Positions 1 through 64,000 of a stretch of 64,000 nucleotides of DNA are shown piece after piece. Origin of the DNA: Eledone cirrhosa. Taxonomy: Eukaryota. The stretch is taken from assembly GCA_964016885.1 (NCBI GenBank), contig OZ024740.1:390042001-390106000 (forward strand). Direction: 5' to 3'. Made by a program: the position numbers and the translations under genes. The first letter of the stretch is position 1; every line of letters begins with the position of its first letter. The notes beneath the pieces are model-generated. The model did no database searches. It was given only the letters and a program-made list of their open reading frames with translations, and was not told the origin of the DNA.

Positions 1-75
1 ACCTGCTAGATAATGTCCTATATGAGTGAGACATGGTCACCTGACCAATCTTGCCTCGAGTGGGACAATTCCCGT

Positions 76-121
76 CTAACCCATGTTAGTGTGGAAGATA
101 GACGTTAAATGATGATGATGA
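76..121 (-). mobile_element. Decayed RTE-type 3' terminus (ends in gatgatgatga)
   Basis: ctaacccatgttagtgtggaagatagacgttaaatgatgatgatga resembles the RTE 3' end at 9176-9228; it reads on + as written, and orientation of the larger element is uncertain. Confidence 0.35.
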
Positions 122-506
122 CTTGCCTCTCCTGCACTGATGATGATTGTGTGTGCATGTACATGTGAGATGAGGCACATGCACACAAACATAGACATAG
201 GTGTGTGTGTGTGTGTGTGTGGAGAAGGTGTGTAGGTGTGTATGTGTGGATGTATGCACATTCGTATGTGTGTTTGTGTATGAATGCCGTGTGTGTACAT
301 ATTTTTTTACATGTACCCTAAGTGACGTTTTTTCACAGGGGACTTTAATGAAGTATCACTGGCAGTGAGTTTCTGAAGGTTGAAGAATGAAGTAAAACCA
401 ACTTCAGAAAACTGAGTTCCAGTTTATGTATTTTATACAATATAGTATATGTATATAAATATATTTATGAATGTATATGTATGTGTATGTATATATGTTA
501 TTTCAG

Positions 507-680
507 GTATTGATCCATACTCAGTACGAGGTTCCCGAACTGGTGTATTTATTGGTGCCAGTGAATCAGAAGCTCATCAAGCTTGGTCTGCTGATGCTGA
601 GACAACTGTTGGATACCACATGACTGGATGTGCTCGTTCAATGTTTGCAAATAGACTTTCTTTCTATTTTGATTTCAAAG
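507..680 (+). CDS. FASN: FASN exon, KS domain
   Basis: tttcag|gt att gat...ttc aaa g|gtaat; [17 protein letters not shown]...[14 protein letters not shown]. Confidence 0.93.
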
Positions 681-700
681 GTAATAAATCTGTTAGAATG

Positions 701-731
<31 letters not shown>

Positions 732-3700
732 CCAAAATATTTCTTTCTTTGATTAGTTTCACACAAGCTTTCACAGTCCTTATGTAAGATTACTTAAAAT
801 TCTATTTCTTAGATGCTTTGAAAGTTTACATTTTGGTTCTCAGTATAGAGTTCCATCTAACACTATTTTGCAAATAGAACGTGGTTACTTCCCAGATTTT
901 GGGCTCTATTTCCATGTTTAAAACTTTTTCTTTAATTCTTCAGTTGTTTTGGCTATGAGAACTATATCATTGGCATACGAGATGCCACAGGCAGTCAGTC
1001 TTGAACTCTTCTGTTAAGGCTTGGATTACAATTACAAATAGTGTGTTGAGAACCATTCTCAGAAGAACCAATTGTTGATAGCTGTGCAAAATATCGACAA
1101 GGTTGCTATCACAAGTCATTCATCTACAACCAGTTTTCTTTGCCTTCACCAGACTATAGAGTATAGTTTACTGTCTCTTTCCTGGTAAAAAATTCTAGGT
1201 ATAATGATTACTTTTTGTTAGAAACTTCTGTAGTTATCTCACTAAAAGGAAAGTATCTGTAGTTCCTTCTCTTGGCCTAAACCATAATTGTATCTAATTT
1301 TAGCTAGAGAGGTAAGGAGATGGATAGGAGGGGATAGAGACTGTTAGTATAATGAATAATTTTGAATTATTTAATGTTTACGTTTGAAGGGCAGATTATA
1401 TGATGTTATATAACAGTGAGATGTGGTCTCTGAGTGCTGGAGATTTTTGCTGACTAAAGATTAAGGCGTGCATGTTCTGCTAGATGTGTAATGCTAGAAT
1501 ACATAAATGACAGCACTAATGAACAAAAATAAGTTGAATATGAGGAATCAAATGTAACATGCAAAAGAGATGATTGCACTGGTGTGGTCATGTAAAGCAT
1601 AAAGAGAGAGAGAGAGGTTGTATAAAAAAGTGTAAGTGCTTGAAGTAAAAGACTTGGGATGAAGTTGTAAAGAATGATCTCAAGAAACTGAACCTCATAA
1701 AGATGATGCAAGATCAAGTTGACTCATGATTTGCCAGTCTACAAAAGACCTACCCTGAATCTACAATGTGGAGAGGTTCTTTACTTAGCCAGCAGTGGAT
1801 GAGACTATCTTTGCCTCAAAGGAACATGCTGAGACAATATTAGTGCCATGTAATGTAGTTGGTGATCAAATGGAGCCTCTCTGTAAGTGTATAGAAGATT
1901 CTTTGGTCTGGTTGAGCATTTTACAACCTTATTAGTGCTGGTGGCATGGTAAAATGCTCCCACTACACTCTGTAAAGTGGTAGTGCTAGTGTCACAATAA
2001 AACACACAGTATACCTTGTAAGGTGGTTAATGTTAGGAAGGGCATCCAACTGTAGAAACCATGCTAAATGTGGAACATATGAACAAGATGGGATCTCTGA
2101 CTTGTCTAGTCTCAGACTGTGGCAACCTGTCCATCTCATACCAACATGGAAGGTGGATGTAAAATGATTTAACTGTAGGAAACATTCATTGAAAAAAGTG
2201 GTAAGATCTTAGAAAGTAAAGTCAGTTAATCAGTTTCAACCTCTCATCAATTCATATATTTCACTTTGCTTTGTAACTAACTCGATTTTTTTTTCTCTAC
2301 TGCTTTTAAAACAGAATTAAAAGAAATTATTTTAGATTTTTAATAAATTTCTGAAAATTTGTAATTGTATAAAGAATTTTATTACAAAATAAATAATTTC
2401 TAATTTATTTCATTCAAGGTCCAAGTTTTGTGATTGACACTGCATGTTCTTCAAGTTTGCTTGCTATGGATCAAGCCTTAATGAGTATACGGATGGGTTT
2501 GTGTGATGCTGCTCTTGTAGGAGGTACTAGTCTTTGTTTAAAACCAACTACCTCTCTACAATTTAAGAAGTTGAATATGGTTTCAGAGGAAGGATGTTCT
2601 AAATCCTTTGATGCATCAGGTAAATTAAGCCATTAATTCATTTTTTTTGCTCTATTTTTATTTTATTTTCACTATTATTTTAATATACTTTGTATTTAAG
2701 CTTTAGTCTGAAAAATAAAAACTTTGTTATTGTTTTTCAGCAAATGGTTATGTGCGTAGTGAAGCTGTTGTTGTAATTTTTCTACAGAAAGCTAAAAATG
2801 CAAAACGTATTTATGCCACTCTAGTACATTCTAAAAACAATGCTGATGGCAATAAAGAAAGAGGTAAATGAATTTTTTTCCTTTTACAATTAGGCTATGA
2901 GAGGGGCAGGTTGTATGATATTTGTGTGAAAAGTGTGGGACTTGAATATGGAGGATCAGTGAAGGATAGAGGGAATTGATGCTCCATTGAATGTGTAATG
3001 TTGGTGTGTATGAATGACAGCACAGTGAGTTTAGAGGAACTGAATAAGGGAGGAATCTGATGTAAGAAAAAGGAATATGCTGGTGATGGTATGTAATGTG
3101 TATACAAAATATCAGTTGAGTGCTGTAGGAGAGGGAGGATGTAGGACAGAGTGGCGAGGGATGGTTTTGGGTAGCTAAGCTTCACAAGGGAGCTGATTGT
3201 AGACCATGACATGTGGCAAGGAACTCACACAAGCATGAAAAAATAGATGTAAAAAATCTAGGTGATAGTAATGGAGGTTGGTATGATTAATATCTTCATT
3301 TAGGCCTTTTTAGTGAATTGGTCTGAACATATAATTTCTACCGACGTTTGAACAAATAATTTCTACCAACGTTTTGAAAAAGAAAATCATCTCTCTCGAC
3401 CAAATTTCATCATGAGCAACACATCGTTACCAGCGTATTCTGGCGATGCCAAATTGTGGTTCGCCCAGCTTGATGCGTATTTTGCGGTCAACAGAGTACA
3501 GGAAAATTAAATTTGATAGATATAATAAGGTTAACAAACTCGCTCGTGAGTTAACTGTCCGAGAGCCGGTTGCCAAATAAGCTAATATGTCTCTTTTCTC
3601 CCTCTATAATCCCTAGACCAGAATTTCAAGGAATCTTCTAGAATTCAACGGGAAGTAACTCCAATTAGTTTTTTCTCCCCTGGCAAGGTGGTGCTAGTCG

Positions 3701-4983
3701 CAACACCTTCATCTCAACCATCATGTTCATATGAAGTCGTCTACTTTTTTCATCCACTCTGTTACTTTTATCAGTCAACACCTTTCTCTTTTATCAATAC
3801 ACTTACTTACTATCATAATTTCTCTCACAAGTCACTTGTGTAATGAAGGATTGCATCACATATCTATTGGAATTTAATTTCCTCTTATCTCTATCCTTCT
3901 TTGTCTCTAGTTATTACTCTACTCCCTCCCATTACTTCCTCCTCAATCAGTGTTGTTGTCCATCATTCTTGCTCTCTAACTTTCAGTGCTACCACACTGT
4001 CACCTTTGACTTTCTCTTCCTTCATGCCACTCATGCTGTTTCTTAGCTGCTCAGTCCAGTAAAAAACATGGGTGCTATGCAGTGAGACTGCACTTGAAGC
4101 TATGTACTTTCAAAGTTAATTCTTTAACCACATTGCTATGATAATAATGCATCAGGACCTATTTGTCAAAGTTAAGGATTAAGATCTGGGATGTATAGGT
4201 TTTATGAATTTGTTTAGTAACACATTTTGTTATATTAGCATGATTCAAGAAGAGCGGTTCCAAATGTTTTGTTTTTTTTCCCTCGGGCATTTAAAAACAT
4301 TGAAGATATTTGATTTTAGTATATTTTCTGTATCTTGCCCATACTATTTAGTAAATATTTTCTATATATTATGTACAATCAAGAAATTGCCTTGTCTTCA
4401 CACTTCTCATGTTATCTGTTCAAACTCCTATCAACAGCCAACTTATAACTATTACTTGCCCTCTCCTCAATTACTCTCTCTCTTACCATCCCATCACACT
4501 ATTATTCATACATCTCTTCTTAGTTATTACATCCAGTCAATTTTCATTTTGTTGCATTTGCCTTGAAAGAATGTGGAGTAGAGAAGACTGTTTGCAGGGG
4601 ACAAGGCAAGCAACCCTTTAAGTGTCAAAGCCTTGTGATAGCTTAGTAACAATATTGGGTATAAAGGACTCTTCAATCATGTCTAGAGCATTTGTTCCTT
4701 AGTGCTGGTTCTATAGTAAACTGTACACTGTAAAGTGGTTGATTATAGAAAGAGTATCCAACTATAGAATTTATACCAAAAATGGTATGCACGTGAGTCT
4801 CTTAACCCTTTAAGGCAGACGTAAAAGGATGATGATGAATCACTGCTAAATAGAAAGCTTTTGGTATACCAAATCTTCGATTTGGTTTTTGGTTGTAACT
4901 ATCTCACATTACTTCAAAAGTTTGATCAATTTAGTATGTTTATTCATACTTTTAAGATATAAGTGAAATATTGGTTGCATCTT

Positions 4984-5022
<39 letters not shown>

Positions 5023-8000
5023 TTTTTCAGGTATCACATTTCCTTCTGGAGATATTCAGAAAAAATTAATTACAGAAGTATATTCAGAAGCTGGAGTTGA
5101 TCCTAAGAATGTGGCATATGTTGAAGCTCATGGTACTGGAACACAAGCAGGAGATCCTCAAGAACTAAACAGCATTACTGATGTATTTTGTAAAGGAAGA
5201 GATGGGCCATTGTTGATTGGTTCAACAAAATCTAACATGGGTCATCCTGAACCTGCCTCGGGTAAAATCATATTTGATGTTATTTTACGATGTTGTTATT
5301 TTACGAAGGTATTTCAGCTCCCTACCTCACATCTACTTGTTATTCTCCTACCATGCTGACTCTGTCTATTTTTCCATCAAAGGCTACAGGCCATGACTGG
5401 CTATTATTGTTGATGTATTCTATCGGCTACTTTGCTATGCGGCGACCCTCTCTCTCTATGATGGCTACCCTCCCCCCCTCTATCTTTCTCTCTATGATGG
5501 CTACCCTCTCTCTATCTCTAAGCCACCCATTACCTCCCATTCCCTCTTCACCCATTCCACCTCACTCATCTTGAAGCTATTGAAGAGATAAGACACTCTA
5601 TTCTGAAAGGCTAAAATGAATCACTAGAGTTGATTTGGCTTCGTTCCAGTCATCCATCTTGATGGCGACCCTCTCTCCCTACCTCACAATTTCCCTCCCA
5701 CCACCATAGCCTATTCGACCAATCGAATCTCAGCATGCCATTTCTTCTGCTACTACTACCTAACTAACTCTCTCCTCCCCTGCCCCAGCCCAAACCCTGC
5801 CATTATCCCACCACCACTGTTCTTCTAGCCCTGAATTTTCCTACCGTTATGGATGGATGAGCTGAGAATAAATTTGAATAACTCTGAATTAGTAGATGAA
5901 ATATGAATCTGCGAGCTACCAAGCACCCATGTGAAGCGCCAATCCAGAGACCCTTCCCTACGAGTGTCGACAAATGCCCAAAACTCCGAGTTGGTACCAT
6001 CAATGTAGGCTCAATTAAAGGAAGAGCAGGAGAAATCGTAGAAATGCTAGAGCGAAAGGAAATTGATGTATGCTGTGTGCAAGAAACTAGATGGAGAGGA
6101 GAGTCTGCTAGAGTCCGTGTAGGAAAAAGTCGGTGCTACACATTTTTCTGGGTGGGAAATGACGATGGGATGGGTGGTGTAGGTATATTACTAGCTGACA
6201 AGTGGGTGGATAAAGTAATCTCAGTGTACAGGGTAAATGCAAGAATCATTAAACTCAGACTAGTCCTGAATAAAACAATTACCACAATAATATCAGCTTA
6301 CGCACCCCAATCGGGGCTGCCAGACGAACTTAAGGATAGGTTTTACGAGTCCCTAATGCACACTACTGCTCTAACAGACGACAATGACTTCCTAATCATC
6401 ACAGGAGATTTTAACGGACACGTAGGTAAACACTGCGACGGCTTCAATAGAGTACATGGAGGCCATGGGGTTGGCACAAGAAATGAGGAAGGATTCAGAC
6501 TTCTAAAATTCTGCGACACCAATGACATGTCGATATGTAACACAAACTTTAAAAAACCCGACAACCACCTGATCACCTATAGATCAGGGGAACACTCTAG
6601 TCAGATAGATTTTATCCTCATCAGAGGACGTGACAGATGGACGGTCGTAAACACAAAAGCCTTCCCTAGTGAGGAATGTACATCTCAACATAGCTTAGTT
6701 GTCAGCGACCTCAAAGTCTGAAACAGAGGCCAACCTGGAGAAGAAAGATCTGGAAGCTGAAAGACCCCTCAACCAGTAACAAATTTAAAGATATTTTACT
6801 CAACGCCTACGACAGTAAAGAAGAACAGATAGACATTCAATGTAGAAGAAAACTGGGAGTTCCTAAAAAATAACTTACTAGAGGCGACGGATGAGGTCTG
6901 TGGCTGGTGTAAGACCTCAAGCAGGAGGAGTGACTTGGTGGTGGAACAATAAGGTAGATGAGGCAGTTAAGGCCAAGAGACGGGCATGGAAAGAATGGAA
7001 GAACGGGGGGAGCAGGGTACATTACATAGAGACCAAGAGGGAAGCTAGGCGACAAGTATACTTAGCTAGGAGGGAAGCAGAGGATAGAAAATTCAAGCAT
7101 GTTTTGCAACGTGAGCACCAGAAACAGGGAGAGAAGTGTATCCGGAATGATAAAGGTGAGCTTGCCATCACAAGTGCTTAGAAGAAAGATGCATGGAAGA
7201 GTCATTATGACAGATTACTAAATGAGGAGAATGCATGGGAAGAAGAGACCCTACCCGAAGTAGACCCTATAGAGGGGCCAGCAGCAACGTAGTAAGTAAG
7301 GCAATCAAAGATATGAAGATGGGGAAGGCAACCGGTCCATCGGGTATAGCTGCCGAGATGCTGAAGGCATCTGGGTCTGTAGGTCACACGTATTGTTAAC
7401 CAGGTAATACTGGAAGGTGTCATACCAAAAGATTGGTGCAGTAGCATCATTGTCAACTGCTACAAAGGTAAAGGTAATGCACTAGATAGAGGAAACTATA
7501 GAGGTATAAAGCTGATGGATCAGGTCATGAAAGTAACAGAAAGAGTTATAGCACAGTTGATTAGGGACCGGGTGAAACTAGATGAGATGCAATTTGGGTT
7601 TGTACCAGGAAGAGGCACCACTGATGCCCTCTTTCTCGTGAGGCAGTTACAGGAAAAGTACCTAGCTAAAAGTAAGCCATTCTACCTGGCATTTGTTGAC
7701 CTTGAGAAAGCTTTTGACAGAGTTCCACGTGCAGTAATCTGGTGGGCTCTTAGAAAACTAGGAGTAGATGAATGGCTTGTGAAAGCTGTACAAGCCATGT
7801 ATAGAGGAGCAGTCAGCAAAGTTAGAATTAGCAATGAGTATAGCGAGGAATTTAGTGTACAGGTTGGTGTCCACCAGGGCTCTGTTCTTAGCCCCTCCTT
7901 TTCATCATAGTCCTGCAGGCAATAAAGGAGAAGTTTAAGACCGGATGCCCATGGGAACTCCTGTATGCTGATGACTTCGCACTTATAGCTGACTCTATGG

Positions 8001-11000
8001 TAGAACTAGAGAAGAAATTCCAAACTTGGAAGCAGGGACTAGAAAGAAAGGGTCTCAAAGTCAACATGACAAAGACTAAGGTCCTTGTAAGTAGACGAGA
8101 AAACAGAACCCAGATCCCCTCAGGAAAATGGCCTTGCTCAGTATGTAGGAAAGGTGTAGGTAGGAACTCCATTCTCTGCCCCAAATGCAAACAATGGGTA
8201 CACAAGAGATGTAGCGGGATCTCAGGAAGCTTAATTAAGAATGTAGGCTTCACTTGCAGCAGCTGTGCTGGGACAGCAAGCAGCAAACAGCCACAGGAAA
8301 CAAGTACCACCAATCTCTGGGAGGGCTCTGTAGAAACAGTAGACAGCTTCTGCTACCTAGGTGACCGAATTAGCAGCGGAGGTGGGTGTTCAGAAAGTAC
8401 AATAACTAGGGTAAGAACGGGATGGAACAAGTTTAGGGAACTACTACCACTGCTAGCTGCAAAAGGCTTCTCCCTCAAAATGAAAGGCAGACTGTATGAT
8501 GCGTGTATCCGAACAGCGATGTTGCATGGTAGTGAGACCTGGGCAGTGAAGGTGGAAGACTTACGTAGATTAGAGAGAAACGAAGCCTGCATGCTCCGAT
8601 GGATGTGTAACAGTAATATACGCGAACGACAAAGCATAAATGAATTGAGAGAGAGACTGAGCATAAGAGGAATCAAATGCTGTGTGCAAGAGAGGCGGTT
8701 GCGCTGGTATGGACATGTGATGCGTATGAAGGATGACAGCTGCATAAAAAGGTGCAGAGCACTAGAAGTCGATGGAAACCGCGGAGTGTGGAGACCCAAG
8801 ATGACCTGGGATGAGGTGATAAAAGCCGACCTTACCCAATTACACCTCTCAAAGGCGATGACACACGACCATGACCTCTGGCGTCACGCATTAATACAGA
8901 GTACCCGACCTCCCATGGGTACAAGCTGAAGCATATAGACAATATGCCCCCACACCCCCCACCGCAAGGTGGTCGTGGAGGTGCCACGGCAAAAAAGCAC
9001 CCAGCCCACACTGTAAAGTGGACGTGTAGGCGCTACGAAAAAGCACCCAGCACTCACTATAAATGAGGTTGGTGTTAGGAAGGGCATCCAACTGTAGAAA
9101 TCAAGCCAAATCAGTTCCTGTATGAGCAAGGCATGGTCAGCCGACCAGACACTGCCCACAACAGGACAACCCGTCTAACCCATGCTAGCGTGGAAGAACG
9201 GACGTAAAACGGTGATGATGGTGATGATTTTCTGAGAGCTGTGAATGAGGGGTACAGGGAATGTATCCTGTCACTGTTGTATTTTCTTCAGAACCATAAG
9301 ACATCTTCTGTACTGGCTGGATATACTTAACTGAAAGTAAATTCTGTAAGTGATATAGTTTGCTATTATAAAGCAAAAACAGCAGTGTGAAGTTGCAAAA
9401 TATTTAATTGGCTTGAAAAAGTCAGAAAAAAATTACCCCAATATAACAGCATCTTATCCATTGGGAACATTTAACTTTTGGTTCAATACTACAGAAATTT
9501 GAATTCAGAAAGGAATAACTTAATTTCATCATTAAGCCATTCATTACTATATTTCCCTATTTTGAAAAAAATTGTGAGAGATTTAGTAATATAACTGTCT
9601 CATTAAGTTGGTGTTTTGTACATATCTTAATTTCTGACTGAAAATTATGATGGGAAGTTTTTGGTTAAATATTAAACGCTTTAAAATAAGCAGTTCTATG
9701 TTGTAGAAACAGGGTCGGTTTCAAGCAGTTGAGTATCAAAAGGATTAATCTGTGTGTATTTCATGTTTCATATGTATATTACAGCAAAAAGTCTTTTCAG
9801 CTCTCAAATTCATTGTTAAGCATTAATTTATATGTATTAACTCTGACTAGCTCCTATATAAGTAGACATATATCACAAGTAGCCAATTAATTGCTTTTAA
9901 GCAACTTATAGGTCTATCATCTTGAGTAATCCACAATGTTGTTTGGGCTGAACTTCATGGCAGTCCATTTTTGTGTATCGTGCTATTTTTAGATTTGAGA
10001 CTTAAAAATTATGTAGTTCCTATTTTAACCCTTTAACCCTTTAGCATACATATTGAATTGTCAAATGTCATGTTCATCTATTCGCATTATTTTCACTTAA
10101 TTATACTCAAGAGGGTTATCAATTTTATTTGTTTGTAATTACTTTAATTTTCTATGTGCAGACTTGAAATTTTGTCAGATGTTTAAAGAACTATAATTTA
10201 CAATTATATATTTTTACCTGATTTTTTTTTGTTAAATTTGACTTTTATGGGCAGGTGAAATTAATTAACAGGTGTAAAAGTAATAACTTTATGGATAAAC
10301 ACAAAAATTAAAACTTTATTTGCCTTACCGGTTAGATTTGTTGCAAAAAAATCCAATAATGATCTAGATGCTGATTTCCATCAATTCTAGCAGTTTTCCG
10401 AACAGGTGAATTAATTAAAAATGCAGGTGTAATCAGTACAAGGTCTTTCTCTACATTCCAGGCAAATATTTTCATTGAAAAAAATGTATAAAACCTTTTC
10501 ACCAGTCAAAATAATATTGGCAATGTACTCTTACACAATGTACGGTGTAAAATTACGTAACAGAATGTTCCCAATATATAAGTTCATTAACAGGTGTGAT
10601 GCAGGTGTGTCACAGGTGAATGCAGGTGTTTTTGTATATGTGTGCTAATATATTTTTAAAATATTGTTTTCAATATTGTCAGACAATATTTCTATCCTGA
10701 TACTGCCCAAAGCACCCTTTACATAATGGCACTTTGCAAAAGGAACACATAAATAGGGTTTGGATTGCGTAACCTTTAACAGTTTTTCTCTTTTGCAAAG
10801 AGCACAATCGGCAAACCTTCCTCCTACCATCAATTCTCTCCACTTTATGAAAATCAATATTTTCTTTGTGGACCACTGCTAATTTTGATTTTTTTTTTTT
10901 TCCCAGCTTTGTGTTTGCGAGAAGTATATCCCCCACGTAGCTGGGATGCAATGTCCACGCAAAATTTCATATGGCAGTAGTCCTTTGGTGGTGGCGGATC

Positions 11001-14000
11001 CTTGTGGCTTTTAGTAAATACAATAAAAGAATTCACAATGGTTAAATTCACTAAAAACCACAAGATGTATCTCCACCATTTCTTTCCAGGGCGTCCAACT
11101 GGGTAATACGCGCAATATTGGTCGGATTTGTCAACCCCACCCATATATTTATTGTAGGAGAGGTTAACTAAAGGTCTACCCTCAGCCCCAACACCTGGTT
11201 GTTGGTTAGAACTCGGGAACAAAATTTGCCGTTTGTCTTTGAACACTGTGGCTAACATGTTCTCTTTTTGCATTTGGAGAATGTCTTCTCTGTTTTTTAG
11301 TTTCGCCACTTTTATTTCTTGGGGTAGCCCTTTCCGATTGCTCATTATTGTGCCGCAGGTGTATGTATTTACAAGGGCAAGATCCTCTGGTAAAAGCACC
11401 GAAGAAAAAAAACGATCAAAATAAATATGTCTGTGTTGAAAGTGAAAGGGTTGAGTCAGCGACCACACAACATCGTAACCCAACCCGTGTTTTCTCTCTC
11501 CGTTAAGTTTTTTTCCTGTGTAAACATCAAAGTTTACACAGTATCCCGTGTCCAATTCACACAGTTCCCACACTTTGATGCCCCATTTGGTGGGTTTAGC
11601 TGGCATATACTGTCTGAAATGAACCCTACCCTTATACCCAATCATAGCTTCATCAACACTAAGATTTTTTTCCAAGTATAGACATACTTTTAAATTTTTC
11701 TGTCAACATTTCAATTAATGGTCGTACTTTGTACAGTGGGTCGTAATTCGATTCATTTCTACCAGGGGCATTTGTAGTATCAACCAGATGCAAATACTGG
11801 TTTAATTTTATAAATCTCGTTTTTGCCATAATACTAGATATATAAGGGTCACCAAACCTTATATCAGTACTCCAATAATTCCACAGTCGTGGAAATTGTT
11901 TAATACCAAACATAATGTTTATGGTAAAAAACGCTTTCATTTCGGCAGAATCTGTCGGACGCCATAACAGATCAGGTTTTCCTCGGTTAGAAATTTGTTG
12001 TTGTGCATAGTGATTTGTCTCTTCTGCCACAACTTCGAAGAAAGTTTGTGGTAAAAATAAAAAAAAATAATCCAGTGCTTTAGCATCAGGTGGTAATGTG
12101 TGTTGTGGTCCAGTATTTTCATTAAAATCTGAAACATGTATCGGTGTTGTTTCTTTCAACCACGTTGGTGTTTTTTCAATGGTGTCAGATATATCTTCGC
12201 TTTCACTTTCAAAGTGACTATCATCATCAGATATATCAGAAATAAATATCTGATTCATTTGAAGATAAATCACTGATATTATCTTGTTTCTTTTTTTATC
12301 TTGAATGTCGTAGGATGTAAAACCTTCAAATTCGTTGTCGCTACTTTTGGAAGCCATGTTACAATTTCAAAGTTAAAAACACGTGTTATCGCAAGGTCTT
12401 TAACTATACTAAGAGTTAATTTTTGCGCATAAGGGCTTTATCTCGCTGTAATCTCGAATTGACGAGATTTTGATGATGTCAATGTTTATTTTTAGAAGGA
12501 GATCTACGTGTGGTCTGAAATGTCGGTTTTTGTCGGTTTGAATAAATGAAAGGGGACATAATCTTGTCGGTTTTTGTCACTTTGAACGCTAAAGGGTTAA
12601 TGTTCAAACCGGCCAGAATTCTCTACCTCTTTCTGTTGAAACTGGCTGTAACTGGTCGCTCAAACTGATGTTACGGTATTGTTCTCAAAATAAATACTTT
12701 CAAAATCTCATAGATTCAATACTATGTGAGATAATTATGTGAGGTAAAGCCTTTACGATGAAAATATAATAGTATATATAGAGTAATGTGAATGCTAAAG
12801 GGTTAAAGATAGTGGAAAGTTCGTGCAAGTAGGTTTGACTGTTACATTACAAAGATTTAGAAAATTTCCATAACTGGTTTGTGACTTTAAAGTTCTGAAT
12901 ATTGTTAGAGAAGAATCTATTTGTAAACTTTCGTAAACTTATTTTCATAAAAAATTTAGATTCAAGACTATTGAGGAAGTAATAGATTGTTGGCAATAGG
13001 ACTTATTTTAAGTGAGCATAATTTTCAGTTAATAACAGACCAGGTTGTTTTAAAAGATACTTAATTAAATTTATGAAACATATATCATCGTCATGTTCCT
13101 GCAACTGGTGCAGCCAATTGTTGGGGGTGTCCTCTAGGCGCTTTTGCAGTCACTTGTCGCCATTCATCTCTATTCTCTGTCATGCATAGAAGCGTCTTGG
13201 TGTTGTGACTAGTCCAGTCTTTGATGTCGGACCAGGATTTTCTTTGTCTGCCTCATCTTTGCCATCCCTTGATTGCCCTGAAAGATGGTTTTGGACAAAT
13301 TGTGGTGGGATATATGACTATACCAGGCAAACTTCCATTTTTTCACTATTGCAAGGAGTGGTTCTTGTCTGCCAGCATATTTAACTTGCTGCCTGACAAA
13401 GCTGTTTGCTTTGTACTCCATGTGTAGCATCCTTCTGAATCACTTGTACTCAAATTCTTTGTTCCATGTCAGCTGTGAGAGTCCAACTCTCAAACTCATG
13501 CAAAAAGGGTCGAAATCACCAAGGACTTGTATAGTTGGAGCTTCATTGGAAAACTGATGCAGTTGCTTTTCCATATGATGTTCAGCTTTCCCTTGGCAGA
13601 GGTGACCAAGGCGAGTCTTGTCAGTATCATTTTTTGAGATCTGCCATCTTTGGTCAGAGTGGATTCTCTGTACTTGACGATGTCCACGTTCAAGTACCTA
13701 GGAATCATATATAGAAATCAGTAAATAAATTTAGTGCCTCCGTCGACTTATGGTCTTGAAATGGTTTGGTCTACTTCTCATACTTTGAACATTAACCAAA
13801 GAAAAACAATAGCTACATTTGAACACTACATTTGAACACATACAATTTATCTGAGATTAATATGTGGATTTTGAATATCAAATAGAGTTGGAAGGTATCT
13901 TCTTAAGAATAAGAAAATATATATTGCTTTTTTTACCTTTTAAAAGAACGTTAGTGTCATTCACTTGGAAATTAGTTTCAAAACTTTAACTTTGTTTTTT

Positions 14001-17000
14001 GTTTTTTTTTAGGATTGGCTGCTTTGGCTAAAGTCATCATTGCTATGGAAGATGGTATGATTCCTTCAAACTTACATTATAAAGAACCAAATCCCGATAT
14101 TCCAGGCTTGCTTGATGGTCGGCTGAAAGTGGTCACACAAAGAACGCGGTGGAACGGGGGATATGTTGGAATCAATTCTTTTGGTTTTGGTGGCTCAAAT
14201 GTTCATGCTTTATTGCGTTCATACCCAACTGAAAAGCCTGTTCCACATCCTGCCTCTGACATGGCAAGATTGGTAACATTTGCCGGACGTACTGAACAGG
14301 CTATATTTGATGCTATTGAAATTGTCAAAGAAAGAAAGCATGATGTTGATTTCCAATCCCTTCTGCAAGAAACAATTTTACTCTCCACAAATAATAAACC
14401 ATATCGAGGATATACCTTTCTTAATATGGAAGGTGCTGAAATACACGTTGAGGTTAGAACAATTATATCAGCATATTTTGGGGATTGCATTGTATGTGTA
14501 TATGTTCTTTTTATTGTTGTTTTATGTGAGTATAGCAGAAGTTAAGTTTTAATGAACTGAATCTATGATTCAATACACTTCATCGCCATTGCTCAAATGT
14601 CATGATATTCCCTAATGCTTAGCTATAAATTAAGGTATTATATAATACATTGTAGTGATTCTTGACCATTTGGTTAAGGACCATAGGCATACAAACAAGA
14701 TGGGGCTTTATTTTATAGACCACAGTAAATAACTATATTCAGATAATAAAGTATTCCAATTCAACAATAAAATCAATCCACTTTGGAACATCTTGTGTAT
14801 TTCAATGGTGAAAAGTCACTGTTGCCATACATACATCATTTCATACTTATCTTCCTCCTTTCCCCTGCATAGTAGAAAAGGCTCTTCAATTGGGACAATA
14901 ACCAACAACTTCTCTAGTGTTGGTGCTATAAAAAATGCATCCAGTACATCATGAGTGATAAGAAAAGAGCCCTGCTGTAGAAACCATGCCAAAAGGGTTG
15001 GGAGGACCCTTCAGTTGTCAAGGATATGACAGTCTGCCAAGTGTTGGTGAATTATGCAATAAATGCAGGGATTTACCAACATTATTATTTAATTAAGTGG
15101 TGGATTGGCAGTATCGGTAGAGGGTCGGACGCCATGCTTTCCAGCATAGTTATGTCCCTTTACGACCTGAGTTCAAATCCCGCCGAGGTTGACTTTGCCT
15201 TTCATCCTTACGGGGTTGATAAAATAAAGTACCAGTAATGCACTGGGTAATTACTGGCCTTGTGCCTAAAGTAGAAACAATTATTTAATTAAGAGGGCGG
15301 TGGATTGGCAGTATCGGTAGAGTCGGACGCCATGCTTTGATGCATAGTTACGGCCCTTATCAATTCTGAGTTCAAATCCCGCCGAGGTTAACTTTGCCTT
15401 TCATCCTTACAGGGTCAATAAAATAAAGTACCAGTAATGTACTGGGTAATTGCTGCCAAAAGTAGAAGCAATTATTATTTAATTAAGTTGGTATTGTAAG
15501 AATTACATAACTTAACAAAAAGTAAAAAATATATGATGGAAGGTTTTAACTTAGATGGGAACCATTTAAAATGGATAGTTTTGTTTCCCAGAACCAAAGG
15601 CTGTTTTGTGTGGGCTGGTAGCAAAAAGGTTAAAATAAACAGCATTGTGTCATAGAGCCAGGGGTGGTGTTCTGGAACTAGGTTTTGGAAGAGTTAAACA
15701 CATATTCTATTTAATTATATTTCGGAATTTTCAGTCATTTGAAAATGTTTGCAAGTATGAATTTCAATAATAATGTTTATAATTTTTCTTAATTACACTA
15801 TAGTAACTTTTGCATTGTATTTGGTATAGGCCAAGTCTAATCAAATTTTGTCAGTTCTATTATACATTTCTCCTCTAGTAGATCCTCACTCAATATTACA
15901 CAAATTAAAAAAAACTTTTTTATTTTATTAGAAATGTCCTCCTGAAACTCGACCCATTTGGTATGTATTTGCTGGCATGGGTTCTCAATGGCCTGGAATG
16001 GGAAAAAGTCTTATGAAGCTCGATGTCTTCTATAGTTCTATTATGAAGTCTGATGCTGTGATTTCACCGCTTGGTATCAAATTGAGTCAAATTCTACTTG
16101 AAGGAGATGAAAATATATTTACCAATGCCCTATATTCTTTTGTGGGAATTGCTGCTATCCAGGTAATTTGAAATTAAATTATTTTAACTTATCTAACAGC
16201 CATCAGATGCATCTATTTTTGTTTTCATTAATTACTGGAACTATTTTATAAACTTGGAATTTAATTTAAAAAATAAATAAAAATTAACTTCAAGGTATTT
16301 TAAACTTTTAATTTTTTTGTACTTATTTCACATGTTTTCCATGGACATAGTGAAGGCATGTGGTCAAGTGGTAAGGGTGTTGGACTTATGATTGTAATGT
16401 CATGGGTTCAATTCCTGGGCTGGGTTGCTTGTTGTGTTCTTGAGCAAAACACTTCATTTCACATTGCTCCAGAATACTCAGCTGAAAATGAGTACCAGCA
16501 ACAGATAGGGTTTAACCCTGTGATAAACTGGTATCCTGTCCATATGAGAGTCTTGTACTTTGTCGCTTCACGCCATGAAACTGGGATAAGCACCAGCTCA
16601 ATGTGTTGCTTGCAGCACATGAGGGCATGCCATGGACATAAAATGATGAAAAATTGATGACTCCTTGTCTTGAATTCAAATCTTACCATCGCGGCCAACT
16701 TTGCCTCATATTCTTCTAATTTCAGACATATGACTTTACTCGGGCAAATTTGTGAGCTTATATCAAAGTGTGAAATCAATTTTTAAGGGAAATAAAAAAA
16801 TTTGAAAAATTAAAACCTTTTAATTTCCAAATAGTTATAGGTTTTTTTTTTTTTTATATTTTGAAAAAGAAAATAACTGCCTAATACTTTTTTATGGCTA
16901 ATTTTTAGATTGCACTGGTTGATCTTTTGTGTGCTATGGGAATAAAACCTGATGGCATTATTGGTCATTCTGTTGGAGAACTTGGTTGTGGTTATGCTGA

Positions 17001-18753
17001 TGGATCATTGACTGCTGAAGAAACAATTTTGGCTGCTTATTGGCGGGGCAGATGTATTTTAGATGGTGGATTACCTCATGGTAAAATGGCAGCTGTTGGT
17101 GAGTTTTTTCATATTTTGTACTGTATTTTATTCTTTAGGCAGAAGTAGGAGTGCCAAGAATAAATGCTTCTTCAATATTTGATCTTATTGAAGCCAGTGC
17201 TTATCCTAGGGTGGGAGATTGGCATAAAGAAATGTAAAGAAACCCCAGTAGCTGGGACCAGTGGAAGAAGCAGACCTGGAAAGACATGGGATAAGGTTGT
17301 AAGGACTGACCTTAGAAAGCTAAACCTTACAACAGAAATGACTAAAGACTGCGAGGGCTGATGCTATGCTACGCTGAAGAAGTCCTGTCACTAGCACTCC
17401 CTAACACTTATTTTCAACTTCATTACTTCAACCCCACCATACCTGCATTCCTGGCAGCTTCCCCTTCCTGTAAAGTGGTTGGTGATAGGGCTTCCAGCCA
17501 TGGAAAGCTAACCAAGCAAACAATAAAGGGGAGGACCCTTTAGCTGTGTCATGGACATGACAGCCTCTTTAGCGTTGGTGGCCTACACGATAAACGCAGC
17601 CAGTACATGCAGTAAAGTGATTGGTGATAGGAAAGGCATCCAGCTGTAGAAATCTTGCCAAACAAAGGGTAAGGAGGCCTCTCAGTTGTGTCAAACCTTT
17701 CCTGAGCACTTTATGGAACGTGAGACCATACATAAGCGAGACACAGATCCCTGGCTTGCTTCAGAGAGCAGTGCCTCGGCTTCAGTACAGACTTGGTCTT
17801 TATAGACCCGTCCTACCCTTACTAGCAGGGAAAGCGGATGTTAAAACTACAATGATGTGTGTGTGTGTGTATATATAATTATATATGTGCCTCTGTGTGT
17901 GTGTGTATATATATTTTTTCCTAAGCATTTTCTTAAATACCATTCCTTATATTGCCTGTTCTTTAATTTCCTTTTTATCTTCTACTTCCTAAGGTTTGAC
18001 TTGGAAAGAAGCAAAGGAAATGTGCCCTGAAGGAATAGTTCCAGCTTGTCACAATGCTGAGGATTCTGTTACAATTTCTGGTGCTGCTGACTTAATTACC
18101 GAATTTATATCAGAACTAAAAGCCAAAGACATCTTTGCAAAGGAAGTGCAGAGCTCTTCTGTGGCCTTCCATTCATATTATATGAAGCAAATAGCTCCTG
18201 CATTACAAGCAGCTTTAGATGTAGTAAGTTATATTGCATTTTTTGTCTTTTATTAAAATTATAGTTGTGCAAATTATACCTAAGTTTTTAATTTGACTTT
18301 GTCTTGAGTATTGGCTGGGACTGTAGACAGTTAAGAATGAGTTCACACAAATGTTCAGTCAAATACAGGGTTTTCTCTTGTGTACCATTCATTATATCTG
18401 ATTACATACTGGTTCCCTCTCAGCTTTACATTGTATTTACTTTTGCCAATCTCTTCTGTTTAAACTCTTCTTCCTCCCATTCAAATTCTTTCTCCTCTCA
18501 ATACAAGTCAGTGAATTTAAGTAACTACACTAAGACTTCCACAATCATGTGCCATGCCTTGGGGTAAGGCAAAATAGTTCTTTTTACTTGAAACCATATA
18601 ATTGAAAATAGCTGCCACTTTCACTGCACAAATCAATGACTACTGTTTAGAAATGGTGATGATAATCTGCTCTAAAAACATTTATTCCAAAAGTCGTTTA
18701 AATGTCATAATATGCTGCTCTGGAAATTGGATGTTTAACAGAATACTGGGTTG

Positions 18754-18785
<32 letters not shown>

Positions 18786-21700
18786 TGTAAAGGAGCTTTT
18801 CATGCTTAAATACTCCTGCATCGAAAGTCACCATTTTAACAGGATGGTTTTAAGAGTAGACGTATCACCACAAAGAATTGAGGTTTGGCTGCAGCTGTGA
18901 TAATACTCCTGGAAGGAATCCTTCCATATCACATTTAAGAGCATTGCTGTGGTAACAGCATACAAGACTCTACAATGTCTTTTTGTTAGTCATATCGACA
19001 ACGAGTAACATGATAATAATGTCAACAAGAAGAATGTTCGTGAGATGAAATGTATATTTATTTGCTGTAGTGAGAAAGAGACAAAGTTAATCACTAAGTA
19101 AATGCTTGTTGAATTGGATAGTTAAGGTTAACAATATAAAAGTTATAAAAGGAATGTGGCATTGTGCCAGGCCCGAGGCAGGCTGGCAGGCCAAAGTGCA
19201 AATCTCACCGTTACATATTGTTTGTGTTGGCCCTTCGGCGCTCAAGCAACAAGAGACCAAGTGGTCTTTACATTAGCATCTTCAGGATGTAAAAGAGAGA
19301 TTTCTCAAATCAACGCGAGAATTTTTCCCTCAGGGCGTGAAGGGATACATTCTCTTCTACTGGCGCTGAGCTGAGCCAAATCACGCACAGAGAATGTATG
19401 TGAGCCCGCGGAATGTAGGTAAAACACTTAAATTTTCTTTTTCTTTTGGTAACTTGAAGGGAGGGCAGTGCTTATGATCTTTTTACAGAGTTTCTGAGGG
19501 TGGTTGGGGAAAGAAAGAAGTGATGGTTCATGGGTTGCTGTAGTAAGAAGTAGCTAGAGATATCTTGAAATTGGAGACTTGGATAGAATGCTTGTAACAG
19601 TGGATTCAGCTAAAGGCCCCAAAGGCCAGTTAGTTGTTAAAGTGAGCGATGTATTAATACTGCTGCCCAAGGTTGTTAAGCATGGTAACAGATTAAGTCT
19701 ATCACAGGCATACCTATATTTAGCTAAATAAGCAACTTTTGATAATAAAAATGACCTTAGAATTGTAAAGAATGGCTGTGTGGTTAGGAAGTTTGGTTTG
19801 CAACCAAATGCTCTTGGGTTCTATTTCTATTGCATTGAAACTTGGGCAAATGTCTTCTGCCATAACCATGGTGAATGAATTTGGTAATGGAAACTATAAT
19901 GAAGCCAATCATGAGTGTATTTGTTTGTCTCTCTTCACATTTGACATTACAGGTGGTGATATTTATGTTCCACATAGATAAAGCTTGGTGTCAGGAAGGA
20001 AGAGCCCCAGTCAAAGAATTGTCCAGCATGGAAAAACTATGTTGTATAAAAATCATTGATGGATTTAATACATCTTTTTTCTTTGTAATCTTAACAAAAC
20101 TTTAGTGATAAATTTAGGAAATTGTTATTGTCTATGTTGGTTTAATGTATCAAACTAGCTACCAAGAATGTTTTATATATGCAAATTGCTTTATCCAATT
20201 TACTTAGTCACTGCTTATAAAGCTGCTGAAGGTTTGTGGACATTTAAAGAAGGTACTCAGTCACTGATGGAAACTCAATATAAAAATTGAAACCAATCTA
20301 GATGATCCCTCTCTTTCTCTTTAGGAGGATCATTTATATAAAGATAGGGTGTTTACATCTGTCTATACATAGTGTCACCTGAAAATCTGTTGATACATTC
20401 TGTAGGACAGTATAGCATATTTTTAAGGCATCATCATCATCTTCGTTTAACGTCCATCTTCCTCGTTAGCATGGAAAATTATGAAAATTACTATGCTTAC
20501 TATCTGGATGACAGTTTTATCAAACTGTATTGTTTCCTATTTAGAAACTTAAGAAGCTTTACAGATTAAAATGTTATTCTCTGAAGATAGATATGTCATT
20601 AAGTACTTTATTCAGTCATTCAAATATTTTTATCATTAGAAGTATCATAGAGATAAGTGAATTTTGATTAGAAAAAATATTTTCCCTTGTTTTTAAAGAT
20701 TTAAGGAGTAGCTATTATGTCAATGTACCTTGGGTTATGAGCTCAGACTTTACTACAACAATGAAATTGTTTTTTGTTGTTTAGCCTTAAGACATCTCTG
20801 AAAAACAGACCTATAAGGTGCTTCAGGTCTGACTATCTTGTCTTTTTTGTATAATAGATTTCATGCAAGTTTGTGCATTTGAGTCCATCCCCTCTCGGTC
20901 TACTACTTCTGCTTTTACCCACACGTGTCTGCTTTCACCTAAATCCAAGAAAACTTGTTCTTTCTGTTTGTGTGTTATATTTTCATAAATGTTCTATATA
21001 TTTTGTATCGAGGCTTTGTATATTCTGTAGATAACATGCATACTAGTTTTTACATTGTATTTTTGTGGAAAAAGGTATTACAAGTACATAGAGTAATTTA
21101 AATATTTATTATATTTTTGTGATTTTAGATTATTGTACCCAAGTTACGTACTTCCCGATGGATTAGTACCTCAATTCCAGCTGAAAAGTGGGATACACAA
21201 CTCGCAAAATTCTCTTCAGCCAGCTATCATGTCAACAATCTTTTGAGTCCAGTTCTCTTCCAAGAAGCTCTCCAGCATGTTCCCAGCAATGCGATTGTTA
21301 TTGAAATAGCTCCACATAGCCTTTTACAGGCAATTCTTAAAAGAACATTGAGCCCAAAGTGTGTCTTGGTTGGCTTGATGAAAAGGAAGCATCCCAACAA
21401 CTTGGAGTTTTTTTATTCAATGCTTGGAAAGTAAGATTTTTACAATTGTAATATTTATTGTGAAAATACAATAGTATATACAGAGTAATGTAAATGCTTA
21501 AGGGTTAACCCTGTAGCATTTACATTACTCTATATTTACTATTGTATTTTCATGATAAATACTTTATTTTACATATCGAATCTGAGATTGAGATTTATTT
21601 TAAGATTTCACATAATATTGAATCTGAGATTTTGATATTTATTTTGAGAATAATACCTTAATATAAGTATGAGCAGCCGGTTTGAACAGAAAGAGGTGAG

Positions 21701-24700
21701 AGAATTCTGGCTGGATATGGCCGGTTTAAATGCTAAAGAGTTGAATCATTAAATTACTTTCTTAATGTTTTATCTTTTCTTACTTTCAGTTGGTCTATTT
21801 CCCATGTTTTCAGAGAGAGGTGTGTGCATGTGCATGAGTGTGTGTGTTTCAGCACTACAATATTAATAAATAATATGGGTTATACATAGCTGTGGTTGCT
21901 TACCATTACATAAAAATAATGGCTATATCAACTTATGAGCTTATTCAGAAGTAGGTGAATGGGCTGTTGAGAGTTCAATATCTTGATCATAGACACCAGT
22001 GTAGTGACAGTGATTTCGTAGGATTTCAATCATCTATGTTGGTTGTCTGCTATTCTCTTCATTTAGCTATCTATAATGTTGAATGATATATATGCATACA
22101 TGATTTGTCTATAGATTAACATTGAATTTCTGAAGCTATAATTGTAATAATACCCTTTTAAACTGTCACAGTCTGTAGAAAGTTCTATCCCTGTTTAGTG
22201 ATTCAGTGATATATTTAGTGTTTGAAAGCTATATTAATGGAGTGAAACTCAACAAAACTGAACATTTTTTATAACACATCTAATGCATCACAAATGGAGG
22301 TTTAGATAAGCAGTCCAATTTAAACTCTTTAATACAAGTATCTAATAGCAAGTAAAATTTAACTCAAATATTACCGACATGAGGAGAATAAAATGGGAGA
22401 AAGACAGTCTCCCCCACATCGACCCAATAGAGGGACCAGCAGTGTTAGTCGAGGGTAGTATAATAAGTAAGGCAATCAAGGATATGAAGACGGGTAAGGC
22501 GGCTGGGCCTTCGGAAATAGTTGCTGAGATGCTGAAGGCATCTGGCACGGTGGGACACACCATGGTCACCCGGATAGTTAACCAAGTCGTACAGAATGGG
22601 GTTGTTCCGAAGGACTGGCATAGCAGCATCATCGTTAACTGTTATAAGGGTAAAGGAGATGCCCTAGATAGGAGTAACTATAGAGGCATTAAATTAATCG
22701 ACCAGGTCATGAAGGTCACGGAAAAAGTAATAGCGCAACTAATCAGAGAGAGAATTGACCTAGATGAAATGCAGTTCGGGTTTGTGTCAGGCAAAAGTAC
22801 CACAGACGCTCTTTTCATTGTACGACAACTACAGGAGAAGTACCTAGCTAAAAGTAAACCCCTCTACTTAGCTTTTGTCGACTTGGAGAAAGCCTTCGAC
22901 AGAGTCCCCCGTTCCATTATATGGTGGGCCCTTAAAAAACTAGGTGTCGACGAATGGCTTGTGAGAGCTATACAAGCCATGTATAAAGAAACAGTCAGCA
23001 AGGTTAGAATTAACAACGAATATAGTGAAGAGTTTAGCGTAAAAGTTGGCGTCCATCAGGGCTCTGTTCTCAGCCCCCTACTATTTATTATTGCCCTTCA
23101 GGCTATAACAGAGGAGTTCAAGACCAGCTGCCCATGGGAACTCCTATACGCAGACGACCTAACACTCATAGCTGAATCAATGGCCGAGCTAGAGAAGAAA
23201 TTCCAAACATGGAAGCGCGGCCTAGAATCAAAAGGCCTTAAAATTAATCTGGCTAAGACCAAAGTTCTAGTTTGTAGGAAAGAAAATAAGGCGGCGGTCC
23301 CTTCCGGGAAGTGGCCATGCTCAGTGTGTAGGAAAGACGTAGGTAGAAACTCCATTTTGTGTCAGAAATGCAAAGTATGGGTGCATAAAAGATGTAGTGG
23401 GATCACAGGTAAGCTAACTAAGAACATAGATTTCACATGTGGCCGGTGCTCTGGTGCAATAAGTAGCAGCAAGTGCCCACAAAATACTAGCTCTTTCAAC
23501 TGCGCAGAGGGCTCTATAGAAATAGTGGACAGCTTCCGTTACCTGGGTGACAAAATCAGCAGTGGGGGAGGGTGCTCTGAAAGTACAGTAGCTAGAGTCA
23601 GAACTGGATGGAAAAAGTTCAGAGAGCTTATACCACTATTAGCCGCTAAAGGGTTCTCCCTAAAAACGAAAGGCAGGTTGTATGATGCCTGCATACGAAC
23701 AGCAATGTTGCATGGCAGTGAGACCTGGGCATTGTGTGCAGAGGATATACGCAGACTAGAGAGGAACGAAGCTTGCATGCTCCGCTGGATGTGTAATAGT
23801 AATATACGTGAACGGCAAAGCATAAACGAACTAAGGAAAAAATTAGAAATAAGAGGGATCAGATGTTGTTTACTCGAGAGAAGGCTACGTTGGTATGGAC
23901 ACGTGATGCGCATGAAAGTCGATAGCTGTATAACAAAGTGCAGGGCAATAAAGATAGACGGTAGCCACGGAATAGGCAGACCTAGAAAAACCTGGGACGA
24001 GCTGATAAACTCCGACCTCACACACTTACACCTCTCCAAGACAATGTCACTGGACCGAGACCTTTGGCGGTACTCAGTAATAGAGAAGACCCGCCTTACC
24101 TAAATACATAGTAAAACCTACTACAGCCAGTAGGCATCTCTAACAAAATACACCCCGTCCCACCACCCCCACCCCATCCACACCACCCCCTTCTATGTAA
24201 AGTTAAGTTGGTGCCACGCCATCCAGGCCGAAACAAATGAGATCGTGTAGGTGTCACGACAAAAAAAACACACAGTCCACGCTGTAATGTGGCCGTGTAG
24301 GCAACACGGTAAAAACCTCCCAGACCCACTGTAAATGTGGTTGGTGTTAGGAAGGGCATCAAACTGTAGAAAACCTGCCAGACAGTCCTATGCGAGCAAG
24401 ACAATCACTCTTGCCTCAAGTGGGAAAACCCCTGTCCAAACCCATGCAAGCGTGGAACACGGACGTTAAACGTTGATGATGATGATGATTAGTGGTTAAC
24501 AACAACACAAATAGCATGAAGAAAAACAGTCTTGCATGGTAGACTTAATGATTTGCCTGGTTTAATAACACTAGCTGGTGCTTGGGTGTTTTTAGCAGAT
24601 TCAACTCTGTTGTAAACATTTGACCTTGGACTTCTGTGTAAGGATGCCTTCCTTCCTTCCTTCCTCCCTCCCACCCACCTGTCAGTTTTGAAGGCCCTGA

Positions 24701-27700
24701 CAAGGGCCATGGGCACTCCCCTTCCCACCCTGACTAAACAGTAAGAAGAAAGTGTTAAGCTAGTAGAATGTTCATTAAGAATATATTTGCCGAGTTCATT
24801 TGTTTTCCTTTGTAAAGTCTTATCTTCATTAGCTAAGTTTACTGATCATGAAAAATACATAGATTATCCAGCTACCATAAACCTTGATTTATAATTATTT
24901 TTCTTCCCTGATCCACTTACTTAGATAAAAGAATTTTGTTGTAATAAATTTACTCTTGTCTATAAATGACTGTAATTTTTTAACATACTTAAATTTATTA
25001 CATGTTGAACTCAAACGATAACATTTTACTGATGCAGTGTTAATGTTCTAACAGTAGATTTAAATGAAATTATAGAAAAGTAGGCATTAAAATGAAAGCA
25101 CAACAAAAAGAGAAAATTTATTTTCTCCAGAATTTGTTGCTCAGAATCTAAATACCTTATCAGGACAGAATAAAAGATAAATGTTGATGAGTTTCATTTT
25201 AAACAAATTCCTCTGTTTTTCTTTTTGATAGATGCTTCATGGCAGGGATGAACTTTAACCCACTGAAAGTATATTCACCAGTCTCCTATCCAGTTTCAAG
25301 AGGGACAGGCATGCTTAATTCCATTTTCAAATGGGATCATAGTGAATCATGGGATGTCCCCACCATTGAACAGTTTCTATCTTCTGGTTCTGGTAAAGAA
25401 AACTGCTGTGTGATAGAATGTGATATATCTTCTGAAGAGGCTAAAGATTACTACCTTGTAGGACATGTAATTGATGGCAGAGTGCTGTTTCCAGCTACAG
25501 GCTATCTGGTGCTGGCTTGGAGAGCTTTTGCCAAAATGTTAGCAGCTTTTTATGAGCAACTTCCTGTCCAGTTTGAAAATGTTACCATTCACCGTGCTAC
25601 TATTTTACCTAAGACAGGTAAATTCTTTTCTTCTTTTTTTTTACCTGCTCATTAGCATTCTCATGAGTATTTTACCTGGTTATATTTGAGAGTTGTTACA
25701 AATAACTGGCTAAATATTATATTGTCTTTTTTTACGAACTAGAAAGTTCAAGAGTTGGGGATCAATGTTATGTTTGTATAAATTGAAGACTGTTACTAGC
25801 AAGAAATTTTGACTAATTAAATATTTAAGTTCTAAATATTAACAAATGCCACCACTTTAGTATTGTGTACTGAGCATTAGTTTAGTTTACTTTTATAATC
25901 TGTGATAATGGTTGTCAAGCTAGTGAACAGAATGAAGAAAAAAAACTAACTAAAAATATGGAAATACAAAAAATATTACAATTGATCATGATGTGATTGA
26001 AATATATTAGAAGAGATAAAGGTTGCAAAAGCATTATTTAGTTTTGTTATTGGTAGGATTGATACTAAATGCCTGAAGTGAAATTTCTTCTGGTTGATAA
26101 CCAAGTTACAAAACGATCTGGTTAAGTTAGCAGTAACTGGTTCCAAAATAATAATTATTCCCACAACTTTACATTATCATGTAGGTGGCTACAATCTGCC
26201 ATGTATAAATGTACTTTTTAAAAAATTCATATTTATTTATTTTTTAAAGGCAAACTGAAGTTTGAAGTCAGCATCATGCAAATAACTGGAGATTTTGAAA
26301 TTGTTGAAAGTAGCAGTCTTGTTGCTAGTGGCAGAATTAAAGCTGTCCAAGACATTCGCCATGACTTAAAAAGTAATAAAAATGCTGATTTACTTGATGT
26401 TCCTGAAGATCTTAACAAATTAGAAGTTTACAGAGTACTACATCTTCGAGGATATGACTATGGACCCACATTCCAAGGAATTCTTAAAACAAACACTTTT
26501 GGTATGGTGAATTTTTTTGCAATAGTTTAAGTGTTTCGAGTTACATAGCATATGCAGTAAATTTGTAAATCCTGATCAAATAATAAAAACCTTTTGAATC
26601 TTAATTGGTTATAAAAAAATAGTATTATCACTTGTATGAAATTGTCTTACAATTAGTTGATTGTTACTATTCTGAGTATGTAATATAGCTGAAATCAATG
26701 TTTATTTAAATATAAATGATTTATCCTTGGCTGGCATAAGTTAGCACCTACTAGCTTGTTTTACACAATCTCATAATTTTGTGTATACTTTTTTGTTGAA
26801 TAAAGCTTTGTCAATGTACTAAAATTTCATAAAGTATTGTAACCATTTTAGAATTAAGCACAATATCATGAATTTATTGAAATGATAGGTGACTTGAAAT
26901 TTAAACGCAGAAAACAACTTATTTAGCATTTGACTGTTATAAATAATAGCTTAGAAAATCGAGTAAAATGCCTCTAGAGATAGAAAAAAGTGACCAGTAG
27001 CTGCTTAGAATTAGGAACTTTTTACTGATATAAGATTAGCCATTCTCTCTCCTTACTAGCTGCTTCAATTCTACCTCATTGGGTGTTCTGATGTAGGTTT
27101 TGTATCTTCCACTCATTTCATATAACTAGTGAAAATGTGACTATTTTTATGTTATTGAGCATACTTCATAACTTTTGCTTGAACTGATACTAAGATAAAT
27201 AATTGATAGGTTATAAGCAATCTTTAGTCATTGCACTTAGAAATGTTAGTGTAAGACAATACTGTACAACTGAGTAACAATGGTGCTCTAAATAGTTATA
27301 CAGCTTATGGTAACAGCCATATTTCCCTAAGCTTGCTGTCTTTAAAATAGTAACTACATATTTAAATTTCATAAAAAAAAACAAACCAAGTTGAGTGAAA
27401 TTGGCTATTAAAATGGTCTAGAAAGGCAATGTAGTGTTGGAGACAATATACAAACTACTGATTTCTTGGCTGTTCAGTATTATATCGATTTAGGTCATCC
27501 ACAGCTCTTTGTTCACAAACAATCTATTTGAGAAAGACTTAAGATCTTGTGCCTGTGTAAGAATTTATTTTTCACTTTAACTTCGAAATTATTGCCTATT
27601 TTATTAAATGTTCTTTGATAAATTTGACAGATTCTTGGTGTTTAAAGAAATTTAAATCAAAATATATTTGCAATGGTAAACATGTTTAGAAGCTGCAACA

Positions 27701-30700
27701 AAAATAAAATTATATTGATGCATGCATGAATGTGTACATATACATGCACAAACACTTCCATTGAAGAATGTAATGCCTCAAGTGTGTTTTATTTATATAT
27801 TTTGTAGGAAGTCAAGGAGTTTTATGTTGGAACAAGAACTGGGTAACTTTTCTGGATACCATGCTTCAAATGTCTGTACTAAAACTACCTGGCAAAGGGT
27901 TAAGATTACCCACTAGGATCCAATCTGTTTATATTGATCCAACATGTCATGATGATTACAGCAAAGTGGTAGATGATAACACAAAAGGTTGGTGACAAAA
28001 TTGTTTCACTGTTATTTTATTTCTATTGGTTTATGAATAATATCCTTTTGAAGAGTTATAGAATCATAATGTAGACTAATTTGTTTATTTTAAAAATCTA
28101 CTTTGGGCTGGAAGAGATAAATATGAAATAAAGACACATTGTTAGTGCTTTTATCTAGATTTTTATTTGCATAATTGAAGTATTTCATGTGCAGGTGGGT
28201 GGGCATCAAAGCTTGGACCATAGCCCTATATTATAGTTCTCCAGGTTATTAGAGGAGATTAAGACCACTTATCCACTGGAACTCGTGTATGGAATTCATG
28301 ACCATGTTTAATATGCAGAAAAGGAATTCATAAGAATTCCACACTGTGTACTCAATGTAAAATATGAATACACAAGAGGTGTAGTCATGTATTGCAGGCA
28401 GGCTAACAAGATATACTGCCAGATGCACAGCATATCTTTTGTTAGCCAGCAGATTGTATGATCCCTGCATACATCAATGTTACATTGTAGTCAGACATGA
28501 GCACTGAATATGGAGGATATATGAAGGCTAGAAAGAAATGTCATGCATGCTCTACTGGATGTACTGCATGAACGATGAAGCACAAATAAATTGAGAAAAA
28601 CTAGACATAAGAGGAATTGTGGGTTTAGGAGAGAAGATTGTGCTACTATGGACATATAATGCACATGGATGATGATTGCTGGGTGAATTGGCATGAGTTC
28701 CAAGTAGATGGAAGCCAAGGAAGTGGAAGACCTGGCCTCAGGTAGTGTGAAAGCTGAGCTCTGAATAGAGATGACAAAGGAAAGAAACAACTGGAGATGC
28801 TATATTGGTGAAGACTTGTCTAACTCATGCAAGCATCAGAAAACGTTTACTGCAACTCACTCAATTTTATCCTCACACTACTACTTTTATTTTCATTCTC
28901 CTGTCATGCATTCTGTGTTGTTGGACAGCCACCTACTTCCATAGAATGACAGCAAATAAAAATGTATTGTAAATTATGTTGATATCAAATTTTAAAGTGA
29001 CTAGAGTAATTTTTCTTTCTTGTGTTGACATAACAGTAGAACTATGAACGTTATTTTTTTCAGGTATCAAAGTTACTATTGATTCTGATATTGATACCTG
29101 CACCGCTGGGGGTGTAGAGATACTTGGTTTACATGCTACTGTAGCTCCACGCCGACAATATCAATCTCCACCCATTCTAGAAGCCCATACTTTTGTGCCA
29201 AATATAATGGATTTTTCAAAAGTGGATTCGCAGATGGATTCTTACATAAAAACCTGTTCAAATCTTTGTCAATCAGTTTTGAAACGTATTCTTACAAGCA
29301 CTGATGTACCCAACAGAAGTTTCTTGGAGGCACAATTAAAAGGTTTTAATGATTCTATTCCAAATGTTGAATCCTTTGCAAACATCCCACATAGTGGTCT
29401 ACTTCAAATGCTCATGAAAGTTCCAAACAATTCATCACTGAAGGCAAATAATTTAGAAAATCTTTTGGATTCTTTTGAAGTGGAATTATCTGATGACCAG
29501 CTGTTAACTTACATCTATAATCAAGGTGCATTGAAGACTTGTTTAGATATTGTGCTTGAGAATCTGTTCAAGAACAAAATAAAAATTGTTGAAATTGATG
29601 CCACACAGATTAAACTAAGTCAAAAGATTATCTCTTTTGTTGAATCTCATCCTATGATAACAAGTGATTACATTAGGACTGTTTCTAAAGGTGAAATGGA
29701 TGTAGATAGTGAAATTACTGGCATTCCTATTCTGAGATGGGATCCTGCAAATCCATCTTCAGATATTTTGTCCAATGTTGACTTAGTAATTGCTAGTAAT
29801 ATTCTTCATCAACACAAAGATGTTGATCAGGTCATGAAGAACATCTGCCAGCTTCTGAAAGATAATAAATTTTTGTTATTAGAAGAAGCTACACAACATT
29901 CTGAAATATTCACATGCCTTGAAATGTTATCAAAAGACTTTTCTTCAGTTACGAGCTCAAGACCAAATTTTTTTCTTAATAACAAAGATCTGAAAGTGCA
30001 TTTTGAAAATGCAGGACTGGAAGTAGTATGCCATTTTTCTGGACCAATCTCAGACATGTATTTACTTCGGGAAAAAATGAAACCATTAGTATGTCAGAAA
30101 CTAGTAATTGATGACCTTGAAGGAAATTGGTTTCAGGACTTGAAAAACATATTTGAGAAGTGTACCAATGACAATAGTTTTAATCGCCTGTGGCTTGTGT
30201 CAACATCTACACCATTAAATGGTATATTAGGTCTTGTGAACTGTCTTGTAAAAGAAGACACTAGCAATAAAATCAGGTATGTACATATTCTTTCTATTGC
30301 ATTTCACTCTATTTCTTTGAATTTTTTTATTTTTATTTTTTTTATTTCATCTTTAGTTTTTAACCCTTTACATATGATACAAGGTAAATTAAATTTAAAA
30401 CTGCAATATAAACATATCTATATCAGAACTTTCTATATCAGAACTGGTAAGACCTAGATATACGACAATTGTTAAAACTATATTGTATATCCTAGAGTTG
30501 ATGAGTTGAAATTAAGGATGCAGATATACAAGGTCTGTTGAAAATGTATCCAACCTTCCATCAGTTATGTTCCCACAACTGGTGCAAGCCAGTCGTTGGG
30601 GTACCACTCAAGACACTTTCATAGTTAGTCGTCGCCACTGGTCTCTATTCTGTCATACGTAGAAGGGTTTTGGTATTGTGACCAGTTCAGTCTTTGACAT

Positions 30701-33028
30701 TGTTGAACCAGGATTTTTTTTGTTTGCCTCTCCTTTACCCTCTCTCAACTCTGCCCTGAAGGATGATTTTAGACTAGTAGTTGTGGCGAGATATATGGTC
30801 ATACCAGGCAAGTTTCTGTCTTTTCACTATTGCAAGGAGTGGTTCCTGTCTGCCAGCATATTTGTTAACTTGCTGCCTGACAAAGCTGTTTGTTTTGAGC
30901 TCCATGTGCAGGTTGTGTAGCAACCTTCTGAAGCACTTGTGCTTAAATGACTGGATTCTTTGTTCCATGTCAGCTGTGAGAGTCCAACTCTCACTCATAC
31001 AAAAAGATCAGTCACCAAGGACTTGTATAGTTTGAGCTTCATTGGAAAACTGATGGGGTTACTTTTCCATATGACATTCAGCAGAAGTGGCCAGGGTGAG
31101 TCTTGTCAATATCTCTTTTCGAGATCTGCCGTCTTAGTTCAGAATGGATCTTAAGTACTAGAAGCTGTCCTCTTCTTCAAGTCTTTTTTCCGTTCAGCAT
31201 GATATTGGTTGTTATTTACCAGCATTTTGCTCTTTTGTGAGCTGATTTTCATTCTGTATGCCCCTGATACTTTTTCCAGTCTGGTAATAAACTCCTGGCA
31301 TTCTGCTTCACTGCTTCCTAACAGATCAATGTCTCCAGCAAATCAGCTTTGAAATGGGCCATCTTCCAATAGAAACAGATGTGGAAGTCTTGGAATGTCT
31401 CTTGCATGATGTTTTCCAGGAAGATATTGAAAAGCATTGAGGAAAGGAGACATTTTTGTTGAACTCTCACTGTTGTCTTGAAGAATTCTCTGATGTTATT
31501 CAGAACTGCAGTTTGAGTTGTCATACAATGCTCTAATTACTTGAATGAGGTTGATATCAAAGTTGTAATCCTTCATCACCTTCCACAAAACTTCATGCCA
31601 AACATGGTCAAAGGCCTTTTTAAAGTCAATGAAGTTATGATAAAGGTCAGATTGGTGCTGCAAGGGGTTTCTCAGTGAGCAGCCTGATGTTAGGTATCTG
31701 CTCTATTGTACTTTTGGGCCTGAATCCTGCTTGTTTTTCTGCCTTTCCCTTAAGTCTGTTTAGAAGATCTCTTAGCAGTACTTTGCTGGGGTAGCTAAAG
31801 GATGATTGTTCTATAGTTCCGGCAGTCTTAAGTTTCCTTTTTTGGGAAATGGGTATCATCAGTGATTGGGTCCACTATTTGTATCCCAAATCTTTTGTTT
31901 CTTGGTTATTACCATTTATCTTCATATTTTTAATACTTCAGAGAAAATCTTGGGGGTCCTTCATCTAAGGATAGCTTTTTATTTTTGTTCAAGTGCATTT
32001 TCTTTATAGATCAATTTATGGACAATTTCTAATATTTTACTGCCATAAACAAGTGTATTAAGTATCGGTAGAGGGTCAGATGCCATGCTTTACGTTCTGA
32101 GTTCAAATCCCGCTCAGGTTAACTTTGCCTTTCATGTGGTCGATAAAATAAAGCGCCAGTAATGCACTGGCCTTGTGCCAAAAGTAGAAACAATTATTAT
32201 TGTCATGAATATGCTTGGTTTATTTTATCGAGCAAAATCACCCAAGTGCCTGCAACTGGTACAGCTAGTTGTTGGGGTGCCACTCTAGACATTTCAGTAG
32301 GCCTTATATATATATATATATCTCATCATCATCGTTTAACGTCCATCTTCCATGGTAGCATGGGTTAGACGGTTTTGTTCCATTTGATGAAGGAATGGTC
32401 GGGAGACTGTGTCCTGCTCGTACGTATATATATATATATATATGCTTGGCAGTACCCATCTCTTCTAGAGTTTTATTTTATGTGTGCAATCAAATATTAA
32501 CTAACATAAACACATCTTTGCTGTGGAAATGAACTCTTTAGTTAAACCAAACACTAGTGTTCTCTCTGTAGAATGAACAGCTTGATTAGTTCTGCCTGGT
32601 TATTGGAACTATTTACCCTATCATCACTACAGAAAAATAAAATATCTTGTAGCTGCTTAGGAAAAGTACTATAAGTAACATTTGCTGATTTTACTAATTT
32701 GCATAACAGTGCATTTATTGGTGACACTAAATTGCTGAGACTCTGTGTGAGGACAAGATGTAAATAAGTTGCTGTATAAATGCATGTTTATTAAAATATA
32801 TGCATGTTAAATTATTTACAGTTAAGCTATTAAATATCCTTTTATTTCTTTTGGAATTGTTTCATCTGGTATTAATTTTTTTTAGGTGCATATTTAATGC
32901 TTCTCTTGCTGGTACTCAACTTCAACTAACAGATGAGCTTTTCACGAAGCTCCAATCGACAGATCTTCTGATGAATATTTTCAGAGATGATCAGTGGGGA
33001 TCAATGAGGCATCTACCGTTCCAATCTG
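507..33028 (+). CDS. FASN: Type I fatty acid synthase, partial spliced CDS (14 exons; KS-MAT-DH-psiMT-psiKR); 5' and 3' parts outside the window
   Basis: Exons 507-680, 2419-2619, 2741-2863, 5031-5261, 14013-14452, 15932-16162, 16909-17098, 17994-18223, 21129-21430, 25232-25617, 26250-26501, 27808-27987, 29064-30276 and 32886-33028 all have AG/GT ends. Their phases join into one 4,296-nt frame with animal FAS catalytic motifs in canonical order. Confidence 0.93.
1380..2170 (+). mobile_element. Old degenerate RTE LINE 3' region(s)
   Basis: Decayed KGRLYD...SExW and RLxWCGHV remnants, followed by the 'gttaggaagggcatccaactgtagaaa' 3' motif shared with the young RTE copies. Confidence 0.6.
2419..2619 (+). 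CDS. FASN: FASN exon, KS catalytic Cys
   Basis: caag|gt cca agt; [16 protein letters not shown]...SKSFDAS; donor g|gtaaat. Confidence 0.95.
2741..2863 (+). CDS. FASN: FASN exon, KS (absent from ORF track)
   Basis: ttttcag|ca aat ggt tat; [42 protein letters not shown]; donor g|gtaaat. Confidence 0.93.
2900..3260 (+). mobile_element. Old degenerate RTE LINE C-terminal fragment
   Basis: 'aggggcaggttgtatgat' (KGRLYD-like) and 'gctggtgatggtatgtaatg' (RWYGHVM-like) remnants. Confidence 0.5.
3412..3510 (+). mobile_element. Ty3/Gypsy gag N-terminal remnant
   Basis: Translates [32 protein letters not shown], matching the LPxFxxxDxxLWFAQxEAxF gag start of Gypsy elements. Confidence 0.55.
5031..5261 (+). 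CDS. FASN: FASN exon, two KS catalytic His
   Basis: GITFPSG...[16 protein letters not shown]...[16 protein letters not shown]; polyT-cag acceptor, g|gtaaaa donor. Confidence 0.95.
5850..9228 (+). mobile_element. RTE-clade LINE, family A, near full length, disrupted (AP endonuclease, RT, PHD finger, (GAT)n tail); 5' boundary approximate
   Basis: ORF pieces 5903-6721 (TINV, VQETRW, SAYAPQ, GDFNGH, IDFIL, SQH), 7515-7910 ([25 protein letters not shown]), LYADD near 7960, 7997-8929 ([11 protein letters not shown]); stops and frameshifts; tail ggtgatgatggtgatgat. Confidence 0.92.
10037..12596 (-). mobile_element. piggyBac DNA transposon with frameshifted transposase
   Basis: TIR ccctttagc / gctaaaggg, TTAA TSD at 10033-10036 and 12597-12600; transposase pieces on the minus strand. 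Confidence 0.92.
10679..12357 (-). pseudogene. piggyBac (PGBD-like) DDD transposase split over three frames
   Basis: 11659-12357 (acidic N-terminus, DPLYKVRP), 10854-11675 ([33 protein letters not shown]), 10679-10890 Cys-rich domain (CRLC...[13 protein letters not shown]); frame breaks fall in T homopolymers. Confidence 0.9.
13085..13700 (-). mobile_element. Old RTE-type LINE 3' fragment (third family)
   Basis: [43 protein letters not shown]; same family as 30566-31880. Confidence 0.75.
14013..14452 (+). CDS. FASN: FASN exon, KS C-terminus and linker
   Basis: GLAALAKV...[14 protein letters not shown]...PYRGY; ag|ga ttg acceptor, gag|gttag donor. Confidence 0.92.
15098..15473 (+). mobile_element. 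Tandem pair of tRNA-derived SINEs (Deu/Nin-like core)
   Basis: A box-like tggcagtatcggtaga, B box gagttcaaatcc, core gcctttcatccttacggggtYgataaaataaagtaccag; attatttaattaag at 15084, 15280 and 15474. Confidence 0.8.
15932..16162 (+). CDS. FASN: FASN exon, MAT start
   Basis: [24 protein letters not shown]...GIAAIQ; cag|gtaatt. Confidence 0.93.
16357..16640 (+). mobile_element. tRNA-derived SINE of a different family
   Basis: A box tggtcaagtggtaag, B box ggttcaattcc, then a tgtgttcttgagcaaaacactt core. Confidence 0.6.
16909..17098 (+). CDS. FASN: FASN exon, MAT catalytic Ser
   Basis: IALVDLL...[19 protein letters not shown]...YWRG...MAAVG; g|gtgagt. Confidence 0.95.
17210..17856 (+). mobile_element. 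Old RTE LINE 3' end
   Basis: [13 protein letters not shown], ggtgataggaaaggcatccagctgtagaaa, terminal gcggatgttaaaac...atgatg. Confidence 0.6.
17994..18223 (+). CDS. FASN: FASN exon, MAT (AFHS)
   Basis: GLTWKEAK...[13 protein letters not shown]...VAFHSYYM; gta|gtaagt. Confidence 0.93.
19772..20050 (+). mobile_element. Degenerate tRNA-derived SINE
   Basis: tggctgtgtggttagg (A box), gggttctatttc (B box-like), ttgggcaaatgtcttct core, ggtgtcaggaagg tail motif. Confidence 0.45.
21129..21430 (+). CDS. FASN: FASN exon, MAT C-terminus
   Basis: RWISTSIP...[16 protein letters not shown]...[15 protein letters not shown]; aa|gtaaga. Confidence 0.93.
21509..21740. mobile_element. TTAA-specific piggyBac-type MITE
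   Basis: ttaa|ccctgtagcatt ... aatgctaaagag|ttga; homologous to 12601-12802. Confidence 0.75.
22379..24489 (+). mobile_element. RTE LINE family B, 5'-truncated, with an uninterrupted RT-PHD-C-terminal ORF
   Basis: ORF 22379-24103 (574 aa) with [40 protein letters not shown]; (GAT)n tail. Confidence 0.95.
25232..25617 (+). CDS. FASN: FASN exon, post-MAT linker and DH catalytic His
   Basis: YPVSRGTG...[11 protein letters not shown]...[19 protein letters not shown]; g|gtaaat. Confidence 0.94.
26250..26501 (+). CDS. FASN: FASN exon, DH
   Basis: [17 protein letters not shown]...[19 protein letters not shown]; g|gtatgg. Confidence 0.92.
27808..27987 (+). CDS. FASN: FASN exon, DH catalytic Asp (different frame from the listed ORF 27722..27916)
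   Basis: tttgtag|ga agt caa; [18 protein letters not shown]...[14 protein letters not shown]; g|gttggt. Confidence 0.92.
28480..28845 (+). mobile_element. Old degenerate RTE C-terminal fragment
   Basis: Remnants of EDIxRLERN, RLxxYGHIM and GRP; terminal ctaactcatgcaagcat. Confidence 0.5.
29064..30276 (+). CDS. FASN: FASN large exon, DH end, pseudo-methyltransferase and start of pseudo-KR
   Basis: [17 protein letters not shown]...KIVEIDAT...[10 protein letters not shown]...RLWLVS...[12 protein letters not shown]; ag|gtatgt. Confidence 0.9.
30566..31880 (-). mobile_element. Old RTE-type LINE RT fragment
   Basis: [62 protein letters not shown]. Confidence 0.8.
32053..32200 (+). mobile_element. 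tRNA-derived SINE, same family as 15098-15473
   Basis: gtatcggtagagggtcag...gagttcaaatcc...gcctttcat...agtagaaacaattattatt. Confidence 0.75.
32886..33028 (+). CDS. FASN: FASN exon, end of pseudo-KR; last exon visible
   Basis: RCIF...[19 protein letters not shown] matches the animal FAS DLxMNxxRDGxWGxxRH motif; g|gtaaag. Confidence 0.9.
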
Positions 33029-33143
33029 GTAAAGATTTTATATATATATGTATCATCATAATTTTGCGTTCACTTTTCTATGCTTGCATGGGTTGGTTGA
33101 GTACTTTTCAGCACAGCATTGCCCAACTTGTCACATTCCTTAT

Positions 33144-33187
<44 letters not shown>

Positions 33188-33188
<1 letters not shown>

Positions 33189-33348
33189 TGTAAGACCATC
33201 AGAAATTGATGAGTTCATCCGGTCGATTCCATCCAGACCTACAAAGCTGGCAATGGCTGATCCTCCTTCATTTGATGAGGTGGCGAAGGCCATTGCCAAA
33301 TCAAACAGCGGCAAGTCACCTGGAATGGATGGACTGAGTGCTGATATC
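33188..33348 (+). mobile_element. Short LINE RT N-terminal fragment
   Basis: PPSFDEVAKAIAKSNSGKSPGMDGLSADI, typical pre-RT motif of APE-type LINEs; begins directly after a (TA)n tract. Confidence 0.7.
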
Positions 33349-36300
33349 TGGTCTGTTATGCCTGCATTTTATTGGGGTTTTTACTGGAACATTCCACCAG
33401 TACTCTTTCATATTATGTACATGGATGTCTTCCACATTGTTGTAGCTTTTAATGTGTTTATTATCGGGGCTATCTTTTTTACGAACTGCATTGTACAGTG
33501 TTTTGGCTACTACATCATGCCTCAGGTAGATAGTACCGCGATGACATCTTTGGACAGCTGCTGATGACATGGGTGATATCCTCGATGTTAGTTCTGCAGA
33601 GTCTGCACTTGTTATCACATCTAGGTGTTTTGCCTGCATCCCTATCTCTTTTGTGAATCAGGTATTTCGTGCTAATCTCCTGTTCTTGGATTGCAAAAGC
33701 GTATTCTTCAAAGTGGGAGCCAATATAGCGGTTGTTGGTCCAAGATGGACTACTTTCCTTATCTATATTACTCTCACTCTGGAGCTTCCTGGCAACATAT
33801 CCATGCATGATTTTTTTTTGCTGATAGGCATGCAGTTTTTCATCCATGGACTCACTGCGATACTGCTGAGCAACATCCCTGGGTGTGAGTTTTTGATTAT
33901 CACACAGGGAATATCTCTCAAGGAGTTCCTTCCCAACTCTCATGATCTTATCTGTTTCATGCAGATAGACTTGCTGGAGAAACGGGCTCCTACGCTTCGA
34001 GGTTCGTAGATGTTGTCGGAGAGATATGATGCGACATTCAAATGTTGTCTGGACTGATGTTAGGCCTCTGCCTCCCTGCTTACGTTTCAAGTAAAGGCGG
34101 TCTGTCACTGTTGATGTGGAAGTTTCCAGTGTTGTTCAGTATTTTTCGAGTTCCAACATCAACTGCTCGGATTTCGTCTATCGTCCAATTGAGTATTCCA
34201 AACGTTGGTGTTAGGACAGGCACAGCAAACACATTGTGAGCCACTGTTTTGTTTTGTGCAGAGAGTTCCGATGACCAGATCTTTCTTAATCGGGTGTAGT
34301 ATTCTCTGGTTACGCGTTCTTTATTACAGATACCATTATAGGATATGTTCTCATCTATCCCCAGGTATCTGTAGCAGTACTCATCAGATATCGGTGAAAC
34401 AGTTAGACCATTGATGACAATGTTGCTAGATTAAGTTGTTGTTTTTCCCCGCTTTACAGTCATGTATGAACATTTATCTTGGCCAAACTCCATTCCTATA
34501 TCCTTTGAGAACGTTGAAACCAGGTCAAGATTTTTCTTCATCCCATCCATGTTCTTGGCATAGTTTCAGATCGTCCACAAAGAAGTTATGGGTTAGGTTC
34601 GTATTTCTGTCCTCCTGTGAGCCAATGATGTATCCCTCACATTTCTTGAGCAGAAAGGACAAGGGGTTTAATGACAAGATGAACAATATCACAGAGAGAC
34701 TGTCCCCCTGAAATATACCCCTGCAATATTTTATTTTATCAGTGAAAATAAGAGTCCTCCCTCTCTGTCTTTAACCTTAGGATAGTAGCCCAAGAAGAAG
34801 ACAGCCTCTCTATGGCTCTGACAATAATGTCTGGGACTTTAGCAAGTTGGAGGGCCTCTATCATTCAAGAGTGGGGAACAGAATCAAAAGCTTTCTTGTA
34901 GTCCAGCCAGACTAGTCATATTCCTCCTGAGTTGTCGCACCTCCGACATCGCAGTTTTGTTGATTAGGAGTTATTCAGCACATCCCCAAACCCTTTTCTT
35001 TCCAGCTGCTTGTTCAGCTGTGATGATGTTATTATTTTCACAGTGATCTTGGAGGAATAGGTTCAGGCAGGCTGTATACATCTTATACATCAGGTTCTGG
35101 CATGCAATGGGTCGGTAGTTTTTTGCCAAGTGAGTGACTTTATTCTTGGGGACCAGTAACGTTTGTGCTAATGTCAACCATTCTGGTATGGAATGTCTTT
35201 CTGGGATGGGGCCTCAGTGATACTTATTATTTTGCCCTTCATATCTCTATAGACTGATGTTTGGTTTCGTCTGAATCTTTTATTAAGCATTTTTCTCTCA
35301 TCTACCTTCTTCAGGTATCAATGTTTTTCGCTAACAGCTCTCAATTCTTGTTTGAGGGTGATCAGCTTATATTGGAGAGTTCTGGTTCTGCTGTTACCAA
35401 ACATCGTCTCTATTTTATTTTTCACTCTTTGTTGGTGAGGAGTGAGGTGTTTTGTGTTTGTTTGCATGTAAGGAGCATTGTCACATGTCCTATGTTTTTT
35501 CGTAGGTCAGCACTCTTTTTCTTCTATTTTAGTTATATATGATGGTATTTTTGGTGGTGTTTTGTTCTTGTTAATATCTCTGCTATCACCAAGATAATGC
35601 TTCACTGTCATTGCTAAGGCATATAAACAGGCGTTGATTTGCCAAAATGTTGGGGTTTTTATCCGTCATAAATATTCATCCCCTATTTCGTCAATAGCAC
35701 GTAGTATTTCATTATTTGGTTTTTTATTCACCATTGGCATTTTAACACGTTCAGCCAGAGAGATATTTATACATGAGTTAATTTCTCTGGAAGATTTCGT
35801 TGAGGGAAATTTTCAATTTTTTTATACTTTTGATTATCATTATCGATAGTATTTTCCACAACAGTCGAGGTAGACTCGGATGGTATACGTGGTGTCACAT
35901 TTATTCGATTATTATTATTATTTCTTCGATTATTATTATTATCGATAGTGTTTTCCCCAGCATTCGAGGTAGACTTAGATAGTACATGTGGTGTCAAGTT
36001 TCTTATAGGCATAGTTGTTTCAAGGCGCTGCTTGACCTGGCTGCTAGGAAGTCTAGTAGCATGGCGATCTGTAGCACGTGTTGATTCCATGTTTGTTGTG
36101 GGGGACTTACAATTAATAATATTTATCTTATTTTTACGTTCAACAAACGTCGCTTGTTGGCGTAATTGTTTCGCTGTGAAATAATTTAGCTCTGGGTGCA
36201 TTTCGTCCTAGTGTAGCTTAATTCTATTCATATAGCCAATGGAGGGATTGTTTTTTGCCATTTTATAACAATTAAATAAATCATTATTAAGTTCGCAACT

Positions 36301-36630
36301 CCAAGAGAAATGCGATTTATAATTTCGGTTTCTTCTGTAGCTACAATTGAATAAATTTGATTACCTTCTTTGTTATTTGTCTTCGATACTTCCTTAATTT
36401 TTTTGTTGATGGTGTGTTCAGCCATGCTGTTTGTAGCAAATCCTTATAAAATGAATTATGTCTTTAGTTGGATATCTCTACGAATTCGAATAAAAGGTGT
36501 CTTCAGAAGGGATAGTTAGAAGAATAACCAGTTATTCAACCTGGCTGTAGTTGTGGCATTACTGTTGGAGATAGTATACATCTTAAATTTAATAAATAGT
36601 CTCCCACACCAAAATATGTGACTGATAGAT
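33343..36630 (-). mobile_element. R4/Dong-like non-LTR retrotransposon (RT, CCHC, restriction-like endonuclease), degenerate and 3'-truncated
   Basis: NYRPIAC, WLDYKKAFDSVPH, RGIFQGDSLS, FVDDLK, RLYLKRKQGGRGL, CRLC...HVISSC, RHDVVAK, RPDI; 5' boundary approximate. Confidence 0.85.
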
Positions 36631-36644
36631 TATGTATGTATGTA

Positions 36645-37052
36645 AGATGACCCCTTAGCCTTTGTCAAGGCAGAATTCTAGGAGAAGGAAAACTCTATAA
36701 CTCTATAACACCTGCAACTCTGATGGTATCCAATGATGTTGACATGTTCTTTTTGGTAAATATCATCTTGGTTAAGAGAGTGGGACTGGCCTTGTGTAGT
36801 GCCTTTGCTCACTATAAAAGCTTCACGGCACAGGCATTGCTTTATATCTGGAATTCTCTCTGCACTTGTCGTCACATGGTACCATGGGCCCAGCACTGTG
36901 TCAATAATTATCACAGGTGTAGTGTTTGTACCAGAGTTTTCAAGTCACTAGCTGGACTAAAAAGTCACACTCGTTCAGCGCATCGGTAGGGGTTCTCCTA
37001 CATGGATATAAAGTAGTGGCCGTACTCTAAAACGAGTTGGCAGCCACCACCA
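36645..37052 (+). mobile_element. Short non-autonomous RTE-derived element, copy 1
   Basis: ctaggagaaggaaaactct near the 5' end, CSVC...GLKSHxR knuckle remnant, ends ttggcagccaccacca; homologous to 41255-41663. Confidence 0.7.
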
Positions 37053-37054
37053 TT

Positions 37055-41254
<4,200 letters not shown>

Positions 41255-41663
41255 GGCAGAATTCTAGGAGAAGGAAAACTCTGATATAACACCTGCAACC
41301 CTGATGGTATCCAATGATGTTGACTTGTTCTTCTTTTTGGTAAATATCATCTTGGTTAAGAGAGTGGGACTGGCTTTGTGCAGTGCCTTTGCTCACTATA
41401 AAAGCTTCACGGCACAGGCATTGCTTTATATCTGGAGATCTCTCTGCACTTGTCCTCACATGGGCCCAGCACTATGTGTCAATGGTTGTCCTACCATGGG
41501 CCCAGCACTATGTGTCAATGGTTGTCACAGGTGTAGTGTTTGTACCAGAGGTTTCAAGTCGCTGGCTGGACTAAAAAGTCACACTCGTTCAGCGCTTCGG
41601 TAGGGGTTATCCTACATGGATGTAAAGTAGTGGCCGTACTCGAAAACGAGTTGGCAGCCACCA
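41255..41663 (+). mobile_element. Short non-autonomous RTE-derived element, copy 2 (internal tandem duplication near 41459-41528)
   Basis: Aligns by eye to 36669-37052. Confidence 0.75.
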
Positions 41664-41930
41664 TATATATGTTTATATGTATATGTGTATATATATATAT
41701 ATATGTATATGTGTATATATATATGTATATGTGTATATATATATATATATGTGTATGTGTATATATATATATATGTATATGTGTATATATATATATATAT
41801 GTGTATGTGTATATATATATATATGTGTATATATATATATATATGTGTATGTGTATATATATATATATGTATATGTGTATATATATATATATGTATATGT
41901 ATATATATATATATGTATATGTGTATATAT

Positions 41931-41962
<32 letters not shown>

Positions 41963-43016
41963 GTATATGTGTATATATATATATATATGTATATGTGTAT
42001 ATATATATATATATGTATATGTGTATATATATATATATATGTATATGTGTATAATATATATATATGTATATGTGTATATATATATATATATGTATATGTG
42101 TGTATATATATATATATATGTATATGTGTATATATATATATATGTATATGTGTATATATAATATGTGTATATATATATATATGTATATGTGTATATATAT
42201 ATGTGTATATATATATATATATGTATATGTGTATATATATATATATATGTATATGTGTATATATATGTGTATATATATATATATGTATATGTGTATATAT
42301 ATATATATGTATATGTATATATATATATATGTATATGTGTATATATATATATATGTATATGTGTATATATATATATATATGTATATGTGTATATATATAT
42401 ATATATGTATATGTGTATATATATATATATATGTATATGTGTATATATATATATATATGTATATGTGTGTATATATATATATATATGTATATGTGTATAT
42501 ATATATATATGTATATGTGTATATATATATGTGTATATATATATATATGTATATGTGTATATATATATGTGTATATATATATATATATGTATATGTGTAT
42601 ATATATATATATGTATATGTGTATATATATGTGTATATATATATATATGTATATGTGTATATATATATATGTGTATATATGTATGTGTATATATATATAT
42701 ATATGTATATGTGTATATATATATGTATATGTGTGTATATATATATGTATATGTGTGTATATATATATGTATATGTGTATATATATATGTATATGTGTAT
42801 ATATATATGTATATGTGTGTATATATATATGTATATGTGTGTATATATATATGTATATGTGTATATATATATGTATATGTGTATATATATATATGTATAT
42901 GTGTATATATATATATGTATATGTGTATATATATATGTATATGTGTATATATATGTATGTGTATGTATATGTATATATATATATATATATGTGTATATAT
43001 GTATATGTATATGTGT

Positions 43017-43050
<34 letters not shown>

Positions 43051-43124
43051 ATATGTGTATATATATATATATATATATGTGTATATATATATATATATAT
43101 GTATGTGTATATATATATATATAT

Positions 43125-43156
<32 letters not shown>

Positions 43157-43445
43157 GTGTATATGTATATGTGTATATATATATGTATATGTGTATATAT
43201 ATATGTATATGTGTATATATATATATATATGTATATGTGTATATATGTATATATATATGTGTATATATATATATGTGTATATATATATATGTGTATATAT
43301 GTATATATATATGTATATATATATGTATATGTATATATGTATGTATATATATATATATGTATATATATGTGTATATATATATGTATATATATATATATAT
43401 ATATGTGTATATATGTGTATATATGTATATATATGTGTATATATG

Positions 43446-43476
<31 letters not shown>

Positions 43477-43615
43477 GTGTATATATGTATATATATGTGT
43501 ATATATATGTGTATATATATATGTATATGTATGTATATGTATATATATATGTATATATATGTATATGTATATATATATGTATATGTATATGTATATATAT
43601 ATGTATATGTATATG

Positions 43616-43698
<83 letters not shown>

Positions 43699-43849
43699 GT
43701 ATATATATATATGTATATGTATGTATGTATATGTATGTATATGTATATGTATGTATATGTATATATATGTATATATATGTATATATGTATATATATGTAT
43801 ATATATATATATGTATATATATGTATATATATATATATGTATATATATG

Positions 43850-43887
<38 letters not shown>

Positions 43888-43925
43888 TGTATATATATGT
43901 ATATATATATATATGTATATATATG

Positions 43926-43958
<33 letters not shown>

Positions 43959-44047
43959 GTATATATATGTATATATATGTATATATATGTATATATATAT
44001 ATATGTATATGTATATATATATATGTATATATGTATATATATATATG

Positions 44048-44098
<51 letters not shown>

Positions 44099-44109
44099 AT
44101 GTATGTATA

Positions 44110-44160
<51 letters not shown>

Positions 44161-44201
44161 GTATATATATATATGTATATATATGTATATGTATATATAT
44201 G

Positions 44202-44248
<47 letters not shown>

Positions 44249-44259
44249 GTATATATATG

Positions 44260-44290
<31 letters not shown>

Positions 44291-44387
44291 GTATATATAT
44301 ATATGTATATATATATATATGTATATATATATATGTATATATATATATATGTATATATATATATGTATATATGTATATATATATATG

Positions 44388-44434
<47 letters not shown>

Positions 44435-44437
44435 GTG

Positions 44438-44470
<33 letters not shown>

Positions 44471-44545
44471 GTATATATATATATGTATATATATATATGT
44501 ATATATATATATATGTATATATATATATGTATATATATATATATG

Positions 44546-44590
<45 letters not shown>

Positions 44591-44707
44591 GTGTATATAT
44601 ATATATATGTATATATATATATGTATATATATATATGTACATATATATATGTATATATATATATGTATATATATATATGTATATATATATATGTATATAT
44701 ATATATG

Positions 44708-44738
<31 letters not shown>

Positions 44739-44753
44739 GTATATATATATATG

Positions 44754-44784
<31 letters not shown>

Positions 44785-44847
44785 GTATATATATATATGT
44801 ATATATATATATGTATGTATATATATGTATATATATGTATATATATG

Positions 44848-44898
<51 letters not shown>

Positions 44899-44968
44899 GT
44901 ATATATATGTATATATATATATGTATATATATATTATGTATATATATGTATATATATGTATATATATG

Positions 44969-45015
<47 letters not shown>

Positions 45016-45191
45016 GTATATATATATGTATATATATATGTATATATATATGTATATATATGTATATATATATGTATATATATATGTATATATATATGTA
45101 TATATATATATGTAATATATATATATGTATATATATATATGTATATATATATGTATATATATATGTATATATATATGTATATATATATATG

Positions 45192-45238
<47 letters not shown>

Positions 45239-45245
45239 GTATATG

Positions 45246-45326
<81 letters not shown>

Positions 45327-45641
45327 ATGTAATATATATATATATGTATGTATATATATATATGTATATATATGTATATTGTATATATATATGTATATGT
45401 ATGTATATATGTATGTATATATATATATATGTATATATGTATATATATATATGTATATGTATGTATATATGTATGTATATATATATATGTATATATGTAT
45501 ATGTATATATATATATATGTATATATATATATGTATATATATGTATATATGTATATATATATATATGTATATATATATATGTATATATATATATATGTAT
45601 ATATATATATGTATATATATATATATGTATATATATATATG

Positions 45642-45672
<31 letters not shown>

Positions 45673-45687
45673 GTATATATATATATG

Positions 45688-45732
<45 letters not shown>

Positions 45733-45823
45733 GTATATATATATATGTATATATATATATGTATATATGTATATATATATATATATGTATATATGTATAT
45801 ATATATATGTATATATATATATG

Positions 45824-45854
<31 letters not shown>

Positions 45855-45947
45855 GTATATATGTATATATATATATATGTATATATGTATATATATATAT
45901 GTATATATATATATGTATATATATATGTATATATATATATGTATATG

Positions 45948-45996
<49 letters not shown>

Positions 45997-46015
45997 GTAT
46001 ATGTATATATATATG

Positions 46016-46102
<87 letters not shown>

Positions 46103-46401
46103 GTATATATATGTAGATATAATGTATATATATATGTATATATATGTATATATATGTATATATATATATATATGTATATATATGTATATATATATGTATA
46201 TATATATATATGTATATATATGTATATATATATGTATATATATATATATATGTATATATATATGTATATATATATGTATATATATATGTATATATATATG
46301 TATATATATATATGTATGTATATTATATATGTGTATGTATATATATATATATATATATATGTGTATATATATATATATGTATGTATATATATATATATGT
46401 G

Positions 46402-46432
<31 letters not shown>

Positions 46433-46708
46433 GTGTATGTATATATATAATGTATATATATATATATATATATGTGTATGTATATATATAATGTATATAT
46501 ATATATATATATATGTGTATGTATATATATAATGTATATATATATATATATATATGTGTATGTATATATATAATGTATATATATATATATATATGTGTAT
46601 GTATATATATAATGTATATATATATATATATATATGTGTATGTATATATATAATGTATATATATATATATGTGTATGTATATATATATATGTGTATATAT
46701 ATATATAT
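41664..46708. repeat. About 5.0 kb degenerate (TA)nTG array with higher-order blocks
   Basis: Directly visible. Confidence 0.97.
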
Positions 46709-46710
46709 AA

Positions 46711-50319
<3,609 letters not shown>

Positions 50320-50715
50320 ATCATCATCATCATCATCACCGTTTTACGTCCGTTCTTCCACGCTAGCATGGGTTAGACGGGTTGTCCTGTTGTGGGCAGT
50401 GTCTGGTCGGCTGACCATGCCTTGCTCATACAGGAACTGATCTGGCTTGATTTCTACAGCTGGATGTCCTTCCTAACACCAACCTCATTTACAGTGAGTG
50501 CTGGGTGCTTTTTCGTGGCGCCTACACGTCCACTTTACAGTGTGGGCTGGGTGCTTTTTTTGCCGTGGCACCTCCCCGACCACCTTGCGGTGGGGGGAGT
50601 GGGGGCATATTGTTTATATGCTTCAGCATGTACCCATGGGAGGTCGGGTACCCTGTATTACTGCGTGACGCCAGAAGTCACGGTCGTGTGTCATTGTCTT
50701 TGAGAGGTGTAGTTG
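50320..50715 (-). mobile_element. RTE family A 3' fragment
   Basis: Reverse complement matches about 8837-9228, including the tail. Confidence 0.9.
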
Positions 50716-50784
50716 TATATGTATATGTATATATATATATATATCTCTATATATATATATATATATATATACATATATATGTCC

Positions 50785-50822
<38 letters not shown>

Positions 50823-50832
50823 TAGTAATAAT

Positions 50833-50971
50833 TGTTTCTACGTTAGGCACAAGGCCAGCAAATATCAAGTGTATTACTGGTACTTTATTTTATCGACCCC
50901 GTGAGGATGAAAGGCAAAGTTAACCTCGGTGGGATTTGACTTTGCCTTTCATCCTTACGGGGTCGATAAAA
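50833..50971 (-). mobile_element. Truncated SINE with an inverted segment and 18-bp TSD
   Basis: Same family as 15098; TSD tatattaatagtaataat at 50815-50832 and 50972-50989. Confidence 0.8.
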
Positions 50972-50994
50972 TATATTAATAGTAATAATAATAA

Positions 50995-51030
50995 ATATAT
51001 ATATATATATGTACATATATATATATGTAC

Positions 51031-51078
<48 letters not shown>

Positions 51079-51135
51079 GTATATATATATATGTATATAT
51101 ATATATGTATATATATATATGTATATATATATATG

Positions 51136-51169
<34 letters not shown>

Positions 51170-51260
51170 TGTGTATATATGTATATATGTGTATATATAT
51201 ATATATATGTGTATATATGTATATATGTGTATATATATATATATATGTGTATATATGTAT

Positions 51261-51296
<36 letters not shown>

Positions 51297-51299
51297 GTA

Positions 51300-51330
<31 letters not shown>

Positions 51331-51371
51331 ATATATATATATGTATATATATATATGTATATATATATATG

Positions 51372-51402
<31 letters not shown>

Positions 51403-51770
51403 GTGTATATATATATGTATATATATATGTATATATGTATATATATATATATGTGTATATATGTATATATGTATATATATATATATGTGTATATATATAT
51501 ATATGTGTATATATATATATATATGTGTATATATATATATATATGTGTGTATATATATATATATATGTGTATATATATATATATATGTGTGTGTATATAT
51601 ATATATATGTGTATATATATATATATATATGTGTATATATATATATATATGTGTATATATATATATATGTGTATATATGTATATATATGTGTATATATGT
51701 ATATATATGTGTATATATGTATATATATGTGTATATATGTATATATATGTGTATATATGTATATATATGT
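50995..51770. repeat. (TA)nTG array
   Basis: Directly visible. Confidence 0.95.
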
Positions 51771-51980
51771 ATCATCATCAACGTTTAACGTCCGTGTTCC
51801 ACGCTTGCATGGGTTTGGACGGGGGTAGTCCCACTTGAGGCAAGAGTGATTGTCTTGCTCGCATAGGACTGTCTGGCAGGTTTTCTACAGTTGGATGCCC
51901 TTCCTAACACCAACCACATTTACAGTTTACAGTGTGGGTCTGGGAGGTTTTTACCGCGTTGCCTACACGGCCACATTACA
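51771..51980 (-). mobile_element. RTE family B 3'UTR fragment
   Basis: Reverse complement of about 49820-50020. Confidence 0.9.
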
Positions 51981-51995
51981 TATATATATATTTAT

Positions 51996-52039
<44 letters not shown>

Positions 52040-52084
52040 ATTAAATATTAAATAAATGGAAAACTATATTTATAAAACCATATT

Positions 52085-52150
52085 TATTTCATTATATATA
52101 TTTCGGGGATATCATATTAACAATATGCTATGCCTTCATCAGACAAAATA
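52085..52150 (-). ncRNA. Minimal type I hammerhead ribozyme (mirror copy)
   Basis: Reverse complement of 52229-52294. Confidence 0.7.
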
Positions 52151-52228
52151 CAATATAAACAGTTTTATAGATAAATATATAAATATATATATAAATATAT
52201 ATACATATCTATAAAACTGTTTATATTG

Positions 52229-52294
52229 TATTTTGTCTGATGAAGGCATAGCATATTGTTAATATGATATCCCCGAAATATATATAATGAAATA
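52229..52294 (+). ncRNA. Minimal type I hammerhead ribozyme
   Basis: tattttgt-CTGATGA-(stem II with catatt/aatatg)-GAAA-tatata-TA-atgaaata; stem I 8 bp with two G-U pairs; palindromic stem III. Confidence 0.72.
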
Positions 52295-52426
52295 AATATG
52301 GTTTTATAAATATAGTTTTCCATTTATTTAATATTGTAAATATACTCCAAGTATTTGTCGAGTGCTTTTATATCAGTTATAAATATTTACTAGTTGTAAC
52401 CCAACAATTTTAAATATAACTTTACA

Positions 52427-52638
52427 TGTATATATATATATATATATGTATATATATGTATATATATGTATATGTATATATATGTATATATATGTATATA
52501 TATATATGTATATATATGTATATATATGTATATATATATATGTATATATATGTATATATATATATGTATATATATGTATATATATGTATATATATATATA
52601 TGTATATATATGTATATGTATATATATGTATATATATG

Positions 52639-52671
<33 letters not shown>

Positions 52672-52758
52672 GTATATATATGTATATATATGTATATATA
52701 TGTATGTATATATGTATGTATATATGTATATATATGTATATATATGTATGTATATATG

Positions 52759-52813
<55 letters not shown>

Positions 52814-52908
52814 GTATATATATGTATGTATATATGTATATGTATATATGTATATATATATATGTATATATATATATGTATATATATATATGTATATGTA
52901 TGTATATG

Positions 52909-52941
<33 letters not shown>

Positions 52942-52958
52942 ATATATATGTATGTATG

Positions 52959-53029
<71 letters not shown>

Positions 53030-53115
53030 GTATATATATGTATATATATATGTATATATATGTATATATATATGTATATATATATATATATGTATATATA
53101 TGTATATATATATAT
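52427..53115. repeat. (TA)nTG array
   Basis: Directly visible. Confidence 0.95.
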
Positions 53116-53269
53116 ACAGCACTCACTGTATATACAGCACTCACTGTAAATGAGGTTGGTGTTAGGAAGGGCATCCAGCTGTAGAAATCAAGCCAGAATC
53201 AGTTCCCGTCCCACCCTTGCAAGCAGGGAAAAGCGGACGTAAAATGAAATGATGAAATGATGAAATGAT
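53116..53269 (+). mobile_element. RTE-related 3' fragment with a (TGAAATGA)n tail
   Basis: First part matches family A 9049-9118, then a different terminus and tail. Confidence 0.75.
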
Positions 53270-54637
<1,368 letters not shown>

Positions 54638-54690
54638 TGTAAAATCAAGTTAAATAAAAGTCAAATGATTAAAATTTAGCTTCGTTTATT

Positions 54691-54746
54691 ACTGCTATAT
54701 ATATTTCAGTGACACGCTATCTTTGGCTGTGACCTCTTCAGGCAGT
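54691..54746 (-). ncRNA. Minimal type I hammerhead ribozyme in the 3' pLTR
   Basis: Reverse complement: actgc-CTGAAGA-stem II-GAAA-tatata-TA-gcagt. Confidence 0.78.
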
Positions 54747-55935
54747 TTTGAATTAGTATGGTATAGACAAGTACATATGTTGTATAGGTGTATGATATTG
54801 TCAATACTCTGATATGCCCAGTTCCTTGCTGGGTTGTTAATTCACTGGGGAACTGGAGTTATATGAATTCAAACAAACGAATTTTCGTGTCACAGGTCCC
54901 CATTCTCCTCTCATTGGTCAGTTATTAGTGTTGTCATTGTTGGAGTTAGCTTAAAAATTGATAAAATGGTAGAAGGGACAAGGTGTTGAAGGAACAAAAT
55001 ATAAAAAAATGTGTCAAACTTCCCATTGTTCAGTTCTGAGAGCATTCCTCAGTCAGAAGTCTATAGAATTCTTTCTGAGGTGAGGCTCCCTGTAGTGTTT
55101 ATGCCTGCTATTGTTCAGTACATTTGACCTCCACCATTATTTTGGTACTGTTGTTGTTGTAGTGGTCAGCTTATATCTTGCTGCTGCTAACAATTTAGAA
55201 GTATTCAGTTTGTGTTTTCTCTTCATCCCACCCGCCACCATCGTAGTGGTGGTGGCGGGGGGGGGGGTTATTTCATGTATATGAAGAAATATAAGGCAAT
55301 AAATGAAGAAAACAGAAGATAAATAAATAATATAATAAAATAAAATAATTAATATAATTTGTGTAATTTGAAAATAAATAAATAAATAGAGAATAAAGAA
55401 TAAAGAGTAAATGAGAGATTGGTGAAAAAGTAATGATAATGTATATGGAGAAGTGAGAAATAATGTAGGATAAAGTGTGTGTGTGTGTGTGTGCTATAAC
55501 CAATCTCAAGGTCAGAATATGTTGGATAGATTGGTATGATACAAGATGTTAAGATGAGATATTCAATGTGTTTGTGTTATAATCTATCTCAACTTAAAAT
55601 AAATATATGGTTATACAGTGAAGAGGGCAGAAAACAAATAACAAATTAATATAGAGAAATCAAGATTTAAGATTGGAACTTTAAAGTCAGAAATCTGGTA
55701 AATTAAAAGTGTTTGTGTTATAGATGTTGGCCAGATTATTATGGCTGTGTCCGATTCTGTCTCTAGGCTATCATGGTGTCTGCTCCGCCTGGGTTGTTCC
55801 CTATGGCTTGAGGGGAGTTCACAACCTAGGGTGTTGTAATTGTTCATATAGCTTGAGGGAGGTCTGGCCGAGAGGTGTTTTCATGTTCTGTAGAAGTCCC
55901 TATAGCTTGAGGGGAGTTCACATCTTCTTGTGTTG

Positions 55936-57459
55936 CTACTGTCCATATATTTTGAGAAAGGTCCCGGCTCTAAGGTGTCTGCATGTCCCGAAGAAGTCGG
56001 TTCTGAGGTTTATCAGGCCGCTTCCACCTCTTAGTATCTCGAGGGTCTCGTTCAGGCATAGTTTGCATATGCAAGATCCCCCTTTATCGGGTGGTACTTT
56101 CCTGATTATGTACCAGGCCAGAGAGTATGGGGTCCTGTCCAGCTTAAGCTTCCAGATCAGGTCGGAGAGAGCTGTGCTTTTCCTTTTGGCCTCCTTCTTG
56201 AATGAATGGCGATGGTTGTACCAGCGGTCCTTAAAGCTCGTTGATGTGGCTCCTATGTAGAGGTGTTCGGAGTTGGGGGTTTTAACCCTACAACCGTACA
56301 CTATGTTCTTCTTGAGACATTCATTACCAAGGGGGCATGATTCGGGGTTTCTACAGTTGCAGAGGGTGGGCGGCCTCTGCGTACTTAGATTAGGGTTCTC
56401 ATTATGTGTTACATGTTGGTCTTCCCCCATGCTCGGTGGGGGGTCCTTGGGTCTGTTTGTGTTTCTTGGGTGGGCTCTGGGTCCCCCCTTCCCTCCTTTC
56501 ACATGGTTCTGCTGAGTGTTTGTATTGCCATCTTCTGGTTGTGTGTGGTTTTTAAGCCTACTTCTGTTGATGCTAGCTATGTGTTGGGCCAAATTTCTCG
56601 TGGTGGAATACGAAAGCTTCACAGTGTGTCTGTTGAAGATCCTGTGGTATCTGTGGTCCCTCGGGAAGCATTTGTCAAGTGCTCCAAAGAACAATCGGGC
56701 CAAGCTTTTCTTTAGGGCCGCTGAGTAGGGTGGGTTGTACCACGTGATTTGTCGGTGTCTCCTCCTATATGTGTGGGTTGGGGGCTTCGTGATTTGTTGG
56801 AGATTTGTTGGTTTGCTGGTGGTTTCCGCACTGTTGCTTCCCTTTTGGGCTCTATACTTTCTGTTATCTTCACGGCCCGGATTTGTGGGGTGGTTGTTGT
56901 CTGCCCCGGGAGATCCATCGTGGGGTGGTCGCCCGTTTCCTCCCCCCCCACGTGTCCTGCGGTTGGGGTTGTCCGTCCTGGGGTAGTTAGCATCACGCCT
57001 GAGACTGCTACTCATATTGTGCTCCATCTCGTGGTCAAGCGCACTAGTCCCCACCGCCCGTGTGGTGGTGTCTGGTACATGGTGCCTATTTGATTTTGCT
57101 CTGCCTGTATTGTTAGGGTTCGCCCTCCCCCCTCTGGTAACGCGGTTGTGGGTGTCTGTTGGGCTATCCACCTCCCGGCTTTTCGGACTATATGTTATAT
57201 TTAGTCCATGTGCTGCCTTCTTTAGAGCTGCGTTGTAATATTCCGCGTGGTTGTTGAATATTTCCTTACTTGCGGACAGGCTAGAGATCCTGTCCGAGAC
57301 ACTCTTCACCACTGCCTTGGTTATGGATCTAGGGTGGTTTGATTTGGCGTTAACATATACTAGTTTCTCGTTGGGCTTGTGGTAGGGGTAGTATTGCTCG
57401 GTGTTCAGGTTTAGGGTGGTGTCTAGGAAGTTAACTACCTTCCTATTTGGGTCTATTTC
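55936..57459 (-). CDS. PLE polyprotein, partial (RT thumb plus GIY-YIG endonuclease)
   Basis: VNFLDTTL...YHKPNE..YVNAKSNHP, TWYNPPYS, VKLSYS, CNCRNPESC (CxCx5C), IVY...YIG...RWYNH, STALS, CKLCLNE. Confidence 0.88.
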   Translation of the reverse strand, partial: EIDPNRKVVNFLDTTLNLNTEQYYPYHKPNEKLVYVNAKSNHPRSITKAVVKSVSDRISSLSASKEIFNNHAEYYNAALKKAAHGLNITYSPKSREVDSPTDTHNRVTRGGRANPNNTGRAKSNRHHVPDTTTRAVGTSALDHEMEHNMSSSLRRDANYPRTDNPNRRTRGGGGNGRPPHDGSPGADNNHPTNPGREDNRKYRAQKGSNSAETTSKPTNLQQITKPPTHTYRRRHRQITWYNPPYSAALKKSLARLFFGALDKCFPRDHRYHRIFNRHTVKLSYSTTRNLAQHIASINRSRLKNHTQPEDGNTNTQQNHVKGGKGGPRAHPRNTNRPKDPPPSMGEDQHVTHNENPNLSTQRPPTLCNCRNPESCPLGNECLKKNIVYGCRVKTPNSEHLYIGATSTSFKDRWYNHRHSFKKEAKRKSTALSDLIWKLKLDRTPYSLAWYIIRKVPPDKGGSCICKLCLNETLEILRGGSGLINLRTDFFGTCRHLRAGTFLKIYGQ

Positions 57460-57481
57460 TGTCTATACCATACTAATTCAA

Positions 57482-57536
57482 ACTGCCTGAAGAGGTCACA
57501 GCCAAAGATGGCTGTCACTGAAATATATATAGCAGT
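57482..57536 (+). ncRNA. Minimal type I hammerhead ribozyme in the inverted pLTR
   Basis: Stem I actgc/gcagt, CTGAAGA, stem II acagcca/tggctgt with aaga loop, GAAA, palindromic tatata; predicted cut after A57531. Confidence 0.82.
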
Positions 57537-57711
57537 AATAAACGAAGCTAAATTTTAATCATTTGACTTTTATTTAACTTTATTTTACACTACTCTGGAG
57601 TAACCAAACCAACCTGCGCACTTCGTCGAGTGCTCCAGCCTGCATACTGAGGTGTTGGTATACAACCAACATAAACTCAAAATCTATATATATATATGTA
57701 TATATGTATAT

Positions 57712-59253
57712 ATGGCTTGTGAGGGCTATACAAGCCATGTATAAAGAAACAGTCAGCAAGGTTAGAATTAACAACGAATATAGTGAAGAGTTTAGCGTAA
57801 AAGTTGGCGTCCATCAGGGCTCTGTTCTCAGCCCCCTACTATTTATTATTGCCCTTCAGGCTATAACAGAGGAGTTCAAGACAGGCTGCCCATGGGAACT
57901 CCTATACGCAGACGACCTGACACTCATAGCGGAATCAATGGCCGAGCTAGAGAAGAAATTCCAAACATGGAAGCACGGCCTAGAGTCAAAAGGACTTAAA
58001 ATTAACCTGGCTAAGACCAAAGTTCTAGTTTGTAGGAAAGAAAACAAGGCGGCGGTCCCTTCTGGGAAATGGTCGTGCTCGGTGTGTAGGAAAGGCGTAG
58101 GTAGAAACTCCATTTTGTGTCCTAAATGCAAAGTATGGGTGCATAAAAGATGTAGTGGGATCACAGGTAAGCTAACTAAGAACATAGATTTTACATGTGG
58201 CCGGTGTTCTGGTGCAATAAGTAGCAGCAAGTGCCCACACAATACTAGCTCTTTCAATTGCGCAGAGGGTTCTATAGAAATAGTGGACAGCTTCCGTTAT
58301 CTGGGCGATAAAATCAGCAGTGGGGGAGGGTGCTCTGAAAGTACTGTAGCTAGAGTCAGAACTGGTTGGAAAAAGTTCAGAGAGCTTATACCACTATTAG
58401 CTGCTAAAGGGTTCTCCCTAAAAATGAAAGGCAGGTTGTACGATGCCTGCATACGAACAGCAATGTTGCATGGCAGTGAGACCTGGGCATTGTGTGCAGA
58501 GGATATACGCAGACTAGAGAGGAACGAAGCTTGCATGCTCCGCTGGATGTGTAACAGTAATATACGTGAACGGCAAAGCATAAACGAACTAAGGAAAAAA
58601 TTAGAGATAAGAGGGATCAGATGTTGTTTACTCGAGAGAAGGCTACGTTGGTATGGACACGTGATGCGCATGAAAGTCGATAGCTGTATAACAAAGTGCA
58701 GGGCAATAAAGATAGACGGTAGCCACGGAATAGGCAGACCTAGAAAAACCTGGGACGAGCTGATAAACTCCGACCTCACACACTTACACCTCTCCAAGAC
58801 AATGTCACTGGACCGAGACCTTTGGCGGTACTCAGTAACAGAGAAGACCCGCCTTGCCAGTAGGCATCTCTAACAAAATACACCCCCGTCCCACCACCAC
58901 CACCCCCACCCCATCCACACCACCCCCACCCCATCCACACCACCCCGTCCTATGTAAAGTTATGTTGGTGCCGCGCCATCCGGGCCGAAACAAATGAGAT
59001 CGTGTAGGTGTCACGACAAAAAAACACACAGTCCACGCTGTAATGTGGCCGTGTAGGCAACACGGTAAAAACCTCCCAGACCCACACTGTAAATGTGGTT
59101 GGTGTTAGGAAGGGCATCCAACTGTAGAAAACCTGCCAGACAGTCCTATGCGAGCAAGACAATCACTCTTGCCTCAAGTGGGACTACCCCCGTCCAAACC
59201 CATGCAAGCGTGGAACACGGACGTAAAACGTTGATGATGATGATGATGATGAT
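57712..59253 (+). mobile_element. RTE family B, 5'-truncated
   Basis: ORF 57704-58873 with [15 protein letters not shown]; (GAT)n tail; 3' part nearly identical to 48851-50033. Confidence 0.95.
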
Positions 59254-60949
<1,696 letters not shown>

Positions 60950-62300
60950 TTCTAGTTTGTAGGAAAGAAAATAAGGCGGCGGTCCCATCGGGGAAATGGC
61001 CATGCTCAGTGTGTAGGAAAGGCGTAGGTAGAAACTCCATTTTATGTCCCAAATGCAAAGTATGGGTGCATAAAAGATGTAGTGGGATCACAGGTAAGCT
61101 AACTAAGAACATAGATTTTACATGTGGCCGGTGCTCTGGTGCAATAAGTAGCAGCAAGTGCCCACAAAATACTAGCTCCTTCAACTGCGCAGAGGGTTCT
61201 ATAGAAATAGTGGACAGCTTCCGTTATCTGGGTGACAAAATCAGCAGTGGGGGAGGGTGCTCTGAAAGTACAGTAGCTAGAGTCAGAACTGGATGGAAAA
61301 AGTTCAGAGAGCTTATACCACTATTAGCCGCTAGAGGGTTCTCCCTAAAAATGAAAGGCAGGTTATACGATGCCTGCATACGAACAGCAATGCTGCATGG
61401 CAGTGAGACCTGGGCATTGTGTGCAGAGGATATACGCAGACTAGAGAGGAACGAAGCTTGCATGCTCCGCTGGATGTGCAATAGTAATATACGTGAACGG
61501 CAAAGCATAAACGAACTAAGGAAAAAATTAGAAATAAGAGGGATCAGATGTTGTTTACTCGAGAGAAGGCTACGTTGGTACGGTCACGTGATGCGCATGA
61601 AAGACGACAGCTGTATAACAAAGTGCAGGGCAATAAAGATAGACGGTAGCCACGGAGTAGGCAGACCCAGAAAAACATGGGACGAGCTGATAAATTCCGA
61701 CCTCACACGCTTACACCTCTCCAAGACAATGTCACTGGACCGAGACCTTTGGCGGTACTCAGTAATAGAGAAGACCCGCCTTACCTAAATACAAAGTAAA
61801 AACCTACTACAGTCAGTAGGCACCTCTATCAAAACACACCCCCGTCCCACCACCTCCACCCCACCCACACCGCCCCTTTCAATGTAAAGTTATGTTGGTC
61901 CCACAACATCCAGGCCGAAACAAATGAGATCGTGTAGGTGTCACGACAAAAAACACACAGTCCACGCTGTAAATGTGGCCGTGTAGGCAACACGGTAAAA
62001 ACCTCCCAGCCCCACACTGTAAATGTGGTTGGTGTTAGGAAGGGCATCCAGCTGTAGAAAACCAGCCAGACAGTCCACGCTGTAATGTGGCCGTGTAGGC
62101 AACACGGTAAAAACCTCCCAGCCCCACACTGTAAATGTGGTTGGTGTTAGGAAGGGCATCCAACTGTAGAAAACCCGCCAGACAGTCCTATGCGAGCAAG
62201 ACAACCACTCTTGCCTCAAGTGGGAAAACCCCCGTCCAAACCCATGCAAGCGTGGAACACGGACGCTAAACCTGATGATGATGATGATGATGATGATGAT
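60950..62300 (+). mobile_element. RTE family B, 5'-truncated, with a 3'UTR tandem duplication of about 113 bp
   Basis: LVCRKENK...KTRLT*; (GAT)n tail. Confidence 0.94.
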
Positions 62301-62351
62301 ATATGTATATATATATATGTGTATATATATATATGTGTATATATATATATG

Positions 62352-62382
<31 letters not shown>

Positions 62383-62391
62383 GTATATATG

Positions 62392-62454
<63 letters not shown>

Positions 62455-62748
62455 ATATGTATATATGTATATATGTATATATGTATATATATATATATGT
62501 ATATATGTATATATGTATATATGTATATATATATATATGTATATATATATATGTATATATATATATGTATATATATATATGTATATATATATATGTATAT
62601 ATATATATATGTATATATATATATGTATATATATATATGTATATATATATATGTATATATATATATGTATATATATATATGTATATATATATATGTATAT
62701 ATATATATGTGTATATGTATATATATATATATGTATGTATATATGTAT

Positions 62749-62788
<40 letters not shown>

Positions 62789-62888
62789 GTATATATATAT
62801 ATATGTATATATATGTATGTATATATATATATGTATATATATATGTGTATGTATATATATGTGTATATGTATATATGTATATATATGT
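62301..62888. repeat. (TA)nTG array
   Basis: Directly visible. Confidence 0.95.
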
Positions 62889-64000
62889 ATCATCATCAAC
62901 GTTTAACGTCCGTGTTCCACGCTTGCATGGGTTTGGACGGGGGTAGTCCCACTTGAGGCAAGAGTGATTGTCTTGCTCGCATAGGACTGTCTGGCAGGTT
63001 TTCTACAGTTGGATGCCCTTCCTAACACCAACCACATTTACAGTGTGGGTCTGGGAGGTTTTTACCGTGTTGCCTACACGGCCACATTACAGCGTGGACT
63101 GTGTGTTTTTTTTGTCGTGACACCTACACGATCTCATTTGTTTCGGCCTGGATGGCGCGGCACCAACATAACTTTACATAGAACGGGGTGGTGGTGGGAC
63201 GGGGTGTATTTTGTTAGAGATGCCTACTGGCTGGAGTAGGTTTTACTATATATTTAGGTAAGGCGGGTCTTCTCTGTTACTGAGTACCGCCAAAGGTCTC
63301 GGTCCAGTGACATTGTCTTGGAGAAGTGTAAGTGTGTGATGTCGGAGTTTATCAGCTCGTCCCAGGTTTTTCTAGGTCTGCCTATTCCGTGACTACCGTC
63401 TATCTTTATTGCCCTGCACTTTGTTATACAGCTATCGACTTTCATGCGCATCACGTGTCCATACCAACGTAGCCTTCTCTCGAGTAAACAACATCTGATC
63501 CCTCTTATCTCTAATTTTTTCCTTAGTTCGTTTATGCTTTGCCGTTCACGTATATTACTGTTACACATCCAGCGGAGCATGCAAGCTTCGTTCCTCTCTA
63601 GTCTGCGTATATCCTCTGCACACAATGCCCAGGTCTCACTGCCATGCAACATTGCTGTTCGTATGCAGGCATCATACAACCTGCCTTTCATTTTTAGGGC
63701 GAACCCTTTAGCAGCTAATAGTGGTATAAGCTCTCTGAACTTTTTCCAACCAGTTCTGACTCTAGCTACAGTACTTTCAGAGCACCCTCCCCCACTGCTG
63801 ATTTTATCGCCCAGGTAACGGAAGCTGTCCACTATTTCTATAGAACCCTCTGCGCAATTGAAAGAGCTAGTATTTTGTGGGCACTTGCTGCTACTTATTG
63901 CACCAGAACACCGGCCACATGTATAATCTATGTTCTTAGTTAGCTTACCTGTGATCCCACTACATCTTTTATGCACCCATACTTTGCATTTAGGACATAA
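62889..64000 (-). mobile_element. RTE family B, runs off the window
   Basis: ORF 63254-63976 nearly identical to the other family B C-termini; atcatcatcaacg tail. Confidence 0.95.

Follow-up and report, generated by a model that had tools for sequence, protein, structure and literature searches.

The palindrome at positions 52034–52428 of the window, the whole 64,000-nucleotide stretch of DNA analysed here, is, with high confidence, a very short, protein-less, head-to-head insertion of a young Penelope-like element (PLE) of the Hydra type. Its form is probably the outcome of two reverse transcriptions that started from both cut ends of a (TA)n target. We refer to it as the stump, and give family positions relative to 52206, which is taken as 0. 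Its features, together with a neighbouring insertion, are as follows.

51978–52033, no strand: left (TA)n target microsatellite
52034–52180, minus strand: arm B, pLTR copy from -7 to +132, its outer end carrying a 7-bp duplication (52037–52050)
52087–52148, minus strand: minimal type I hammerhead motif of arm B, mirror of the plus-strand copy
52181–52205, no strand: AT filler of 25 nt at the head-to-head junction
52206–52338, plus strand: arm A, pLTR copy from 0 to +132
52231–52292, plus strand: minimal type I hammerhead motif of arm A, with CTGATGA at 52237–52243, GAAA at 52275–52278, and stems I and II
52339–52428, plus strand: tail of 90 nt (+133 to +222), on arm A only
52343–52366, plus strand: first candidate start signal, TACTC...GTCGAGTGCT
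52429–53130, no strand: right (TA/TATG)n target microsatellite
54638–57684, minus strand: insertion of a second Hydra-type PLE family with a two-arm layout, separate from the stump and listed for comparison only

Build of the palindrome and its hammerheads

As the first-pass annotation had reported, 52044–52173 is the exact reverse complement of 52206–52335 (130 bp, no mismatches, 32 bp apart). The intervening 32 bp had been described as an AT spacer; the distance stands, but the left arm continues to 52180, which leaves a filler of only 25 nt. We infer that this filler is a stutter of either the arm end or the TA flank; a genome search with the junction returned a full match at one locus only, that of the stump. 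The outer ends lie at about 52034 and about 52428. At the left end AATATTA occurs twice, and because of this 7-bp duplication the exact match between the arms stops short there. Both flanks are TA repeats with no mirroring beyond them, and between such microsatellites a target-site duplication is not readable. The only open reading frames of at least 150 aa at the palindrome are microsatellite read-through, in keeping with the earlier description of it as non-coding.

Each arm contains CTGATGA (at 52237 on the plus strand and 52142 on the minus strand), GAAA-TATATATA and a stem I that can pair, as had been claimed. The CUGANGA and GAAA core, a NUH site, stems I and II and a palindromic stem III together define a minimal type I hammerhead, with cleavage of the arm A copy predicted after 52286. 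Stem pairing is conserved across copies: 130 of 160 stem cells are paired, compared to 109.3 +/- 3.3 in shuffles (none of 2000 reached the observed value), in a set of 10 representatives of 54 motif variants whose relatedness inflates the score. Rfam gave no hammerhead, either at 52200–52420, where four chance matches were returned, or among 150 of 196 matches listed for 48–60 kb. Position 4 of stem II is a C-C mismatch in nine of the ten representatives, while neighbouring pairs covary. Hammerheads of the amplifying subfamily have more wobble and mismatch pairs than those of older subfamilies.

It had been suggested that the hairpin would mask its own ribozyme unless cleavage were co-transcriptional. 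Such an escape is unlikely, because the head-to-head geometry means that, whichever strand is transcribed, the complement is made ahead of the ribozyme, and the full hairpin folds at -207 kcal/mol versus -8.7 kcal/mol for the lone hammerhead motif; the ribozyme is therefore likely to be inert. Minimal hammerheads are reported to be inactive as monomers (PMC4209133), and PLE insertion in vitro is described as proceeding without need for ribozyme cleavage (PMC11167929). With no ORF, no second start signal (see below) and its ribozyme locked in a hairpin, the stump is likely to be dead.

The source family and its neighbour

A genome search with the segment from 0 to +214 (52206–52420) gave 634 candidates. 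All 40 that were scored are 100% identical to the query, and 32 of them lie on a single contig (C1). The autonomous partner sought by the first-pass annotation is present elsewhere in the genome as an intact master, L061, in the order pLTR, tail, 736-aa ORF, 3' UTR, pLTR, with a unit of 3969 bp; in L061 and a second copy, L062, the ORFs are intact (736–737 aa) and start at +268. The PLE origin of the arms is supported, as is the earlier alternative of an extremely 5'-truncated PLE insertion.

The L061 ORF has 18 database relatives at 30–42%, and a model built from their alignment (pLDDT 85.5) finds its best structural matches among telomerase reverse transcriptases (TERT, E 1.9e-9). Searches of the whole ORF against Pfam and PDB sequences returned nothing at E 0.001 and one chance match at E 5.8. 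RWR is recognisable at 37, DKT at 117 and the reverse transcriptase motif YRDD at 351. The linker CxCx5C reads CNCRDRSKC at 595, and a motif reading of the whole ORF places GIY-YIG-like residues at the C-terminus (IVYNC/YVG, R640, E699, N711), where CDLC at 693 and CCKH at 719 correspond to the CxxC and CxH motifs around the E and N. In the 40 loci selected by their tails the tail ends enter TA repeats, a preference for (TA)n. The combination of RWR, DKT, CxCx5C and TA targeting matches the definition of the Hydra clade in PMC8557442, and on these motifs we class the young, abundant family (family 1) as Hydra-type.

The Hydra clade of EN+ PLEs described by Craig et al. (2021; PMC8557442) includes a cephalopod member, Hydra-1_Obim, and an element, Penelope-13_HM, that has an inverted 5'-truncated copy. 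Family 1 resembles these elements, as they are characterised there, in its reverse transcriptase and putative C-terminal EN (by motif), its RW(K/R), DKT and CxCx5C linker, its pLTR hammerhead, its (TA)n targets, its tandem and inverted truncated copies and a tail on one end. It departs from the published descriptions in unit length (3969 bp with a long 3' UTR, against less than 3 kb, a descriptive rather than diagnostic trait), in tail length (90 nt against 30–40) and in its hammerhead, which has a C-C mismatch in a long stem II and a stem III of TATATATA, unlike the Hydra motifs listed in the same paper.

The element at 54638–57684 belongs to a different family (family 2): identity to family 1 in the EN half is 41% at the amino acid level, in agreement with the earlier assignment of the stump to a second family. 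TACTC, GTCGAGTGCT (52357 and 57625) and CCAACA are common to both, as had been claimed. The supposed likeness of layout holds in that both have two arms, but the tail-bearing arm of the neighbour is its short, inverted one, opposite to the ORF. Its two arms differ at four places, and its long arm has three variants, within the span compared, that are absent from its own tail arm and from the other arms sampled. A genome search for family 2 gave 285 candidates, from which loci L127–L156 were sampled.

The shared motif is a candidate start signal. Each family 1 unit contains two copies of GTYGAGYGCT, at +151 and +240, and each copy is preceded by a T(A/G)CTC able to pair with it (YRCUC...GTYGAGYGCT); between the two repeats an A-U pair is replaced by G-C, a change also seen in family 2. 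The alignment of the repeats is modestly above chance, its score being reached by 43 of 2000 shuffles for a motif chosen after looking. The two copies lie 19 and 18 nt after the outer ends of inserted copies, at +132 and about +222; in family 2 the motif is about 36 nt away from the +132-type end. The master has its second signal past the end of the tail, and the stump does not contain it. Since inserted copies end before that signal, a stump should not regenerate a tailed copy.

Ends, junctions and arms of sibling copies

We compared 40 loci selected by the tail and 40 selected by the +132 end. Both samples consist of top-scoring copies, mostly from two contigs; for the second, a query of arm plus TA flank gave no candidates and a longer query did. 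An inverted partner accompanies 29 of the 40 tail-selected copies and in each case ends at about +132; the remaining 11 comprise nine without a partner, one that abuts an N gap and one with a small fold-back (L083). Conversely, 33 of the 40 copies in the +132 set have a partner, which in every case ends at the tail end (about +222); seven stand alone. Five of the 33 partners start at +130 or later, wholly inside the tail and with zero overlap with the other arm. The outer ends are, in short, fixed and asymmetric.

The inner ends follow no such rule. They lie anywhere between zero and more than a full unit, the position in one arm being independent of that in the other, and neither arm is consistently the longer; the +132 arm carries sequence absent from the tail arm in six of 29 loci and in 10 of 16 further ones. 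Eleven of the 40 tail-selected copies, the stump included, are short palindromes in which neither inner end extends beyond -76, and one (L097) is shorter than the stump. Tail arms end at -45 to -76, around a TCA at -60, in 12 of 39 cases; for those ending within 200 bp the proportion is 12 of 18 (binomial p 2e-6, for an interval picked after looking). Of 30 tail arms in family 2, 20 extend as far as TC|ATATGA (-91) and 17 of these 20 end at it; three of the 17 carry an additional G, perhaps a copy of the cap. At the junctions there are short overlaps or fillers, mostly different from locus to locus, although two junctions recur (L166 = L172, and L075 = L115 = L174); in L010, L166 and L172 the junction is made up of a native hairpin (-65 to -49).

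Arm-to-arm conversion, offered earlier as one explanation for the unmutated arms, is not needed. Both arms of the stump have the commonest sequence of the family, and since 18 of the 24 arm pairs compared (of 29) are likewise identical over the tested span, youth alone suffices. In the other six pairs, locus-private variants are common to both arms, including arms kilobases apart. The 14 family 2 pairs show mostly common subfamily variants, some of them discordant; in one (L149) the arms differ at four variants that are also present in other copies. The two arms thus usually derive from one RNA or one source locus, a conclusion compatible with twin priming and fold-back alike.

Several copies depart from the simple layout. 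L062 and L199 are different insertions whose tail arms both start at -578, upstream of a full unit, and whose partner arms differ; a common source locus or an upstream start may account for this. The +132 arm of L063 covers one whole unit and continues for about 50 nt into the preceding tail, which fits a tandem or circular template. L106 has an internal duplication of +8 to +116, and L172 contains, at 884–1061 from the arm start, a second, non-overlapping miniature (+33 to +132 with +152 to +222). The single-arm copies L070 and L203 are joined not to TA but to a similar unrelated repeat, perhaps through a template jump or as a favoured target. Truncation at the hammerhead cut (+80/81) was seen in none of 10 extra loci, retrieved with a query from +86. 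A deletion in L174 (about +75 to +162), which crosses the 3' half of the hammerhead with microhomology, was rejected as evidence of such truncation, and a CA before position 0 in L034–L036 was rejected as query bias.

Origin of the two arms

On balance we favor a twin-priming route. The protein of the element would nick both strands of the TA repeat, and one DNA end would prime at +132 of the RNA and its counterpart at +222, in both cases immediately 5' of one of the two signal copies. Each cDNA would then extend until drop-off or until the 5' end of the RNA (about -60); joining of the cDNA 3' ends by microhomology or filler, and repair of the gaps, would complete the insertion. The stump would reflect an early stop of both cDNAs (at 0 and -7), and long arms would stem from tandem or circular templates. 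More tentatively, the PLE tail and the inverted pLTR may be products of one and the same reaction, in which signals 90 nt apart yield independent cDNAs that end up fused head to head. An ordinary mRNA primed on its 5' pLTR would in that case give strong-stop-like stumps ending at the cap, and ORF-bearing copies would come only from tandem or circular templates. Because the stops at -60 and -91 both coincide with small palindromes and ATAT, microhomology could yield these clusters even without a transcription start.

The most serious rival, though an unlikely one, is fold-back: self-priming of the cDNA or of antisense RNA would make the second arm, the endonuclease would make the +132 end, and later deletion of the center would produce the asymmetry. 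Self-priming has been argued for in PMC3846280, L083 contains a small fold-back, and the native hairpin forms the junction in three copies; its loop, however, is on the tail arm in L010 and on the other arm in L166 and L172. Private variants common to both arms, even kilobases apart, are also predicted by fold-back, and the six pairs that carry them do not separate the two readings. Simple fold-back cannot, on the other hand, make the five partners that lie inside the tail without overlap, nor does it sit well with the seven +132 arms that stand alone, with the fact that either arm can be the longer, or with those family 2 pairs that differ at variants present in other copies (four in L149). 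It is because of the non-overlapping and lone arms that we prefer two independent priming events.

That the stump is a MITE-like non-autonomous element, a palindrome copied whole by PLE machinery, was the other branch of the earlier interpretation and is very improbable. Although short palindromes account for over a quarter of the tail-selected copies and two junctions recur, the recurrent junctions are located at the preferred stop, the spacer of the stump occurs once and the other junctions examined differ from one another; moreover, arm lengths form a continuum and the stump is without the +240 signal. Least credible of all is a fold-back artefact of assembly or library. The read check skipped 52164–52215, so that reads give no support across the spacer; against an artefact are the unmirrored flanks past the TA repeat, the coincidence of both ends with the fixed ends of the family, the presence of filler and a 7-bp duplication, and a layout common to 45 two-armed loci (29 + 16) with mostly different junctions.

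Tails and inverted truncated copies are commonplace among PLEs (PMC8557442, PMC3846280), and the stump locus is ordinary debris of a known class. Pairs of opposite-strand hammerheads, there 100–700 bp apart, were read as truncated PLEs by Cervera and De la Peña (2014; PMC4209133), whose motifs share the extra base before stem II and the palindromic stem III; the passages on these pairs contain no mapping of ends or junctions, which are mapped here. The stump also resembles the animal non-LTR retrozymes of a recent preprint (bioRxiv 10.64898/2026.07.22.740005) in being non-coding, PLE-derived and equipped with a type I hammerhead, but retrozymes are portrayed there as direct tandem monomers, each with a hammerhead, whereas the arms of the stump are inverted. 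In Poseidon PAc (Frangieh et al. 2024; PMC11167929) a PLE is reported to cut and extend both strands in vitro, from two start sites bounding the tail. Family 1 is similar in its two sites bounding the tail, its AT-rich target and the both-strand extension proposed here. The Poseidon start sites, by that account, lie inside the ORF and are the same on both strands in vitro; those proposed for family 1 lie 5' of the ORF, and the ends of its copies are strictly asymmetric. The main text of PMC11167929 does not tie the start sites to inverted copies, and the paper is not known to describe a duplicated signal.

The origin of inverted and tandem PLE structures has been posed as an unsolved question (PMC8557442), and the published reading of inverted copies is antisense self-priming (PMC3846280). 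A literature search for Penelope with twin priming, strong-stop or initiation, with subscription papers outside its scope, found no statement of a two-arm model; the data on independence of the two arms are the only part of this work that goes beyond findings in print. Two independent primings would link the pair of start sites observed in vitro to genomic structures and would explain why a tandem arrangement is required for activity. With its intact master and mapped sites, this young family allows the two-arm reading to be tested directly.

In L1 twin priming, two target ends prime on the RNA and a 5' inversion results; the position of the second priming event is random there, and the resulting segments share no sequence. 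Family 1 differs in that its two sites are fixed and its arms overlap in most cases.

Such stumps would seed perfect dsRNA hairpins of 130–200 bp in host introns. FASN-like exons lie upstream of the stump on the plus strand, and KR exons (by KR profile) lie 46 kb downstream on the same strand; the stump is therefore presumably intronic, as had been proposed. FASN motifs matched no exon at 33–64 kb of the window or in the next 30 kb, and a whole-window repeat search was dominated by TA repeats. The FASN-like introns hold what we take to be many near-identical pieces of RTE-type LINEs (5900–8929, 22349–24103, 46764–49674, 57578–58873 and 60454–61788) and, at 10854–12366, presumably a piggyBac-like transposase remnant, named from motifs. 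Just downstream of the window, at about 3900–8500 of locus L157, fragments of a third related PLE family lie in the same intron, with their own copy of the GAGCGCT motif.
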